The notes under the pieces were generated by a model that was not told the DNA's origin, made no database searches, and saw only the letters and a list, made by a program, of their open reading frames with translations. This document shows, piece by piece, positions 1 through 64,000 of a DNA stretch of 64,000 nt; positions within the stretch are counted from its first letter, which is position 1, and each line of letters starts with the position of its first letter. The position numbers and the translations under genes were made by a program. The stretch spans positions 1 to 64,000 of the IMG/VR virus record IMGVR_UViG_3300046678_000974; one strand, given 5' to 3'. This stretch comes from a virus. Taxonomy: Duplodnaviria; Caudoviricetes.

Positions 1-2
1 AT

Positions 3-1541
3 ACTGGTACCGGTCGTGATCCGCAGATCAGTTTGGACACGGGGAGTGGTCCCCAGGTATTGCCACAGAGTGGTTTGGTTGCCAAACTGGCATATCACAA
101 TCACGTTGAATGGCAGTTCAATGGCACTGATTGGTATTGGTGGGATACGGCATCGAGTGCCACACCGGACAAGTTCACATTATGGACGATTAACAGTGTC
201 AATTTGTCGGGTAACAACACTTATACCCCCAATCTAGCGGCGAATCAACCTGTTGCCACGGTTTCTGTTGTGCAGTCTGATGGTCAGACATTTCAGGGAA
301 CCTATTCGGTTGTCTCGACACCGGGTAATGCCTTCAAGATGGTTGGTGCTGTATTGACGTCGAATATCCAATTATCAGCGTCGAGTTATAGTGTGACTGT
401 GACGGCTACGCCGAATGTGGTTGGGAATGCTGTGCCTGCTACATTCTCTTTGACTAATGGTACTAACATCCAGCCATTGCTGGGTGTTCATCTGGGGAAT
501 GGCCTATCTGGTTTCGATTCTAATGGTGCCAATCCATATTCGTCCATCGCTGCACATTACCCTGCATTCAATACAGCGATGAATAGAACTTGTAATGTCA
601 TTGCAGCCGTTGGTGGGAGTGATTTTGCCTTCAACTCTGGTGATCCCACAAGCTGGGGTTCCGGAGATGCGGGGAATTGGGTTTCTAATTCTCTACCGAC
701 TGATGGCAATACCTATCCGCAGTTGACTTGGACATTCGCTGGCAACTCTGCCGACAATAGTTTCTCACTCTATACACCAAGCGGGTCTCCATCATTGCCG
801 CGTACAGTCTATGGTGGCCAGACAATCGATCATTGGATTACCACTGCTCTTGATAATTGGCGGAGTATTGCAGCCTTCAAGAGAATCTATATTCGGATCA
901 ATTGGGAGTTCAATCAGGGTGGTCCGGTGCCGCCAAGCACTCATTTTGAGGTGCCTGATACCGGTACTGTAGCTACATGGATTAGTGCATGGAAGGGTTT
1001 TTGCAATTCTGCACATAATTGGGGAAATGCCAATGGTGTGAATGTCAGAATGTGTTGGTGTCCGACCACACCGAATGGCATAGCTGATTCTACCATGACT
1101 TTCGGCCGCAATGTTTCTGACTTCTTCCCCTTCGCTGATGCCAATGCCATCAACGGTCGGTATATTGATGTGGTTGCCCCAGATGTTTATGCCATTAGTA
1201 CGGCATTTGGGTTTACCGGTGGTGCAACCATCTGGTGTTTCGATAATTATGTGAAAATCGCACAGACAGCAAATTGCAATGTCGGTATTATGGAACTAGG
1301 TGATTTCCTCTCTGGTGAAACTGCATGGCAAAATTGGATACCGCATGATTTCACGCCATACCTTAATAATCTCAAGAATCTATCTCCTGCGGTACCGATT
1401 GAGGTGCTCACCTTGTTTGATTTGAATGTGTCTCCTACTTCTGCGTTTAGTAATCTCAATCCAGCCGGATCAAACGATTGCAATGCATGGCGTACTGCTA
1501 TTGGTAGTGGATCGGCAATTCTAACTATTCCGCCAAACTAA
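3..1541 (+). CDS. 5'-truncated modular glycan-active protein: beta-module + cadherin/Ig-like domain + GH26-like TIM barrel
   Basis: Frame is open from position 3. The GH26-type motifs IRINWEFN (acid/base E, nt 906-908) and VGIMELG (nucleophile E, nt 1293-1295) are intact. LAYHNHVEWQ...WYW resembles modules in 25890-30746 and 31288-35970. Confidence 0.7.
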   Translation, partial: TGTGRDPQISLDTGSGPQVLPQSGLVAKLAYHNHVEWQFNGTDWYWWDTASSATPDKFTLWTINSVNLSGNNTYTPNLAANQPVATVSVVQSDGQTFQGTYSVVSTPGNAFKMVGAVLTSNIQLSASSYSVTVTATPNVVGNAVPATFSLTNGTNIQPLLGVHLGNGLSGFDSNGANPYSSIAAHYPAFNTAMNRTCNVIAAVGGSDFAFNSGDPTSWGSGDAGNWVSNSLPTDGNTYPQLTWTFAGNSADNSFSLYTPSGSPSLPRTVYGGQTIDHWITTALDNWRSIAAFKRIYIRINWEFNQGGPVPPSTHFEVPDTGTVATWISAWKGFCNSAHNWGNANGVNVRMCWCPTTPNGIADSTMTFGRNVSDFFPFADANAINGRYIDVVAPDVYAISTAFGFTGGATIWCFDNYVKIAQTANCNVGIMELGDFLSGETAWQNWIPHDFTPYLNNLKNLSPAVPIEVLTLFDLNVSPTSAFSNLNPAGSNDCNAWRTAIGSGSAILTIPPN

Positions 1542-1546
1542 AGCGG

Positions 1547-1552
1547 TAAATA
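1547..1552 (+). promoter_or_regulatory. TAAATA late-promoter-like box
   Basis: Intergenic, upstream of the scaffold gene; same motif recurs before most structural genes. Confidence 0.55.
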
Positions 1553-1592
1553 GGTTCTGTCATTGGGGAATGAGTCCCCTGGGAGAGCCAAA

Positions 1593-2207
1593 ATGACAGA
1601 TGAGACCGTTGAACTTGACGAGCCGGTTGACGCGCCCGTCGAAGACATCACTCCGAAGAAAGTCCGTAAGCGTACCAAGGCTGGCACATTTGAGCCAACC
1701 ATGGACATTGCCGACTATGAAGATACTATTCGTGAGTTGCGTGATGAAGCTGCCAAGTTGCGCAAGCGTCAAACCGAAGATGATAATGTCAAGGCTGAGA
1801 AGTTGGCTGAGGAACGCATCAAGGTTGCGCGTGAGGATGCTATCAAGGCAGCACAAGAGCAACTCGATCAATTCAAGAAAGAGATGCAAGAGACTGCTAA
1901 GGCGCGGGTCTTGAAGTCAGAATTAAAAGCGGCTGCCACCAAAGCCAATGTCATCGATTTCGAGGACTTGTTTGCGGTGATGCGTAATTTGGATCAGGTG
2001 CAGTACAGCGAGGATGGTGATGTAACCAATGCGGCGGAATTGATTGAAGAGATCAAATCTAAGAAGCCACATCTGTTTGCTTCGTTTACTACCAGCAGTA
2101 CATCACAACCGCCACGAGCAACTGGAAAGCCGCCGATCGAGAAGATTGCTTTGACGATGTCGCGTGAAGATTATGAACGCGGCAAGAAGATGCTTGATCA
2201 GATTTGA
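1593..2207 (+). CDS. capsid scaffolding protein
   Basis: Charged coiled coil (IRELRDEAAKLRK), KPHLF motif, immediately upstream of the capsid gene. Start chosen at ATG 1593 after GGGAG. Confidence 0.8.
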   Translation: MTDETVELDEPVDAPVEDITPKKVRKRTKAGTFEPTMDIADYEDTIRELRDEAAKLRKRQTEDDNVKAEKLAEERIKVAREDAIKAAQEQLDQFKKEMQETAKARVLKSELKAAATKANVIDFEDLFAVMRNLDQVQYSEDGDVTNAAELIEEIKSKKPHLFASFTTSSTSQPPRATGKPPIEKIALTMSREDYERGKKMLDQI

Positions 2208-2219
2208 GCATGATTGGAA

Positions 2220-2248
2220 TGGTCGCAACCATAGTTGCGATCATTTCT
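2220..2248 (+). terminator. stem-loop after scaffold gene
   Basis: TGGTCGCAAC-CATA-GTTGCGATCA, 10-bp stem with one G-U, followed by TTTCT. Confidence 0.5.
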
Positions 2249-2259
2249 ATCAAGCGGAC

Positions 2260-2265
2260 TAAATA
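2260..2265 (+). promoter_or_regulatory. TAAATA late-promoter-like box for capsid gene
   Basis: Lies between the hairpin and the capsid ATG at 2315. Confidence 0.6.
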
Positions 2266-2314
2266 TTTGTAGATTTAAGGATGGCGAGCGCCATTTCAAT
2301 TGGGATAGAAATTA

Positions 2315-3688
2315 ATGAGCCTTAACAACCTTCCAGCCTCGATCCAAGCAGCCATCCAGCAGGGTTACCTCGAACACGAGTTCCGTGAGCCGTTGTATGC
2401 GACGTTTGCTTATCGCACGCTGGCCACTCGCGAGCCTTTCATGGCCAATATTGGCGAGACTCTGACAAAAACCAAGACTGCGCTTCTCCCAACTATTACC
2501 ACGCCTTCTTCGACTACAGCCAATACCGATCTGGATAATGGCATGTCGGCGCAGAGTTGGGCACTCGAACAGTACATCATGGGTCTGAACCAGTACAAGG
2601 GTACTATGGACCTCAACATGATGTTTGAGAGATTCGCGATTGCGGGTGTCTTCCTTCAGAATGCTCGTAAGCTCGGTGAGCAGGCGGCTCGGTCGGTTGA
2701 GACACTGGCACAGCAAGCCCTGTATAATACTCAGCTTGGTCAGAATACCCGTGTTCTTACCACGCTTGGTGCTCCTGGTACGACTGTTGCGGTTGATGAC
2801 ATTCGTGGCTTTGGCAACTCTTGGACCTCGACCAATGTGCCGGTTACGGTTTCTAGTTCTAATCCTTTGAGTGTTACTTTCGTTCGTGCTGGTGCTTATT
2901 CCAATGGTGCCAACAGCGCGAACACCGTTGGTGGTACGTACAGCTTGACTGGTGTGACGCCGGATGGTTCGAACATTTCGACGGCGCCGGGCGGTATCTC
3001 TGGCACGCTGACATTCTCTTCGAACGTAGCTGTGGCTGATGGCACCCTATCTAATGGTGTAGTTGCCGCAGTGGCGCCAGTTATTCAGCGGCCTTTCCAG
3101 CGTGCGACAACCAAGCAGCTTGGTGCAGGCGATGTCATCACCATGCAGCAGATTCTGCAAGCTAAGGCGATTTTGGAATCCAACCGGGTTCCCACATTCA
3201 ATAATGGCATGTATCGTCTCGTGGGCGATCCGACAATGTTTCTGCCACTGTACCAAGATCAAGCGTTTCAGCGCTTTCAAATTGGCCACACGGGTAGCGA
3301 AGAATATCGTCGTGGCGTTATTGCCCAGATGCTTGGTGTTGAACTGGTGCAGTCTGTGATGACTCCAGTACAGGCGTCACTTGGTGGCGGTGCGGTGCAT
3401 CGTGGTCTATTGTGTGGTGCTGATGTTATTATCGAGTCTGATTGGACTGATATTGGCTACAACAACGTGCGCAATACGCTCGATGAGGAAGAGTTGACGG
3501 TGATTGATGGCATTGCGCATATCACTCGTCCGCCGCTTGATCGTCTCGGCCAGATCATCGCCCAAAGCTGGACCTACGTCGGTGGGTTTGTTGCTCCGAC
3601 TGATCTTGGTACTACGACTTCGACTATTCCGACCGCGACCAATTCGGCATGGAAGCGCGGCATTGTATTGGAAGTCACTGCTTCCTAA
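2315..3688 (+). CDS. major capsid protein with internal insertion domain
   Basis: 457 aa after the scaffold gene, with strongly biased codon use and a strong terminator downstream. N-terminus (IQQGYLEHEF...GETLTKTK) resembles capsid proteins of proteobacterial prophages. Confidence 0.85.
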   Translation: MSLNNLPASIQAAIQQGYLEHEFREPLYATFAYRTLATREPFMANIGETLTKTKTALLPTITTPSSTTANTDLDNGMSAQSWALEQYIMGLNQYKGTMDLNMMFERFAIAGVFLQNARKLGEQAARSVETLAQQALYNTQLGQNTRVLTTLGAPGTTVAVDDIRGFGNSWTSTNVPVTVSSSNPLSVTFVRAGAYSNGANSANTVGGTYSLTGVTPDGSNISTAPGGISGTLTFSSNVAVADGTLSNGVVAAVAPVIQRPFQRATTKQLGAGDVITMQQILQAKAILESNRVPTFNNGMYRLVGDPTMFLPLYQDQAFQRFQIGHTGSEEYRRGVIAQMLGVELVQSVMTPVQASLGGGAVHRGLLCGADVIIESDWTDIGYNNVRNTLDEEELTVIDGIAHITRPPLDRLGQIIAQSWTYVGGFVAPTDLGTTTSTIPTATNSAWKRGIVLEVTAS

Positions 3689-3708
3689 TCTACTAAACTG
3701 TCTAGTTG

Positions 3709-3734
3709 AAAAGCCGCCTTCGGGCGGCTTTTTC
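3709..3734 (+). terminator. intrinsic terminator
   Basis: AAAAGCCGCC-TTCG-GGCGGCTTTT followed by a T run. Confidence 0.9.
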
Positions 3735-3739
3735 ATATC

Positions 3740-3745
3740 TAAATA
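3740..3745 (+). promoter_or_regulatory. TAAATA box 5 nt before ATG (leaderless)
   Basis: TAAATA-TCTCT-ATG; no room for a Shine-Dalgarno site. Confidence 0.65.
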
Positions 3746-3750
3746 TCTCT

Positions 3751-4332
3751 ATGACTCAAGCAGTATCTTCCCCGATTGTGCAGCCCTATTTGTGGTGGCG
3801 CGATTTTCTTCCCTCTGAGATGGTACAGCAAGTACGACAGGTGGCGTTGGACAATCAGCATAAGTTTGTCCCCACGACTGTATCCACCAATGTGGCTGAT
3901 TATCGTAAGAGTACCGTGTTGTGGCATTATAATTTTATGCCGTTATATGAGACATTCACGCGACGATTGCGTGAGTTTTTGCCTATTGTGCAGATGGAGC
4001 TTAATCGTCGGTTTGTTGTGGGCAACATTGAGGTGCAGATGACTAGTTCATCGAATCAGGAGTATTTCAAGGCGCATACTGATAACGGTACACCGGATAC
4101 GGATCATCGAAAGTTGAGTTATGTGTATTATTTTCTGTTGAATGAGCCGCGTCAGTTCACTGGTGGTGAGTTGACTTTGACGATTAATCCGGTGGCGACG
4201 ATCCAGCCGAACCACAATTCGATTGTATTTTTTCCGAGTGAGTATTGGCATGAGGTTCATCCGGTGAGTTCATCGGGGCTGTTTATGGATTCGCGACTTA
4301 CGATCAATGGATGGGTGAGAGACATTGGGTAA
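3751..4332 (+). CDS. 2OG-Fe(II) dioxygenase, prolyl-4-hydroxylase-like
   Basis: HxD (KAHTD), RKLSYVYY, FTGGEL, distal His (WHEV) and 2OG-binding Arg (SRLTINGW). Confidence 0.85.
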   Translation: MTQAVSSPIVQPYLWWRDFLPSEMVQQVRQVALDNQHKFVPTTVSTNVADYRKSTVLWHYNFMPLYETFTRRLREFLPIVQMELNRRFVVGNIEVQMTSSSNQEYFKAHTDNGTPDTDHRKLSYVYYFLLNEPRQFTGGELTLTINPVATIQPNHNSIVFFPSEYWHEVHPVSSSGLFMDSRLTINGWVRDIG

Positions 4333-4361
4333 ATATTTGAGTTACTTGAAGGAATAGCCAG

Positions 4362-6536
4362 TTGGATCGAGTTATTACATGGCCGGGAGCAATCCCTCTA
4401 GTTGAGGATTTGCTTCACACCAATCAGGACACTCTGATTGCGATTGGTTATCTCATTCGCGCGGCATTTGGTCCGTGCACTGCGGTCGATGGATTGACCT
4501 GTACTCCAACGGTACCGCCATCATTGAATGTGGTGGTATCGGACGGCAGTATTATCGTGCTAGACGATCTGGAAGAAACACCTTATTCTGTGTTATCGGC
4601 GGACGTGACCCATAATCTGATGAAAATGGGCATCAATATTTCGCCTACCAGCTTCCCTGTGACGCCACCTACCACGGCTGGTTTCCAGATCGTCTACTTA
4701 ATTCAAGCTAAGTTCGGTGAGCATGACCTCCAACCAGTGGTATTGCCTTACTTCAATAGTGCCAATCCCAACATTCCGTTGGCTGGTCCGGCTGGATCGG
4801 GTGTGTCACAAGCTACCAATCGTGCCAATCTGGTTGATCTGGAGTTAAAAGCTGGTACATCGGCGCCGGTGAATACGGCTGTGCCGCCAGCGGCGGATGC
4901 TGGTTGGGTGGCGTTGTATCATATTCAGGTCAATGCTGGTCAAACGGCGATTAATACGACTGATATTACCATTGCGCCCGGTGCGCCATTCCTCAATTCG
5001 AAATTGAATTGGAGTGCAGCATTAGGCTGTGGCAATCCAAACTTCGGCGGCGGTGGTGGTACTGGCCCCACTGGTCCAGCAGGACAGTCGATCGTCGGCC
5101 CCACAGGTGCTGCTGGAAGTATCGGACCTACTGGCCCTGCGGGCCAAAACTTTGGCGTGACAGGGCCTACAGGACCTACTGGTCCGGGAGGTGGTGCGAC
5201 AGGTCCTACCGGGACTGCCGGGCCTGCCGGGGCAACTGGACCAGCGGGCACACCCGGAGCAACTGGTCCGGCGGGCGCACCCGGTACGGCTGCTGGTGGT
5301 TTCTTACGTGGTACAAAATGTATTGCACCAACTTACAATATTCAAGTGTCTGACAATGGTTTTCTGATCATCAATACCAGTAATGTAGCGAGTGGTAGCT
5401 ATATCTTGCCGCCGAGTGCCAATATCAGTGATGGTTATACGATCGAGTTATTCAATGATTCGACGTCATATCTAGTAAGTTTCACTACCAATGATGGCAA
5501 AAAAATCAAGATTGATCCGTCGTTTGGCAATACTGGTCTTACCAGCAACTTTCTATTGCCGCGTGAATGGATTGGGTTGATTTGGAGTTCGTGTGATAGT
5601 GCGTGGATGGCGGTCACCAGTTCGCCCGGTCAGACTCGTGGTGTTGTGAGTTATTTGAATGGCCTGAATATCTATGTCAATGCGAGTGGGGGAAATGACC
5701 TCAACAACGGTCTAACGGCTGCAACCCCGTTTGCGACATTAAACAAGGCGGTCGCATGGCTTCAGGAGACCAATTATGTTGGCTCGCCAAAGGAAGGGAT
5801 TACTGTCAATATTGCCAATGGCACGTATACCGTGGGCAACGGGTTGGATATTGATCTTGGGAGTCTTGATTGTAAAGTAAAGTTCCTTGGCAATACCACG
5901 TCACCGGGATCGGTTCAGATCAATGGTCAGGGTTGTTTCCGTGCTCGTCATAATACCTATATTCAATTAGCGGGTATGACATTGACTGGCCTCAATAACA
6001 CGGGCTTCACCTTGTATAGTCATAATGGCACGGTCAATCCAGCACAGATGATCGGCGTTTGTGTTGGTGCATTCGATGGAGCCAAGGTTGATTGTATGGA
6101 TGGTCTGGCATTTGATTCCAGTGGCACGCCAACTCCGGGACCTTGGTCACCGGCGAATGCGCATATTTGGGCGAGCAATAATGGTACGGTGAATATGCTG
6201 AATAGCTATACCATCAATCGATCGGCCTGTTATCACATGGCAGCCGACAATGGTGGTTCGATCACTTGTGGCCAGATCACGATCAACACGGATGCCAATC
6301 CCGAGTTCACGTCAAGTTTCTTGCATGCGTGGAATGGCTTTATCCAGATCACCAATGTCACCTACACCAAAACCAACTTACCCGGTCCGCCTTTGGATGT
6401 GGCTGGAACTGGCAGCATTTGGACGAATGGGGTAGCGACGCCTGGGAATGGCAGTGGTGAGCATAGTATGTGGCAGCAGACACCTGATGGCAATTTCATT
6501 GTTTCCGCAGGGTCTGGCTTCACGCCGTTGACATAA
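4362..6536 (+). CDS. tail fibre: baseplate-attachment domain + collagen-like GXY repeat + beta-sandwich + beta-helix-like C-terminus
   Basis: TTG start after AAGGA. GPT/GPA/GAT triplets at nt ~5060-5290. [26 protein letters not shown] is a DUF1565/beta-helix-type start. Confidence 0.75.
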
Positions 6537-6558
6537 CGTCACTTTTAACATCAGGGAC

Positions 6559-6564
6559 TAAATA
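6559..6564 (+). promoter_or_regulatory. TAAATA box for sheath gene
   Basis: Intergenic GGACTAAATATTTG, identical in 14 nt to the box at 2256-2269. Confidence 0.6.
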
Positions 6565-6629
6565 TTTGAAGAATAATAGCAGGCAGTGGCATTGGAAAAT
6601 GCCACCCTCGTTTTAGGGAATGAGTCTTA

Positions 6630-8381
6630 ATGCCAATTTTGCAATCTACTAACGTGAATCCAACGGCTCTGGTAGTCCCTGATCTGTATGTGGTCATTGT
6701 ACCGCCTGCTCAGTTGCTTCTTAACGGCGTTCCATCGAATGTTGTTGGTCTGGTGGGAACTGCCAGTTATGGTCCGGTGAATACGCCGGTGTTGGTTCAA
6801 GGCATGGCTGAATACAGCCAAAACTTTGGACCATTGCTCAATCGCAAATACGATATGGGTACCCATGCGGCTGTCGTTTCGCTGCAAGGTGCCACTGCGA
6901 TGCAGTGCGTTAGGGTAACCGATGGTACTGATGTTGCTTCCTCAGTTGTGGTTGGCAGCACTGATATTACCTTTACGGCCAAGTATACCGGCACCTATGG
7001 TAACAACATCTCTGTCACTTTGCAGAATGGTGCTAAGGCGAATACGATTGCTGCGGTTGTCGGTGTGCCGGGATACGCGGCTGAAATCTATCAGAATATT
7101 CCCAAGGCAGCTTCCACGACCGCGACAACCACTGGTTCGATCTCAACTGCTACCACGGTACCAGTCGATTCGACTGCGTCTTTGGTGGTCGGTATGGTGG
7201 TGTCTGGGACTGGCGTTGTTTCGGCGCCGACGGTCGCGTCGATTACCGATCCTACCCATTTTGTCCTATCATCCTCACAGAGCATTGGTTCTGGTGTGGT
7301 GTTGACCTTTACGCCGACCAATTTCAATTCCACCTGGGTGGCATTGGCGGCAGCGGTCAATAACGGCCAGAATGCATTGAGACAGCCTTCTATTTGGGTG
7401 ACGGCTGTCGCTGGTGGTGGTACTACTATTCCTTCACTGCCTGCGGTTTATCAGTTGGTGGGTGGTGGTGATGGTGTTGGCACGATCACTGCGACTGTTT
7501 TGACGGGTGACAGTTCGGTTCCGAGTGGCATGTATGCCTTGTCGAACTTGAATGTCGCCATTCTTGATTGCTGCGATGTTGATGATTCGACAGCGTGGAC
7601 GACAATCGATGCATTTGCCATTGGCAATTCGAGTTATGCCATTCAGGTAATTCCATCTGGTACGACAGTAACCAACGCGGTTACTGCCAAGCGTACTGCT
7701 GGACTGGATAGCGCCTATTCGAAACTCCTCCATGGTGACTGGCTCTATTGGGACGATCCAGTAACGGGTGTGACCCGTTTGGTGTCGCCGCAGGCATTTG
7801 TGGCTGGTCGTTTGGCCAATCTGTCTCCGCAGAATGTGACGCTGAATAAGCCGATCTTTGGTATAGCAGGGTCACAGAAGACAGGAATCTCGGGGATCAA
7901 TCAGACTGCGTATACGACTGCTGATTTGACTTCGTTGTTCCAGAGCGGTATTGACGTGGTTACTCTCCCCGGTGCAGGTGGATTCAATATCTGGACGTGT
8001 CGTAGTGGGCATACCAGCAGCACGAATCTCACGTTACAGTTGGATAACTATCCGACATTGACCAACTATATCGCAAAGACGCTCGCAAGTGGCATGGGTT
8101 TTTATATTGGTGAGGTGATTACGCCGCAGTTGTTCTTCAATGTGACGGCGACGCTTAGTCAATTCATGCAGAACCTGACTGGTGCTGGTCTGTTGGCGAC
8201 GACTGATGGAACGACTCCTTACGCTGTTCAATGCAATGTGCAGAACAATCCGCCTTCACAAACCAAGATTGGTATTGTTACGGCGACAGTTCAGGCGGTC
8301 TACCCCTCCATAAATAGCACCTTCATAGTCAACCTTCAAGGCGGCAGTACTGTTACGGTTACTGTTCAGAATCAAGGATAA
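6630..8381 (+). CDS. contractile tail sheath protein
   Basis: N-terminal VVPDLYVVIVPP...GTASYGPVNTP, SPQAFVAGRLANLSP, and C-terminal F+VNLQGG are typical of sheath proteins. Confidence 0.9.
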   Translation: MPILQSTNVNPTALVVPDLYVVIVPPAQLLLNGVPSNVVGLVGTASYGPVNTPVLVQGMAEYSQNFGPLLNRKYDMGTHAAVVSLQGATAMQCVRVTDGTDVASSVVVGSTDITFTAKYTGTYGNNISVTLQNGAKANTIAAVVGVPGYAAEIYQNIPKAASTTATTTGSISTATTVPVDSTASLVVGMVVSGTGVVSAPTVASITDPTHFVLSSSQSIGSGVVLTFTPTNFNSTWVALAAAVNNGQNALRQPSIWVTAVAGGGTTIPSLPAVYQLVGGGDGVGTITATVLTGDSSVPSGMYALSNLNVAILDCCDVDDSTAWTTIDAFAIGNSSYAIQVIPSGTTVTNAVTAKRTAGLDSAYSKLLHGDWLYWDDPVTGVTRLVSPQAFVAGRLANLSPQNVTLNKPIFGIAGSQKTGISGINQTAYTTADLTSLFQSGIDVVTLPGAGGFNIWTCRSGHTSSTNLTLQLDNYPTLTNYIAKTLASGMGFYIGEVITPQLFFNVTATLSQFMQNLTGAGLLATTDGTTPYAVQCNVQNNPPSQTKIGIVTATVQAVYPSINSTFIVNLQGGSTVTVTVQNQG

Positions 8382-8387
8382 TTTTAG

Positions 8388-8876
8388 ATGGGCATTAATG
8401 CAACGACTGCTGGATTCACCAACACCGGGCACGATCTTCACATCGCTTTGGTAAATGCTGACGGCACTACTATTGCGCTGGAAAATGTTATGCAATTCGA
8501 CGCCAAGCAGGAAACACAGGATGTCACACGTGTTCGTCTCGACAACCGTGTGCTGGTTGCTGATCTCCCGAAGCTTTGGTCTGGTACGATCACCTATGAT
8601 CGTGGCCGGGGCAATGTCGATAATGGAATTGCGGAGATTGAGCAGTCATGGTTCAGCGGTAAAGATTATGCGCTAGGTCGGCTAGAAATCTCTGTGTCTT
8701 CATCTTCTGGCGCCGGTGGTGTCACCAATATCGCGTTCCTTGATGTCAGTCTCAAACAGACTGATTCTGGCACGTGGCGTGGTGATGATGCCACTTCGTG
8801 TCGTTTGGAGTTTCGCGCAGCACGTCGATCGGTCAATGGCGTTGGCGTTGGGAATAATTCGTTCTTCGTGACTTGA
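8388..8876 (+). CDS. tail tube protein
   Basis: 162 aa directly after the sheath; FDAKQ...WSGTITYDRG pattern. Confidence 0.8.
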   Translation: MGINATTAGFTNTGHDLHIALVNADGTTIALENVMQFDAKQETQDVTRVRLDNRVLVADLPKLWSGTITYDRGRGNVDNGIAEIEQSWFSGKDYALGRLEISVSSSSGAGGVTNIAFLDVSLKQTDSGTWRGDDATSCRLEFRAARRSVNGVGVGNNSFFVT

Positions 8877-8899
8877 CAATTGACGCCTTGAGAGGTTGC

Positions 8900-8905
8900 T
8901 AAATA
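8900..8905 (+). promoter_or_regulatory. TAAATA box in loop of an 8-bp inverted repeat
   Basis: AGAGGTTG-CTAAATAC-CAACCTCT (8891-8914), upstream of the chaperone gene. Confidence 0.55.
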
Positions 8906-8924
8906 CCAACCTCTAGAAGGTGAT

Positions 8925-9290
8925 ATGATGTCAAACAAGCCGACGATTGAGACGCTCGAAACGTCTTTTGTGAAAGAATCCAATCCTGTTCGCACGGTCA
9001 CTGACGCCAGTGGCCGTGTGATTCGTTATAAGAACCTCAGCATCATGGAACGTGCCCGATTGGCGCGAGTGTTGGCTGAGCATTCCAATAATGGGCCGTA
9101 TTATGGCATGTTGGCGACAGCGGCGGCGGTGATCGACATTGATGGTGAAGCTGGGCCACCGAAGACCAAGATCAGTTTCCTCGAAGGGCGTCTGGAATGG
9201 TTGGGCGACGATGGCTGGGATGCCATTATTGCTGACGATCGGATGCGCAATGAAGTTGAGGAAAATGAGAAGGTCGCAATAAAAAACTAG
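8925..9290 (+). CDS. tail assembly chaperone
   Basis: Lies between tube and tape measure; ends ATA AAA AAC TAG. Confidence 0.8.
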   Translation: MMSNKPTIETLETSFVKESNPVRTVTDASGRVIRYKNLSIMERARLARVLAEHSNNGPYYGMLATAAAVIDIDGEAGPPKTKISFLEGRLEWLGDDGWDAIIADDRMRNEVEENEKVAIKN

Positions 9291-9466
9291 CAACGGATTC
9301 AGCGTTGGGCGTTGCCCTTTACCTTGTATCGAAGGGCATTCCTTGGGACGTGGTGTTCGCGCTGGATTCGGTTGAATTGACAGCTTTTCAGATCATTTTT
9401 GGCCAACAACAGGGTGGTATCTGGGAGTGGGACAATATGCGTTGGCGCCCTAATGAGTATAAGTAA
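9281..9466 (+). CDS. -1 frameshift extension of the tail assembly chaperone (G/GT-type)
   Basis: Slippery heptamer A AAA AAC at 9281-9287. The -1 frame stays open for 59 codons (LATDSALGVALYLVSKGIPWDVVF...WEWDNMRW) to TAA 9464-9466 and has no convincing independent start. Confidence 0.85.
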   Translation, partial: KKLATDSALGVALYLVSKGIPWDVVFALDSVELTAFQIIFGQQQGGIWEWDNMRWRPNEYK

Positions 9467-9469
9467 GCG

Positions 9470-9877
9470 ATGAACATCGCTCAAGTCTTGCAACAACTCG
9501 AACAACGCATCCGCATCGCTGCTGAAGCTGGATTGGTGGAAGCTGCTGAACTGGTGAAACAGGAAGCCAAGAATTGGATCGGCCATCAGCATTCTGACTG
9601 GCCGCCATTATCTGAGAGTACGATCGAAGAAGAGCAACGTATGGGCTATCCTGTGGATCAGCCATTGTTGCGTACTGGTGCATTGCGAGACAGCATTGAG
9701 GCTCATGTGGTAGGCTTGCATGCTGAGGTGGGTACCAATCATCCATTGGGAGTGATTCACGAGTATGGGACGGTGACGATCCCACCACGTCCGTTCCTCC
9801 AACCAGCGTTGACCGCCAAGACCAATGAGATTGGGATGATCCTGCGTCGCCATATTGCTGCGGCATTAAAGGGTTGA
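9470..9877 (+). CDS. HK97 gp10-like / virion morphogenesis protein
   Basis: WPPLSESTI, LLRTGALRDSI, HEYGT..IPPRPFLQPA motifs. Confidence 0.8.
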   Translation: MNIAQVLQQLEQRIRIAAEAGLVEAAELVKQEAKNWIGHQHSDWPPLSESTIEEEQRMGYPVDQPLLRTGALRDSIEAHVVGLHAEVGTNHPLGVIHEYGTVTIPPRPFLQPALTAKTNEIGMILRRHIAAALKG

Positions 9878-9918
9878 CAGATTGATCTGTCTGGCCTAGG
9901 ACGCTCTTGGAGGTGATC

Positions 9919-10419
9919 ATGAAGAAGTTGCTTTTGTCGATGCTGTGTCTGTTGCCGATCGCGGCGCAGGCGAAGTCTGATCCCAATGAATGTGGCAAGA
10001 CGTTGGGCTGTGTGGTGGTCAACCAGTGGGACCCTTGGCACGGTTACAGTCAGATTCTGATGGTGCCGAAAGACCCGGCAGATGCGCCGCCCAATCGGCC
10101 ACGCCCGAGTTCGATTACCCGATCGCCCAATGATATGCGGCCAGAGCGTGGCACGGTGAAGCAGACTGACTTTGATAGTCCATTGGCACAACAGCTTGCT
10201 GGGATTAATCGGCAGCAGGAAGAACAGCGGCAGGTATCTGTCACGACGATGTGGTGTCAGAAGCGTCCTGATGGTAGTTACATCACTACACAGGAAGCGA
10301 TCCCGCCGGGTGTGCAATACTGGAAGGTGACCAATTTTGCGCCAAATGGCAAGACCAATATCGATAATTGGCGAGAGGGAACTTGCACGATTCATCCTTT
10401 AAGTCAACCTCCCCACTGA
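9919..10419 (+). CDS. secreted protein of unknown function sharing a 32-aa segment with the tape measure protein
   Basis: GGAGGT RBS; signal peptide MKKLLLSMLCLLPIAAQA with an A-X-A cleavage site; internal duplication described under findings. Confidence 0.7.
   Translation: MKKLLLSMLCLLPIAAQAKSDPNECGKTLGCVVVNQWDPWHGYSQILMVPKDPADAPPNRPRPSSITRSPNDMRPERGTVKQTDFDSPLAQQLAGINRQQEEQRQVSVTTMWCQKRPDGSYITTQEAIPPGVQYWKVTNFAPNGKTNIDNWREGTCTIHPLSQPPH
10114..10209 (+). repeat. 96-nt dispersed repeat, second copy at 12928-13023
   Basis: 89/96 nt identical, aligned by hand; all 7 differences fall at codon position 3. Confidence 0.95.
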
Positions 10420-10423
10420 GGGG

Positions 10424-10429
10424 TAAATA
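10424..10429 (+). promoter_or_regulatory. TAAATA box for tape measure gene
   Basis: Directly 5' of a terminator hairpin, so the predicted +1 falls inside the stem. Confidence 0.6.
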
Positions 10430-10431
10430 TT

Positions 10432-10455
10432 GGGAGGCGAAAGCCTTCCTTTTTT
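10432..10455 (+). terminator. intrinsic terminator
   Basis: GGGAGGC-GAAA-GCCTTCC followed by T6. Confidence 0.8.
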
Positions 10456-10467
10456 GTGAGTTGATGC

Positions 10468-13400
10468 ATGGCAATTGGTCAAGGTGGTAGTCTCGGCGGT
10501 CTGAATCTTCCCGTCGGTATTAATATCAATCTAACAGGTCAACAACAGTTGACCGATCTTGCTAAAGCGCTTGATGCGATCAATCAGATGATCGTTTTGA
10601 CCCAACGCAATTTCCAATCTCTTAGCAATACGATTCGCAACATGCCGACAATTCCGACTGGATTGAGTGGTGCATCAACCTCGGGTGCTACAGCGGCTAA
10701 TGTGACAGCCAATCGCAAATATCGCGATGAGCGAGGATTGGGTGAGTTCGAAGAGGCTAGTCGGAACAAGATACAGAGAACTTATGTAGCAGCCGGAAAG
10801 GAAAATGAGAGATTTGATGCTACCAAATATATCAATGAGCGTGGATTAGCTGAGTTCGAAGAAAGTAGTCGGAACAAGATACTAAGGAATGAGGAGCGCC
10901 TTCACAGAGAACATCAACGTGTCATTCAGGGAGAGATCGACGCACGTCAAAAATCTATAGATGGTTTCAAGAATGGCATCATGGGGGGTCTTGGTGTCAC
11001 GGCGGCTCTAGGTGTCTCTGAACTTGTCCGCACTGGCATCCATGCGGTTGGTAAGTTGGATGAACGTATCGCAGCAATGCGATTAACTGGTCATTCAGAG
11101 GAAGAGATCGACCGCACTAGGATGGCGGCGGCCCGAACTCCCGTGCATGGGGTCAACATGGCTGAACGACTGTTTTTGGGCCAAGAGATTTCTGGAATCT
11201 TAGGCAAGGAAGCATCAGCAGAGACGTCGCGCAATATCGCTATTTTGGCACGTTCTACCGCACGCATTACCGGTCAATCAGGTGATATTACAGGGGCAAC
11301 ACGCAATTTACTACGCGGTGCTGATGCGTTTGGAAATATCCACAATCCAAAAACTGGCCAACTTGATGAAGATTTGTTCAACAAGAACGCGCTAGCATTC
11401 CAGAAAATGATTGCTCTGGGTCAGGGGATTTTCACCCCACAAACCTTGATGCATAATGCTCGAATGGCGACACAGCCTTTACAGGCATTGGATATTGCTA
11501 ACAACCCTCGTGCTATGGCGCGATTTGCAGTATTGAATGAGAGCTTGGGCGAGAGAGCCGGTGAAACATTGAATAGTGTGTTTCGCGCTATGACTACACC
11601 GATGGAATTGAGTAAGAAAGGTGCGGGAATATTAGAACAACACGGTTTGCTTAACACAAGCAATATCATGGCAACCCCTAATCTTCAGGGTGGTAACGCC
11701 AGATTGTTCCTACAAGATGCAATTAAAGGCAACGGTAATTTCCTTGATAAAGCTATTGAAGTTGCTCAAAAGCTTACGCAGGATACCAAAAGACTACATC
11801 CTGAGTTTACAGAAAATAAGATTGCCGAAGAGGTTGGTGGTCTTATCAATACAGTATTTGGCGGTCAAGGTGGTGGAGTTCGTTTTGGTCGTGCCATGGC
11901 TGATCTTGCCACTCCAACAGGGATAGACAAAACAGAAAGATTTGAACGGCGAGCCGCCATACTTGGCAACAATGCGGATGATATCGATCGGGCCAGTCGT
12001 AATTTCAATGATAGTCTGATGGCGGTGAAAGCCTCTTTTGAAGATTTGGTTGGTTCATTTGCTAAGGTTGGTGGTCTGACCAATGCGTTGTATGGCTTTG
12101 CTGACGCAATGTCGCGGATGGCATTATTTCTCAATGAACATCCAAAGATCGCCCAATTTGCTTCTGACATTGCATTGGTCATTGCTGCATTGTTGGGACT
12201 GCGTCTGGCCATTGCTGCCTTGGTTCGTCTACCGGGGCTGGCGCGGTTTGCGATTGGATCGACATTTGCTGGTGCAACGGCAGGTTCTGTGGCGGCCTCG
12301 ACAGCAGCAGGTACAGCCGCAACGGTTGCAGGCGGGGCTGCTTTGGGTGCGCGTGTAGCTGGCAGTGGCGCCGGTGCGATTGGTTCGGCGTCGGCTGAAG
12401 CAGCTTTGGCGGGGGCTAGCGGGGGCCTATTGGCTCGTGGCGCGAACGCTGCACAAGGCATTAAAGCGGCTGGCATGGGTGGCGTGGTCAATCGTGGTCT
12501 GATGGGTTTCTTGATCACTGGGGTTGCTTCAGCGGCAGTGGACGGCATCACAGATGAGAACTCTGGTACCAATGAATTAATGAAGAATGCCTTGGAAGGT
12601 GCTGGTATCGGTTATGCTGTAGGTGGTCTGTGGGGTGCATTGATCGGTGCTTTAGCTGATGTCACTTTGAAAGCAGCGCATAAAGGTCTGACCAAGAGCA
12701 TGATCGAGAAAGACGATTATGCCAAACAGCATCCCGATGAAACCTTTGTCGATCCGATTAGTGGCATCGCCGTCACCGGTTTGAAGAACCGTGACGTGCA
12801 TCCACCGGCACCATTCAATCAAGCGGACGAGGATGTCCGCGAACACGCAGTACAAAATCGTATTGCAGGAACAACAGAGACGACTACCGCTGTTAGCGCT
12901 CGGGTGAATGCACCTCGTGTCTCGCGGATCACCCGATCACCCAATGATATGCGGCCAGAGCGTGGCACAGTGAAGCAGACTGATTTTGATAGTCCATTGG
13001 CACATCAGCTTGCTGGTATCAATCAAACCCAACAGCAACAGCAGACGGCCAATGCCTTCCGTCAACAGGGCATCACGCCACAGACAATTCCAATGCCTGC
13101 TGGTGTATCAGAGATACCCGGTGTGGGCAAGCCGACAGGGCCGCTTATCCCCGCGATCAAGATCGATACCATGAACGTGGACACCTTGAATGTAAGGATG
13201 TTTGGTAGCACAGGTGGTGGGGCTGGTGCAGGAAAAGGCGGAGGTGGTGGTGGTGTTTCAAGTGGAGCACCAATTGATGCTCAGAAAAATGGTACAGGTA
13301 TTGCGCTTACTTCGGCACAAGGAGGATTGGCTGGACATACGATTGGTGGCAATTTGCCTGCCGGAGGATTTCATGGCGGTGGTCATAGTGGCGTTATGTC

Positions 13401-14181
13401 ACCAGCCACTGGGGGCGTTGGTTCGATTCCCACATCAAATGCGCCTGTCAAGCCACTATCCACTGCCGAACAGAAAAGATTGCAAAACGAATCGATGCAA
13501 TTTTGGCAGACAGAAGGAGGTTTGAATAAACACCGAGCGGCTGGTATGACCGCACAGGAACGCGCTGAATCTGGATTTAATAAGAATGCGATTGGCGATA
13601 GTGGTTTAGCCAGAGGTTCTTTCCAATGGCATCCGGATCGGCAAAGGGCCATTCTGGCTGGCACCGGTATCGATGTGACCAGTCCGAATACAACTCATCT
13701 CCAAATGCTGCAAGCAGCGCATTGGGAAATGACAAAAGGTAAGGAACAAAAAGCATGGGCTGAAATTAATAAGACGAACACAGCACGGGAATCGGGCGCG
13801 GCAGGTTCGTTGTTCTACGAACGTCCGAGAGATCGGATTGGTGAGGCTAGTCGGCGTGGTGCTTTGGCGACATCGATTGAAAACGAGACACCGAATATGG
13901 GGGCACCATTAGGTCTCGGTGCGACAACACCCATGGATCGAGATAAAGCGATGTCTTCGCCCAATATCCAAGGCCCACGAGTCAATCCTGAACAAGGTGA
14001 TGTACCCGCGAACAATATGCATTTGACAATCCATAGTCCTAACTACTTGGATGGCGAACGTATCAGCGAGCATGTGGCGCATCATATCATTGGTGGTGGC
14101 CCTACTGCGATGGGTGGTTCGACGGCGTTTGATCCCAGAATGCATCCGATGGGGCCGGGAGCCTCGATTGGTAGGTTCTAA
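10468..14181 (+). CDS. tape measure protein with C-terminal phage-tail-lysozyme domain
   Basis: 1237 aa with an Ala/Gly-rich helical core and a hydrophobic stretch. The C-terminal AAGMTAQERAESGFNKNAIGDSGLARGSFQWHPDRQ fits phage tail lysozyme. Confidence 0.9.
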   Translation: MAIGQGGSLGGLNLPVGININLTGQQQLTDLAKALDAINQMIVLTQRNFQSLSNTIRNMPTIPTGLSGASTSGATAANVTANRKYRDERGLGEFEEASRNKIQRTYVAAGKENERFDATKYINERGLAEFEESSRNKILRNEERLHREHQRVIQGEIDARQKSIDGFKNGIMGGLGVTAALGVSELVRTGIHAVGKLDERIAAMRLTGHSEEEIDRTRMAAARTPVHGVNMAERLFLGQEISGILGKEASAETSRNIAILARSTARITGQSGDITGATRNLLRGADAFGNIHNPKTGQLDEDLFNKNALAFQKMIALGQGIFTPQTLMHNARMATQPLQALDIANNPRAMARFAVLNESLGERAGETLNSVFRAMTTPMELSKKGAGILEQHGLLNTSNIMATPNLQGGNARLFLQDAIKGNGNFLDKAIEVAQKLTQDTKRLHPEFTENKIAEEVGGLINTVFGGQGGGVRFGRAMADLATPTGIDKTERFERRAAILGNNADDIDRASRNFNDSLMAVKASFEDLVGSFAKVGGLTNALYGFADAMSRMALFLNEHPKIAQFASDIALVIAALLGLRLAIAALVRLPGLARFAIGSTFAGATAGSVAASTAAGTAATVAGGAALGARVAGSGAGAIGSASAEAALAGASGGLLARGANAAQGIKAAGMGGVVNRGLMGFLITGVASAAVDGITDENSGTNELMKNALEGAGIGYAVGGLWGALIGALADVTLKAAHKGLTKSMIEKDDYAKQHPDETFVDPISGIAVTGLKNRDVHPPAPFNQADEDVREHAVQNRIAGTTETTTAVSARVNAPRVSRITRSPNDMRPERGTVKQTDFDSPLAHQLAGINQTQQQQQTANAFRQQGITPQTIPMPAGVSEIPGVGKPTGPLIPAIKIDTMNVDTLNVRMFGSTGGGAGAGKGGGGGGVSSGAPIDAQKNGTGIALTSAQGGLAGHTIGGNLPAGGFHGGGHSGVMSPATGGVGSIPTSNAPVKPLSTAEQKRLQNESMQFWQTEGGLNKHRAAGMTAQERAESGFNKNAIGDSGLARGSFQWHPDRQRAILAGTGIDVTSPNTTHLQMLQAAHWEMTKGKEQKAWAEINKTNTARESGAAGSLFYERPRDRIGEASRRGALATSIENETPNMGAPLGLGATTPMDRDKAMSSPNIQGPRVNPEQGDVPANNMHLTIHSPNYLDGERISEHVAHHIIGGGPTAMGGSTAFDPRMHPMGPGASIGRF

Positions 14182-14188
14182 ATAATCG

Positions 14189-14668
14189 ATGCCCCTCGTA
14201 ACATCCCAACCCGATCCGATTCTGGTGATCACTGGACCATCGGGTAGTATCACCTTCGGTGGCTTTGAAATCCCAGAGTTCATTCATGTGGGTGGGCCAT
14301 TTCGGGCAATCGTTCATAAGCAGCCGGGTGGCACAAGACAGATCGATTCGATGGGACCTGATCCTGATCCGATCAAATGGGATGGAATATTCCTCTCGGC
14401 TGATGGCTATACACGCGCCCGTGCTTTGTATGCCATGTATGAAGCTGGTGATAAGGTCACAGTGAAATGGACTGGTTGGTCGCGGGATTGTGTAATCACT
14501 CACTTCACGTTACGTTATAAAGCAAATAATTATGTTGAATATGCCATCGAATTGACCGAAGTGACTGTCATTCCAACCGGCGTGTTGATCGGTGTTGATC
14601 AATCGACTCTTCAAGGATTGCTGAAAGGTGCAAGCAATGTACCAAGCGGTGGTGGTGGTCTGGGATGA
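14189..14668 (+). CDS. tail tube initiator / P2 gpU-like protein
   Basis: Follows the tape measure; FEIPEFI..GG..R.IVHKQPGG.RQIDSMGPD pattern. TAAATA at 14179 lies 4 nt before the ATG. Confidence 0.7.
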   Translation: MPLVTSQPDPILVITGPSGSITFGGFEIPEFIHVGGPFRAIVHKQPGGTRQIDSMGPDPDPIKWDGIFLSADGYTRARALYAMYEAGDKVTVKWTGWSRDCVITHFTLRYKANNYVEYAIELTEVTVIPTGVLIGVDQSTLQGLLKGASNVPSGGGGLG

Positions 14669-15906
14669 GTGGTAGTGCCAATGATTTTGCTCAACATAGC
14701 GATGTTTGGCGGCCTCGGTATCGTGTGCTCATCGGCAAAGGTGGTGTGCGGGCGCCGGGTGATGTAGCTGATATCGATGTTACTGCGATCACCCTATCGG
14801 TGATGACACAAAAACAGAACTGGTATCAGGCTGATCGCCATAAAATTGTTTTGAGTTTGTGGGAGCAGCGTCAGTTTGGCTATTTCTTCTGGGCTGATTT
14901 CATCTCAATGTCGGTACTTGTGGAGATAGGTTTCGAGAAAAACTTGACAACGGAAATGACTGAAGTGTTTCGTGGTTTTGTTGATAAAATAGCCATTGAC
15001 GCAGTACGTGGTACGGTGACCTTGACAGGTCGTAATACCTTTCTGTTACTGACTGATGGTAAGGAAATCAGCTTCGATACCAACGCCACTATCAAAGAGA
15101 TCATTGAACGGGTGGCTAAGGAAACCAAAATCGAAGTCGATACCAGTCAAGTGAAAAAAGTTGACCTCGGTACAATGAAGGGTCGCTTCTGGCCAACCAA
15201 TGAAGAAAAGGTGGATGGGCGGGATGGTCATAATGCTACGATGAACCCCAATGATATCTACTCGCAAATCTCGCGGGAGTACGGTGTGTTCTATTATGAA
15301 GATGGGGGCACCGTGTTTTTCAAGGACAATGATCTAGAGGGCACCGTTGGGTTTGTTGCGGTGGCACCTCAAGGCATCTATGAGGAACCGAGTGTTACTA
15401 AGCTGACAGCATCCAATTGTACCTCATTGGAGATTGAGCATAATCTGAATATCAGTCAATGGGACTGGTATGTGAATGCCACCAACTATGATCATGCTGG
15501 CGAAGCAGACGGCAATCGCGCCCTGTATCCTGAAGGTAACAAAGATTCGCCTTTTGGGCGAGCGCATTATGCGCAGTCAGCTAATCGCCATCACGATGAC
15601 AATGTAAAACTGGCAAAATCGCAATTTGAAGAGTTCACGCTGCACGAATGGAGTCTGACAGCCAAATGTTCAGGCCCACAGATACTTGGATTAAAACTGA
15701 ATAATCTGCTCAACATCGAAGGTACTGGTACCATCATTGATGGAGATTATGTGATTGATTCAATTGAACACCAACTTGATTTTCAACGTGGCTATGTTGG
15801 TACCGTGAAGGGTCGCTGGGGGGCTGGCATTGCTGGTCAGACTGGCGCGGGATTATCTGGGCCATCTGGCATTGGTGCTGATGTTCCTGGTGGAGCACCA
15901 ACATAA
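14665..15906 (+). CDS. baseplate hub protein (gpD-like)
   Basis: Size and position before the spike; ATGA overlap; YVIDSIEHQLDFQRGY C-terminal pattern. Confidence 0.7.
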   Translation: MSGSANDFAQHSDVWRPRYRVLIGKGGVRAPGDVADIDVTAITLSVMTQKQNWYQADRHKIVLSLWEQRQFGYFFWADFISMSVLVEIGFEKNLTTEMTEVFRGFVDKIAIDAVRGTVTLTGRNTFLLLTDGKEISFDTNATIKEIIERVAKETKIEVDTSQVKKVDLGTMKGRFWPTNEEKVDGRDGHNATMNPNDIYSQISREYGVFYYEDGGTVFFKDNDLEGTVGFVAVAPQGIYEEPSVTKLTASNCTSLEIEHNLNISQWDWYVNATNYDHAGEADGNRALYPEGNKDSPFGRAHYAQSANRHHDDNVKLAKSQFEEFTLHEWSLTAKCSGPQILGLKLNNLLNIEGTGTIIDGDYVIDSIEHQLDFQRGYVGTVKGRWGAGIAGQTGAGLSGPSGIGADVPGGAPT

Positions 15907-16625
15907 TGGCATTCGTTTCCGATCAGATCATCAATATGGTCAAACTTCATTCCAGTAAGATCAATGAATCTTATGGCTCGGTGAAGTATGCTCGTCTGAA
16001 AGAATATGATCCTGAACATTGTATCGCTAAAGTTGCATGGTACGATCCCAATGAAGACAATTATGAAAAACTGATCTCTGGGTGGCTGCCGATCATTGTA
16101 CCATTCATCGGTAAAGGTGATGATACGCAAGCTGATGGTGGCGAGGCATGGGGATTTGTTGCACCGCCTAATATCGGCCAGCCAGTGGTTGTGCTTAGCC
16201 AACATGGTGATTTCAATAATGGTTTGATCATCGGTGGTAGCTATTCGAGCAAATCACCGGTACCTAAAGTTGATGGCAAAGCGACTGAGGATGGTGAGTT
16301 CCTCATCATGCACAAAAAAGGTAGCTACATCAAACTTTGGAATGATGGCGATATCTCTATATTCACAAAGCATGATTTGAACTTACACATTGATCATAAT
16401 GGTAATGTCCATATCCTCGGTGATCTCAATGCAGCCATAGATGGCCAAGTGGCAGTAGCAGGCGGCAAATCAGTGTTAATCTCAGCCAAATCACAAATCG
16501 CTCTGGATGCTCCAGTGGTCAATGTCAGCAAAACACTCACCGTTGGTAATGGAGCAACCGGACAATTTGAGACTAACGGAACTGTCGTGACCGTGGAGAA
16601 CGGCATCGTGACCAATATAATCTAG
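15906..16625 (+). CDS. baseplate central spike (gpV/gp5-like)
   Basis: OB-fold SGWLPI...PNIGQPVVV, beta-helix region, terminal GTVVTVENGIVTNII. Confidence 0.85.
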   Translation: MAFVSDQIINMVKLHSSKINESYGSVKYARLKEYDPEHCIAKVAWYDPNEDNYEKLISGWLPIIVPFIGKGDDTQADGGEAWGFVAPPNIGQPVVVLSQHGDFNNGLIIGGSYSSKSPVPKVDGKATEDGEFLIMHKKGSYIKLWNDGDISIFTKHDLNLHIDHNGNVHILGDLNAAIDGQVAVAGGKSVLISAKSQIALDAPVVNVSKTLTVGNGATGQFETNGTVVTVENGIVTNII

Positions 16626-16635
16626 GATAAGAACT

Positions 16636-17193
16636 ATGCCTCTCATTCAAGCCGATCAAACAGCCATTGCAAACGTCAGTGGCGGCCTCTGTAACCTGCA
16701 TCTCGATGCAAGTTTCGGCCTATCAGCAATCCTTAATCTCGTCCATTTTCAGAACTTTCATAGTGCCATCAGCAATGCTACATGCTGTGATCTAGTCACA
16801 TTGATCCCACAATCACTGAATACCATCTTGTCTGAGATCAATGGCATTCTAGCCAATATCGATTCAATTGTACCAATGACCGGTTTACTCCATGTCCCCA
16901 CCAACTTGATTGGTGTGATCAAATGGATCGCCAGTTTCGTTCAAATATTCATTGGACCATTCCTTGTAGCATTGCTAAAGAAAATTGCAATGTTAGGTGG
17001 TGTCATTGGTGAAGTAACTACATTGGCCGGTGCGATTGAACATGCTCTATCCGATCTGGGTGGATGCGCCGAATCCTTCTTGCCGAAGGTGAGTCTGAAT
17101 GTTGCGCCTCTCAATGTCACCCTACCGGGCGGACAGACCATCGGACATAATGGCTTCAATCTTAACATCGCAGGAACACAGGCAACAACCTAA
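16636..17193 (+). CDS. hypothetical protein, hydrophobic, after the spike
   Basis: Tightly packed ORF with RBS-like GGATAAG. Confidence 0.6.
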   Translation: MPLIQADQTAIANVSGGLCNLHLDASFGLSAILNLVHFQNFHSAISNATCCDLVTLIPQSLNTILSEINGILANIDSIVPMTGLLHVPTNLIGVIKWIASFVQIFIGPFLVALLKKIAMLGGVIGEVTTLAGAIEHALSDLGGCAESFLPKVSLNVAPLNVTLPGGQTIGHNGFNLNIAGTQATT

Positions 17194-17480
17194 TGAGCAG
17201 TACAGTCCCTCCATCAGTAGATGTCATCCAATCGCAACAGATTGCCACCCTAATCGCACAGACTGCTGCGCTACAAACGGCGGTAGCATCTGCCACAGCA
17301 TCAGCATCTGAGATAGCAGCTTTATCTGCCAAAATCGACGCATTACAAAGTCAAGTCGATGATATCAATCATCAATTGGACGTGGGACCACCGAAGTTCG
17401 GTGTGTGGGAGATATCAGGGGCTGGTGATTCCGTAGGAGAGATCAATTCAGTGATTGATAATATTCTAAAACAACCTTGA
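17193..17480 (+). CDS. hypothetical coiled-coil protein
   Basis: TAATG overlap with the previous gene; heptad pattern. Confidence 0.6.
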   Translation: MSSTVPPSVDVIQSQQIATLIAQTAALQTAVASATASASEIAALSAKIDALQSQVDDINHQLDVGPPKFGVWEISGAGDSVGEINSVIDNILKQP

Positions 17481-17536
17481 TTTATAATTATGGCATCACC
17501 CAAATTAGCACTAAATGCCACTGACTAAGGTACATC

Positions 17537-17788
17537 ATGATCACGCAAGAAGTCTATGAGCAGACCTCAATCAATGCACTATCCAAGATTAGAGCAATAT
17601 TGCATCAGGCTGAACAAGTTCATCCCGACATCCCCATGTCGATAATGGTCTCGCTATTGGCTGACGTATCCTTGTTGAATGAATCGCCTGAGACATTCGA
17701 GGAAGAACTGCTAAACTCAATTAGACAATGTCGAACATTGCGATATGATATGATCTGTAATGAGGCTAGCTCATCAATTCATCATTGA
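17537..17788 (+). CDS. small helical hypothetical protein
   Basis: AAGG RBS; amphipathic helices. Confidence 0.55.
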   Translation: MITQEVYEQTSINALSKIRAILHQAEQVHPDIPMSIMVSLLADVSLLNESPETFEEELLNSIRQCRTLRYDMICNEASSSIHH

Positions 17789-17945
17789 GTCGATCGCAGC
17801 CATACTGCCCTCGCACTATGCAAGGACCAAAATGGACACCGCTTACGCCGGGTAGGATTGCCAATCTCTGGATTCTTACGCAAACAACGGAAAAACAGCT
17901 TCATTGCTGAAGGACGTCTCCGAACAAACGGCGGCAACGGATAGA

Positions 17946-18272
17946 TCATAGCTCAGCGACTGGTAACAATACCGTTCGTTGAATGACGGCACCCACATTG
18001 GTGACGACCGTATAGACTATCTCATAAACTTGGCCATCCACACCGCCATTGATATAGGCGGAGAGTATCGTTGGCAACACACGATTGCCACTGATCACTG
18101 GTGTTTCGATGGTCAGATCAGAATTGTCACAAGTCACGGTAAAGCTGGTGATGGTCTGCGCATGAGGCTGTGAGACATTGCGTTGGAACTCTTGCGCCAA
18201 GCCGAAGTCGAACCCAAAGGATCGCCGCTCGCTTGGAGTTTTTCCTATAAACAAATAAGGGACAGCCGTCAT
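17946..18272 (-). CDS. phage fibre/tail adaptor-like virion protein
   Basis: KTPSERRSFGFDF...INGGVDGQVYEIVYTVVTN.G..IQRTVLLPV resembles gp77-type adaptors; ATGA-coupled to the upstream gene. Confidence 0.6.
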   Translation of the reverse strand: MTAVPYLFIGKTPSERRSFGFDFGLAQEFQRNVSQPHAQTITSFTVTCDNSDLTIETPVISGNRVLPTILSAYINGGVDGQVYEIVYTVVTNVGAVIQRTVLLPVAEL

Positions 18273-20311
18273 GTCAGCATCAACTCTTCCACTCGTAGAT
18301 CAACGAGTTCATCATCGTCTATGGGATTTATCGTCTCAAAGCCGACAGCTTGATCACTGAACCGCAGTCCTACTACCAATGGCTCATCACGCATCGCGAC
18401 AATAATATCTGGTCCTCTCCATCGGGTGGTGACTGCCATAGCTGCGACAAGATTGATAGTGAATGTCGCCTGCATCGTCGTATTGGCGATCATCGTCACC
18501 ATCGCGATCGACGGCAGCGTCAATGTGATATCGAGCGACTGCTGAATACCCAGCCCCGCAGAGAACTCAAACGGCGGTAATGTCAGGGTGATCGATAGCG
18601 GATTGGTAAGAGTGACATCAATCGTCCCAGTCTCAGCAACACTATCAACCGCTACAAGATTAATGGTTTTGGCCGAGGTTGCGGTTAGCTGATTTGCTGA
18701 TCCGGCACTGGTAGTTGCAGGGATGGTTAGATCGAGTTGCTTCCCAACCGTGTTGGCTATACCACTGGTATTGGTTCCGGTAAGCGGTGGAGTAACAGCA
18801 CCGATGAGATTGCCCAACGCAAGCGAACTGCTGGATGCTGGAATAGCGAAACTGAGATCAAAGCTGAAGGCACCGATATTTGCTGCGCTACTGACACTGG
18901 AGAGCGAGACAAATTGCCCACTGACAACAGAGAGAGTGCCTACAGCACCGGTGCTTGAAACGCCGGTAATCGATTGATCATGATCAATCTCAAAGGTAAA
19001 TGTTCCGATTGCCCCAGATGCATTCACGCCGGTTAGCGCAAGCTGTGCTTCGATCGATGCGGTGGCTGCAACACCTGTTCCAGTCGCACTGGCGGGCTGG
19101 ATAAGGATGGCTGTGGTAACACTGCCGATATTGCTACTGGTTGTGGTACCAGCAATGTCATGATCAATCTCGATTACGAGTGATCCAACGACTCCTGCAC
19201 TTGTGACTGAATCGGCAACCACATTGGTGGTCGAGGAGGTATTGACTGCGAGCGTACCAAGTACACCGGGACTGGCAACGGCTGGAATTGCAATCGAAGA
19301 TGAGGCACTGATCGTCGGTGTACCGACACCACCGGTGCCAACAACTCCTACAATATCATGATCAACTTCGACTGAAGTGGTGCCGATGCCACTTGTGCTG
19401 GCGGTACTGGGAATAGCCAGATCGATTTCAATCGATGGCGTTCCGGCATTGCCTGTACCAGCATTACCAGTAACTCCATAGTCGATCTCTACTACGACTG
19501 TGCCAATGACACCATTACTGGAAACACCAATAACCGATCCGGTATCATCGACCTCGATGGTCGGGGTTCCAACAGCGCCAGTACCGGCAGTACCAGTGGC
19601 AGAACGATCGATCTCGATTATGACTGTACCAATGGCACCACTACTAGAGACGCCGATTGGTGAAGCAGTATCATCGACCTCGATAGTTGGCGTACCTACG
19701 CCGCCGGTTCCTGTAACCCCTGTGACGCCATGATCAACTTCGACTATGACTGTACCAATGGCGCCGCTACTAGAGACGCCGGTTGGTGAAGCAGTATCAT
19801 CGACCTCGATGGTCGGGGTTCCAACAGCGCCATTACCGGCAGCGCCAGTGACAGAACGATCTATTTCAATAACCGGTGAGCCGGTACCACTGATTCCAGT
19901 GACACCGGTAACGCTATGGTCTATTTCGGTATGAGTTGTGCCTACACCACCGGTGCCCGCAACTCCTGTAGCACCACGGTCGATCTCGATAACAGGTGTA
20001 CCAGTCCCACCGGAACCTGCGACACCGGTTACAGAATGATCGATTTTAGTCGATGGTGATCCTACGCCACTACTACCAGCGACGCCAGTAACGCCATGAT
20101 CGATTTCAGTATGGGGGGTGCCAACGCCGCTGGTGCCAAATACACCGCTTGGAAGAGAAGTGATCTGTGCAATTGTTGAACCAACGCCACTGGTACCAAC
20201 AACGCCAGTAGGCGAACCACTACCATCAAACCCTGCGGGTGCGTATGATTTGTATTTCTTTTGAGGGCGACGCCACAGGCGGCGGAAGACCCCCGTGCTG
20301 GATGTCGCCAT
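18269..20311 (-). CDS. repetitive fibrous virion protein (20-22 aa Gly/Thr/Val repeats)
   Basis: Units such as EIDHGVTGVAGSSGVGSPST; 126-nt DNA periodicity at 19544/19670/19796. Confidence 0.8.
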   Translation of the reverse strand: MATSSTGVFRRLWRRPQKKYKSYAPAGFDGSGSPTGVVGTSGVGSTIAQITSLPSGVFGTSGVGTPHTEIDHGVTGVAGSSGVGSPSTKIDHSVTGVAGSGGTGTPVIEIDRGATGVAGTGGVGTTHTEIDHSVTGVTGISGTGSPVIEIDRSVTGAAGNGAVGTPTIEVDDTASPTGVSSSGAIGTVIVEVDHGVTGVTGTGGVGTPTIEVDDTASPIGVSSSGAIGTVIIEIDRSATGTAGTGAVGTPTIEVDDTGSVIGVSSNGVIGTVVVEIDYGVTGNAGTGNAGTPSIEIDLAIPSTASTSGIGTTSVEVDHDIVGVVGTGGVGTPTISASSSIAIPAVASPGVLGTLAVNTSSTTNVVADSVTSAGVVGSLVIEIDHDIAGTTTSSNIGSVTTAILIQPASATGTGVAATASIEAQLALTGVNASGAIGTFTFEIDHDQSITGVSSTGAVGTLSVVSGQFVSLSSVSSAANIGAFSFDLSFAIPASSSSLALGNLIGAVTPPLTGTNTSGIANTVGKQLDLTIPATTSAGSANQLTATSAKTINLVAVDSVAETGTIDVTLTNPLSITLTLPPFEFSAGLGIQQSLDITLTLPSIAMVTMIANTTMQATFTINLVAAMAVTTRWRGPDIIVAMRDEPLVVGLRFSDQAVGFETINPIDDDELVDLRVEELMLT

Positions 20312-20326
20312 TTGTTACACCTTAGT

Positions 20327-20800
20327 TTACGTGTTTTCCGAGAAAACCAAATAGCCATCCATGGTTGTTGCGCTACCGGGTGCGGTTTCCAAGCCGACGA
20401 TCAATCCTTCAGAGACAGCAAAACTAGGTCTCCATTCAGGTGCTGGCACGAACAATAGTCCATTAAGGACATTCCAACCCCAAGAGAATAGGGTGACATT
20501 GGTACCATTGGTGGTGGCTCGCGCGGTATTATTCAGTCCTACGGTTGCCATACTACAAGTGCTATCGGTTGATGTCAGAGCAACAGGCGTTTGGTTGACC
20601 GAACCGCCTGATCCGAGGGTGACGGTGGCACCAAATCGCTTGATGATGACACGTAGCTCAGCCGGTGCGGTTGAACTCTCTGAATTGAGTTCGAATTGGT
20701 GCAACGTGATGCCGATCGAGGTGCCGATTTTGAACGCGAACAGGTCTTGTGCGGCAGAGACAGACACATTGTTGAATTGGATACTATAGTACCGGGCCAT
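20327..20800 (-). CDS. putative virion structural protein
   Basis: Start MARYY after AAGGA and TAAATA (20818-20823); beta-rich. Confidence 0.65.
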   Translation of the reverse strand: MARYYSIQFNNVSVSAAQDLFAFKIGTSIGITLHQFELNSESSTAPAELRVIIKRFGATVTLGSGGSVNQTPVALTSTDSTCSMATVGLNNTARATTNGTNVTLFSWGWNVLNGLLFVPAPEWRPSFAVSEGLIVGLETAPGSATTMDGYLVFSENT

Positions 20801-20820
20801 GGATGATTCCTTCGTGATAT

Positions 20821-22098
20821 TTACCGGAGCAACATGGGGCGTTGTTTCCATGGCTTGAGTATTGGGCCATATGATACGCTGGTATACGTGATTCGCACCT
20901 GACCCCTTCCGCCTGCCGAACCGTTATTAGTAGTTGTTGCTGCACCTCCGCCACCTCCTGGTGCACCTGCGGCACCCGGACTGACCGCTGCGGTTGCTCC
21001 ACCCCCACCTTCGACATTGGATACACCAGCCGCACCGCCAGAACCGGCATCGCCAGTCCCACCAGTACCGGTTGTGGCAGTTGTACCGGCCCCATCCTTA
21101 CCTGCCGCACCGCCACCACCACCTCCAGCGGTACGGGTCGCTCCTCCACCACCAGCATTCTTGGCGACATTACCGATGGATGTCGCAGTTGCTCCACCAA
21201 CGCCTCCGGTAACTCCCGATGTCGCGCCTCCGCCTCTTGCCAAAACGTAACAAGCACTCGACTTCCAGAAGCTAGCACTACCGGCAGCTTCAAATTGAGT
21301 ACCGGCGATGCGGAAAGTAATGTCTATTGCCGCGCCATTCGTCACAGCAAATCCCATGCTTATGTTGACATTGGCATTTGTGGTTGTTGCGCCGGTGCAT
21401 GAGGGTGTGCGAGTAAGTGTTGTGGTCCAAGTAAAATTGGCAAATCCAATACCAGCGAAACTAACACCATCAATGAACTGAAGAAATGGAGTAGCAATAT
21501 TAGTCAAGCCTGTGCCAACATTGTCTCGATAGCAAGTGTAAAAGCTCTCGAAATAAGTTGTTGACGTCGCTATACCGCTGGTAAGACCGATTGCAAAGAA
21601 TAGATTAACGTTACCGCTGGCTCCCGGTGTTCCGTTAACACGGAGATCGACATAGGGGAACCCGCTATTCAAATCAGTACCAAATCCAACGACTGATGTA
21701 GTCAATCCAGCAGGATTACCGCTATATGACCAACCAGTCGGTAGGGTACCAGGAGTACCGACAACTGCACCGGTGTTGATTGAGTTTGGAAAGAGATTGA
21801 TATTATTGGTACTGAAGCTAGTATCGGTACCAGCCGTGCTATTCGCCGCACCTGTACCAGCCGATCCAGTATTCTGAGTGAAACTTATTCCGCTTGCGAC
21901 ATCATGGGGCGTGACCGTGTACAAACTCTTGGCCCATGCCCCACCCGCACCTCCGGCCCGGAATGATGTGCTCGATCCACTACCGCCCGATCCGGCTCCC
22001 CAACATTCCACAGTCAAAACAGTACCGACTGGGGCATCTGATGGAACTGTCCAAGTCTGTGGCGAACCGGATGTTGTTGTGAGTGTGACGACTGGCAT
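20821..22098 (-). CDS. glycine-rich virion protein with inserted lectin-like domain
   Basis: VECWGAGSGG...GGAGGAW and GGGGGAA..GSAGGRGQVRITY glycine-rich motifs flank a beta-sandwich insert. TAAATA lies 5 nt before the ATG. Confidence 0.75.
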   Translation of the reverse strand: MPVVTLTTTSGSPQTWTVPSDAPVGTVLTVECWGAGSGGSGSSTSFRAGGAGGAWAKSLYTVTPHDVASGISFTQNTGSAGTGAANSTAGTDTSFSTNNINLFPNSINTGAVVGTPGTLPTGWSYSGNPAGLTTSVVGFGTDLNSGFPYVDLRVNGTPGASGNVNLFFAIGLTSGIATSTTYFESFYTCYRDNVGTGLTNIATPFLQFIDGVSFAGIGFANFTWTTTLTRTPSCTGATTTNANVNISMGFAVTNGAAIDITFRIAGTQFEAAGSASFWKSSACYVLARGGGATSGVTGGVGGATATSIGNVAKNAGGGGATRTAGGGGGGAAGKDGAGTTATTGTGGTGDAGSGGAAGVSNVEGGGGATAAVSPGAAGAPGGGGGAATTTNNGSAGGRGQVRITYTSVSYGPILKPWKQRPMLLR

Positions 22099-22103
22099 GC
22101 TGA

Positions 22104-22125
22104 TATTTACCCCTGAAGGTAAATA
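22104..22125. promoter_or_regulatory. back-to-back TAAATA boxes
   Basis: TATTTA at 22104-22109 (minus) and TAAATA at 22120-22125 (plus) between divergent genes. Confidence 0.6.
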
Positions 22126-22146
22126 TGATCATGAGCAGGGGTGAAT

Positions 22147-22581
22147 ATGGCTATGAAGATAAGCAAAAACGGCATCAATTTTATTCAAACCTTCGAGGGT
22201 GTTCGATATGAAGCCTATCAGGATTCAATTGGCGTTTGGACTATAGGCTATGGCCATACGGCTGATGTCTATGAGGGTATGAGCATTACTCCCGAACAAG
22301 CCACACAATATCTGGCTGATGATCTCTGCAAGTTTGAAGGCTATGTTGATAGCTATGTCACGGTACCATTGACACAGAACCAGTTTGATGCACTCGTCTC
22401 GTTTTGCTATAATCTTGGCGGAGGCAACTTACACAAATCTGATGTATTGTCGTTGCTGAACTCTGGTCAATATGATCAAGCGGCAGATGCCATTTTGGAA
22501 TGGGATCACGCTGGTGGTAGGGAACTGCCCGGACTTACTCGGCGTCGCAGAGCCGAACGCGATCTCTTTTTAGCGCAATAG
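22147..22581 (+). CDS. endolysin, GH24 lysozyme
   Basis: FEGVRYEAYQDSIGVWTIGYGHT catalytic E/D/T, QNQFDALVSFCYNLG, GLTRRRRAERDLF. Confidence 0.95.
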   Translation: MAMKISKNGINFIQTFEGVRYEAYQDSIGVWTIGYGHTADVYEGMSITPEQATQYLADDLCKFEGYVDSYVTVPLTQNQFDALVSFCYNLGGGNLHKSDVLSLLNSGQYDQAADAILEWDHAGGRELPGLTRRRRAERDLFLAQ

Positions 22582-22598
22582 TAGTAACACCAGCCCAA

Positions 22599-24191
22599 TT
22601 ATGGGACTGGTGTTAGGGCTACCCAATTCGTACCATCGAACTGATACCATAGATCAACTGCTGTGGTATTAGTGTTCAATGTACCGGCGCCAGCACCGCC
22701 ATTGACAATAGTCAATGTGCCAGCCAATCCAGCATTGCCTGAGCGGCGAATATGCACTGTACTGCCGGTACGTGGTAATTGTGTGCTGGCTGTGACACTT
22801 ATGCGAGCGCCCAAAGTTAAAGTGAATGAGGTGATACTCGATGGCACAACGATGGTCGCATGTTCGTGTTGGCTCCAATGCGTGTAGGTTGCTGACACAT
22901 TAAGCTTAGCGCGTTCACATACTGAATTGGCTGCACCATGCACGAATCGGTTGAACATCTCCGGCGTGGCATTACTTGCCATCGGCATATGATCGTCCAA
23001 GAATATATGCCCTTGGATATTGCCACCCGGATTATCAAACGAAATGAACTTGTTGACCTCGAAGTTTGGCACATAGTCCGGTGATGCGGCACCAATCAAT
23101 CCCAATAGACCAAAGTTTGAGGTAATTTCACCGGTCGCTGCTAAACATGTGATGTTCAAATTGTTAATGATTACTGTTGATGAGCCGCCTTGATAATCGC
23201 CGTAGAGATATGGCGTGCCGGTTAATGCTGCGGACAGAATGATCGGATCGACAATCTTAAAGCCGTTAATGGTAAAAGCTGATGCTGCTCCTGAAAAGAA
23301 CGAAGCCTGTGAGCCAGTCAGTTTTATTTGTTCCATATGCAAAGCATTAATCGTAACGGCTCGGGCGCCAGCACCACCAAATAAAATTGCTACGTTACAT
23401 GCACCATTAGCGAGTGTAAGTCCATCGAAGAATAACTCACCAACCGTACCTGGAAAGTTAATGAAGTTAGCAATGGCGGGATTACCAGAACTACCGCCTT
23501 GTATAACTAGATTTTGAAATTGGCTGGGCGGAATAGCGGCGGCTTCTTGAGGATTGAAGTTCAATCCAATATTCTGAAATCCAATAGCACTGATGTCATG
23601 GAATCTGTTGCCTGATATATTGGTCGCAGCAACATCGACAGCATTATATGCTGGATTGGTTGCCATTGGCATATGAATATCACCAACTATGCTATTCACC
23701 AAATAACCAATATTCAATGCCTTGGCAGAGGTGAATCCTGTCTGTGCTGCACCATACGAAAGATTTAACCCCTCGATCTTCACGCCACTGCTTGCTGTCG
23801 CACCGGTGGTATCACCAATAGTAAGAATGGGACAAGAGGGAGTCGTAGCGTAAAACTGTATAATCTGCGATCCATAGCGCGAGCCAATTAGGGTCAATCC
23901 ATAATTACCAACACCTTGTGCTGGAATACTCAGACCAGTTGAGGAATTGATCTCATAGACGCCCGGTTCAATAACAAAGAACTTACCATGAGATGCAGCA
24001 TAGGTGATGGCATTTTGTAAGGCTGTCGCATTAGTTTGTCGGACACCGGTTGTTTGACCTGCACCCATAACCAACCCAGAAGCTAGATGGGCAAACACCG
24101 AACCGCGAATAATTGCTGGGGCGCCAAGTCCCGAAGCGTTGAGAACATCATCTTGGCCACCACCGGGAACTTGTTGATAGTTGAATGTCAT
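22599..24191 (-). CDS. tailspike-like right-handed beta-helix protein
   Basis: TNATALQNAITYA...IEPGVYEI pectate-lyase-3-type start; C-terminal beta-sandwich ending YQFDGTNWV. Confidence 0.7.
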   Translation of the reverse strand: MTFNYQQVPGGGQDDVLNASGLGAPAIIRGSVFAHLASGLVMGAGQTTGVRQTNATALQNAITYAASHGKFFVIEPGVYEINSSTGLSIPAQGVGNYGLTLIGSRYGSQIIQFYATTPSCPILTIGDTTGATASSGVKIEGLNLSYGAAQTGFTSAKALNIGYLVNSIVGDIHMPMATNPAYNAVDVAATNISGNRFHDISAIGFQNIGLNFNPQEAAAIPPSQFQNLVIQGGSSGNPAIANFINFPGTVGELFFDGLTLANGACNVAILFGGAGARAVTINALHMEQIKLTGSQASFFSGAASAFTINGFKIVDPIILSAALTGTPYLYGDYQGGSSTVIINNLNITCLAATGEITSNFGLLGLIGAASPDYVPNFEVNKFISFDNPGGNIQGHIFLDDHMPMASNATPEMFNRFVHGAANSVCERAKLNVSATYTHWSQHEHATIVVPSSITSFTLTLGARISVTASTQLPRTGSTVHIRRSGNAGLAGTLTIVNGGAGAGTLNTNTTAVDLWYQFDGTNWVALTPVP

Positions 24192-24201
24192 ATATTTTCC
24201 C

Positions 24202-25332
24202 TTAGACCAAGTTGCTGGAAGCTACAGCCGTTAGACTTGGATTGAGTCCAGTGACAGAGGCGTTGATTGCAGTCGAACCGCTATGACCACGCCAACTATT
24301 GCCGAACATAATGACTGATGTATTGGCTCCTCCACCAACGGCATTCACTGGAGTGGTACCGGTTGTCGCGCCAAACTTGGTTGAATTGCCAATCACTGCG
24401 GTATCCGTATTGCCACTAAGGAAGAGATGATTGCCTGACATGGTTACTTGATCGGCAAAGTTGCGGATCGTATTACCGCAAATCACACCATTGCGATTGT
24501 TTGTCCAACGAATATTGCTGGCTCCATTGGAGTCAATGATATTATTCGAGATTACATTATCTTCGGTCGAATCGGCCACCACACCATTGCCACCATTGAA
24601 CTCGATCTTGTTGTGGGTAATGATGTTATCTTGAGCACCACTATCCAACTGGATACCATGCGAGCTATTACCGTTGATGAAGCAGTTCTGAATGCGACTG
24701 TCACCTACGTTCCAAACTCCGAGGGTATTCGCAGCAAATACACAGCCTTCGATTACGGCAGTTGGAAATCCACCGGAGGCGAAAGTATTTCCCTCGATAC
24801 CGGCATTGCATTGGGTGAAGACACAATCACGAAAATAGAACGGGATACCAAGTGCAAGTGTCACACCATGATGGGTGCTATCACCGATGATTGCCATGTC
24901 CACCATCGCGGTGCCACGGTTATCATTACCTGTACCTGATGTGGATGTTGCGACAGCACTACTTGATCCACTGGTCTTCTTCAATACTGAACCTAACAAA
25001 GTGGACAGAGTGCCAAATGGATAACTGTTGGTGGGTGTGGCGCCGCGTAGGGTGACACCGACTGGGATGGTAATGGTTGAGATGACACTGACACCAACTG
25101 GCGCGATTACAATGTACTTCTGAGTACCAACTGCGGCATTGAAGGCATTCGTCCAAGCAGCCGTATCATCCGAGCTACCATTGGCTTGTACGCCAAAGTC
25201 AGCGGCCCAGATAACATCTCCGAAGTGCGATCGAAGACTGCGGGCGACCGCACCGGTGGCCGTTTGAACCACAGTGGCAGTCGAAAGATCGCCAGTGACC
25301 GGTTGGTTGTTGCTGTTATATAGATATGTCAT
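24202..25332 (-). CDS. tailspike/depolymerase, right-handed beta-helix
   Basis: VARSLRSHFGDVIWAADFGVQANGSSDDTAAWTNAFNAA followed by Asn-ladder repeats. Confidence 0.8.
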   Translation of the reverse strand: MTYLYNSNNQPVTGDLSTATVVQTATGAVARSLRSHFGDVIWAADFGVQANGSSDDTAAWTNAFNAAVGTQKYIVIAPVGVSVISTITIPVGVTLRGATPTNSYPFGTLSTLLGSVLKKTSGSSSAVATSTSGTGNDNRGTAMVDMAIIGDSTHHGVTLALGIPFYFRDCVFTQCNAGIEGNTFASGGFPTAVIEGCVFAANTLGVWNVGDSRIQNCFINGNSSHGIQLDSGAQDNIITHNKIEFNGGNGVVADSTEDNVISNNIIDSNGASNIRWTNNRNGVICGNTIRNFADQVTMSGNHLFLSGNTDTAVIGNSTKFGATTGTTPVNAVGGGANTSVIMFGNSWRGHSGSTAINASVTGLNPSLTAVASSNLV

Positions 25333-25347
25333 TTAGACCACATTTCA

Positions 25348-25860
25348 TCAGACTACGGACCAATTTGTACCGTTGTAAATTAGATCGACACTCGAAAAGG
25401 CAAGATTGAGTACGATACCAGTGGCGCCCAACACGTTATCAATATTCTGCGTGGCTTTCACGGTGATCGCATTTGTCGCTGCATCACCTTTGCCGTCTTT
25501 CACAGTGATAATTCTTCCAGTCGTGGGGGCGGCTGGCAGGGTTACTTGAGTGGCAGCACCACTCGTCTTATTAATGACCACATAGCGATCAGTTGCAGCG
25601 ACGGTATAGTTGCCAGCGGCGATGATCACAGCAATCTTACGGACTTCGGCAGACGAAGTGGTGATAACACCACCAACGCTCAGCGTATTTGATAGAGTGA
25701 TCGGACCAGTCAGCGTTTGCGCCGTGCTTTGATGGATCGACACTGCATCATCAAAGGCGTTGTTCAGTCCGAGAGGAACAGCGCCGCCAGTATTGGCGCC
25801 GCATTGAGTGCCGTCCACAAAGACGACAGAACCATTATAGGAATTGCTAAAAACCGACAT
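25348..25860 (-). CDS. small fibre/adaptor protein, paralog of 45806-46279
   Basis: Start MSVFSN after GAGG and TAAATA (25883-25888); YTV..TDRYV...PTTGRIITVKD...ID...IYNGTNW domain. Confidence 0.75.
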   Translation of the reverse strand: MSVFSNSYNGSVVFVDGTQCGANTGGAVPLGLNNAFDDAVSIHQSTAQTLTGPITLSNTLSVGGVITTSSAEVRKIAVIIAAGNYTVAATDRYVVINKTSGAATQVTLPAAPTTGRIITVKDGKGDAATNAITVKATQNIDNVLGATGIVLNLAFSSVDLIYNGTNWSVV

Positions 25861-25889
25861 CTCATATCCTCGGAGTATGGGATATTTAG

Positions 25890-28800
25890 CTAGCCCACTG
25901 AGGCTGTCCAACTCATGGTCATGCTGGTACTTGTGGTCGAACCAATCAATGGTGTCCCCGGTATCGTAGGCAATCCAACCGTAGGTACGGGTTGTGGTGC
26001 TGCGCCAACTGCATTTAAGACAACCACACTCATTGCTGGAATAGTGATCCCTGCGAGCAAAGCCGACGTAGATAAGGTGGTGGTAAAGCCAGTCGGGTGC
26101 GTCGAAGACAACTCCCAATATGTCCAAGCTGATGTCGATGAACCATTCATCGCCACCGAAACTGGATAAGCTGTAGAGACATCGTAATTGATGATCTGAC
26201 AGCAGGTACTGTTGGCGTTCACAGTCCCCAAGGTTACGATGTTCATCCCAGAAGAGGTTGTTGAACTGATAACATTTCCGGGTGCCAATGCTCCCAGTTT
26301 TTGATATACATATCCCGGTGGACGTAGGAAATATGGTCCTTGTCCAAACGTATTTGAATCTATCAGCCCATACCATTGATCATAGGCGATATCCCAACGA
26401 TTAGCCCATGCCAAGGTTCCTACTTTGCCGATAGTGGCATATCGAAATGCTGCATATACAGCCCCGGTCACATCAGCCTGATATGAACTGGCACCGGGCT
26501 GTCCGTCCATGTTGAACTCGGTGAGGAATATTGGTGCTGTTGAAGATATCGCTGTATTGACATTCTGACGAACATCTAAGAAGATATCAGTGAGTTCATC
26601 TGAGAAGCATTGTGCAACTGACTTGCTACCATTCTCCTCGGTATATCCATGTCCACTGATGAAGTCAGGATGACAGTTTTGAATGAATGTCGTTAATCTT
26701 TGATTATTGAAATACGAATCATCCAAGCCACCGCATTGATATGAGGGATCAACGGCTTTTATTCCAACCGCCATGGCGTTAAAAAGGCCGATACACGAAT
26801 TGATATCGGTACCATCGGCTTCGTTAGCAAATGTCCAATAATAAACTGGCACACCACCATTCTTGAAATGTTGTGCTATTTGCTGACAACGATCTTGATG
26901 AACTGCCCAGTCAGATGGTGAAGTGATGTTCAACCATGAACACCATCCCACTGTGATGATTAAGTTGGCGGTCGTTAACGTGGTGCCAATGGTAAAGCAC
27001 TTCTGCGCATTGTTGATAAAATTATCAATCCAACTCCAATCTGCTGCTGATGTGCGAGTGGGAAAAATCTGTGTGATGTGGAAGTTCTGATTCCAGTTAA
27101 GACGAATGGAACCAATGTTCATCGACTTGCAGATGGTTTGAAATGCCGGATCGACCATCAATCCATAATCACCACGTGTGATGTTCATATCATTACAGGC
27201 AACACCATAAAACTTTGGCGATATTGCCACACCGGTTAGTGATGTCAAATTGAAGGTGACGTTCGGTCCTGTCGGTGGTTGAACTGGCGGTCCCGGAACC
27301 AATCCCAAGGGGCTGACTGTTGTACCACTGGAGGGCTGCCACGCATCACTTGATACTGTTTTGAAGTACCATAGTACACCTTGCGGCAGATTTGCCGGAC
27401 CAGTGATTGGTCCTGAGAATGTTTGGGTCGATAGATTCCAAGTGAACCAATTCTGAGAAGGACCATCTTGGGCAAAGATTATGTTTTGATAGAGATCGAT
27501 TGCACTGGTATTGCCGCCACCATTGATAATGTTCCCATCCATTCGGAAGTTCTCTTGGACATCGATGGTATAGGTATGACCTCCAAATACAATGCTACCA
27601 TTATTCGGTGTCGCATAGGTAGAAGTACTCAAAATGGTCGCAGATGATTGCCGCCAAACTTGTCCATTCACATAGGCAAGCGATATTACAGTGTTACCAG
27701 CCGAAGCATCGACTGCGCCGTTTACACTAACACGCGAATTGGCCAATGTCCAACTGGACAAATCAGAACCAATAATTGACGTTAGTGGTGGCACCGTTGA
27801 ACCATTGGGCGATGCTGAAACGAATGGATTGGCAACAGATGCCCAAGGATCAGATACCAGCGTCTTGACAAACCAATTCCCTAATGAGTTCTCGATATAA
27901 ACACGGCTATTCAGATACACAACTTCGACAGCCGAAACATCTGGTACCCCATTGATCACAACACGATTGTTGCTCAATGTCCAAATGGTTAGATCGGAAC
28001 TAATGATCTGAGTTGCCGGAGGAATGATAGTTTCATCGGCTGATGGTGTTAATGAAGGCGGTCCCGGTGGCCCACCCGGAGGTGGTACTGGTACTTGGCT
28101 GATGCTATAGATTTGTGACAGATAGGCGGATTGTTCAGGATATAATGATCCACCACCCCATGCTGTAACTACGCCGAAGTCAGGTGATGAACCACGATGC
28201 GGTCCCCAATAACACCATGCCCATGAGATTGGCTGTTGTCCAGTGAGGAACCGAGGGCCACCACTAGCTTGGCCATTGACGTACTGCACGAATGTATTGC
28301 CCCAATTGGTAGCATCAGTGGTCAACATAGCATCGCCGCAGGCCATAACCATTACCGGTGCGATGTTATTAGATACCATGAAGCCCCACATCGTATTGGC
28401 GCGATTGATATAAACGGTACCAGCATCAATACCGGTACCAATCGGCGCAACCTCATTAGGGAATGACTGGACGCCATAGACAACTTTATTGGAGACAGTG
28501 AGGTTCACCGGCGTGGTCGAGGCCAATCGCAAGTCGCCTTCAAAGGAACCGGTCGCCACATTGAGGGGTGCTTCGCAGATGATCAATGGGTTACTGTCGA
28601 TTGCTTGGATGGCATTGCCCACACTGACGTACATGGCGTGCAGATCGGTTGGGGTGTTATCACCCCATGTCGCACCGAGATTGACGCCTTGGGCAGATAT
28701 GGGTGCCCAGCGTAGATCATAACCTAAGATTGCTGTGTTATTAGCATAGCGATTGGCTATCCGTGTCCAATGCTGCGCAAATATACTCGATGTGATTGTA

Positions 28801-30746
28801 CCTGTGGTTCCCGATCCATCGGTACCATCGGTGCCGTTTCCGGTGGAGAACCACAATCCATTGGCTTGGCCTTGTGCATCAGGGAGTACGATACCTTCAC
28901 TGCTATGAGAATCGAGAATAACCCGCATGCCAATAAAGCCAGCATAAGCAATAATTGCATCGAGCACTTCCATATAGGCTAAGCCCACAAGATCAGGATT
29001 GATCGTTGTGTTGATGCCGGTGATCATATCGTTGTTCATAACGCCAGCGTCATTGAGCAAGATACGAATAGCGTTGAAACCAAGACGCGCCATATCCTCC
29101 ATCGTCACTTGGTAGCTGACGATATCAAGACCACGCAGGAAACCATTGCGTAGGTGCATACCATCCCAAGTGATCGCGTTGATGCGGATTGATTGGTTAT
29201 TGATGTCGAGTATCTGACTACCCGAGACATGCATGGGGCCATTTGTAAGTGCGTGAATTGGTGCCGGTTGTGGTGTCGGTTGCGGCCCCACTGGTGGCCC
29301 AGGGGGAGGACCAGGGGGTGGCCCTCCTGGTGGTGTCACTGGCGGAGTTGGTTGGGGTGGCCCTCCTGGTGGTGTCACTGGCGGAGTTGCTTGCGGTACA
29401 TTGGCGACCGGTATAGGTGTCGGGATATTACCCGCAGCAGTGATGCCTGTCGTCGTCAACCACAATTTTCGACCGGTTGATTTCCAATCGTTGTAGAGTT
29501 TCCGTAACCAGCCATTATCGCCCCAGAGTGGCAAGCCATAAGGACTTTCCGGATCGATTGCTGTTTCCCAATAGGATTGTATGTTGGACGAATTGGCACT
29601 TTGGCCGAAAGGCGCACTAATCTCGATGCCGATCGCGTCCCATATCTGGGTCGCACCCGAACCCCAATCCATTGCGGTATTGCTACCCTTTGGGCCGACC
29701 GTAGCTGGGGTAGCTTGGTACAGCACAGAACCACTGAATATCGATTTACAGGCTGCGTAAAGTGCTCGCCATTGTGGCATGTAATCAACCGGACTATCGC
29801 CGTCGCCTTTATAGGGAAATATACCGGGGGCAATTGAAAGAGCGATGCAGCCATTTCGTGTTGCGCATGTCGCTAATTGAATAGCAAGAGACTGTAAGTT
29901 GGTGAGAAACACCACAGGATCAGATGGTTGGATCAGATACTTTGCTTGTAGATCAGTCGAGTTCAACACTAATGCAAGGATAACCTGAAGACCATTGGCT
30001 TGATAAGTAGCGCAGACTTGGTCGATCGACCCTCCAAGGATAACCGGATCATTGTTGGCATCCTTCCAGTGTACGTCAGTGGCATGTACATTCGGCATAA
30101 AGGCCAGCACAGGCACATAGACTGCCGAAACATTCAAGGTGTTTTTGATTGCCGCACTGTTGGCTGGTTCACCACTACCCGGATATAAGTCCTGTACGGC
30201 AGCGACAATGTTCATGTTCGCAACAGGCGGTACTGGATTGGGTGATGGCCCCGGCGGCGGTGTCGGTCCCGGTGTTGGTGTGGGGCCGGGCGGCGTGGGC
30301 GTTGGTGTGGGGCCGGGCGGTCCCGGTGGTGGTGCAGGTAGCGGGACGAAAGGAAGTGGATTCAATCGATCATTGATATGTTGGATCGCCTCAATAAACT
30401 TTTGAGCCGGTCCCGGATAGCCTAGCACATTGGACATGCGCAGCAGGTATTGTTCTGCCCAATACGACATCCACGCATCGTTGAGGGGTACGGTTAGATT
30501 GCCGACGGTATCAGCGGAAACAATCGATGCTTCGTTGATTTGTTTGGTTTGAAACAAGATCGCTTCATTGGCAGCGATGAAAATCTCTTCCAATCCCGGT
30601 GTACTGGGATCGGCATTTGATTCAATTTGATTAAGGGCGCGTTGAAGATCGGCCGCCGATTGGGGATTGGTCGTTGCATCGGCTGGGATTTGCAACTGTG
30701 AAATCTGTTGCAACAACTGTGCAAGCTGCGGGGAAATGTCCGTCAT
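25890..30746 (-). CDS. ~1618-aa multi-domain glycan-binding/hydrolase protein: degenerate GH113/GTA-TIM-like + degenerate GH5 + beta-modules + GH39-like domain
   Basis: Domains are joined by Pro/Thr linkers. GH5 skeleton (RLGFNAIRI, VILDSH, ILGYDLR-WAP); last barrel has ANEAD and IFLTEFN. TAAATA lies 5 nt before ATG 30746. Confidence 0.8.
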   Translation of the reverse strand: MTDISPQLAQLLQQISQLQIPADATTNPQSAADLQRALNQIESNADPSTPGLEEIFIAANEAILFQTKQINEASIVSADTVGNLTVPLNDAWMSYWAEQYLLRMSNVLGYPGPAQKFIEAIQHINDRLNPLPFVPLPAPPPGPPGPTPTPTPPGPTPTPGPTPPPGPSPNPVPPVANMNIVAAVQDLYPGSGEPANSAAIKNTLNVSAVYVPVLAFMPNVHATDVHWKDANNDPVILGGSIDQVCATYQANGLQVILALVLNSTDLQAKYLIQPSDPVVFLTNLQSLAIQLATCATRNGCIALSIAPGIFPYKGDGDSPVDYMPQWRALYAACKSIFSGSVLYQATPATVGPKGSNTAMDWGSGATQIWDAIGIEISAPFGQSANSSNIQSYWETAIDPESPYGLPLWGDNGWLRKLYNDWKSTGRKLWLTTTGITAAGNIPTPIPVANVPQATPPVTPPGGPPQPTPPVTPPGGPPPGPPPGPPVGPQPTPQPAPIHALTNGPMHVSGSQILDINNQSIRINAITWDGMHLRNGFLRGLDIVSYQVTMEDMARLGFNAIRILLNDAGVMNNDMITGINTTINPDLVGLAYMEVLDAIIAYAGFIGMRVILDSHSSEGIVLPDAQGQANGLWFSTGNGTDGTDGSGTTGTITSSIFAQHWTRIANRYANNTAILGYDLRWAPISAQGVNLGATWGDNTPTDLHAMYVSVGNAIQAIDSNPLIICEAPLNVATGSFEGDLRLASTTPVNLTVSNKVVYGVQSFPNEVAPIGTGIDAGTVYINRANTMWGFMVSNNIAPVMVMACGDAMLTTDATNWGNTFVQYVNGQASGGPRFLTGQQPISWAWCYWGPHRGSSPDFGVVTAWGGGSLYPEQSAYLSQIYSISQVPVPPPGGPPGPPSLTPSADETIIPPATQIISSDLTIWTLSNNRVVINGVPDVSAVEVVYLNSRVYIENSLGNWFVKTLVSDPWASVANPFVSASPNGSTVPPLTSIIGSDLSSWTLANSRVSVNGAVDASAGNTVISLAYVNGQVWRQSSATILSTSTYATPNNGSIVFGGHTYTIDVQENFRMDGNIINGGGNTSAIDLYQNIIFAQDGPSQNWFTWNLSTQTFSGPITGPANLPQGVLWYFKTVSSDAWQPSSGTTVSPLGLVPGPPVQPPTGPNVTFNLTSLTGVAISPKFYGVACNDMNITRGDYGLMVDPAFQTICKSMNIGSIRLNWNQNFHITQIFPTRTSAADWSWIDNFINNAQKCFTIGTTLTTANLIITVGWCSWLNITSPSDWAVHQDRCQQIAQHFKNGGVPVYYWTFANEADGTDINSCIGLFNAMAVGIKAVDPSYQCGGLDDSYFNNQRLTTFIQNCHPDFISGHGYTEENGSKSVAQCFSDELTDIFLDVRQNVNTAISSTAPIFLTEFNMDGQPGASSYQADVTGAVYAAFRYATIGKVGTLAWANRWDIAYDQWYGLIDSNTFGQGPYFLRPPGYVYQKLGALAPGNVISSTTSSGMNIVTLGTVNANSTCCQIINYDVSTAYPVSVAMNGSSTSAWTYWELSSTHPTGFTTTLSTSALLAGITIPAMSVVVLNAVGAAPQPVPTVGLPTIPGTPLIGSTTSTSMTMSWTASVG
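29315..29389. repeat. perfect 36-nt direct repeat (period 39 nt) in a Pro-rich linker
   Basis: GGGGTGGCCCTCCTGGTGGTGTCACTGGCGGAGTTG at 29315 and 29354. Confidence 0.9.
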
Positions 30747-30754
30747 GGACATAT

Positions 30755-31291
30755 TTACCCATTGGGTATGCCTCGTTTCGAGATTGCAGAAGGGATAATA
30801 AGCGTAGATGCCGTGGCGACAGCGAAGGTTATTACCGAGTTCCGAGTCATTGGATTTTCCAATGGTGCTTCGAGACTAACCTTTGTCGCTGTGCGATTTC
30901 CCATTGGAGGGAGGGTGCGCGTAGGAATCGGAGACGGTGGCAAGACCCCGGCAACAGGCGTGGGAAACAGAGCACTGATATCAGCGTAACCTTGAGCGAA
31001 TGGGATACCCGAGGGAATTGTGTATATTTGTTCAACCGATGTCACCAATCCAAACGTATTGTAGCCTGCACAGTATATCAAGTTACCAATCCCAATACCA
31101 TCAACAGGAAACAACATCAGTACTTGATCACCTACAAGATTGTCAGTCGAGGTGATCGCATCGATCGGACCATTGATCACCCAATCGCTCAGGTGATTGG
31201 TGGTCATGATGCTAACAAAGCCGGTGGCATCTCCGAAGTTTTCCAAGGCCAAGCGAATGGCATCGGCATGTAGCACTTTGATCTCTTTCAT
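30755..31291 (-). CDS. hypothetical protein between the two giant glycanase genes
   Basis: ATGA overlap with the upstream gene; its TAA stop is part of the next TAAATA box. Confidence 0.65.
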   Translation of the reverse strand: MKEIKVLHADAIRLALENFGDATGFVSIMTTNHLSDWVINGPIDAITSTDNLVGDQVLMLFPVDGIGIGNLIYCAGYNTFGLVTSVEQIYTIPSGIPFAQGYADISALFPTPVAGVLPPSPIPTRTLPPMGNRTATKVSLEAPLENPMTRNSVITFAVATASTLIIPSAISKRGIPNG

Positions 31292-34200
31292 GGCGTCTTC
31301 TTGATCCCCGCAAACGAACTGCCGATCACCCCAGCGGCTGGTGTATTAATCACACCAGTATCTTGATTGCCCGAGGAACCCTGTGGATCACCGGTCGAGA
31401 CTGATACTCCGAAGAATATATCAGCATTACGTACCATCTCATTGGTAAGTGCCTGCCAATATGCATTGAACACTGGTGCCACAACACCAGAAGGTGCTGG
31501 TACCGGTGGTAATGGTGGCCCGCTGGCCGGTGATGTAGCCAATTGCGGTACTACAGTGTTAGGACTAACACGATCGCCCGGACCATTCTTAGGGGAGGTC
31601 GCAAATGCCTGACCACCAATATGTTGGTTCCGCAAGGGACAAACGAACTGGAGAATGGTCGGCAAATCTTGATTGAGATTGGCAGTAATTGATGGATCAA
31701 CATCCTGTGTCACACAGAGATGGAAGCCGTCAGGTGAACTACCCCGCCACAATGCTCCAAAGGTTTGCAGACAATTCCAGATCATCTGTCCTTCCGTAGT
31801 CAATCCATTTGGCATGATCGCTGATTGAGGGATACCCACCGTGGTACCAGCGACCAGATTGCCAGTGTATGGCACGATGTCTTGCAGGTCTTGTTTCTTT
31901 TGCGGCCATGATGCCGGTGTCAGATTATCCGATCCATCACTGCTACCACTGCGCAAGAACTGAGGAGCATGCATATAGCGAAGCATATGGGTGATGGCTG
32001 GATAGGTTGTGTTTCGATTGGGATCGAAATCGTATGAGGTCAACATTCCGGGGATACCACTGTACCCGTAATTAGATGACTCTTGATCCTCACCGTAATG
32101 ATCACTGGTTGGATCATCGGTCTCGCCAAACGATGCGAACACATTCTGGTCACCGGTGATGGGTGACTGATTGATGTCAACGAAGCTCCATGTGGTTTTG
32201 GGATTACCGGAGATATCCCAGACATTAAAGCTATTGCGACCAAACGAAGCACCTGATGTAGGGCCGGGGGTATACGCCTCCAAAGGTATATGGAGATTGG
32301 CAGTCAGACCGCTGTCGCGTTGATACGCGTCTGGGGCGGTAGCAAATGTGCTGATCGGATCACTTGCAGCGGCAAACCAGATCACATCACCCTGTGCGAT
32401 TGACGGCGTGACACTACCGCCGTGACGGAGATCGATGGTATCGCTATCACTGTTCTGTCCCCAAACGGCACCACTACCGAGTTTGGTCACCCAGACACTC
32501 GGGCCACCAACGGTGCCGGTGGAACCATCGCCGCCGGGGACGTCCCAATAATTGCGTGGAGCGACCACAGGTGCTGGTGGTGGAAAGATCGGTGGTGGCG
32601 TTGGAGGGGGTTGTACAGGCGGCCCAGGTGGCAACACAGGCGGTCCCGGTGGTTGCACTGGAGGGGTTGGTACAGGCGGGGTTGGCCCAATAGGGCTTGG
32701 CGGTACTGGAACGGTTACATTAAACGTGCCAGTCAATGTAACGAGACTACGCGATGGTAGTTGCAGATTGAAATTACCGGTGACTGTCAAGTTCTGTTGG
32801 ATAGGTGGGTTGGCGTGTGCCGGTGACAGTTCCCAATAGATCGCAGTTTGGTTCGGCAATCCGATCAAGGTAACAATTTGCGTAGATGGTGAATAGTTGA
32901 TGAACGCGGTGCTGAATGAATAGGTATCAACAGAGGCTTCAATTGCTCCGCCGATTTTTACTGTGCTGGCAAGACAAATCACATTCGTCAAAGCCGGACC
33001 AACTGATGAAAAGACTTGGGTACCACCCATGATTCTTCCAAGTTGCCCCAACATATAGCCCATTGGTCGAATATTAGAACCGTCGTTATTGACGATAGTG
33101 AAGTTATTATTCTGGCCAATAGTCCAGATAGCCCCACCCATGATGTTATTATCGAGATTGGCACGAGCACCCAAAGTGTAGAGCGCACCGAAGATTGCAC
33201 CATCGATCGTTTGCATCATCGGTTCAGAACCGTTAAAATCAATATTCCATTCGCCCAAAAATATTGGAATATTGGGGAAGGCTGCTCGCATGGTCGCAAT
33301 ATCGCTGGTTTGGCGATTGATGATCGATGAAAATAACGAGAAGTTGTTAGTATAACTACCAGTCACATAGGTGTGGTATGACACAAAATCTGGATTGTGT
33401 GACACCAATGGAGTGTTAAAATCGCTTCGGGCAAACGAGGTGGTAGGCCCACCTACTTGATAGTTGGGGTTGACCGACTTCAGAGCATTACGGATTGTAT
33501 CAAAGGTATTAAAATAACTGATCTGATCAGCATCAGGTTCATTCCAATATTCCCAATAGAAACATTCGAAACCATTATTCTTGAAGAAGTTGGCTAATGC
33601 GATTGCTTGGGACGCACTACCTTTGGTCGCAAGACCACCAAAGGTAAACACCTGCTGCATACGGGATAGATCAGACGCGCTAGTCGGTTGTTGCCACATC
33701 TGACTCCGCAAACCAGTGAGCCAGTTGTTCTGCATTGTAATGTTTTGATTGCCACCACCGGGCCAATGATCAAGTGATCCCTGTGTGTTATGACGAAACA
33801 AACGCCAGTTCTGTTGGTGATAAGTTGATTGCCAACCGGGATTAGCGGCGGCTCCATAATCATTAACCCCCGGCGAGTTCAATCCCTCGGACCCAACACC
33901 CCAAATAAATGGCGAGATTTGACCGACAGGTGTTGTAAGACCGATGACCACTTGCGTACCGACAGCCGGTGATGGGCTGGGCGAAGGAGGCGGCGCCGGT
34001 ACTGGTGGGGGAGAGGGAGGTTGTCCAGGTAGATTGGGGGGCGGTGTAACTGGTCCGGTGCTGAAGCTATTGGTTAATTCGATGTATTGAAACCAGTTGC
34101 CAGTGGTTGCATCAGCGGCATAGATGAAGTTATCAAATAGATCGGCCTGCCCAGTATTGCTGCCACCGGGTACTGCGCTGCCATCTTTGTTGAAGTTTAG

Positions 34201-35970
34201 ATTTAAACCAATGGTATAGGTATGACCATTGAGTACCAACGATCCATTACCAGATGTGATATAAGTCGTGGTACTAGGTGGTGTCGGTGTTGGTGTCGGA
34301 CCGGGTGGCGATGGCATTACCACACCTATCGTCGGATCGACAGATGTACCAGAACCGGGAGACCACACATCGGATGGAAAGGTTTTTGCCCACCATAGAT
34401 TGGATGAGTTTTTTTGCCAAACTTGTCCACTGATATAAGCAATTTCAATCACATTCGATGATTGGCCATCGGAGTTTCCGTTCACGCCGACGGAACCATC
34501 ACCCAAGATTGTCCAAACAGTACCATCGACGCCGGTGATACTAGCCCATGGCGGAACTTGAACACCATTCAAACTGGGAGTCACACCGGGCGAAGGAGGC
34601 GGCGAAGGCGGAGGTGGGCCAACCGGTGGGATAGGTACAGTCGAACCACTAAATGGCAGCGTACTTAACATCACCACTGAAATGGCGGGTACGTTAACCG
34701 TTAGATTGGTGGTCGTCGTTTGATGCGGGGTGTTCTGATTGACCGAACCAATCTCCCAGTAGTTGTATGTCCTGCCGGGAATATCGCCGGTAACACTGAG
34801 TGTAATCGATTGCTGCGATGATCCGTAGTTGATCAATTGGATCGTATAATCATTACCATTCTTGGTCGCCAATACACCGAGGTTGCTGGCCGAACCAATG
34901 ATCGTCACTTGTTGTCCAGCCATCCAGCGTGCGCATTGGGAAACAGTATAGCCAGTCGGACGAATGAACCCAGCAGGTGCACTGCCGTTTCCGTTTAGCG
35001 GAATGACACCGAAGTTGCTATCACCAAACAAGTTCCAGTGACCACCATAAACCACATTAGCGCCAGATTTGGCGACAGACTGCATGGCGAGAGCCGAGTG
35101 ACAGGCACCCACATACGATCCGTTGTCCCCATCGCTTCCGTTAAAACTGACATTGTGTTCGGTGATTGCCTGTGGTTTGTTGGCAGTCACATTGGCGATC
35201 GGAATAGCGAGATTATTTCCCCAAACACTGGCATCGTTCAAGTTTTGTGTTGGTGACTCGGTACCGGTCGCGCCAGACGTATAGCGATGCCATGAGCAGC
35301 CAGCAAATTGCGACCCCAAAGTATTCTGGGCATTTTGCGCATCATCTTGGTAAGGGAAATCATCCGCTAATCCGAAGACATGGTGGGTGTTTCCGGTACC
35401 ATCATTGTACGCAGCGAGTGCTGTAGCGACTGCACTGATACAGGCGAGATGAGTGCTAATGTTTTGGCCATGGGGGTATTCATTGAATACCTCCCAGAGG
35501 TAGCACGGAAATCCCTTGCTGAACGCGTACTGTGCGAGTTGGACGAATTGTTGACCGAGTAGCGCTCGATCGTTGGCATTCGACAGATTGAGCCAAGGTG
35601 GTGCGCCGGGACACAGCATCAACTGGGTCGTTGCTGGGTTCATGAACTTAAGGGCGTTATTGAAGAGATCGCCTACCCAAGTGTTGAAGTTGGGACTAGC
35701 TCCCCTTGACGGGAAACACCCACCCATAACGAAGCTGGAGGCCAGAGGATTGGCGGGTGATGGGCGAGAATTATCCCAGTTGAAGCGCAGGAAGGGGATG
35801 GAGATTTGGGAGGCCAGCGACTGGAAGGTTGAACTCGTGCAAGCTTCACCGGCAAACGGGGTCTGACTCTGGAACGAGTCCATCTGCATCTGATTGGTGG
35901 CGAACCCATAGAGGGTACGGGGAACGATGATGCCAGTAGTGCTGGTAAGATTGACGGTAATGTTGACCAT
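31288..35970 (-). CDS. ~1560-aa protein with two GH39-like (clan GH-A) domains, beta-modules and an uncharacterised C-terminal domain
   Basis: WEVFNEYP/AITEHN and WEYWNEPD/IFLGEWN catalytic motifs are intact; Pro-rich linkers; TAAATA lies 4 nt before ATG 35970. Confidence 0.8.
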   Translation of the reverse strand: MVNITVNLTSTTGIIVPRTLYGFATNQMQMDSFQSQTPFAGEACTSSTFQSLASQISIPFLRFNWDNSRPSPANPLASSFVMGGCFPSRGASPNFNTWVGDLFNNALKFMNPATTQLMLCPGAPPWLNLSNANDRALLGQQFVQLAQYAFSKGFPCYLWEVFNEYPHGQNISTHLACISAVATALAAYNDGTGNTHHVFGLADDFPYQDDAQNAQNTLGSQFAGCSWHRYTSGATGTESPTQNLNDASVWGNNLAIPIANVTANKPQAITEHNVSFNGSDGDNGSYVGACHSALAMQSVAKSGANVVYGGHWNLFGDSNFGVIPLNGNGSAPAGFIRPTGYTVSQCARWMAGQQVTIIGSASNLGVLATKNGNDYTIQLINYGSSQQSITLSVTGDIPGRTYNYWEIGSVNQNTPHQTTTTNLTVNVPAISVVMLSTLPFSGSTVPIPPVGPPPPSPPPSPGVTPSLNGVQVPPWASITGVDGTVWTILGDGSVGVNGNSDGQSSNVIEIAYISGQVWQKNSSNLWWAKTFPSDVWSPGSGTSVDPTIGVVMPSPPGPTPTPTPPSTTTYITSGNGSLVLNGHTYTIGLNLNFNKDGSAVPGGSNTGQADLFDNFIYAADATTGNWFQYIELTNSFSTGPVTPPPNLPGQPPSPPPVPAPPPSPSPSPAVGTQVVIGLTTPVGQISPFIWGVGSEGLNSPGVNDYGAAANPGWQSTYHQQNWRLFRHNTQGSLDHWPGGGNQNITMQNNWLTGLRSQMWQQPTSASDLSRMQQVFTFGGLATKGSASQAIALANFFKNNGFECFYWEYWNEPDADQISYFNTFDTIRNALKSVNPNYQVGGPTTSFARSDFNTPLVSHNPDFVSYHTYVTGSYTNNFSLFSSIINRQTSDIATMRAAFPNIPIFLGEWNIDFNGSEPMMQTIDGAIFGALYTLGARANLDNNIMGGAIWTIGQNNNFTIVNNDGSNIRPMGYMLGQLGRIMGGTQVFSSVGPALTNVICLASTVKIGGAIEASVDTYSFSTAFINYSPSTQIVTLIGLPNQTAIYWELSPAHANPPIQQNLTVTGNFNLQLPSRSLVTLTGTFNVTVPVPPSPIGPTPPVPTPPVQPPGPPVLPPGPPVQPPPTPPPIFPPPAPVVAPRNYWDVPGGDGSTGTVGGPSVWVTKLGSGAVWGQNSDSDTIDLRHGGSVTPSIAQGDVIWFAAASDPISTFATAPDAYQRDSGLTANLHIPLEAYTPGPTSGASFGRNSFNVWDISGNPKTTWSFVDINQSPITGDQNVFASFGETDDPTSDHYGEDQESSNYGYSGIPGMLTSYDFDPNRNTTYPAITHMLRYMHAPQFLRSGSSDGSDNLTPASWPQKKQDLQDIVPYTGNLVAGTTVGIPQSAIMPNGLTTEGQMIWNCLQTFGALWRGSSPDGFHLCVTQDVDPSITANLNQDLPTILQFVCPLRNQHIGGQAFATSPKNGPGDRVSPNTVVPQLATSPASGPPLPPVPAPSGVVAPVFNAYWQALTNEMVRNADIFFGVSVSTGDPQGSSGNQDTGVINTPAAGVIGSSFAGIKKTP

Positions 35971-36401
35971 CAACTATTTACCGGCCATCTCTCCGGTCTC
36001 TCAAGGTAACACCTGTCTCAAAAATGAGACAGCAATCATACGCTCCAGCGCAATCGAACCATTGCTCTGATAATTAAAAAAATGTAATCTTGCTGTTATA
36101 TGATTTTTCAGACGACAACCACTTGTCGGCATCTGTGTCGTCATTTGGCAATTTTTTAGACGACCTGTCATTTGCAAAAAAAAAGACAGGGCGACCAGCA
36201 GGGAGCCACTGTACCCCTCTGGGGACGACGACTGGCAGGTCGCGATTGCCAGCCCTGTACGCTCTTCTGGCGGCGATAGCGATCCTGTTCTGTACCAGCC
36301 CTGCCTTGCTGTCGCTTTTCCGATTCAAAGTACCAAAACTTCGCAAGGCTAAGCAAGGAAGCTCTGCTTCCGCAGCGTGCCGCAGCGAATGATTGTTTTC
36401 T

Positions 36402-36431
36402 GCGACGGGCGGGCGAAGCCCCGCCTGTCGC
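36402..36431. other. 12-bp hairpin with GCGAAGC mini-hairpin loop
   Basis: GCGACGGGCGGG-CGAAGC-CCCGCCTGTCGC. Confidence 0.7.
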
Positions 36432-36543
36432 TGAACAACGGGCGACTCAATGGCGCCAGTCGGCCCTTCTTCGTCTTCTCTTCGACCAGTGGTCTCTGTA
36501 TCTGAGGGAGCGACATATGTCGCTCCCTATCGTTTGAGGGGGG

Positions 36544-36635
36544 TTGTCAAACCCCTGTCAAATCTGAACCTACAGAAGTCAATGACTATAGAGAGAGGAT
36601 TCATATTAGACATGGCTTTGACAGGGGTTTGACAA
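36544..36635. repeat. perfect 19-bp inverted repeat with 54-bp spacer
   Basis: TTGTCAAACCCCTGTCAAA (36544-36562) and TTTGACAGGGGTTTGACAA (36617-36635). Confidence 0.95.
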
Positions 36636-37439
36636 GGGAGGGTAGCAACTTGCGAACAGGACATATGATCCGCTGGTTATGCGCCAGTTGGGATCGAAGT
36701 TTTTGGTGGGACGAAATGGTCCCATGTCAATGCGTTGCCCATCAATCATGAGAATGACACGGGGGTCTTTGGCGGGATCAAGGTGATTTGTCAAAGCAAT
36801 CATTTGATTGGGGAATAACCGCTCACCTTGCTGATACAGAAAGCCCACATGATCATAGGAATTGAAATCGGCTGTGAATGCCCGACTCTCGTCTGTCCAT
36901 GTAGTGCCATGCTTCATCTTCTTGCTGCGAGTTCGATTGCCCAGAAACTCATGGGCTGATTCAGTGCGGCAATTGATGGCTTTTTGCGAGCCATCTTTAT
37001 AGAACAATTCAATCTTGAGCCACCATTCACTGAAATGTTTGCGCCGATGTGCAGGGATATCGAGTTCGTGACTAATCTGGCATTGGATTTTTTTCACCTT
37101 CTCCACTTGAATCCCCTGCCATTTGGTGATCTCTTTGGGAGAAGTTGGTGGGTTTGTGTTATCTGGCGCATCAGTGCGGTGTTCGACATCAGCGACACGG
37201 TCACTGAACTCCTTGACCCACACACTCTGTGCGTTAAGACGACCTTCGAGCCGACGTATTACTGCGTCTTGTATGTCGATCGTTTTAGTAAAGCGCTTGA
37301 TGATGTGCTCTTCGAACTCATCGAAAAGTTTATGAACTTGTTCGGCAGTATAATATTCAGGTTCATTCGGCTCGGTCGGAGCAGCATGCAACTGTATGAC
37401 GTTTGACATTGGGTAATCCTTTGATGTTTTCCTTGTCAT
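36606..37439 (-). CDS. hypothetical protein with N-terminal coiled coil
   Basis: AAGGG RBS before ATG 37439; perfect TATAAATA at 37566-37573 (minus). Confidence 0.65.
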   Translation of the reverse strand: MTRKTSKDYPMSNVIQLHAAPTEPNEPEYYTAEQVHKLFDEFEEHIIKRFTKTIDIQDAVIRRLEGRLNAQSVWVKEFSDRVADVEHRTDAPDNTNPPTSPKEITKWQGIQVEKVKKIQCQISHELDIPAHRRKHFSEWWLKIELFYKDGSQKAINCRTESAHEFLGNRTRSKKMKHGTTWTDESRAFTADFNSYDHVGFLYQQGERLFPNQMIALTNHLDPAKDPRVILMIDGQRIDMGPFRPTKNFDPNWRITSGSYVLFASCYPPLSNPCQSHV

Positions 37440-37608
37440 GATATCATTCCCTTGATCATTTTCGGATGGGTGGTCTAGCAGAGTACCTAGAGGAGGCCAA
37501 TCCCCTAGGTAGCTCCGACCCATCACGACATTATCAAAGGACGATGCCCGCTAAAGCATCACATCTATTTATACCACTTCCATCAAAACACCGCAATAGC
37601 GCAAGTTA

Positions 37609-38070
37609 TCAACCACGTATCGGGTCTTGTGCCCATGTGATCTCCTGCGCCCCATCGATCTCCCGCTGTGATGGTTTGCTGCCGCGTATCGTCTCACCCC
37701 GTACCATTTGGACCTCTGGCTTCAGTTGCTCCTTGCCCAGACTGATCTTGCTACCACGGATGATCTCCCGCCGCGAACACACACGGCGTACCTCTTGCAT
37801 CTCATTGCGCCATTCTAGATCGATGTGCAACCGATCATCCGTCTCCCATACCATCGCCACCGCAATCGCGTCAAATGCCATGGACATTATCTGGATGCGT
37901 TGCGCAATCGTGTCATCGAGTTCAACGCGGATTATCTTTTCGTCTGGGCGATAGAATATCGCGATCGGCTGTATCGATCCAGTCTTCTCAAAGTCCAACT
38001 TGCTACGGAACTTGGTGTCAGCCAATAAATGTAAGGCTTGTTTTTGTGTTAAATATTCGGTTTTATTCAT
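37609..38070 (-). CDS. hypothetical protein
   Basis: Start MNKTEYL after AGGG; divergent from 38136. Confidence 0.6.
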   Translation of the reverse strand: MNKTEYLTQKQALHLLADTKFRSKLDFEKTGSIQPIAIFYRPDEKIIRVELDDTIAQRIQIMSMAFDAIAVAMVWETDDRLHIDLEWRNEMQEVRRVCSRREIIRGSKISLGKEQLKPEVQMVRGETIRGSKPSQREIDGAQEITWAQDPIRG

Positions 38071-38094
38071 CCCTATTCGCCCCAATAAATGTTA

Positions 38095-38106
38095 TATTTA
38101 TAAATA
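38095..38106. promoter_or_regulatory. palindromic TATTTATAAATA, bidirectional late-type box
   Basis: Contains TATAAATA on both strands, between divergent ORFs. Confidence 0.65.
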
Positions 38107-38135
38107 GATCAAGATATCAACACAGAGGAACTCGT

Positions 38136-38480
38136 ATGAAGTCTGCCCCTTTTAGTATCTCAGCGTTTTGGCGGAATGATCGACCCGAAGGTATTGCGGT
38201 CTTATTTCACGGCGGTGATAATCTGGCTGCCATTGAACATAAGATCGCGTTGGCCTGCGAAGAAATGGATCAGCCTGACCATGATCACAGTGCGATTCTG
38301 CTGGCACAATTAGCCGAATATGCCAGTCGTCGTGACGCATTGTCTCTTGATGAGAAGATCGATGTTGCTTGTCTGATCGGTGCCTTGCAGCATGTTGGTG
38401 TGATCATCGCAGATAACTTCAATGGTCTGATGATCATCAAAGGTAGAATCCCTATCTATAATGATGAGAAGATCGTCTGA
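38136..38480 (+). CDS. hypothetical protein
   Basis: AGAGGA RBS; 114 aa. Confidence 0.6.
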   Translation: MKSAPFSISAFWRNDRPEGIAVLFHGGDNLAAIEHKIALACEEMDQPDHDHSAILLAQLAEYASRRDALSLDEKIDVACLIGALQHVGVIIADNFNGLMIIKGRIPIYNDEKIV

Positions 38481-38552
38481 TGATCATGCGTGAAGTAAAG
38501 TCTGATATCTCCATGCTGGATGACCAGCATCGGGTACTACACTAAATATTTT

Positions 38553-38745
38553 CGTGCCGTGACATGGTGCCGGTCGAGATGTCCGGACTACTGTTATCTT
38601 CTCCTTTCGGGATATAGGTTGTGAAACATTGCGGCACTCCCTTGTAATCCCAAGGTGATTGGTCTATATTAAAGTCTCTGGGTCACGTCCTGTTCCGGAA
38701 AACCCCTCAGTAGCATTCGCTCCTAGCTACTGAGGGGTTTTCTAT
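38553..38745 (+). ncRNA. candidate ~190-nt late non-coding RNA
   Basis: Bounded by TAAATA (38543-38548) and a 17-bp terminator; no ORF with an RBS; several complementary segments. Confidence 0.35.
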
Positions 38746-38747
38746 TT
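38698..38747 (+). terminator. strong intrinsic terminator
   Basis: GAAAACCCCTCAGTAGC / GCTACTGAGGGGTTTTC, perfect 17-bp stem. Confidence 0.85.
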
Positions 38748-38779
38748 GACGGTAAATATCCGAAAGGATTCTTTCGCGA

Positions 38780-39175
38780 ATGGACCTGTCCCATCTTATC
38801 GGTACTGACATCGCCATTACATCGTCCGTCAATGCCACTGCTGATCTGTTGAACATTGTCAATCCGATCGAAGGACAGCAACGCGTGCTTCGGCGTCTGT
38901 TGACCAATCCCGGTGATTACGTTTGGCAACCCATCTATGGTGCAGGACTGGCACGATTCGTTGGTCAGCCAATCAACAATCTCACTCTCAGCGGTACAAT
39001 TCGTCAGCAGATGAAGCTGGAACGAGCGGTTAAACAAGTGCCACCTCCCAATGTCACCCTCGCCAGTCAACCTACCGGTGTGGTGGTCGCAGGAGTTCAA
39101 TATATCGATGCTGATACCAATCTTACCTCGGCGTTGAGCATCCCGCTATCAGACTTGCCGCAGGCGGGAGCATAA
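38780..39175 (+). CDS. baseplate wedge protein, gp25/gpW-like
   Basis: QRVLRRLLTNPGDYVWQPIYGAGL motif; upstream of baseplate J; TAAATA at 38753. Confidence 0.85.
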   Translation: MDLSHLIGTDIAITSSVNATADLLNIVNPIEGQQRVLRRLLTNPGDYVWQPIYGAGLARFVGQPINNLTLSGTIRQQMKLERAVKQVPPPNVTLASQPTGVVVAGVQYIDADTNLTSALSIPLSDLPQAGA

Positions 39176-39178
39176 ACC

Positions 39179-40354
39179 ATGACATTGTTTACCAAAAACT
39201 TTGATCAAATGGTCGATGCACAACAAGCATCGCTCCAAGTCGCCAATCCATTGTTTACGTTCTCGGCTGGTTCCGACGTCCAAGCCTTCGCAGAAGCCAA
39301 TGCTGGGATCGCACTGTTCCTCCAATATTTGATCTTCAAGACCCTGACACAAACTCGACTGGCTACCAGCTTCGGTGCGGATGTCGATAGTTTCGGCGCT
39401 GATTTTTTATTCGCGAGATACCCAGCGATCTCTGCTACCGGTCAAATCTTGATTACGCGGTTTACTGCTCCCAATGAAATCCGTATCCCGATCAATGCCG
39501 TGGTCAAGACATCAGATAATGCCGTCAGTTTTGCCATCATCCCCGATAGTAACAACGCTACCTATAACGCAGGGTTTCAAAGTTATGTTATGAATCCGGG
39601 GGTGTTCCAAGTCTCGGCATTGGTCAAAGCTATAGTACCCGGTACTATAGGCAATGTCGCTGCCAATACAGTGACCAAGCTGTCAGCCTCCTTGGCGATC
39701 GGCTCATTGACCAATCTGGCACCCTTCGTTAATGGCGTCGATCAAGAATCGGATGCGGCATATAAGAATCGGTTTCAGTTTTATATCAATACTCGTTCGG
39801 CCAGCACCCGTCTTGCTATTGAGAACGCGATCATCAACACCCAGACCGGTTTGACTTATACCATCAATGAAAATGTTGATGCCGAGTTTAAGCCATTGCC
39901 GGGACAGGTCACCATCTATGTTGATGATGGTACCGGGTTTCCGCCTGACATACTGTTTGCTGGTACAGTGGCAACACCGGGGCTGTGGCAGAACATCAAC
40001 AATGTAAGACCCGCTGCGGTATCGTTCACTGTCGAACCAGCCCATCCGGTACCAGTGAATATCGAAGTCAGTACCATCTTCAATCCGGGATATAACAGAA
40101 ACGATTTTGTTGGACTTATCGGTACTGCTATCGCCAACTACATCAATTCGCTTGCAGTAGGGCAGACCCTGTATATGACGCGCTTGTATCAGGTGATCTA
40201 CGATAGTGTTCCGGGTGCTCTGGCTGATGCGCATGATCTATTGATCAATGGCGATTCAGTCGATGTCACTGTGACACCGGCGGAAGTCCTGCGGTTCATC
40301 AGCAATGCACCGCCCGGATCAGATATCCCACCGAGCGAAATGACCATAGATTGA
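39179..40354 (+). CDS. baseplate J-like protein
   Basis: ATGQILITRF, GNVAANTV, NGVDQESDAAYKNRF, VYVDDGTG-type and VRPAAVSF motifs. Confidence 0.9.
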   Translation: MTLFTKNFDQMVDAQQASLQVANPLFTFSAGSDVQAFAEANAGIALFLQYLIFKTLTQTRLATSFGADVDSFGADFLFARYPAISATGQILITRFTAPNEIRIPINAVVKTSDNAVSFAIIPDSNNATYNAGFQSYVMNPGVFQVSALVKAIVPGTIGNVAANTVTKLSASLAIGSLTNLAPFVNGVDQESDAAYKNRFQFYINTRSASTRLAIENAIINTQTGLTYTINENVDAEFKPLPGQVTIYVDDGTGFPPDILFAGTVATPGLWQNINNVRPAAVSFTVEPAHPVPVNIEVSTIFNPGYNRNDFVGLIGTAIANYINSLAVGQTLYMTRLYQVIYDSVPGALADAHDLLINGDSVDVTVTPAEVLRFISNAPPGSDIPPSEMTID

Positions 40355-40364
40355 GGCAGTATTG

Positions 40365-42830
40365 ATGACCTTTCTGACACAGACTGATGTCGTTGAGCGC
40401 CTGTACAATCTATTACCACGTGGCTGGTACCCCGACCTCCAAGATGCGCCCAATCTTCAAGCCGTCTTGTCGATGTTGGCCGCGACGTATAGCAATGACT
40501 TTGATGGTCTCTATCAACTTCTGCTCTACGTCCAGCAACAAGCACGGGTGTTCACCGCTACCGACTTCTGGCTCGATCTAGCAGCACAGGATTATTTCGG
40601 CAGTCGTCTACAGCGTCATGTGTCAGAATCAGATACCAGTTATCGTCGCAGAATCATCCTCAATCTCCTAGCACCACGTGGTACTCGGCCTGCTTTGGTT
40701 GCTAATGTAACTAACCTTACAGGTGTTACACCGAGAGTCATTGAACTTCGTAATCCGGGTGATTGCGGTTCCTATTCAAGCCTTGGCAATCCTGTCTGGG
40801 GTGGCGCTGCATATAATCAACAGGGTGCTTATGGCACGCTCACTATGCCGTTCCAACTGTTGATCAGTGTACAACGTCCACAAGGCGAAGGTATTCCGCT
40901 GATCAATGGCTATAGTATGCCGGGCAGTGGCTATGCCACCTATCCTAAGCCATTCGGTTTTACTGGTGGCAATCTACCCCCAGCAAATACTTGGGGTATC
41001 TCATCTTATGAACAACTGATCGATATCATCGGCCAAGTTACCGATACCGATATCTATCAAATGGTATCGGATACCATGCCTGCTGGAACCATCGCTTGGA
41101 CGGCGATTCATTCCGAGTTCGTTGAGTCACCACCCATCGGTGGTGGTGCTATGCTGGATGTTAATTTTTATCTGAATATGTCGGTGTTGTCAGCCAGTCG
41201 AGGCGTGCAAGGTGCACAAGCATTGGCGAATATGGCGTTTCCGATCCTGTTTCATGCCACCATGGTCGAGCAAGCCCACCTGCTCGGGCATTTTACGATG
41301 TCGCCTTTCCGTTTCTCGGCTGGTATGTCCTTGGTGTCGCCTTTGATGGTAACGATCAATATGATCATGCCGATCATCGTTTTCAAAGCAGCGATGCAAT
41401 TCGAAGCGCTCTCTGCCAAGTTCACTATACCAGCTATCAGTATGACGCCAACCGTAATCTTTACTGGCCAAACACAGCCACTATTGCCTGCCAATTTGCC
41501 CTTCACCCTCGGCACGATCGTCGGTGCGCAGCCATTAATTGGTATCAACTTCATACTTGGCCAGTCTGCTCCAGGTGAAGCCGGAGGCATGCCGGCTATT
41601 GCAGTCAATTCTGTCTGTCATGTGGGCGATTTTGCCGCTTCAGTGCCGCCTTCTCTTGCATCGGTCACTGCTGGTACAGTCGCCGGTCTCACAGAAGTTA
41701 CCGGTGTCGGTCTGTCCAGCAGTTTCAATATCCCAGCAGTCAGCGGCACGACGATCGCCGCTCCGCTCGCACCACAACCGCAGCCAGTGCTGCCGGAAAC
41801 ACTGCCGTTCCTATTGGGTGGTGGCGTGCAGACCCAGCCACAAGTCACGTTGGCACTGCCGGATGTACAGAGCACAACCATTCTGGGCAGTCTTGCCGTG
41901 CCACCGAGATTGGCTGCTGTCACAAGCCAAGCAACCCTTGGCACGCTTGGCGTCTCGACCAGCGCGTTCCAAACTTTCAATCCAACAAGGAAGACCAGCA
42001 ATATCAGTCTTTCTCCCGATCTGCTTACCGCAACCAAGACGATTGGCACCAGTGCCGATCCGATCTTTGGGACCAAAACGGCTACGTCTGGATTGTACTA
42101 TTGGGAAGTCACAGTCAGCATTACCAATGCCAGTCAGATCACCGCTGGTATCGCCAATATTACAGCACCATTCGCATCAGGTGATTTCATCGGCTTCGAT
42201 GTCAACAGTATCGGTTGGGCAGCAAATGGCAATGTGTTGGAAAATAACATATCACAAGCATCATGGCCAACATGGACGTCAACCGGTGCACCAATCCAGC
42301 CTCAGACATTGACTACCAGCGCACCCGGCGGCACACAGATGTCGCTGGCTTGGGGCGCCGCTGTCGATGTAATCACCATGTGCTTTGCCTTCGATGCCTA
42401 TGATGGCTTGCTATATGGTCGTATAGGCGCCGGGCCTTGGAATGGTGGTGGCGCAACCACCTCCGCCGGACTAGTGACACTCGGTGTGACACCGCTTGGA
42501 CAAGGCACCTCTAGTGGATCGACTGCGATGACAATTCTTGGCCAGACGCCGCTTGGTAGCTCGATCGCAGGACAGTCCAGTGGTGCTGTTATCCCGCCGC
42601 CATCTGGGCCACCCAATGCGCCTCAAACACAAGTCGGTACCATCCTGTCCGGTTCGGTCGTGATCACATGGCAGTCTACACAAACCGGTTTGCTAATCCC
42701 ATCCACTGTGTTCGACGGTGGGGCAATCGGTCCAGCGGTAACCCTGTTCTCGTCGGGCGATAAGGCAGTCATGGCAGTTGATAGTGCGCACTGGCAGTAT
42801 CAGCCACCTGACGGATACACAGCATGGTAA
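40365..42830 (+). CDS. baseplate gpI-like protein extended by low-complexity repeats and a C-terminal SPRY/ConA-like domain
   Basis: N-terminal ATDFWLDLAAQDYFG...ESDTSYRRRI..APRGTR; C-terminal SGLYYWEV...IGFD..SIGW...YQPPDGYTAW. Confidence 0.75.
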   Translation: MTFLTQTDVVERLYNLLPRGWYPDLQDAPNLQAVLSMLAATYSNDFDGLYQLLLYVQQQARVFTATDFWLDLAAQDYFGSRLQRHVSESDTSYRRRIILNLLAPRGTRPALVANVTNLTGVTPRVIELRNPGDCGSYSSLGNPVWGGAAYNQQGAYGTLTMPFQLLISVQRPQGEGIPLINGYSMPGSGYATYPKPFGFTGGNLPPANTWGISSYEQLIDIIGQVTDTDIYQMVSDTMPAGTIAWTAIHSEFVESPPIGGGAMLDVNFYLNMSVLSASRGVQGAQALANMAFPILFHATMVEQAHLLGHFTMSPFRFSAGMSLVSPLMVTINMIMPIIVFKAAMQFEALSAKFTIPAISMTPTVIFTGQTQPLLPANLPFTLGTIVGAQPLIGINFILGQSAPGEAGGMPAIAVNSVCHVGDFAASVPPSLASVTAGTVAGLTEVTGVGLSSSFNIPAVSGTTIAAPLAPQPQPVLPETLPFLLGGGVQTQPQVTLALPDVQSTTILGSLAVPPRLAAVTSQATLGTLGVSTSAFQTFNPTRKTSNISLSPDLLTATKTIGTSADPIFGTKTATSGLYYWEVTVSITNASQITAGIANITAPFASGDFIGFDVNSIGWAANGNVLENNISQASWPTWTSTGAPIQPQTLTTSAPGGTQMSLAWGAAVDVITMCFAFDAYDGLLYGRIGAGPWNGGGATTSAGLVTLGVTPLGQGTSSGSTAMTILGQTPLGSSIAGQSSGAVIPPPSGPPNAPQTQVGTILSGSVVITWQSTQTGLLIPSTVFDGGAIGPAVTLFSSGDKAVMAVDSAHWQYQPPDGYTAW

Positions 42831-42845
42831 AGGCTTAAATAAGAC

Positions 42846-45806
42846 ATGGCCAAACCTAACTTTTTCGTAGGCGAGTTGCTCGCAGCCGATGAACTCAATG
42901 CAGCTTTTGCTGATTGCGTTTCCCTTAGCGCAACAGGTACCCAAACACTTGCTTCGATAATCAATCTACCACAACTCATTGCAACCATCAGCGTTCAAGC
43001 AGAACAGTTGGTGGTTACCGGTGATCTGGTGTGCACCTCTAGCTCAGCCGTAACCCTTCCTGTAGGCCCAACGATCGAACGGCCTAATCAGCCTGCGGGT
43101 GGAATGCTGCGTTGCAATTCCGATGCCGCTACCTTGGAAGCCTATCTTCCTTCGGGTAAATGGGTCACACTCGCAACCACCGATGCCGCTGTCACACCGG
43201 TCAATCCTCCACTCAGTATGGAAGCACCAACATTCGGTGTGGCTACCAGCAATGCAATCCCAATGGGTTGGTCGAATCCACACGGGGGCACTGCCCCATT
43301 CACCTTCAAGGTTGAGTTTCGTCCCACTGGATCAGCAATATTTGCCACTTGGACACAGCAAACTTCTGCCCTCGCTACGACAGTGTCAGGTCTGCTACCA
43401 GCAACTCGCTATGATTTTCAGGTCACCGCGTTCAATGCGGCTGGTTCGGCAATCTCCAATATAGTCTCCACTAATACAGTTGGCTTCCTCGATGGAGGGC
43501 CGGGTAATCTTACCGCTTCCCAACCAACTAGCACGACAATGGCATTGACGTGGTTGCCAATCAGTGGTGCAGCCTACCAAGTTCAATACGCAGTACCAGG
43601 AGCAACCCTGTGGACTGATTTCGATGGGCCTGTTAGCGGTAATAATGTCACTGTCACAGGACTCATCGCCAATACCCAGTACCTGTTCCATGTCATAGCC
43701 AAGACATTATCGAATAACGCTGAGTCATTGGTAGCACAAAATGCCACCCTTACAGCAGCCACCACAGCCCCCAATACGGCGACAGCTTTGGTGGCTAATG
43801 GCATTACTACTTCAGGGTTTACCGTCTCGTGGCAGCCTCCTACGGCTGGCACACAGCCATTGTCCTATCGCCTGCAATATCAATTGGCAGGTACCTCAAC
43901 ATACACTGATTATGGCCAAGCACAGACCCAGACCTCAGTATCTTTGATCAATCTCGATTCGTCATCCGGCTACAACGTCCGAGTGATCGCAACGAATTCG
44001 GCAGGGTCAAGCACCAGTGTGCCATTGACGATTACAACTCTTACCGCTGTGGCAAACCCCGGTGAGGTTAAGGGATCGCAGATGTCGAGCCCAACAGCAC
44101 CAACGATCATCGCTCCCTTCATCGCCAATGTTCCTCAAGCCTCAGCAATCGCCCTCACCGGTATTCAATTGATCGATCCGGCTGCCATCTATTCGCCCGG
44201 AACAATCGCAGTCACAGTATTGGCCAACACTGGCATGGTCACCATGACAGATGTGAGCGGAAATAATATCACCGGGTCTGGAACCAATGTCATCAACTAC
44301 GCCTCAACTTATCCCGCAGTACAAGCCGCATTGGCATCGTTGGTCTATACCGCGACTACCCTCGGGAGTGACAACGTTACCATCACAGTAGTTGATCAAT
44401 TGATCAAACAGACTGCATTATCGATTGCGATTACTGTCTCTGATGGTGTAGGAGTAACTCCATCACAGCCTCCACCGGGGGGTAATCCATCCTCAACGAT
44501 TACTGCAACTGGACAGCCTTCTGATTTCAATGGCACCTTAGCCAATCGCTCCAAAAGTTTCACTGATCGTCTGGGAATCAATGTGCGGTTGGAAGACCCC
44601 GGCTATACACGGAACTTCACTGGACTGCAAGCAGCAGTGTTGGAAAATCTGATCATGTATGTGGGTCAGAGCAATATCCCATATCTTCGGCATAACGCAG
44701 GTACTGCCCTCAATCCAGCGTTCATGAGTCAGATTGCCACCAATACCAATACCCATTTTATTCTCGCCATCGATCAAAAGGTCCAGCCACAATCCTATAG
44801 TGTGGTCACTAATCTCATGGAACAGATGGCATTGTTCTATAATAATTCTGTTTCTGCTTTCGAAGGACCCTATGGTGCCGATCAGGCACCCACAGTGTTG
44901 GGTCCAGTTAACTTTTTGCCGTCAGCAGCACAGTTTCAGAACACCTTATACAGTGCCGCTCATGCAGTCGGTATACCAGCACGCCAGTTGACACCGATCG
45001 CACCCGGTAATAACAACCAGTTCGGTTCGCCTCCAGCCGATGTCGGTACCACTTCGTTGTTTCCGCCATTCAGTCCTAATGGTACCGGTAGTCCATTGTT
45101 CACTACCGATTCCAATGGCTATCTGGCAAATGCTTTGAGTGGTGCACGTACCGCAACACCCAATCTACCAACCGCAATCGTCTCATTCGGCTGGCAATCA
45201 TTCCCTAATGGTACCACCAATACAGGTCTCGGGTTGGTTAATGAAACCACACAGGCCGTCTATATTTTGGAGACTTTGTTCTCGGCTTACAAACAGAACG
45301 TCACCAATATCATGATCAATGAACTGCTGGATGTGCAGGTCGGTCAATCAATCGATGATTTTGGTCAGTCCTTTGGTCTGTTCAACTCAGCAGGCACACA
45401 GAAAATCTCAGCCTTGGCCTTGCGTGCTATCATGTCCAAGCTGATCGATAATTCAATCTTCTCATTCAGCTTCGTACCAGGGCATCTGGATTATACCGTG
45501 ACCGGTAAGCCCGGTCCCTATGGTGGCTTCGTGAATACAGGCTATCAAGATGTGGTGTTTCAACGTTCAGATGGTACCTACCTATTAATTATGTGGAATG
45601 AACAAGTTCTCAATACACGGGGTGGTAATAATGCTCCGCTCAATGTGCCGAGTGTGCCGATTATCTTGACGTTCAATGAGACCACCAAGAGCAATGTTCA
45701 AGTGTTTGATCCGATCTTAGGACAGACTGTACAGCAACAGAGCACAGTGGGATCAATGAATATCAGTCTGCCGCCCTATCCTATCATTGTTCAGGTGACC
45801 TTCTGA
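42846..45806 (+). CDS. fibre protein: N-terminal fibre motif + 3 fibronectin III domains + cadherin-like domain + degenerate GH-A barrel
   Basis: LPVGPTIERP..GMLRCN motif; three FN3 units with W..P..Y.V.Y..L...T.Y..V.A.N; barrel with EGPYG and IVSFGW. TAAATA lies 4 nt before the ATG. Confidence 0.75.
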   Translation: MAKPNFFVGELLAADELNAAFADCVSLSATGTQTLASIINLPQLIATISVQAEQLVVTGDLVCTSSSAVTLPVGPTIERPNQPAGGMLRCNSDAATLEAYLPSGKWVTLATTDAAVTPVNPPLSMEAPTFGVATSNAIPMGWSNPHGGTAPFTFKVEFRPTGSAIFATWTQQTSALATTVSGLLPATRYDFQVTAFNAAGSAISNIVSTNTVGFLDGGPGNLTASQPTSTTMALTWLPISGAAYQVQYAVPGATLWTDFDGPVSGNNVTVTGLIANTQYLFHVIAKTLSNNAESLVAQNATLTAATTAPNTATALVANGITTSGFTVSWQPPTAGTQPLSYRLQYQLAGTSTYTDYGQAQTQTSVSLINLDSSSGYNVRVIATNSAGSSTSVPLTITTLTAVANPGEVKGSQMSSPTAPTIIAPFIANVPQASAIALTGIQLIDPAAIYSPGTIAVTVLANTGMVTMTDVSGNNITGSGTNVINYASTYPAVQAALASLVYTATTLGSDNVTITVVDQLIKQTALSIAITVSDGVGVTPSQPPPGGNPSSTITATGQPSDFNGTLANRSKSFTDRLGINVRLEDPGYTRNFTGLQAAVLENLIMYVGQSNIPYLRHNAGTALNPAFMSQIATNTNTHFILAIDQKVQPQSYSVVTNLMEQMALFYNNSVSAFEGPYGADQAPTVLGPVNFLPSAAQFQNTLYSAAHAVGIPARQLTPIAPGNNNQFGSPPADVGTTSLFPPFSPNGTGSPLFTTDSNGYLANALSGARTATPNLPTAIVSFGWQSFPNGTTNTGLGLVNETTQAVYILETLFSAYKQNVTNIMINELLDVQVGQSIDDFGQSFGLFNSAGTQKISALALRAIMSKLIDNSIFSFSFVPGHLDYTVTGKPGPYGGFVNTGYQDVVFQRSDGTYLLIMWNEQVLNTRGGNNAPLNVPSVPIILTFNETTKSNVQVFDPILGQTVQQQSTVGSMNISLPPYPIIVQVTF

Positions 45807-46279
45807 TGCCATTCACCAATTATGCTGATGGAACCGTGATCTTTGCCGCGCAATTGAATGCCGACAATGCCACATCACTCGATCTCAACACAGCAACTAC
45901 ACAAACCCTTCAAGGCGGTCTCACCCTGTCTGGGCTATTGACCACACAGGCAGTGACCACCAATGGTGTGCTCACTCTCAAGGGTGGTACCATCAATAAC
46001 GTTAAGCTGATCACCACCGGTGCCAGTTATACCATGCTGCCCACCGATCGATACATCTTTTGTCAGACCAGTGCCGCTATTACGATCGCCTTGATATCAA
46101 GCCCAACACAGGGACGTACGATTACAGTTAAAGACTCGGGTGGTACGGCAGGGACTGGGAATATTACCATTTTGCCAGCGGCTGGCTTCATCGATGGTAT
46201 AACCAGTTATGTTATCTCTGCCAACTATGGTACCGCAACTTTCATATATTCAGGGTCGAGATGGTTAAGCGGCGCCTGA
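45806..46279 (+). CDS. small fibre/adaptor protein, paralog of 25348-25860
   Basis: YTMLPTDRYI...PTQGRTITVKD...IDG...IYSGSRW; TGATG coupling. Confidence 0.75.
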   Translation: MPFTNYADGTVIFAAQLNADNATSLDLNTATTQTLQGGLTLSGLLTTQAVTTNGVLTLKGGTINNVKLITTGASYTMLPTDRYIFCQTSAAITIALISSPTQGRTITVKDSGGTAGTGNITILPAAGFIDGITSYVISANYGTATFIYSGSRWLSGA

Positions 46280-46300
46280 TAACGGAGCGTAAATAAGATC

Positions 46301-46876
46301 ATGTTTCTAGCATCGGTCTACACGGGCATCGCCCTCAATTCGTTTTCAGTCATGTGGAACAACGCCACATTGACAATATACAGTGGCGTACCACCCGGTA
46401 CCGCCGAAGCCTCGCTTAGTGGTAACACTCAGCTTGTTCAATATGTTTTTGCTGCTACCGCATTTAGTGTGGTGTCCACCGCAAGCGGATTCGACACACA
46501 GACTGCAAGTTTTGTCGCTTCAGCCGTAGCCCCCACCAATACAGGGACAGCAACCTTTGGCCGAATCGATATCGTGCCAGCAACATGGGCCGCTACCACA
46601 GCTTATGTGCGTGGCGCTGTGGTCAGCAAGTCGAGCAACTATTACACCTGTGTTGTATCAGGAACTTCGGGATCAAGCGGTCCCTCTGGTACTGGCCTCG
46701 GCCAATTGGATGCGACTACAGCATGGGATTACGTCGGCCCTACCACGGCAGGCACCACAGCGGCACAGGTCACTGTCGGCACCTCTGGTACTGACATCAT
46801 CATGGCTTCTACCGCGTTACAGACTGGTGTGACGGCCACCATTACGGCTTGCAACTTACAGATACCGGTCAACTGA
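46301..46876 (+). CDS. virion protein with inserted CBM5/12-like module
   Basis: LTIYSGVPP..AE...TGTATFGRI...VGTSGTDI family, with insert TWAATTAYVRGAVV..YYTCVVSGTSG..AWDY. TAAATA lies 5 nt before the ATG. Confidence 0.7.
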   Translation: MFLASVYTGIALNSFSVMWNNATLTIYSGVPPGTAEASLSGNTQLVQYVFAATAFSVVSTASGFDTQTASFVASAVAPTNTGTATFGRIDIVPATWAATTAYVRGAVVSKSSNYYTCVVSGTSGSSGPSGTGLGQLDATTAWDYVGPTTAGTTAAQVTVGTSGTDIIMASTALQTGVTATITACNLQIPVN

Positions 46877-47337
46877 TGACAATTTCAAAGATTCTAGTCA
46901 CCAACAATACTGATGGCAATCATTCGCCAGATACCTGGGCCATGGCCGCAGCAGAGATGCTGGCCAATACCATGAACCTGACTGGACAGAATGCTATCGA
47001 TGGACAGCGATTGGTCATCAAGTTTGCCGATGTTCTGATCAAACACTTTGATCAGATTCAAAAATTAGAGACTAAGAAGTTGGAGAATGATGCTAAACAT
47101 CTATTGACCAACTTCGATGATGAACTCGAAATCGATCTGCGCAAGATTGTCCAAGAGCTACAGAAGGTGGCCAAAGGTACTGTCTGGGAAGCACATTATC
47201 AATCTCCGTCTGTGCAGGTTGCGGCCATAGATGAATTGCGTCGGCTATTTTATACCTCGATGCACGTCGATCGCTTGGCTTTCGCTACCAAAAATCCTGA
47301 TAATCTACATGCCGCAACTTATATGAAGGTGAGTTAA
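46876..47337 (+). CDS. hypothetical protein
   Basis: TGATG overlap with the previous gene. Confidence 0.65.
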   Translation: MTISKILVTNNTDGNHSPDTWAMAAAEMLANTMNLTGQNAIDGQRLVIKFADVLIKHFDQIQKLETKKLENDAKHLLTNFDDELEIDLRKIVQELQKVAKGTVWEAHYQSPSVQVAAIDELRRLFYTSMHVDRLAFATKNPDNLHAATYMKVS

Positions 47338-47338
47338 T

Positions 47339-48010
47339 ATGGCTATCACAACTGCAATGGCGACCAGCTTCAAATCCGAACTGATGCAAGCCTCGCATTG
47401 TTTCAATGCACCCCCCGGTTCGGCGCCAACTGGTAACACCACCAGTGCCAGCACATCAGTGACCTCAGTCAGTTCACTAACCGGTATTTCCGTGGGTCAG
47501 AAGATCAGTGGCACTGGTATTCCGGTGAACACTGTAATCGCCGCATTGCCCTCCACAAGCAGTCTTACGCTTAGTATAGCTGCAACCGCTACCAATACCG
47601 GTACAACCTTTACTCTGGCAGGCGATGTATTCAACATAGCACTGATCAAGTCAGGCATGGCCGGTACCTATGGAGCAACTACTAGCAACTATAGCGCTGT
47701 TACTGGCAATAGTGATGAGGTGAGTGGTACTGGTTATACGGCTGGCGGATTGGCATTGGGTAATGTCACTCCAACCAATGATGGAGCCTCGGTTGCTTGG
47801 ACTAGCTTCAGCCCTAACCCCAGTTGGGCCGGCGCCACCTTCAGCACCGCAGGCTGCATCATCTATAGCACCTCAGCACGCAATGCAGGGGTCACTGGAC
47901 GTGCCATTTCCGTCCACGATTTCCAAGGTGTCCAATCAGTATCAAGCGGAACTTTGACAATTCTTATCCCTTCCGCAACGAATACTACGGCGTTGCTACG
48001 CCTGAGTTAG
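47339..48010 (+). CDS. conserved phage virion protein with ~70-aa insertion
   Basis: MAITTAMATSFKSEL...FNIAL...EVSGTGYTAGG...GCIIY..HDF is a widespread phage structural family. Confidence 0.75.
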   Translation: MAITTAMATSFKSELMQASHCFNAPPGSAPTGNTTSASTSVTSVSSLTGISVGQKISGTGIPVNTVIAALPSTSSLTLSIAATATNTGTTFTLAGDVFNIALIKSGMAGTYGATTSNYSAVTGNSDEVSGTGYTAGGLALGNVTPTNDGASVAWTSFSPNPSWAGATFSTAGCIIYSTSARNAGVTGRAISVHDFQGVQSVSSGTLTILIPSATNTTALLRLS

Positions 48011-48070
48011 ACTTCAGACGCAATGCTTGGCTCCTAGGCATGGCGAGTACGGCTCGGTGTTTGAAGTCTG

Positions 48071-48112
48071 GAGGGTAGATGAGTTTTCCTCCTGTCTCAT
48101 CTACCCTCTTTT
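48071..48112 (+). terminator. bidirectional intrinsic terminator
   Basis: GAGGGTAGATGAG / CTCATCTACCCTC, 13-bp stem plus TTTT, between convergent genes. Confidence 0.85.
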
Positions 48113-48329
48113 AATTTGGTAATGATCCCGTCTCATTGATGATTCGAGCCATCCGTATCTGATCCCGCATCAAGTTCACGATGCTGTCTAACAATTTGTT
48201 CTGAACTTCGGGGTCTTTATTCACCCCAATGATCAACATCAACATGGTGGAGATCATTGCCGATATCGTATCATCAAAACGACTACCATTGATCGCAGCA
48301 CTCAGTTTGCCACAGAGTTCATCGTCCAT
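48111..48329 (-). CDS. small helical hypothetical protein
   Basis: Part of a coupled string of short ORFs. Confidence 0.6.
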   Translation of the reverse strand: MDDELCGKLSAAINGSRFDDTISAMISTMLMLIIGVNKDPEVQNKLLDSIVNLMRDQIRMARIINETGSLPN

Positions 48330-48574
48330 CAGTTGGTTCTCATTTCACGAATGCGTCTGATCTTCAACTTAATATGCTCCATCAACATCTCCAGTAACTG
48401 ATAGGGATTGTCAAAGTCAGCCAAGAGATTGCTGATCAAGTTGGATAGGGTCTGCCAGTTGTCATGACCAGCATCCTTCACCTTTTCAAGTTCACTATAG
48501 ATGTTCAGGATCGCTCGCTTCTCAATCTCAGCAATCTCTGGTGGAACAGGTCGAAATATCGAATCGTCTGTCAT
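48329..48574 (-). CDS. small helical hypothetical protein
   Basis: AAGGA RBS; 1-nt overlap with the next gene. Confidence 0.6.
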   Translation of the reverse strand: MTDDSIFRPVPPEIAEIEKRAILNIYSELEKVKDAGHDNWQTLSNLISNLLADFDNPYQLLEMLMEHIKLKIRRIREMRTN

Positions 48575-48575
48575 G

Positions 48576-48842
48576 TTATTTCCTTTCCAAGCGGTCTAAT
48601 GCCGCTTCAAGTTGCCAATCTTCATATCCCGGTATAAAACTACCGTCCCTTTTTTCGATCAGGATACCATATCCCATCGCAGTATAGCGTGCAAAGTTAG
48701 CCATCAATTGCTGCGACCCGTCGTTCCAACCTACGGAGCTTACGACGGGCGCGGATTCGCGCGTGGGTTTCTGGTTTAGCATAGGCATAGCGTTCGACAA
48801 GGCTTCGGTAGGCTCTATGTTCTTGATGATAATCTTTGGCAT
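48576..48842 (-). CDS. hypothetical protein
   Basis: AAGGG RBS; overlaps the 3' end of 48697-49110 in another frame. Confidence 0.5.
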   Translation of the reverse strand: MPKIIIKNIEPTEALSNAMPMLNQKPTRESAPVVSSVGWNDGSQQLMANFARYTAMGYGILIEKRDGSFIPGYEDWQLEAALDRLERK

Positions 48843-49110
48843 ACTGTAGTGCCCTTTTCTTATTCGCTCTCGTTGATTCGATCACTGAATTGATCTGACA
48901 TATCTTACACCGTGATTGATAACCAGACTTGCTGAGTTGGTAACGATGGAAATCGCGACATTCTTTTACCACCCCACACATTGAACACGTCTTAAGCTTA
49001 TCCTCCGGCCATGCCGGCTTCTTTCTCGGTGTCAATGGACGTCCAACAGCCTTGGGCTTGAAGCCAAAGGGCATCTCATACTTGATCGCTCGCCTAGGTT
49101 TACCAATCAT
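48697..49110 (-). CDS. Zn-finger protein resembling the N-terminal part of HNH/endonuclease VII-type homing nucleases
   Basis: KTCSMCGVVKECRDF...YQSRCKIC; no nuclease motif is seen downstream. Confidence 0.6.
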   Translation of the reverse strand: MIGKPRRAIKYEMPFGFKPKAVGRPLTPRKKPAWPEDKLKTCSMCGVVKECRDFHRYQLSKSGYQSRCKICQINSVIESTRANKKRALQYAKDYHQEHRAYRSLVERYAYAKPETHARIRARRKLRRLERRVAAIDG

Positions 49111-49215
49111 GATAAAAAATCCCTAAAATACCCCCCTATTTAGCATAATCACCGTTACGAAAATAAATACAGGGTCAACCCATCAAGGCTTGACGCCATA
49201 ATAAGGACAAGAAAC

Positions 49216-49626
49216 ATGGCAAGACCCAGAACACGACCAGACACTCTTACTGTTCAACATGACCGGCAGCGTGATACTAATCGATATTATGATACCGATC
49301 CATTTGATGGTTGGGCCAAGACGGCGTTGAATAACGCACGCCGTCGGGCGCGATTGAAAGGCTTGGCCTGCACCATCACAGTGGAAGATGTTAAACAAGC
49401 TGCCAAACATGTGACCCATTGCCCAATCTCTGGTGTTGAGTTGCTCTACGCACGTGGTTATGGTCTGCGAGCCAATTCAGCCAGCATCGATCGCTTCGAC
49501 AATACTTCTGATTATACCCCAGAAACCATCGCAGTGATCTCCATGCGGGCTAATGCCATCAAAGGCAATTGTAGCATCGATGAGATGATTGCCATCGGTG
49601 ATTACGCCAAGCTACGCAAGCTGTAA
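49216..49626 (+). CDS. putative HNH-type endonuclease
   Basis: ARRRAR.KG...TIT, CPISG, SIDRFDN..DYTPETI.VIS.RAN.IK. Confidence 0.7.
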   Translation: MARPRTRPDTLTVQHDRQRDTNRYYDTDPFDGWAKTALNNARRRARLKGLACTITVEDVKQAAKHVTHCPISGVELLYARGYGLRANSASIDRFDNTSDYTPETIAVISMRANAIKGNCSIDEMIAIGDYAKLRKL

Positions 49627-50610
49627 CTTTTTAGGGTTCAACCGCAGTGCCGTTCCAGCCATCGATAATGCCGCCTTTCGATCACCCAAATGCAGGTACG
49701 CAATGCCTGCCAGATCATATGGCCCCTCATTGTTGGCATAGCGATCAGCCATATAGGCAGTCGTGGGCGGTACTGCGGTCGCCCGTAAACAGAGATCAAT
49801 ACAAGCATGAACATTCGCTTGGTTTAAACAGTACTTCGCCGCTGCTACATACGAATCCCGCGATCCATCTTCTAATGTCGCCCGCATAAACCATTCATAT
49901 GCCTTCGCTTCACCCAATAAAGCATAGGCTTGCGCAATATATCGCATTGAACTTGCGCGTTCTGCCGCCCATAATGCAGTCTTCATCTTGAGATGATGCT
50001 GCAAGGCCGTGATCGCTTCACCATATCGCTGCATCATGAAATATTCCCGTCCCAGATAGTGCGCACTACGATCATCATCAGGGTCTTCCCGCACCGCCAT
50101 CTCTAACAGGTCGATATAGTGTCGGTTTTTTGTCGCATCAGGATGATGCTCAATCAGTATCTCATCACATCGACCCATCTGCTCTAATCCTCTCGCCACC
50201 AAAGTCTCATGTACCGGATGCTTCCAGCGGTGGGAGAATCGACCGACAATCTTATCAGTCCAGAATGTTACCTCGGGTGACCACACATAGCCATATTGCA
50301 ACCGATTGCCAGTCCATGATCTCTCCAATAACTCACGCCAACCAGGTACCAGTACCTCATCCATGTCAAGCGAAACCACCACATCACACTCCGGTAACAG
50401 AGCTAAGGCAGCATTGCGAGCATCATCAAACCGAAATGGACTAATACGGATTTGCTGATAGGCTATCCCATAGTCCGCTAAACGACTCATGGTGGCATCG
50501 GTCGAACCGGTGTCCACCACAAGCCGATGGTCAGCATCTTCCGTCGAGTTCGCCCAACGATCAACAAATCTCTCTTCGTTAAGCGCAATCGTATACACCG
50601 TGATTTTCAT
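49612..50610 (-). CDS. glycosyltransferase family 2 with TPR repeats
   Basis: IALNEE, VVDTGSTD, FDDARNAAL, LDMDE (DXD), HETL, then TPR-like YLGREYF...A...L. Confidence 0.9.
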   Translation of the reverse strand: MKITVYTIALNEERFVDRWANSTEDADHRLVVDTGSTDATMSRLADYGIAYQQIRISPFRFDDARNAALALLPECDVVVSLDMDEVLVPGWRELLERSWTGNRLQYGYVWSPEVTFWTDKIVGRFSHRWKHPVHETLVARGLEQMGRCDEILIEHHPDATKNRHYIDLLEMAVREDPDDDRSAHYLGREYFMMQRYGEAITALQHHLKMKTALWAAERASSMRYIAQAYALLGEAKAYEWFMRATLEDGSRDSYVAAAKYCLNQANVHACIDLCLRATAVPPTTAYMADRYANNEGPYDLAGIAYLHLGDRKAALSMAGTALRLNPKKLQLA

Positions 50611-50647
50611 CTATAGGGTTCTTTATATCTTGATACCTCTATATAGC

Positions 50648-50965
50648 CTACTTTCGCTTATAAAGACGATCCAGCTTAAAGATGCGCTCAAGTTCCTTGT
50701 GTGCCGAATTGGGGTCTTGCGGTACCCACTTTTCAGCAATCTCTTCGTCCATAGTCCGGGGTTCACCCGGTGCCCAACCAAAGTCAGTTGGCCAATAGCC
50801 CGATGGAGGAAATGATGCGATACCCAAAATACCTCGCGCCCACATCGATGTCATGGACATCGTCTGTGATACGTAGTTGAGGAATCGCGTCGCTGAGTCT
50901 TCGTCACGTCCCTCGATATACAGAGTGCATACGCAGCGATATAGCTTCTCAGGCGGGATGGTCAT
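50648..50965 (-). CDS. hypothetical protein
   Basis: AAGGA RBS before MTIPPEK. Confidence 0.55.
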   Translation of the reverse strand: MTIPPEKLYRCVCTLYIEGRDEDSATRFLNYVSQTMSMTSMWARGILGIASFPPSGYWPTDFGWAPGEPRTMDEEIAEKWVPQDPNSAHKELERIFKLDRLYKRK

Positions 50966-51129
50966 TGAACAGGTTCCTTGTGACAAATCCATCACAGCAT
51001 GTTATACCAAACCTGTCAACCCCTAATGGTCCCTACCTTACAATCCGGATAAAACCTCGCGCCTATGCATAAATCATTTAGATGTCAAGATATAATGTGC
51101 TATATAGCTCAAGGCTTGGAGAAAATGCG

Positions 51130-51354
51130 ATGTGCGAAAAAGAGTTGACGATGAGGGAGATCAGCGAGAAATTGCTGGTTAGTATGCAAACCTTGCATAC
51201 ATGGCGAAAAGGTAGTCCATTACGCGATCCGCTAACCGCCAATCGACAGGAACGTGGCGCAGGCTTCGTGGTAACAATTTGTGAATGTAATTTGCTCGAT
51301 TATCTAGAAAAATATCGACCCGATCTCGTTCATCGTTGGCCAAATCAACCCTAA
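51130..51354 (+). CDS. helix-turn-helix DNA-binding protein (excisionase/MerR-like; possibly terminase small-subunit role)
   Basis: LTMREISEKLLVSMQTLHTWRK; GGAG RBS; directly upstream of terL. Confidence 0.6.
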   Translation: MCEKELTMREISEKLLVSMQTLHTWRKGSPLRDPLTANRQERGAGFVVTICECNLLDYLEKYRPDLVHRWPNQP

Positions 51355-51375
51355 AGCTGTCAACTTAAATAGGGG

Positions 51376-52644
51376 ATGGATGTTGTTATCCCCTATCGAC
51401 CTCGCCCTTGGGCACTGCGTGTGCACAATAATCTATCACGCTATCGCGTGCTCGTATGCCATAGGGCCGCTGGGAAAACCGTATTCGCAGTCAATGATCT
51501 CATTCGCGATGCGCTCACCGGCCCACCACAAGCACGTTATCTCTATATTCTTCCGCAACAGAATCAAGCCAAGCGCAGCGTGTGGGATATGCACGTGGAA
51601 AACTTCTGTCGCAAACTGCCCCAAATCCATATGCATCGTCAAAGTATGACAGTAACATTCCATAATGGTGCCAAACTACTGATTATGGGGTCAGACGATC
51701 CAGAAAACTTGAGAGGCTTGCACGTTCATGGTATTGTGCTCGATGAGGTCGATGATATGCATCCAGAGGTGTGGACTGTTGTCAGACCAACACTAATGAC
51801 TCATACCGGTAGATGTTGCTTTATCGGTACCCCGAAAGGCAAAAAACGACTGTACGACTATTATCAATGGGGACAAAATCCCGAGTATATCGAATGGACT
51901 TCAGAATTATTGACATGGCGGGATACCGGTGTGATTTCATCCGAAGAAATCGAATCTCTGAGACAAGAGTTTTCCCCAGAAAAGTTCTCCCAAGAACTCG
52001 AATGTGACTTCGAATCAGCCAATGTTGGCGCGTACTATGGTCGTCAACTCACTGAACTCCGCGAACAAGGACGTATTAAATACTTCGATCCACCTCTCTA
52101 TCGCCCCGATCTCGAAGTTCATAGTTGTTGGGACTTGGGAATCAGAGACCATATGGCAGTCTGGTGGTATCAACTCGTAGGCGAAACGATCAATTTCATT
52201 GACTACGAAGAGGCGGGGTCGATGGGATTCCCTGAATGGGGCGCCATCTTCGAGAATAGAACCAAAGAATATGGCTACAGATATGGCGACTTCGTTGCCC
52301 CATTCGATATTCGCAATCGCGAGCTTGGTACCGGTATCAGTCGCGAAGAGTCTGGTGCGCAATTTGGCCTCTATTTCGTTCGATGCCCAGACCAAGGTGT
52401 GGCTGACGGGATCGAGTTAGTCAGACAAACCCTGCACAAATGCCAATTCGATCTAACACGCTGCGATAAAGGCGTCGAAGCCCTGCGTGCATATCGATCA
52501 AAACTCGATAATCAAGGCCACCCAGTCGGACCCCTACATGATTGGAGTTCTCATTCAGCAGATTCGTTGCGCTATGGAATCACTTGGATCGAACAGGTGG
52601 TCAATCGACCCGCCCCAATGCGTATGCCAATTCGACGTATGTAA
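51376..52644 (+). CDS. terL: terminase large subunit
   Basis: Walker A VCHRAAGKT, Walker B GIVLDE, motif III IGTPKG, nuclease WDLG and HDWSSHSADSLRY. TAAATA lies 4 nt before the ATG. Confidence 0.95.
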   Translation: MDVVIPYRPRPWALRVHNNLSRYRVLVCHRAAGKTVFAVNDLIRDALTGPPQARYLYILPQQNQAKRSVWDMHVENFCRKLPQIHMHRQSMTVTFHNGAKLLIMGSDDPENLRGLHVHGIVLDEVDDMHPEVWTVVRPTLMTHTGRCCFIGTPKGKKRLYDYYQWGQNPEYIEWTSELLTWRDTGVISSEEIESLRQEFSPEKFSQELECDFESANVGAYYGRQLTELREQGRIKYFDPPLYRPDLEVHSCWDLGIRDHMAVWWYQLVGETINFIDYEEAGSMGFPEWGAIFENRTKEYGYRYGDFVAPFDIRNRELGTGISREESGAQFGLYFVRCPDQGVADGIELVRQTLHKCQFDLTRCDKGVEALRAYRSKLDNQGHPVGPLHDWSSHSADSLRYGITWIEQVVNRPAPMRMPIRRM

Positions 52645-52650
52645 GGAGAT

Positions 52651-52851
52651 ATGATGGTTACTGAAAATTACCCGTGGACTGAAGTCATCTGCCAACAATG
52701 CAAACGCAAGTTTATGACCCCATTTCCACTATCAAGAAAATACTGTCACACAAATTGTAAAGTGTTGGCCCATCGCATCAAACACGGCGCCAAACCACGA
52801 GCACATCACAAGCTGGGAGAAATCACCGGCAAAGCTATACCGAACCGGTAA
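52651..52851 (+). CDS. small Zn-finger protein
   Basis: CQQC...YCHTNC; GGAG RBS. Confidence 0.65.
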   Translation: MMVTENYPWTEVICQQCKRKFMTPFPLSRKYCHTNCKVLAHRIKHGAKPRAHHKLGEITGKAIPNR

Positions 52852-53737
52852 TACCACTGGAATCTGCACCACCAACCACATCAACCACATCAGAGGATTC
52901 AATACCGGTGAAAAAGCTATGATCGTTCAATGTACCATGACCCAAGACCATCACAGGTACCACCTGCGCAGTGTCAGTCGGATATTCAAGTTCGTATAGT
53001 AAATCACGCTTCCATAGATTCTGCTTTTCGACTACATCATCAACCATAAAGCCAGCCCCAATCACTGGACCCGAACATGACCCGTCGTCAAAAAAGAATC
53101 GATCCAATCCCTGCAAGTTCGGATCAACCAATGAACAAAACTGATCTCGTAATCCCACCGTGGCCGTCCAAAATGTCACCCGCCAAATCCCACATTGACG
53201 GTGAACTTCACTCAACACATTCACGTCCATTCCAAGCGCCACACTTACCCGCTTATAGGTATTCAGGGTCAGAACTGGCCCCGTGGCAGATGCACCGGGA
53301 AACTGCCCAGCAAAATATGTCGCAATCGAAGCAGGGGTGTCTGTCGAGGATAACCGCATGGCTACACCAGCACTATTCCCATAAGCCACCGACATGACCT
53401 CGATATCACTGGCAAGACCTTCAAAGGTCACCGCGTTGCCAGCAATCGAAGCAAACATCGTCGGCGCAGGCACCCGCACCGGTTGATGCATGTGCTGCCG
53501 TAGAAACCGAGTTGTATTGCGCTGTCCCGGTTGGGAAAAGACCGTAATGTTGGTGATCGGCGGATTCGCTGCCAAGTCTTTGACCAGTTGCTGATCGACC
53601 GGCCAGCCCCTCATTAGCCGAAATGGCTGATTCAATGCATCACACATCCCAACAGCATAGGGCTGATAGGATGAACTCGTCAGTATCTTGGCAATCTCAC
53701 GAACGAATTGCGACTCAACAATCGATGCATCAGGCAA
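52835..53737 (-). CDS. tail terminator / neck completion protein
   Basis: Follows the head-closure genes; VDPNL...FFFDDGS...WKRDLLYELEYPT pattern; TTG start. Confidence 0.6.
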   Translation of the reverse strand: MPDASIVESQFVREIAKILTSSSYQPYAVGMCDALNQPFRLMRGWPVDQQLVKDLAANPPITNITVFSQPGQRNTTRFLRQHMHQPVRVPAPTMFASIAGNAVTFEGLASDIEVMSVAYGNSAGVAMRLSSTDTPASIATYFAGQFPGASATGPVLTLNTYKRVSVALGMDVNVLSEVHRQCGIWRVTFWTATVGLRDQFCSLVDPNLQGLDRFFFDDGSCSGPVIGAGFMVDDVVEKQNLWKRDLLYELEYPTDTAQVVPVMVLGHGTLNDHSFFTGIESSDVVDVVGGADSSGITGSV

Positions 53738-53746
53738 TGTGTTAAG

Positions 53747-53893
53747 TTATCCTCGTACCTTTTTTAAGCGTGGATTTTTCTTCTTCGCCGCTTTGCTCGC
53801 ATTGCGTGAAGCATTGGCTAATATCGCCCCAGCACTCTTCTTGCTGATGCCCTCTTTGCGGGCAATCTTGCCCTGTACACTACGAAAACTCAT
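53747..53893 (-). CDS. 48-aa Lys/Arg-rich basic protein (not in ORF track)
   Basis: Translated by hand: MSFRSVQGKIARKEGISKKSAGAILANASRNASKAAKKKNPRLKKVRG; fills the gap exactly. Confidence 0.75.
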   Translation of the reverse strand: MSFRSVQGKIARKEGISKKSAGAILANASRNASKAAKKKNPRLKKVRG

Positions 53894-53897
53894 CTCA

Positions 53898-54185
53898 TTA
53901 TCCCGCCGATACAGTCATTACACCCGAGTTCGACCATATACGACCAATCACATGCGGATCAGCCGTTGGCAAATTGGTCATACTGACCGAGGCATTCGTT
54001 AAACTGACCGTACCAGTCATACTGACTGCACCAGTCGCTGTCAGTCCACCAACTGTCGTGGTACCCGTGAATGTCGGACTAACCGGAGTGAAATTAACGC
54101 CACCAACAACAATAGTGTCAGTGTCGATACCTTGACGGACAATCAAGCCGTGATAGGATTTGTCGCTGGTGAAATATGTGGCCAT
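53898..54185 (-). CDS. small virion (head fibre-like) protein
   Basis: Perfect TATAAATA (54191-54198) 5 nt before MATYF; C-terminal LPTADPHVIGRIWSNSGVMTVSAG. Confidence 0.7.
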   Translation of the reverse strand: MATYFTSDKSYHGLIVRQGIDTDTIVVGGVNFTPVSPTFTGTTTVGGLTATGAVSMTGTVSLTNASVSMTNLPTADPHVIGRIWSNSGVMTVSAG

Positions 54186-54239
54186 ACAAATATTTATAGA
54201 GCCCACCCCATTCGATGGGAAATCAATATGGAATTAGGA

Positions 54240-54881
54240 CTAGGGTTGCTCCATCGCCATCGAGAAGTACCACCCTTCCTTCCCCAGTGATGGCATCGAC
54301 ACAACATAACGTCGTCCGAGTTCATCAATGATGACGTCATACTCTTCGATCATCACACCATCAGGCAATAATGGCGCATAACCAATCATCCATGGCGAGC
54401 GTACCGATCCCGGTGTATGCGCCTCATTCGTCTCGCCTTTGGTACCTGGACTAATCGCAATCGGCCAGCCCGTAATTTTCGTCACCGGTGTGGTATCACC
54501 ACCATAGCCATTGTCGATCGACCCAGATGGCTGAATCAAATTGATCGTCGCATCACAACGAGTCAATTCAGCCGGTCGTAATGGCTCAATCCATGCCACA
54601 AAGAAGATGTGCTGATCGTAATCCCACAAATAATCACCCACTTTGATCAAAGTAAGATCAAGTAGTGCATAATAATTCTGCTTGTTGTACTCAGATGGCT
54701 TCATAAAGCCAAAATGATAGTCCTGATCAAACGCCAGCGGCAATTCTTGCACAATGTTCTGATTGCGCAGAACTGGCCCAGTATCAAGCGGACGGAAAAC
54801 CACAAAGGTATGCCCAACTTTACTCGCCGCTATCGAATAGCCATGATTAACGTGCGATTGAATGATCGCTTCAGTAACCAT
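54240..54881 (-). CDS. head closure protein
   Basis: Directly after the adaptor; beta-rich; GWPIAI..GTKGE...W....P..P...I...D.I.DE.GRRY pattern. Confidence 0.65.
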   Translation of the reverse strand: MVTEAIIQSHVNHGYSIAASKVGHTFVVFRPLDTGPVLRNQNIVQELPLAFDQDYHFGFMKPSEYNKQNYYALLDLTLIKVGDYLWDYDQHIFFVAWIEPLRPAELTRCDATINLIQPSGSIDNGYGGDTTPVTKITGWPIAISPGTKGETNEAHTPGSVRSPWMIGYAPLLPDGVMIEEYDVIIDELGRRYVVSMPSLGKEGWYFSMAMEQP

Positions 54882-55292
54882 CTAGCGAACCATTCGCACC
54901 GATGAACCCGAACCCGAACTGTAGCGGAAAAATGGCCCCGGATCAAGCTGCATAAAAGCACACAATTGAACGCGATGGTAATTGAACAAATCCTGCCGAT
55001 CCCATGGTTCGTGATCATTGCGCGTCCAGACTGCCGCTTTCTCCGTATCGAGATTGCTGCGACTGACAAAGATGTCATTCTCCAATTGGTTCAGTTGAGG
55101 CAACATCTGACCCTGTAGCAACGCAATCTCATCATCGCTCAGATTGTTCATGCGGTACTCAAGCGTGTTGTACTCACTAAAATATTGCCAATACATCAGC
55201 GATCCACCACCCATACGCGTGTCACCCAAGGCGCCATAACCGCAAAAGCGTCTGATATCTACTTTGTCAGCCGAGGCGAGCGTAAGAGTCAT
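54882..55292 (-). CDS. head-tail adaptor protein
   Basis: KVDIRRFCGY...LEYRMNNLSDDE...NLDTEKAAVWTRN...LCAFM pattern of proteobacterial prophage adaptors. Confidence 0.7.
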   Translation of the reverse strand: MTLTLASADKVDIRRFCGYGALGDTRMGGGSLMYWQYFSEYNTLEYRMNNLSDDEIALLQGQMLPQLNQLENDIFVSRSNLDTEKAAVWTRNDHEPWDRQDLFNYHRVQLCAFMQLDPGPFFRYSSGSGSSVRMVR

Positions 55293-55537
55293 TCGACAAC
55301 CACAAAACTAGTGAACTTGCAGTCATGCAACATCTGAATCTCATCAGCAGAATCAACCACCTGACCAGCTTGCCACATGCGATTGACACCCTTCTTGTCA
55401 ATGAAACCCCACATCCGAGTCATCTTGATCTTGCTAGGTAGTTTCGGTTCTTCCTTGACAGGAACAGCCACATCCATTTTATCGTCTTTGATTTCCACCT
55501 TGGCAACACCAGCTACCGTCTTGGTTTCTGCTTCCAT
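55289..55537 (-). CDS. small head-associated hypothetical protein
   Basis: TAAATA (55558-55563) and AAGGG RBS; ATGA coupling to the adaptor gene. Confidence 0.65.
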   Translation of the reverse strand: MEAETKTVAGVAKVEIKDDKMDVAVPVKEEPKLPSKIKMTRMWGFIDKKGVNRMWQAGQVVDSADEIQMLHDCKFTSFVVVE

Positions 55538-55560
55538 CGTCAATCTTCCCTTTCTAGTAT

Positions 55561-56607
55561 TTACCGAAACTTCCGCATTGTCCTCAACATCGATCGCCAT
55601 ACCCGCTGAGTCTCTTCATTGTAATCCTGCAAGCCATGCCATTGCGCACGAACCCATTCACGACGCAACATCTCAGCACGCATCAAACGATATACCATGT
55701 CATTGCTCACTGTCGGATCAGCAATTGCATATTCACCCAGCCATGGTATCTCTTTCGAACCAATCAACGGCACCCCAGCACTCACCGCATCCGCCCCAAC
55801 AATACAAAACGTCTCGGAGAACGATACGCACATACAAAAATCCATCTCTTGCATCAAATCAACAAACTCATCATGCTCCAACCATGGATGCTCTACCAAT
55901 TGAGAGCTATAGGTATGCGAAAATAATGCCCGCAAATTGCGCAATACCGGTGAACCAACTTGCTCAATGCGACTGGCATTGATATGGAACCGTAAACGTC
56001 GCCGTGTCTGTTGACAAAACTGAATCGCCGCTACTGCCTGTTGTAATTGATTCTTCAACGGTCTAATGGCCCCGAAACAGCCTATGTCAAATACATTGTC
56101 ACCACCATGATGATCACCCAGTGGCGGTACTATATCCAGCGGATAATAATTCGGCGCATATGCATTCAGATCATAGAACTCTTGGCGACCATATGACCAT
56201 GCAATCGTTTGAAAATCATTCATCGCTACAGGGTCATTCGACATCACCATAACACCACGTGACCAATATCCATATAGCCATTCTGTGGCAATTCCCTCAT
56301 TCGCAATAAACGGTACATCAGAATGATTGCGCACCGCCCATTTAACATTAGGCCATTTCGGAATGAGAACGTCCAGTTTGCTCGGAACGACCCAGAATGC
56401 CTCTAACACGACTAAGTCTGGTCGGAATAGAGCAATTGCTGCGTCTATTTTGTTGTTGTCCTCTAATTGAACCATCTGGGCGACATAGCCCATGTCGGTC
56501 AACATATCGACAATAAAACTTACTGAGTTTTTTAAGCCACTAGAGAGATCGGAACCCGTACCACCCCAGTAACCTTCCCTCCGCTTGAGGCAAAATAATA
56601 TGCGCAT
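55561..56607 (-). CDS. glycosyltransferase, GT-B fold (GT4-like)
   Basis: GCFGAIRPLKNQ, VSFSETFCIVGADAVSAGVPLIGS (E-X7-E/D-like). TAAATA lies 4 nt before the ATG. Confidence 0.85.
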   Translation of the reverse strand: MRILFCLKRREGYWGGTGSDLSSGLKNSVSFIVDMLTDMGYVAQMVQLEDNNKIDAAIALFRPDLVVLEAFWVVPSKLDVLIPKWPNVKWAVRNHSDVPFIANEGIATEWLYGYWSRGVMVMSNDPVAMNDFQTIAWSYGRQEFYDLNAYAPNYYPLDIVPPLGDHHGGDNVFDIGCFGAIRPLKNQLQQAVAAIQFCQQTRRRLRFHINASRIEQVGSPVLRNLRALFSHTYSSQLVEHPWLEHDEFVDLMQEMDFCMCVSFSETFCIVGADAVSAGVPLIGSKEIPWLGEYAIADPTVSNDMVYRLMRAEMLRREWVRAQWHGLQDYNEETQRVWRSMLRTMRKFR

Positions 56608-56647
56608 ATGTTATTTATGGTCTCAATCTATCAATCTAAATAACGGT

Positions 56648-56890
56648 ATGAGCCATTCTTTCCAACATCTCCCCCTCCCCGTGCAACAGATTATCAAACA
56701 ACAATTCGAACAAGATATGCGTAAACACTTTGATCTGCTCCAAGTTGAACAATTGGATTATTTTCTTCAGCAACTGCATATCCAAACAGAATTGCAAGAC
56801 TTTTGTGAAAAGTTGTGGCAAGAACAACTCAATCATTATCGCGAGGATGTATGGGAAAGTTGGCTAGAGGAAAAAGACCTCGCCCCATGA
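56648..56890 (+). CDS. Gln/Glu-rich hypothetical protein
   Basis: TAAATA (56637-56642) 5 nt before the ATG; ATGA coupling to the methyltransferase. Confidence 0.6.
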   Translation: MSHSFQHLPLPVQQIIKQQFEQDMRKHFDLLQVEQLDYFLQQLHIQTELQDFCEKLWQEQLNHYREDVWESWLEEKDLAP

Positions 56891-57420
56891 GCTATCACGT
56901 CCTTGCTGCCGATCCCCCGTGGGCCTTTCGACCTACCTATAATTCACACGGCATACGGTCTGTCCTCAATCATTATAACATCATGACCCTCGATGACATT
57001 AAGGCATTGCCGGTTCAAACACTCGCCGCCAGAGACTGTGTGCTGTTCCTATGGGCGATCGACACGCATATCCCAGAGGCGCTGGAAGTGATCACCGCAT
57101 GGGGCTTTCGCTACAAAAGCGTCGCCTTCACATGGGTCAAAACTACATCCACAGGTAAATATGCCATCGGCTGTGGTTGGTGGACACGGGCTAATACCGA
57201 GACCTGTCTGCTCGCCACACGCGGTAAGCCTAGACCCCAAGCTAAGGACGTCAGACGCCTCGTGGTCAGCCCCAGACGCGAGCATAGCCGCAAACCAGAT
57301 GAGATATATGATACACACATCCCACGCCTATGTACCGGCCCATACATCGAATTATTCGCCCGTACAACACGGATCGGTTGGGATCGTGCATTTTCTAATG
57401 AAGAAAATAAGTTTGATTGA
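56887..57420 (+). CDS. MT-A70 family nucleic-acid methyltransferase
   Basis: ADPPW, LFLW, AWGFRY, FTWVK, TRANTE.CLLATRG, HSRKP, IELFAR. Confidence 0.92.
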   Translation: MSYHVLAADPPWAFRPTYNSHGIRSVLNHYNIMTLDDIKALPVQTLAARDCVLFLWAIDTHIPEALEVITAWGFRYKSVAFTWVKTTSTGKYAIGCGWWTRANTETCLLATRGKPRPQAKDVRRLVVSPRREHSRKPDEIYDTHIPRLCTGPYIELFARTTRIGWDRAFSNEENKFD

Positions 57421-57540
57421 TTTGAATAATCGCGTTCAGTAATCAAACTGAACTCTTCCAAGGAGAGCACCAATGGATAATTGTCCGATTTGTGGGCAAC
57501 CACATCCAAAATGAAGAGAGGCCCGTAAGGGCCTCTCTCT

Positions 57541-57873
57541 TCATTCACCCTTCGCTTCACGTACGCGCCGTTCCATCGATTCCTGATCTTCACGATACAT
57601 CGATTCCGGATAATCTGCCTCACACTCATACAGATTAACCATCACATCACGAGTAATAATCGTCTCAGACATATCACCCTTTAACATAGTTCCCGTCAGA
57701 TCATACCGAATGCCATTTACCCAAAAACCTCCCTTCGGATAGGCATTCCATGCATCCGCCGCCTCTTGAACTTGAACTAAGAAATCATCCGCCGAGAGTT
57801 CAGTCTCAGACTCGATCACCCGCTCATATTCAATAGTCTCAGTCGTCGTCACGATTACACAATGCGTTGCCAT
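57541..57873 (-). CDS. hypothetical acidic protein
   Basis: AAAGGG RBS; packed after the HTH gene. Confidence 0.6.
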   Translation of the reverse strand: MATHCVIVTTTETIEYERVIESETELSADDFLVQVQEAADAWNAYPKGGFWVNGIRYDLTGTMLKGDMSETIITRDVMVNLYECEADYPESMYREDQESMERRVREAKGE

Positions 57874-57874
57874 G

Positions 57875-58099
57875 TCACTTGCCCTTTCTCGCAGCCAGTT
57901 GTGTCAGTACCAACGGTATCATCGGTGGGATCGCATGATCCTCACTCACCCATCGACGCAGCGTTCGCTCGTTAATGCCTAGAGCAGCCGCCAACGAACG
58001 CTGCGTATAACCATACCGATCAATCCAGCCTTGCAATTCATCACCCGTCATACGATCAGGATCAGACCGAATAATTCCCTTGTCTTGTGTTTTTCCCAT
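57875..58099 (-). CDS. Cro/CI-like HTH regulator
   Basis: YTQRSLAAALGINERTLRRWVS...IP. Confidence 0.85.
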   Translation of the reverse strand: MGKTQDKGIIRSDPDRMTGDELQGWIDRYGYTQRSLAAALGINERTLRRWVSEDHAIPPMIPLVLTQLAARKGK

Positions 58100-58105
58100 A
58101 ATCAG

Positions 58106-58134
58106 AATGTATGACAGTTTACCCTAGATAGCAA
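58106..58134 (-). promoter_or_regulatory. sigma70-like promoter giving a leaderless HTH mRNA
   Basis: TTGCTA-17 nt-TACATT, then 6 nt to the ATG. Confidence 0.55.
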
Positions 58135-58135
58135 A

Positions 58136-59182
58136 TCACGTATTCGTGCGGGGGGGTTTTTGTGCATCAGGGAAGGGATCAATCGCTCCGTTCATAACCT
58201 CATACCAAGGCAACGATAATGGCTGATGTGCATTAGCCATCTCCCGCGTGCGGGCTGGATTATTGACCATGGTGGCCCTACGCGGGAACCTTGTGCCAAA
58301 GCGGTTAGTGACGATGGAGCCGCGCCGATGATGTGGTTCTACGGTGCGTCCGGTCGGTTCGCTCGGCAAGCCAGATATCCAATGCGTACGAGGGATCAGA
58401 TTGATGATACGCACGACAGGTTGTACCTTCGGTAGTCCGAGCCTTTCGCGCCGGGCGTTAATCCGCAGCGCCTCATGCGTCCCTTCCACCACCACCATGT
58501 CGCCCTTCTCTGCTCCCATGAGCTTCTGGATGGTGTGTAGCAGCACCAGCACGCGAAGCCAGACCTCATGCTCATGCTCTCTAAGCAGCGACCGTCGCCG
58601 CTCGACATCGCCAACGTGGCGAAACTGGGCATAGGCGTCATAGGTGGTCGAGTCGTCATCCAACTCGCTAAGCGGGGCGCCGACCGTACCTTGTCCGTGT
58701 AGCAGAGGCACGGACACAACGGTCTCCAACAACCAGACTTGGTCTTGCCGCACCCAGCGGAACGGGATGAGATTGAGTCCGTCGCCGTCGCCGTTTGGCG
58801 TGCGTATCATGCCGACCCACCAGATGATCGGCGTACCGCCTTTGTTATCCTGTAGGTAGAGAGCTTCATCATAGGGTACGGACAGGAAGCCTTTGCCAAA
58901 CTGCTCACCGAGGAAATGCATCGTCTCAGCGGCCATTTCCAGTAAGGTTATAGACGGTTTGCCATTCTCGGTTTTAAAGTTACTATCGTCCAGCCGGGGT
59001 TCGATTTGAGTTAGATCGAACACTGGCAACATATGATAGTCGGAACCCACATCATTCACTGAGCGGCCCGGTTCAAACCGCACTTTGCCAGTGGTCGATA
59101 CTTTGACGCCAGCAATGCGATGCAAACGCACGGCCTCTATGAACGATGCATGAGCGTCAGTACTATTGAGCAAGGGTCTCAT
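58136..59182 (-). CDS. hypothetical protein with C-terminal P-H-x-R-R-G motif
   Basis: 348 aa; GRTVEPHHRRG resembles the SPRPHxRRGH motif seen in uncharacterised phage proteins. Confidence 0.7.
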   Translation of the reverse strand: MRPLLNSTDAHASFIEAVRLHRIAGVKVSTTGKVRFEPGRSVNDVGSDYHMLPVFDLTQIEPRLDDSNFKTENGKPSITLLEMAAETMHFLGEQFGKGFLSVPYDEALYLQDNKGGTPIIWWVGMIRTPNGDGDGLNLIPFRWVRQDQVWLLETVVSVPLLHGQGTVGAPLSELDDDSTTYDAYAQFRHVGDVERRRSLLREHEHEVWLRVLVLLHTIQKLMGAEKGDMVVVEGTHEALRINARRERLGLPKVQPVVRIINLIPRTHWISGLPSEPTGRTVEPHHRRGSIVTNRFGTRFPRRATMVNNPARTREMANAHQPLSLPWYEVMNGAIDPFPDAQKPPRTNT

Positions 59183-59200
59183 GACATTTTCCTTCCAGCG

Positions 59201-59824
59201 TTATTTCAAAGCGATCGGTGGTGTCTTGTCCTCCATCGGTTCATGCATACTGTCACATTCTGCGTTCCAGCAACATGGCGTTCCAGCCTTCGTCAATGAC
59301 GTATACTTGATATACATCGTGGTCTTGCAATCGTCACATTGGAACTTGAAGGTGCCATTACCGCCCCCACTCCGTGGCCCCTTGTATGGCGTTTTCAAAC
59401 CATGCCGGGGCAATGGTGGTAATGCATTCACCAACGCCGTCAAATGAGCGCGTAGCCCCGCCATGGGCGTCGTATTCCACTTCTCGCGCTTCTCCAAGCC
59501 CAATGCCTTACAGGCTTCAGCAAACGCCTTGCCATGCACCGTCCCCGAGGGCATCAGCGCATGGATGATCTCATGCACTAAGACCCCCGCTACCTCCACC
59601 GGATCGCTCATCTGGCCATCTTCATAGGCCGTCACGAAGATATGGGAAATCTCACCCTTCTCGTTTTGGGTCTTGGCCGTACAAAATCCCAAACGACGCG
59701 TTAGCATCGTAGACATCGTCACCGTCATCTGGCCATGAATCCTATAGCCATGCTCCCGAAACCACGGTCGCAACATTTCAGCCATTCGGTTCAGCCACGC
59801 CTCGCGATTGAGTTTCTCAGCCAT
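59201..59824 (-). CDS. SprT-like metalloprotease with Zn ribbon
   Basis: HEIIH, HGKAF, CDDC...CCWNAEC; AAGGAGG RBS. Confidence 0.85.
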   Translation of the reverse strand: MAEKLNREAWLNRMAEMLRPWFREHGYRIHGQMTVTMSTMLTRRLGFCTAKTQNEKGEISHIFVTAYEDGQMSDPVEVAGVLVHEIIHALMPSGTVHGKAFAEACKALGLEKREKWNTTPMAGLRAHLTALVNALPPLPRHGLKTPYKGPRSGGGNGTFKFQCDDCKTTMYIKYTSLTKAGTPCCWNAECDSMHEPMEDKTPPIALK

Positions 59825-59825
59825 C

Positions 59826-60848
59826 TCATGCCTCCTTCTTTGCAGACCGCCGCGCACGATCCTTCGCATTCTTCGCCGCCTTCTGTTCATCCGTCAAGGG
59901 CTTGCGCTTCCCCTTGGCCTCCGGCGTCACCGGCAAGCCACCCGTCGGTTCTACAGGCGCCACCGGTTCTTCCACAGCCACAGGTTCTTCCACAGGCGCT
60001 TGGGGCATCGTTACCTTCGTCGGCGGTTCAATCACCCACGGATCAGGATTCTTCACCCTCTTGCCGTCTTCCTCGCGAGGATTCATCTCACACCGTCCCT
60101 CCGCCAAAGACTGCCATATCTCCGGTGACTTCAACCGATAATCCGCCACCTGACCGATCAAGGTACGCACACTGACTTCCTTGAGACGATTGTAGTTACA
60201 GGCAAACCACTCCAATACCTCGTTGCTCTCTTTAAGAGACAACGATCGGCCCTTGTAAATCTTGTCCCGCAATAGATGCTTGCCGTCCGTCCCCATCCAA
60301 CATGAAAAGTGAAAGCAATCCAACGGCGTAAATGACAGGAAACTGTGTAACTGAAATCGCGATTTCAACGCGTCAATATGACTTCGCATATTCTTGTCAA
60401 ACGCCAATAGCTTCGGATCGTGAACAGGTTTGTTCGAAATAAACCCAAACCGGCAATTTACATGAAACCGGCCATGGCCACCCTTGCGAAGGTCTACAAA
60501 TAGCCGTTCGCCTTCCGCATTCGCCACAATCTTCAATTTGTTCATTAAAGGTTCCGATGCCCACACATGGTCATTGTCATCCGACAGCAACACATTGCGG
60601 GGATGGCGGTACTTGTACAATTCATCAGCAATTTGCTGATCATTGCAGTTTTGCAGTGGCACAACCCGAGCACCACCTATCGCCAGATTCTCATCTGCGC
60701 CAAACGATTTCCCAATACCGGGCGGTCCCACCACAAGCAGACTGTGATAGGTTCCATTGCCTAACGCTATGTAATATTGGTATAGCGTCATCATTTGACC
60801 GTGTAGCTCGTTGGACTCAATCCGATAGCCGCGTGGTGCACTGCTCAT
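59826..60848 (-). CDS. AAA+/P-loop ATPase
   Basis: Walker A GPPGIGKS, Walker B VLLSDD, FISN sensor. Confidence 0.85.
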   Translation of the reverse strand: MSSAPRGYRIESNELHGQMMTLYQYYIALGNGTYHSLLVVGPPGIGKSFGADENLAIGGARVVPLQNCNDQQIADELYKYRHPRNVLLSDDNDHVWASEPLMNKLKIVANAEGERLFVDLRKGGHGRFHVNCRFGFISNKPVHDPKLLAFDKNMRSHIDALKSRFQLHSFLSFTPLDCFHFSCWMGTDGKHLLRDKIYKGRSLSLKESNEVLEWFACNYNRLKEVSVRTLIGQVADYRLKSPEIWQSLAEGRCEMNPREEDGKRVKNPDPWVIEPPTKVTMPQAPVEEPVAVEEPVAPVEPTGGLPVTPEAKGKRKPLTDEQKAAKNAKDRARRSAKKEA

Positions 60849-61253
60849 GCTATCCACTCTCTTCCAAAGGTTCCAACCCATGCGATGCGCTGGCGTCGGT
60901 CGGTTAGGCTAGGCGTCGTCCGTCAGTCTTGCTCGCGGGAACGAGCGGGTTCAGGCAGTACCGCCTTACGGCACACAGACGCATAGTCAATCAACAATAG
61001 CGTCCATGGCGTCCCTCTATCTGATGTTCTGGCACAATTGTGTCAGAACGTCACACCCATCGGAGGCCGACAGGACGAGAGAGCCGTTAAGGCAATCCCA
61101 ACGTATAATCGGTTACCACAGGGGCAATCCGATCGAGTTTAAGCCCCTACACACTGGGTGAAAGAGCGCGGTGACTTCTGCCTCCGCCTTTTAGACCCCC
61201 AATCGCCTTGGACGATTGAGACAAAAACTCTGCTGGCCAGAGAGCTTGCGGTC

Positions 61254-61282
61254 TTTATAGCCCCTCGCCGGTCAGCCGTCAA
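61254..61282 (-). promoter_or_regulatory. sigma70-like promoter upstream of a ~400-nt leader
   Basis: TTGACG-17 nt-TATAAA. Confidence 0.65.
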
Positions 61283-61309
61283 ATGACATTATTGTGATCA
61301 GATATCCCC

Positions 61310-61338
61310 TTGACAAACCATCCAATTCGTGCTAGCCG
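61310..61338 (+). promoter_or_regulatory. divergent sigma70-like promoter
   Basis: TTGACA-17 nt-TAGCCG; the -10 lacks the last T, which is common in Alphaproteobacteria. Confidence 0.4.
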
Positions 61339-61380
61339 TCATATGAGACAAATCTATTTTTTAAGACACCCCCTAGAAAG

Positions 61381-61405
61381 ATATGGGGACGAAATGTCCC
61401 CATAT
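61381..61405. terminator. hairpin terminator
   Basis: ATATGGGGAC-GAAAT-GTCCCCATAT, perfect 10-bp stem right after the stop of 61408-61647. Confidence 0.75.
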
Positions 61406-61407
61406 CA

Positions 61408-61647
61408 TCAGTTGGGCAGTTCTTCGTTCTTTGTAAGCGCTTTCCGCAAATCGCGAATGAGATTGTTGAACTCGATTAGATATCGTTCCAGTTCAGCGTC
61501 GGATTGGTTGCTAACAATCTCCTCAACCAAAGTAGCCGCCACAATGGTAGCCTCCCTTATACTGAAGTGGTGGGCGACACACTGTTGCGTAATATAATGC
61601 GTAAACGCACGTATCTCATTCATTTTGTCACTCATGCCGTCACTCAT
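61408..61647 (-). CDS. small helical hypothetical protein
   Basis: GGAG RBS; 12-bp tandem repeat at the start gives MSDG-MSDK-M. Confidence 0.6.
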   Translation of the reverse strand: MSDGMSDKMNEIRAFTHYITQQCVAHHFSIREATIVAATLVEEIVSNQSDAELERYLIEFNNLIRDLRKALTKNEELPN

Positions 61648-61659
61648 GCCGTCACTCCC

Positions 61660-61929
61660 TCGGTTCAGGAACAAATACCATTGATCAACTATCGCGATTG
61701 CGGACCACTATCTCGATGTCGTCGTCATCGACACCGTCACTGATCAGTGTCAGGTAAGCGTACTCTGGCTCGTTGTACGTCGTAAGGCGGAAGTCGTATG
61801 CGAGGCTGGCTGTCGTCTCGACTAGGACCTCGCAGTCGTCCGGCAAATTGGAGAGTCCAGTGATCAACTCACGCTTCTTCATGTCATTCTCCTATTGCTA
61901 GACCTTCGGTTCAGGAACAAATACCATTG
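61660..61929. repeat. 24-bp direct repeat flanking ORF 61685-61882
   Basis: TCGGTTCAGGAACAAATACCATTG at 61660-61683 and 61906-61929. Confidence 0.95.
61685..61882 (-). CDS. small acidic hypothetical protein
   Basis: AGGAG RBS; MKKRELITGLSNLPDDCEV pattern is common in small phage proteins. Confidence 0.65.
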   Translation of the reverse strand: MKKRELITGLSNLPDDCEVLVETTASLAYDFRLTTYNEPEYAYLTLISDGVDDDDIEIVVRNRDS

Positions 61930-62080
61930 TCAATACAAGCCATCGATCCTTTGCACGACTCCATACCCCACTGCGATAAAGCCAGCCTCCCGGTACCTCT
62001 AATCGTTCTGTTTGATCTGTTTGATCTGACCTATCCGATTCAGATACAATCGTATACCAATGTTCCATTTCGTATCTCAT
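61898..62080 (-). CDS. small hypothetical protein
   Basis: TERLEVPGGWLYR...MVFVP motif. Confidence 0.7.
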   Translation of the reverse strand: MRYEMEHWYTIVSESDRSDQTDQTERLEVPGGWLYRSGVWSRAKDRWLVLTMVFVPEPKV

Positions 62081-62235
62081 TTCTTTAACTCCTTGTCCTC
62101 ACGCAATACTCGCTCTAACAACGCAAGCAGATCATCGATACCCCCCTTACCATTCTTGAGATAATCAAAATACGCCGCCGGATTCTTCTTTTTGATTATC
62201 CGTAACGTCGCATTCAATCTCACGTGTTTGCCCAT
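62077..62235 (-). CDS. 52-aa hypothetical protein (not in ORF track)
   Basis: GGAG RBS; MGKHVRLNATLRIIKKKNPAAYFDYL...; ATGA coupling to the next gene. Confidence 0.6.
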   Translation of the reverse strand: MGKHVRLNATLRIIKKKNPAAYFDYLKNGKGGIDDLLALLERVLREDKELKK

Positions 62236-62432
62236 TGCCGATACTCCGTATTGTCCGTTACATCCTCCGCATACCAGCCTTGTGTCGCCGTATACTTTCG
62301 TCCCATCGTCGCCCGCAAATATATCATGGCATCCTCCGGCGATTCAGCCCAGCGGTCTAACCCCGCAAGAATCGTCGTACGCTCCCCCACATGCCGTCGA
62401 TAGCAATATAATCGCACTTTGTCGTTCGCCAT
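62220..62432 (-). CDS. small hypothetical protein
   Basis: AGAGGAA RBS; packed gene string. Confidence 0.6.
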   Translation of the reverse strand: MANDKVRLYCYRRHVGERTTILAGLDRWAESPEDAMIYLRATMGRKYTATQGWYAEDVTDNTEYRQWANT

Positions 62433-62869
62433 TATTTCTTCCTCTGATCTACCCCGTGAAGTCGCCCCAATTCATCCGGACTCAATCCCGGATCAAATGA
62501 CATGCCCATGTTTATATCTTGTGAGCGTAATAATAAGTGCACTTGTCTCATCTCTTCCACCGTCATGTACGCCGTCAGCGTCAATTGGTGAACTCCATCC
62601 GGTACCTCAATCACAGACATCGGTACAGGCCCGTCAGTCTTTTCAATCCAATTATCCCCCACAGGCTTGCCGTCAATCGTACACTCCGTTACAATATCGT
62701 CAATGTCAGTATCGCCGCTGGTTTCCTTTCGTCGCGTCCGCCAACTGAACGATCCATTACATAGTTTCTCAATCTGTTCATCGTCGTCCTCCGCCTCGAT
62801 CCGTATCCGTCCCTCCATCGTTTCGTAATGCGTGATCTGGCGAACCAAATATCCTTCATATCGAGCCAT
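62432..62869 (-). CDS. hypothetical protein
   Basis: GGAGG RBS before MARYEG. Confidence 0.6.
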   Translation of the reverse strand: MARYEGYLVRQITHYETMEGRIRIEAEDDDEQIEKLCNGSFSWRTRRKETSGDTDIDDIVTECTIDGKPVGDNWIEKTDGPVPMSVIEVPDGVHQLTLTAYMTVEEMRQVHLLLRSQDINMGMSFDPGLSPDELGRLHGVDQRKK

Positions 62870-62923
62870 GTCATGCCCTCCTACTGCCGTCATACATCAT
62901 TGTATCAATATATCAAGTCACGT

Positions 62924-63169
62924 TCACGTTATCTCACGTACCCAATCATACGGCGCGTTCCAATCGCTGCCAGCAACAGTGTAGTCTTCGTCCTCCGGTA
63001 TCTCTTCGTCGCGAATCATTTCAGCCAAATATTCCTCCGCCGCCGTCCGTGTAGCGAACTCTAATAGACCATACTCCATACCGTCAGGATCAATAATTGT
63101 CCAATATTCCGGCACAATCTCCCAATCTACATTCTCAGTTCCCTCCATCATGTCTAAATTGAATCGCAT
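62924..63169 (-). CDS. small acidic hypothetical protein
   Basis: FATRTAAEEYL motif; acidic composition. Confidence 0.6.
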   Translation of the reverse strand: MRFNLDMMEGTENVDWEIVPEYWTIIDPDGMEYGLLEFATRTAAEEYLAEMIRDEEIPEDEDYTVAGSDWNAPYDWVREIT

Positions 63170-63292
63170 GGCGTTGTCGCGACAATCATCCTTATAGCCC
63201 TTGGGATGATAGAAACCACAGCCGTCACATTCATGTCACCCCCTGATTTACCCCCTATTGGCATGGTTTTTGGGGGCGGATAACTAGGGTGA

Positions 63293-63365
63293 GGCGTCAT
63301 AACTCAGGACAGAGTCCCGTGCCACGTGCGGGGTCGCGTCGGTGCAAGTCCGGCTGGCGCCATCA
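63293..63365 (+). tRNA. tRNA-like cloverleaf with non-canonical anticodon arm (identity unassignable)
   Basis: Acceptor GGCGTCA/TGGCGCC; D arm ACTC/GAGT; T arm GTCGG-TGCAAGT-CCGGC; anticodon stem CCCGT/GCGGG with loop GCCACGT; ends A-TCA. Confidence 0.6.
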
Positions 63366-63381
63366 GATTATAGTCCTCCTA

Positions 63382-63406
63382 TTGGGGCGGCAGTACACCG
63401 CCCCAA
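63382..63406. terminator. GC-rich hairpin between the tRNA-like element and a convergent gene
   Basis: TTGGGGCGG-CAGTACA-CCGCCCCAA. Confidence 0.7.
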
Positions 63407-63415
63407 ATTGATTCG

Positions 63416-63610
63416 TCAGCCGTTAGCCCAGTCAGCCCATATTGGCAATTCTATTTCCGCCTGTCCAGCCTCACGCCAGCCCTCGGTCCAAGACTGCCAC
63501 AATTCAAGTTCATACTCTGTCTCCCACCCAGAATAGGGATTATCCTCAATCCCATATTCGCCCATCACATACGCTTCCCACCCTTCATTGAACGCTACTT
63601 GCGGGTTCAT
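63416..63610 (-). CDS. small acidic hypothetical protein
   Basis: AFNEGWEAY..G...DNPY...W..GW motif (ribosome-modulation-factor-like phage family). Confidence 0.65.
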   Translation of the reverse strand: MNPQVAFNEGWEAYVMGEYGIEDNPYSGWETEYELELWQSWTEGWREAGQAEIELPIWADWANG

Positions 63611-63681
63611 GACTCATCCCAACATACCAAGAGTGACATAACACCAACAAAACCAACACCACAAAACAACAGGATTAACAT
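63607..63681 (-). CDS. 24-aa hydrophobic peptide (not in ORF track)
   Basis: MLILLFCGVGFVGVMSLLVCWDES; AGGAG/AGGG upstream; ATGA coupling. Confidence 0.5.
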   Translation of the reverse strand: MLILLFCGVGFVGVMSLLVCWDES

Positions 63682-63685
63682 GTCC

Positions 63686-64000
63686 CTAGACTCCTACTTG
63701 CTCAGTGACACGTAACCACCCACGCTTCATGAACATGTCATAATCAGCACGTACGTCACTATTGTCACGTTTCGCTACATGTCCCGCAGCAATATCCGCC
63801 AACGAATATGTTTCGCGTGCATCAAACGGATAGATTCCGCGATCCGTAATGATATGCAAAGCCTCTTGTATCCGCTTAAACCGTACAGCCACACCATATT
63901 CAGCACACAAGGATTGTAGCCGGTCGTATGTGGTCCGAGTCGGCCAGCAACACATGCCTATAACAATGTCGCCCCCAGATACCTTGTACGCAATGCAGTT
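63686..64000 (-). CDS. 5'-truncated hypothetical protein
   Basis: Frame is open to the window edge. Confidence 0.55.
   Translation of the reverse strand, partial: NCIAYKVSGGDIVIGMCCWPTRTTYDRLQSLCAEYGVAVRFKRIQEALHIITDRGIYPFDARETYSLADIAAGHVAKRDNSDVRADYDMFMKRGWLRVTEQVGV

Follow-up and report, generated by a model that had tools for sequence, protein, structure and literature searches.

A novel, contractile-tailed phage from soil encodes, directly upstream of its tape-measure gene, a protein of 166 amino acids (ORF166) that has a predicted export signal and carries a near-identical copy of a 32-residue segment of the tape measure itself. We tentatively propose that ORF166 is an accessory protein which is exported, mimics a periplasm-exposed tape-measure motif, and interferes with genome entry. 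The DNA analyzed here (the window, a stretch of 64,000 nucleotides whose positions are used throughout) comes from a 76.4-kb phage genome with 127-bp terminal repeats. Its tail genes are ordered sheath, tube, chaperone, Neck1, ORF166, tape measure, and baseplate genes, and the following features bear on the proposal.

9470 to 9877, + strand: Neck1 (tail completion) gene, directly upstream of ORF166 (PHROGs 222, 26, and 5; PF05069)
9919 to 10419, + strand: ORF166 gene, encoding a 166-aa orphan protein with predicted export; ribosome-binding site, codon model, and third-position differences fit this frame
9919 to 9972, + strand: Sec-type signal peptide of 18 aa, predicted cleavage between AQA and K (inspection and hydropathy)
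9973 to 10113, + strand: N-terminal extension of mature ORF166, 47 aa with two Cys, without relatives
10114 to 10209, + strand: copy A of the 32-residue segment, in ORF166 (alignment and self-BLAST)
10243 to 10416, + strand: C-terminal domain of ORF166, ~57 aa with two conserved Cys, 57-58% identical to a metagenomic relative (P0005)
10468 to 14181, + strand: tape measure protein, 1237 aa with a C-terminal lysozyme-like domain (PHROG 9570, E 2e-23; PF18013; gene order)
12142 to 12672, + strand: hydrophobic Gly/Ala-rich region of the tape measure, residues ~559-735 (hydropathy and composition profile)
12928 to 13023, + strand: copy B of the segment, tape-measure residues 821-852 (alignment)
13492 to 13878, + strand: lysozyme-like domain, tape-measure residues 1009-1137 (PF18013, E 1.6e-12)

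The original prediction described an in-frame repeat with seven third-position differences, six of them synonymous, and alignment and counting confirmed it. The two copies differ at 7 of 96 nucleotides, each at codon position 3 in both ORF frames, and the single replacement is Q to H (CAA/CAT). When the whole 76.4-kb genome was compared with itself by BLAST, the repeat appeared as a 98-nt match (92.9% identity, E 9e-35). An assembly artefact, which had been named as a possible cause, was excluded: an independently assembled Logan contig of 12.5 kb (L004) is 100% identical across both copies, separate contigs from run X2 cover each copy with unique flanks, and in run X3 copy B is covered with a unique upstream flank. 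The gene is also coding by its statistics. The codon model picks the ORF166 frame (-4.11 versus -4.61 and -4.48), codon usage is phage-like, and there is a strong ribosome-binding site (GGAGG at 9909-9913, 5 nt before the ATG at 9919); an alternative TTG start at 9907 would give 170 aa. We therefore rejected the reading of this locus as an assembly chimera or a non-coding ORF, to which we give almost no credence. ORF166 is an orphan and is overlapped by a longer antisense ORF (212 aa), but the codon model shows no frame preference for the latter and favors the + frame only, the identical sequence recurs in separately assembled contigs of other runs, and a homolog of the C-terminal domain is encoded in another metagenome.

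By the Nei-Gojobori method, the segment copies have 22.7 synonymous and 73.3 non-synonymous sites, with a dS of 0.33 and a dN of 0.014 (ratio 0.04). The probability of observing at most one non-synonymous change among the seven is 0.001 if both copies are neutral, and 0.015 (0.008 by codon position) if one copy is neutral and the other strictly constrained. The claim that the peptide is under selection in both proteins thus held for the pair of copies, for which these values support purifying selection, whereas for each copy taken alone (P ~0.01-0.02) such selection is probable.

Other origins of the repeat were rejected. It is not a template/variable repeat pair of a diversity-generating retroelement, as the mismatches are not at adenines (of the seven, copy A has an A once and copy B twice); no reverse transcriptase was matched among the proteins scanned. 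An RNA-level cause is disfavored because the copies fold no better than shuffled sequences (z 0.75 and 0.13) and their folds differ from one another; no Rfam family was found in the window. ORF166 and the tape measure share a reading frame, yet a read-through fusion is rejected by the two in-frame TGA codons (10417 and 10462) that lie between them. A deletion joint between the repeats, which would create an in-frame fusion of signal peptide and lysozyme domain, was absent from the contigs examined, in which rare forms would be invisible.

Copy A (ORF166 residues 66-97) does lie in an ORF with a signal peptide, as had been noted from the sequence. This signal peptide has the n-region MKK, a 13-residue hydrophobic core, and small residues at -3 and -1, with a Kyte-Doolittle maximum of 2.66 at residue 4 (window 11). 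The maximum in the rest of the protein is 1.14, with no hydrophobic stretch after residue 20, and inspection and hydropathy together give the charged n-region, hydrophobic core, AXA site, and lack of any further membrane segment of a Sec-exported protein. ORF166 has no lipobox: the sole Cys of the signal peptide is preceded by S-M-L, and the pattern [LVI][ASTVI][GAS]C is absent, so that a lipoprotein exclusion protein of the Ltp, Llp, or Cor type was rejected. The Imm/gp15 type was likewise rejected, as ORF166 has no internal transmembrane helix and no match in Pfam, PHROG, or NCBIfam.

Mature ORF166 has four Cys. Its N-terminal extension had no match in an exhaustive HMMER search, and a Gln-rich linker lies between copy A and the C-terminal domain, which we propose to be small and disulfide-bonded. 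The protein has no Pfam, NCBIfam, or PADLOC match and no informative PHROG. A DUF4124-like (PF13511) lead for the C-terminal domain came from ESM Atlas neighbors only (cosine 0.82, TM 0.31-0.51) and was rejected, because ORF166, its C-terminal domain, and P0005 gave no HMM match to this family even at E 10. The AlphaFold2 model of ORF166 (mean pLDDT 42) is unusable and the ESM Atlas model is equally poor; a sequence search of solved structures returned chance-level or de novo design matches only.

In the exhaustive HMMER search of ~1.84 billion representative proteins, ORF166 had one relative, P0005, a predicted exported protein of 79 aa from another metagenome, whose residues 17-75 match the C-terminal domain of ORF166 (E 3.5e-17). 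Two further hits, P0006 and P0007, are repetitive, eukaryote-like proteins and were dismissed as spurious. P0005 consists of a signal peptide and the C-terminal domain, without the copied segment and without the N-terminal extension, indicating that the family works without the segment. On its contig (L005, from JGI sample 3300005439), the P0005 gene lies immediately upstream of the start of a homologous tape measure. The segment was found in no second genome among the 1.84 billion representative proteins or the viral contigs. When 50,697 phage records were searched by tblastn and blastn, neither ORF166 nor the region 8900-14200 had a match, and in a word-indexed search of 5.8 billion proteins, ORF166 and P0005 each matched only themselves and the tape measure only relatives of its lysozyme domain. 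Viral, metagenome, and genome contigs scanned with ORF166, the C-domain alignment, an alignment of tape-measure N termini, and a degenerate DNA pattern of the motif gave no further locus; the metagenome scan missed L005, so short contigs fall outside its coverage. A 535-nt contig shares the first 18-24 nt of the segment.

These comparisons bear on the main rival reading, a history in which the segment has no shared function. A 96-98-nt piece of the tape measure would have been pasted in frame into ORF166 by recombination and tolerated, while the C-terminal domain does the job of the protein. Over 30-90 nt to each side, the flanks of the copies show 31-47% identity, as expected by chance, so the patch is sharp-edged. 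The GC3 of copy A (0.47) is closer to that of the tape measure (0.42) than to that of the rest of ORF166 (0.54-0.66), the landing region beside the Gln-rich linker is predicted to be disordered and would easily tolerate insertions, and P0005 has just the signal peptide and C-terminal domain. The patch may also have been acquired from another phage whose tape-measure allele had diverged. In that case, all seven third-position differences would have arisen under tape-measure constraint, and the synonymous ones would pre-date the transfer and say nothing of selection in ORF166. Against this history, an origin within the genome disfavors a neutral copy (P 0.008-0.015), the insertion is in frame, lacks a stop codon, and sits in an otherwise intact-looking gene, and neither a donor allele nor another carrier was found among the representative proteins or viral contigs. 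We consider a tolerated patch somewhat unlikely.

The gene neighborhood points to an accessory role for ORF166. The cultured Ralstonia phage Hyacinthe and Komagataeibacter phage phiKX1 have the sheath, Neck1, and baseplate genes in common with this phage (Neck1 at 32-34% identity) but lack ORF166. As its tail module is closest to those of Ralstonia and Komagataeibacter phages, rhizosphere Pseudomonadota are candidate hosts. In Hyacinthe, the slot between Neck1 and the tape measure holds a different small membrane-protein gene on the opposite strand. This slot is variable, by which ORF166 appears to be accessory. The complete genome encodes no tyrosine or serine recombinase, which speaks against a classic prophage moron. 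Two transcription signals follow the gene.

10424 to 10429, + strand: TAAATA promoter-like box, upstream of the tape-measure gene
10432 to 10455, + strand: terminator-like hairpin of 7 pairs with a GAAA loop, then T6, directly after the ORF166 stop (-12.8 kcal/mol, z -1.67)

Of 41 TAAATA boxes in the genome, 26 are found no more than 80 nt before the start of a gene on the same strand, against ~2 expected. ORF166 has no such box of its own, the nearest one upstream being at 8900. Its candidate promoter has a perfect TTGACA (9874-9879), whereas TAGGAC, the hexamer that follows at a distance of 17 nt, matches at 3 of 6 positions. By these signals, ORF166 seems to be the last gene of the tail-gene transcription unit. 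From the spacing, the 5' arm of the hairpin would coincide with the start of transcripts from the box at 10424, so that the whole hairpin would be present only in transcripts from upstream. Of the marks of a moron, a terminator and a variable slot are seen, and the promoter is doubtful.

The gene at 10468-14181 is identified as a tape measure by its family profile, its position before the baseplate genes, its hydrophobic region, and its lysozyme domain. Copy B lies before the lysozyme domain, as had been predicted; it comes after the hydrophobic Gly/Ala-rich region and ~150 residues upstream of the PF18013 domain. In the AlphaFold2 model, the first part of copy B is disordered (pLDDT ~30) and its last 10 residues open a lone helix (843-866, pLDDT 55-60) that is unpacked on the lysozyme domain, which is itself modeled with confidence (pLDDT 82-95). 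Copy B is thus predicted to sit in a disordered linker between the hydrophobic region and the lysozyme-like domain. The best match of the domain model among solved structures is the phi29 tail cell-wall-degrading enzyme gp13 (E 0.01, probability 1.00), followed by MltE-type transglycosylases. A faint likeness of the form 'APRV..SP..PE..PL', seen in a MAFFT alignment in another protein (P0003) before the lysozyme domain of that protein, had no BLASTP support and was discarded. Being strongly conserved within low-complexity sequence that is predicted to be disordered, the motif looks like a linear binding motif.

The passage of tape measures across the periplasm and the opening of the inner membrane are poorly understood, and host partners are known for few model phages. 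Under the proposed function, the signal peptide would direct ORF166 to the periplasm, and the part of the tape measure that contains copy B, between the presumed membrane-inserting region and the lysozyme domain, would be expelled into the same compartment during infection. The exported copy would have the binding specificity of the tape-measure motif, and ORF166 would hinder phages of the same type that arrive later, at the step where genome delivery depends on the tape measure. Two routes are conceivable: ORF166 might occupy the envelope partner to which the motif binds, or it might pair with the identical motif in the tape measure that is coming in. Self-mimicry, in which a phage exports a copy of its own tape-measure motif and blocks delivery by phages of its type, is a doubtful but serious candidate. 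Receptor interference by retroviral Env, in which a virus-derived copy of an entry protein in the infected cell blocks later viruses, is an analogy of logic only, as the proteins are different and the viruses belong to a different kingdom. If the proposal is correct, the copied motif would mark the part of the tape measure that binds a partner and is critical for function, in proteins that otherwise cannot be aligned, and an exported copy of a tape-measure segment would reveal exclusion genes and motifs critical for entry in uncultured phages from their sequence alone. A motif that is kept near-identical in a tape measure and an exported protein is a candidate partner-binding site.

An exclusion decoy is consistent with the export signal, the motif in a predicted disordered linker, the position of P0005 beside a tape measure, and a weak pass in complex prediction. 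When ORF166 residues 19-166 were modeled with tape-measure residues 800-1237, the score was 0.60 and the best of three controls was 0.01; at least 22% of contacts agreed between runs and partner pLDDT was at least 54, with no interface reported alongside the score. In calibration, 58 of 80 solved complexes passed, as did 2 of 110 mismatched pairs, and a score at or below 0.60 was seen for only 7 of the 80 solved complexes and for both of the mismatches that passed. The score may simply reflect the model pairing two near-identical segments. Against an exclusion role, the sole relative has neither the segment nor the N-terminal extension, the edges of the patch are sharp and it may derive from a diverged allele, and ORF166 lacks a TAAATA box of its own, apparently belongs to the tail-gene unit, and is found in a phage without an integrase.

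Some of these observations would also fit a role in the phage's own cycle, in which both proteins use the shared motif to recruit one host factor of the periplasm (a chaperone, protease, or cell-wall enzyme) for purposes other than exclusion. In one variant, the tape-measure lysozyme is processed or activated at entry and ORF166 acts late, as a helper of lysis or egress; in another, ORF166 regulates the tail lysozyme of its own phage in the manner of Spackle. Apparent co-transcription with the tail genes and the position of the motif ~150 residues before the lysozyme domain are in line with such a role, and the weak complex score would allow for contact between ORF166 and the lysozyme part as well. 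There is a precedent in HK97, whose entry is described as needing a periplasmic chaperone and an inner-membrane protein that act with the tape measure (Cumby 2015, as cited in PMC13190303). A role of this kind is nonetheless unlikely, as ORF166 has no similarity to spanins, holins, endolysins, or Spackle, the gene is absent from cultured relatives whose tail module is related, and the complex prediction has no reported interface.

The original prediction had also offered a decoy against a host defense that senses the tape measure. Some host defenses do bind tape measures: SNIPE associates with those of lambda and Bas14 at the time of injection (PMC13190303). ORF166, however, would not be made until the phage DNA is inside the cell, when its own tape measure can no longer be shielded, and its predicted export places it outside the cytoplasm, where sensors of newly made structural proteins reside; no PADLOC model matched. 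We regard a decoy of this kind as very improbable.

Envelope exclusion proteins that act on a tape measure or tail lysozyme have precedents in Imm, Spackle, and Ltp, which ORF166 may parallel. T4 Imm, a superinfection-exclusion protein of the inner membrane, binds gp29, the T4 tape measure (bioRxiv 10.64898/2026.03.06.709160). Like ORF166, Imm and HK97 gp15 are phage-encoded envelope proteins whose proposed target is tape-measure-mediated genome translocation, in a phage with a contractile or long tail, but they are integral membrane proteins that do not resemble their own tape measures, whereas ORF166 has only a predicted cleavable signal peptide, contains a literal copy of a tape-measure peptide, and is not similar to either. 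T4 Spackle, a periplasmic inhibitor of the gp5 tail lysozyme (PMC7677548), is also a small exported protein of a virulent myovirus whose tail tip carries a lysozyme domain to the host. The Spackle gene is an early one, that of ORF166 belongs to the tail-gene unit, and the two have no sequence similarity; ORF166 has an export signal, but its complex score with the C-terminal part of the tape measure is weak and any binding to the lysozyme domain is hypothetical. Ltp of the Streptococcus thermophilus phage TP-J34 is a surface lipoprotein that targets the tape measure (Bebeacua 2013, as cited in PMC3952083) and, as proposed for ORF166, is an exported exclusion protein directed at the incoming tape measure. 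As far as it is described there, Ltp has helix-turn-helix-like repeat domains and is expressed from a prophage in a Gram-positive host, whereas ORF166 has no lipobox, shows no similarity to Ltp, and comes from a phage without an integrase.

The sim ("superimmunity") locus of phage P1 offers a further comparison. ORF166 has no similarity to SimA, SimB, or SimC, and in canonical P1 no significant motif or similarity is shared between the Sim proteins and the tape measure Sit. All three Sim proteins start with signal-peptide-like N termini, and the locus lies directly upstream of the pmgC-tub-pmgB-sit operon, which encodes the tape measure, a context comparable to that of ORF166.

The two 96-nt copies at 10114-10209 (copy A, in ORF166, the small gene directly upstream of the tape-measure gene) and 12928-13023 (copy B, in the tape-measure gene) are in frame in both genes, and the 32 encoded residues are identical except for one Q/H. 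Alignment and a self-BLAST of the whole genome (98-nt match, 92.9% identity, E 9e-35) confirmed the original prediction that all 7 nucleotide differences fall at codon position 3 and that 6 of them are synonymous. This pair is one of very few internal repeats in the genome. The flanks of the copies are 31-47% identical, the level expected by chance, which makes the shared part a sharp-edged patch. An older, larger duplication of which only the core was conserved does not account for it, as neutral flanks of equal age would still be ∼75% identical at a dS of 0.33. The mismatch pattern between the copies rules out a DGR pair, folding gave no RNA structure signal in either copy, and no Rfam family was found at the two sites.

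An independently assembled Logan contig is identical to the record across 12.5 kb. In a second run each copy is covered by its own contig with unique flanks, and in a third run a contig covers copy B and its unique flank. The Logan contig and the separate contigs of the other runs exclude an assembly artefact, which had been raised as a possible origin of the duplicate. We regard the duplicated segment in this orphan gene as real, statistically solid, and unusual.

The original placement of copy A in a signal-peptide ORF was borne out. A GGAGG lies 5 nt ahead of the ATG at 9919, codon statistics favor the + frame in all three sub-regions of ORF166 (the longer antisense ORF showed no frame preference), and the N terminus is a textbook Sec signal (MKK, a 13-residue hydrophobic core, and AQA|K). 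Sequence inspection and hydropathy found no lipobox and no further hydrophobic segment, and the mature protein has four Cys (positions 25, 31, 113, and 156). By these sequence criteria, ORF166 is a real gene for a predicted exported protein. Its stop codon is followed at once by a 7-pair hairpin with a GAAA loop and T6 (10432-10455).

Across the genome, 26 of 41 TAAATA boxes lie no more than 80 nt ahead of a gene start on the same strand (∼2 expected), several only 5-16 nt from the start codon. Examples are as follows.

1547, 4330, 8900, 10424, 14179, 42836, and 51366, + strand, TAAATA
22109, 30757, 35980, and 56617, - strand, TAAATA

This distribution suggests that TAAATA is a phage-specific promoter element and that some genes are leaderless or have short leaders. 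The box at 10424 falls in the gap from the ORF166 stop codon to the start of the tape-measure gene, immediately 5' of the hairpin; judging from this spacing, the tape-measure transcript would restart at its own box and would there lack the full hairpin. Because no TAAATA directly precedes ORF166 and the closest upstream box is at 8900, ORF166 is most simply read as the last gene of a transcription unit spanning 8900-10455. A perfect TTGACA is present at 9874-9879, and the hexamer that follows after 17 nt (TAGGAC) is a poor -10 element, which makes it doubtful that ORF166 has its own promoter.

In the complete IMG/VR record (76,408 bp with 127-bp direct terminal repeats; the window is its first 64 kb), gene order and profile matches place ORF166 and the tape measure within the tail module.

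6630-8381, sheath
8388-8876, tube
8925-9290, chaperone-like gene
9470-9877, tail completion protein (Neck1)
9919-10419, + strand, ORF166
10468-14181, tape measure, followed by baseplate genes

Ralstonia phages of genus Rahariannevirus and Komagataeibacter phages phiKX1 and phiKX2 have sheaths 46-50% identical to the one here and also share the Neck1 and baseplate genes; these resemblances make a Gram-negative proteobacterium of soil or rhizosphere the probable host. The phage occurs in metagenome runs from rhizosphere and soil, the complete genome has no tyrosine or serine recombinase, and the lineage is poorly sampled. Downstream of the chaperone-like gene is a 53-codon ORF in the -1 frame (9305-9466), the usual layout for the programmed frameshift product of tail assembly chaperones.

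ORF166 has no Pfam, NCBIfam, or PADLOC family and no informative PHROG. When 1.84 billion representative proteins were searched exhaustively with HMMER, three matches were meaningful: ORF166 itself, its own tape measure (through the segment), and P0005, a 79-aa protein in which a signal peptide is joined directly to the C-terminal domain. This domain is 57-58% identical between the two proteins, with both Cys kept, and is the conserved unit of the family; the extra part of ORF166 (∼92 residues) comprises an N-terminal extension, the copied segment, and a Gln-rich linker. The P0005 gene, on a 944-bp soil contig, directly precedes the start of a tape-measure gene homologous to the one in this phage (first 24 residues clearly conserved; 27% identity over the 172 aa of the fragment), and the contig stops short of the region where that tape measure might carry the motif. 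Since P0005 shares this location, the family is tied by position to the tape-measure gene. In ESM Atlas, ORF166 and P0005 both have DUF4124 proteins (small periplasmic proteins of Pseudomonadota) as neighbors; this relationship stays a lead, because the DUF4124 Pfam profile matched neither protein even at E 10.

ORF166 is absent from cultured phages with a related tail module (phiKX1 and Hyacinthe). Because Neck1 and the tape measure adjoin in phiKX1 with no gene separating them and Ralstonia phage Hyacinthe has a different gene there (Hyacinthe positions 12028-12285, - strand, a small opposite-strand gene for a membrane protein with a C-terminal hydrophobic segment), this position is by gene order a variable accessory slot, one that seems to collect envelope-directed genes. 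On L003, an unrelated viral contig that encodes a tape measure with this lysozyme domain, a 98-aa signal-peptide protein (6762-7058, - strand) is convergent with and abuts the tape-measure stop codon.

The original prediction also held that the peptide is under selection in both proteins. A dN of 0.014 (ratio to dS, 0.04) and a probability of 0.001 for at most one non-synonymous change of 7 under neutrality of both copies support this claim for the pair of copies. It fails if the patch derives from the diverged tape-measure allele of some other phage, as the synonymous differences would then pre-date the transfer. A patch of this kind with no shared function is the main rival, which we consider rather unlikely. 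It draws on the sharp edges of the patch and on P0005, which indicates that the family works without the segment; against it, if the patch arose within this genome, the same probability is 0.008-0.015 with only one copy neutral and the other under constraint, and neither the 1.84 billion proteins nor the viral contigs held a further carrier of the segment.

The tape measure (1237 aa) is organized as follows.

residues 84-138, N-terminal part with a 36-residue tandem repeat
residues up to about 558, helical core
residues about 559-735, strongly hydrophobic Gly/Ala-rich region
residues 736-1000, low-complexity linker rich in Gln, Pro, and Gly, with copy B at 821-852
residues 1009-1137, confidently modeled lysozyme-like domain (best solved match, phi29 gp13)
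residues about 1138-1237, tail of about 100 residues

Copy B thus lies between the helical core and the lysozyme domain, as first described. The tandem repeat (ERGL.EFEE.SRNKI motif) is encoded by a 59-nt internal repeat (10716-10774 and 10824-10882, 85% identical); such repeats in tape measures are a known route to altered tail length. AlphaFold2 models the first 22 residues of copy B as disordered and the last 10 as the start of a lone helix (843-866) that makes no contact with the lysozyme domain, so the segment has, in the model, the character of a short linear motif needing a partner. The corresponding end of the T4 tape measure is ejected into the periplasm, where it breaches the wall and builds the channel (bioRxiv 10.64898/2026.03.06.709160), and the same is described for HK97 and lambda in work cited in PMC13190303.

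The predicted exported ORF166 and the periplasm-exposed tape-measure linker would display the same peptide in one compartment, for which a common binding partner is the most economical reading. Most likely, this would serve to hinder later-arriving phages of the same type from entering, with ORF166 either competing for an envelope factor or pairing with the motif of the incoming tape measure. That ORF166 mimics a tape-measure motif and interferes with genome entry is a reasoned hypothesis that we advance tentatively. ORF166 could instead serve the cycle of its own phage, for example by recruiting a periplasmic factor that the tape measure also recruits or by regulating the phage lysozyme; this would fit the apparent co-transcription of ORF166 with tail genes, and we judge it unlikely. 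The original suggestion of a decoy that misleads a host sensor of the tape measure was not upheld; for a sensor such as SNIPE (PMC13190303), both timing and compartment are wrong, making the idea very improbable.

Complex prediction for mature ORF166 with tape-measure residues 800-1237 scored 0.60 (three runs, 0.59-0.67), and the best of 3 controls scored 0.01. Of 80 solved complexes, 58 reached that mark, as did 2 of 110 mismatched pairs; scores of ≤0.60 came from only 7 of the 80 solved complexes, plus both mismatches that passed. The runs had at least 22% contact agreement and a partner pLDDT of at least 54, the score being given without an interface, and it may only reflect pairing of two near-identical segments. 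The prediction weakly supports direct contact between ORF166 and the tape measure, a small push and not a finding.

T4 Imm, which binds the tape measure (bioRxiv 10.64898/2026.03.06.709160), T4 Spackle, which binds the tail lysozyme (PMC7677548), and Ltp, which targets the tape measure (Bebeacua 2013, as cited in PMC3952083), act on the same step as proposed for ORF166, but without mimicry. ORF166 could tentatively be grouped, as a variant, with these envelope-located phage proteins acting at the tape-measure step. In canonical P1, simA, simB, and simC all have signal-peptide-like N termini and are directly upstream of the operon ending in the tape-measure gene sit; no significant Sim-Sit similarity was detected there. 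We found no published description of tape-measure mimicry in the literature, and if confirmed, it would be a new mechanism.

Past the window end, genome positions 70622-71242 (- strand) encode a 206-aa protein with a clear CHASE3 sensor domain (PF05227, E 4.5e-25); this ORF contains no output domain. A ∼530-nt contig in two soil metagenome runs (X1 and X2), with no occurrence in viral contigs, has two copies of the initial 18-24 nt of the segment, in inverted orientation and ∼43 nt apart. Its match begins exactly at the 5' edge of the patch (10110-10133 and 12928-12945) and the remaining sequence is unrelated; this could be chance or a recombination-prone short sequence. Also past the window end, a direct repeat of ∼100 nt (genome 64185-64285 and 64995-65092, 95% identity), of the same size class as the patch, lies among small ORFs. 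The 5' part of the first gene (genome 1-464) is repeated near the right end (74024-74490, 89% identity), and the region ahead of the terminal repeat is duplicated (73924-74150 and 76182-76408, 93%); these duplications near the genome ends are paralogous glycanase-like genes flanking both ends.

Follow-up and report, generated by a model that had tools for sequence, protein, structure and literature searches.

The DNA analysed here is the first 64 kb (hereafter, the window) of an uncultured phage contig of 76,408 bases (JGI; ~76.4 kb). The window derives from a myovirus-like phage and encodes a major head protein, a tail sheath, a tape measure protein, a baseplate wedge and beta-helix fibre proteins. 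The capsid and sheath proteins are 45-50% identical to their counterparts in Komagataeibacter and Ralstonia phages, and homologs of the capsid found in genomes belong mostly to Acetobacteraceae prophages, with some in Burkholderiales. Because these are its relatives, the phage probably infects a proteobacterium, and the sequences hint faintly that the host is perhaps an acetic-acid-type bacterium of the Acetobacteraceae.

Within a minus-strand block of fibre-like genes, the window carries an intact multi-domain reading frame of 1620 codons (25890-30752, minus strand; its product is referred to as P0001). Its neighbours are beta-helix fibre genes and a gene for another multi-glycosidase protein, of 1561 aa (31288-35973, minus strand), while the baseplate wedge gene lies further along (39179-40354). 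This tailed phage therefore encodes the 1620-aa protein in its tail-fibre or baseplate module and, from gene position only, we infer that the protein is associated with the virion. A TAAATA box (30752-30762, minus strand) directly abuts the ATG of the gene and overlaps the stop codon of the upstream gene. The TAG stop of the gene itself (25890-25892) is followed by a second TAAATA box (25872-25889, minus strand), which precedes the ribosome-binding site of the next gene. Mechanical ORF calling places a frame of 342 aa (25348-26376, minus strand) across the end of the 1620-aa gene, in a different reading frame. The true start of the following gene is most likely the ATG at 25872 (MSVFSNSYNG...), from which a small fibre-like protein of 174 aa would be made. 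The neighbouring 1561-aa protein matches the Pfam GH39 family (E 6.5e-09) and contains two GH39-like barrels, both of which, as judged by eye, appear to have NE and E motifs, together with Pro-rich linkers and small beta modules in common with the 1620-aa protein. Its C-terminal domain of ~430 aa has no family match.

The 1620-aa protein is built from a series of separable domains. The N-terminal domain (residues 1-125; 30378-30752, minus strand) has no family match and is possibly the part that attaches to the virion. It is followed by domain A (residues 186-445; 29418-30197, minus strand), flanked on both sides by Pro/Thr linkers, by a GH5-like barrel (residues 505-885; 28098-29240, minus strand), and by a set of small beta modules (residues 905-1135; 27348-28040, minus strand) also present in the 1561-aa protein. 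These small modules gave no informative family match and are candidates for a binding role. The C-terminal part comprises a GH39-like barrel plus a beta sandwich (residues 1157-1580; 26013-27284, minus strand), which scores just below the 26-bit cut-off of Pfam PF01229 (E 8.4e-06, 25.3 bits). Alignment of this barrel with the Geobacillus XynB1 xylosidase (PDB) places a glutamate at both catalytic positions, in the motifs FANEADG for the acid/base (26811-26831, minus strand) and FLTEFNM for the nucleophile (26508-26528, minus strand), and the barrel is apparently an active glycosidase. The last 22 residues before the stop codon (25893-25958, minus strand) resemble the beginning of an FN3 domain, its first two strands. 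Two other large phage proteins start with only the C-terminal half of FN3 (Pfam fn3 positions ~31-83); both are encoded on the plus strand (L077:13429-15675 and L077:15684-16406, the latter running off the contig end).

Domain A deserves separate mention. It resembles GH113 clusters of a protein atlas by protein-language-model features (score 0.92) and falls below the cut-off of the Pfam GH113 profile (E 0.056). In place of the expected NE and E motifs it reads IAPG (residues 307-310) and TTTG (433-436), with no glutamate at either site. Searches with domain A found no match in the PDB or in PHROG, residues 168-536 retrieved no homologs, and a profile-profile comparison built with the whole of the ortholog described below matched the live GH5 of that ortholog, which is uninformative for domain A. 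We treat it as a lead that domain A may be a second dead barrel, GH113-like and of clan GH-A, in tandem with the dead GH5.

The assignment of residues 505-885 to a GH5_1-type (beta/alpha)8 barrel is secure on sequence and model comparison and lies far beyond chance. The segment matches Pfam PF00150 with 63 bits against a cut-off of 23.5 bits (E 4e-17), and phmmer searches of the PDB retrieve two endoglucanases, the metagenomic CelE2 (8fc0; E 1.7e-39) and that of Acidothermus cellulolyticus, E1 (1ece; E 3e-32). The scaffold motifs on which the original prediction had based a GH5 fold are all present on the minus strand: VSGSQILD (29205-29228), MARLGFNAIRI (29061-29093), MRVILDSH (28905-28928) and ILGYDLR (28710-28730). 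An AlphaFold model computed from an alignment of 50 sequences has eight strand-helix units with a pLDDT of 93 and a pTM of 0.94; this alignment was used in place of the single sequence, from which the pLDDT was 29. Foldseek superposes the model on 8fc0 and 1ece with TM scores of 0.80-0.83. As in these two GH5 subfamily 1 endo-beta-1,4-glucanases, to which it is ~30% identical, the barrel keeps the conserved Arg (R563, equivalent to E1 R62), the conserved first His (H616, equivalent to E1 H116) and many scaffold Gly, Pro and Trp residues.

Catalysis in clan GH-A needs both glutamates. The original prediction held that the barrel has lost them, and alignment with the GH5 endoglucanase structures (8fc0 and 1ece) bears this out, since no glutamate occupies either catalytic position. 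The acid/base motif N-E-P reads W-A-P (28701-28709, minus strand), with E1 N161-E162 pairing with W682-A683 (28704-28709). The H-x-Y motif is replaced by Q762-S-F764 (28461-28469, minus strand), where E1 has H238 and Y240. At the nucleophile, the motif reads M-A-C-G (28335-28346, minus strand), in which A804 (28341-28343) pairs with E1 E282 and the preceding conserved Gly has become Met803. To these five losses, already listed in the original prediction, a sixth can be added, that of the conserved Trp of the -1 subsite (E1 W319), which is now C847 (28212-28214, minus strand). Altogether, substitutions (N682W, E683A, H762Q, Y764F, E804A and W847C) affect six of the eight canonical GH5 positions, and the AlphaFold model places the replaced residues where strands beta4, beta6, beta7 and beta8 reach their C-terminal ends or directly beyond. 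Neither in the model nor in the alignment does an acidic residue take the place of either glutamate on strands beta4 or beta7. The barrel therefore differs from E1 and CelE2 in lacking N-E, H-x-Y, the nucleophile Glu and the -1 Trp, in being embedded in a phage multi-domain protein, and in the Gly/Thr/Asp-rich insertion after strand 3 that its subgroup possesses.

How unusual this combination is can be gauged from an alignment of 316 related domains, whose catalytic columns are the same as those obtained from the E1 and CelE2 pairings. At the seven positions of the catalytic set, 293 (286 + 7) of these domains read R/T-H-N-E-H-Y-E, and the reading W-A-Q-F-(A/G) at the five catalytic positions occurs only in the 1620-aa protein and its ortholog. 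When the positions conserved in at least 80% of canonical domains are considered (n=63), the dead GH5 keeps 48 and changes 15, and the changes fall on six of the eight canonical residues versus nine of the 55 other conserved positions (Fisher p 0.0015). By this measure the scaffold of the barrel is preserved and its chemistry removed. Because both catalytic glutamates and four of the six conserved helper residues have been replaced, sequence and model together exclude hydrolysis by the retaining clan GH-A mechanism. Automatic annotation would nonetheless label the 1620-aa protein as a cellulase or an endoglucanase, and the dead GH5 would be tallied among "viral carbohydrate-active enzymes" though it is unable to work as one.

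One ortholog is known, a metagenome protein of 2198 aa (P0002) found on four contigs of the Logan assemblies, where the near-identical members of its cluster differ by only one or two residues. Like the 1620-aa protein, it possesses the N-terminal domain, domain A, the dead GH5, small beta modules and a GH39-like domain at the C terminus. Between its beta modules and the GH39-like barrel it carries extra modules, namely a live GH5 and a phosphoesterase domain (PF04185), at residues ~1520-1740. Because both are absent from the 1620-aa protein, the fibre appears to gain and lose modules at its Pro-rich linkers. The identity between the two proteins varies along the chain, from 41% in the small beta modules and 45% in the N-terminal domain to 53% in the GH39-like barrel, which keeps both glutamates, 59% in domain A and 60% in the dead GH5, the best-conserved domain. 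The catalytic set of the ortholog reads R-H-W-A-Q-F-G, so that W-A and Q-x-F are common to both proteins; the nucleophile position is Ala in one and Gly in the other, and the position of the -1 Trp is Cys in the former and Asn in the latter. When the closest domains are arranged in a tree, the two dead GH5 group together as a clade with a long stem, and the canonical domain P0203 is their sister. As W-A and Q-x-F are shared at 60% identity, these replacements must predate ~40% of protein divergence and, since the dead GH5 is in addition the best-conserved domain, the loss is old and the fold is under selection. The shared substitutions and the high conservation thus point to an inactive state maintained by purifying selection. 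Repurposing rather than decay had been proposed in the original prediction, and it agrees with the intact ORF, with the ortholog bearing the same substitutions in its best-conserved domain, and with the concentration of losses on the catalytic set. That the gene decayed recently, or that the substitutions are errors of sequencing or assembly, has a negligible probability: the frame of 1620 codons is intact, an identical fragment of 799 aa is encoded on a second contig, and the same substitutions recur in the ortholog; these three observations contradict both an artefact and a recent pseudogene.

No further members of the dead clade came to light when IMG/VR and JGI metagenomes were searched with the domain and with the alignment of the two proteins, or when metagenome, viral and GTDB genome contigs were scanned with a degenerate DNA pattern encoding NKVVYxxQSFPNE. 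In the databases searched, the dead clade thus comprises only two independent lineages. The profile scan of IMG/VR used patterns containing NE and HxY, so it could return canonical domains only; five of the contigs that it yielded have no capsid homolog in common with this phage.

Partial or independent losses of the catalytic machinery are found among the relatives of the dead GH5. A neighbouring clade (P0004, P0005, P0006 and P0204) of GH5_1-like domains in modular metagenome proteins of 900-1800 aa keeps the nucleophile Glu, and its acid/base Asn-Glu has become AK, QR, SL or NV; by sequence, these domains could represent an intermediate state or a different chemistry. In a protein of 445 aa encoded by an Acetobacteraceae MAG, Gln takes the place of the nucleophile, and P0003, a protein of 2605 aa, pairs a live GH5 with a second one that became dead independently. 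P0003, the Acetobacteraceae protein and the clade devoid of the acid/base indicate that catalysis has been lost several times in this group. The repeated loss has often affected very large modular proteins in which a live barrel is also present, as in the ortholog, which has a dead and a live GH5 in a single chain. Such graded relatives, with the full machinery, with the acid/base alone lost, or with everything lost, provide a natural set for studying the passage from glycosidase to pseudo-enzyme.

GH5 barrels on tail or fibre proteins of phages are not new. The closest viral structural matches of the dead GH5 are tail proteins of Erwinia, Klebsiella and Pseudomonas phages, and gp095 of Erwinia phage S6, gp18 of Klebsiella phage SopranoGao and the corresponding proteins of Erwinia phages Fifi067 and pEp_SNUABM_01 all carry a GH5 barrel. 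Unlike the dead GH5, to which they are only 24-28% identical, these four proteins keep the full R-H-NE-HxY-E-W set. For phage S6, bacterial cellulose has been identified as the first receptor, and the GH5 protein gp095 degrades carboxymethyl-cellulose (PMC9544554). Non-catalytic GH5 modules are also known and sit on long branches: GH5_30, the Xanthomonas GH5-expansin-CBM63 proteins and a lipoprotein group near GH5_8 (Aspeborg 2012, PMC3526467). The dead GH5 resembles those modules in its incomplete machinery, its long branch and its attachment to other modules, and differs from them in having arisen independently in a GH5_1-like group and in the setting of a phage fibre. A literature search found no description of a dead GH5 in a phage fibre setting; the dead GH5 is thus a new, independently derived case of a kind of module already known.

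In other families, inactive glycosidase folds acting as lectins are well known, such as the GH18 chitinase-like protein CHI3L1/YKL-40. They belong to another family and another biology, and glycan binding has been demonstrated for them, whereas for the dead GH5 we infer it. A glycosidase-fold TIM barrel whose catalytic acid has been replaced, kept as a glycan binder, is also described in PMC13637049.

We favor, with a probability of about 0.5, the reading that the dead GH5 acts as a lectin-like, non-catalytic module for reversible attachment to host glycans that positions the live barrels. The remodelled cleft would hold a polysaccharide of the host surface or matrix without cutting it; this non-cutting hold would make attachment reversible, and attachment would place the C-terminal GH39-like barrel, as well as the barrels of the 1561-aa protein, on the glycan layer. 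Binding of glycans is taken as the most likely role because the module belongs to a phage fibre and adjoins an apparently live GH39-like barrel. Many loop residues that characterise the family, none of them catalytic, are kept, among them N631, W634, W696, D703, D740 and W849, which fits a cleft still able to hold a sugar chain, and the beta-glucan (cellulose-like) ligand put forward in the original prediction would be plausible. Several observations speak against this role. The -1 Trp has been lost, and both its position and that of the nucleophile differ between the two orthologs, so that the center of the old active site looks unconstrained. The loops of the catalytic face show no special conservation. 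In addition, high conservation could reflect constraints on folding or assembly alone, and candidate binding modules exist elsewhere in the protein (residues 905-1135).

Those same observations would suit a module that binds no ligand and serves only as a rigid spacer or assembly unit, setting the geometry of the fibre or stabilizing neighbouring domains. We regard such a purely structural role as rather unlikely, and yet as a serious rival. Apart from the variable active-site center, it gains from the loops of the catalytic face, whose conservation is slightly below the domain average (a ratio of 0.93, versus 1.02 +/- 0.09 in canonical control pairs that are not mutually independent), from the strands being the best-conserved element (72%), and from the equal conservation of domain A, possibly also devoid of catalytic Glu. 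However, a barrel of 380 residues would be a costly spacer in a protein that already has Pro/Thr linkers and small modules, the dead GH5 exceeds the apparently active GH39-like barrel in conservation, and a scaffold alone would not account for the many family-typical residues kept in the loops of the cleft. The new aromatic residue W682, placed in the old active site of both orthologs, would be of use to a cleft that docks a protein, either another fibre protein of the phage or a protein of the host surface, and several fibre proteins of this phage, with their split FN3 pieces, appear to need docking partners. An adaptor of this kind is nevertheless improbable, given that no co-varying partner has been identified and that the literature search found no precedent among GH5 modules.

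That the barrel is still an enzyme, working by a non-canonical mechanism (lyase, transglycosylase or substrate-assisted chemistry) or through other residues, seems very improbable. Aspeborg et al. leave this option open for GH5 modules with incomplete machinery (PMC3526467), and the sister clade formed by P0004, P0005, P0006 and P0204, which lacks the acid/base only, might retain partial chemistry. In the dead GH5, by contrast, both Glu and the Asn, His, Tyr and -1 Trp are all gone, with no acidic replacement for either glutamate on beta4 or beta7. Asp807, which follows the old nucleophile strand (beta7) in both orthologs, might be thought to substitute, but it is also found in five of the 40 closest canonical domains and is therefore not specific to the dead clade.

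Should the lectin-like reading hold, the dead GH5 would mark a route by which phages derive new receptor-binding modules from their own depolymerases, and it could be turned into a specific probe that detects a bacterial surface polysaccharide without degrading it. A broader version, which we put forward tentatively and consider rather unlikely, is that phages of proteobacteria coated with exopolysaccharide or cellulose have on repeated occasions converted barrels of clan GH-A into modules that recognise glycans without cutting them. The GH113-like and GH5-like tandem would then serve as the head by which a giant fibre binds its receptor, with the live barrels behind it, and dead glycosidase barrels would constitute a distinct, unrecognised class of phage receptor-binding domain. 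The same pattern is seen in related modular proteins, in the pairing of dead and live GH5 barrels in P0002 and P0003.
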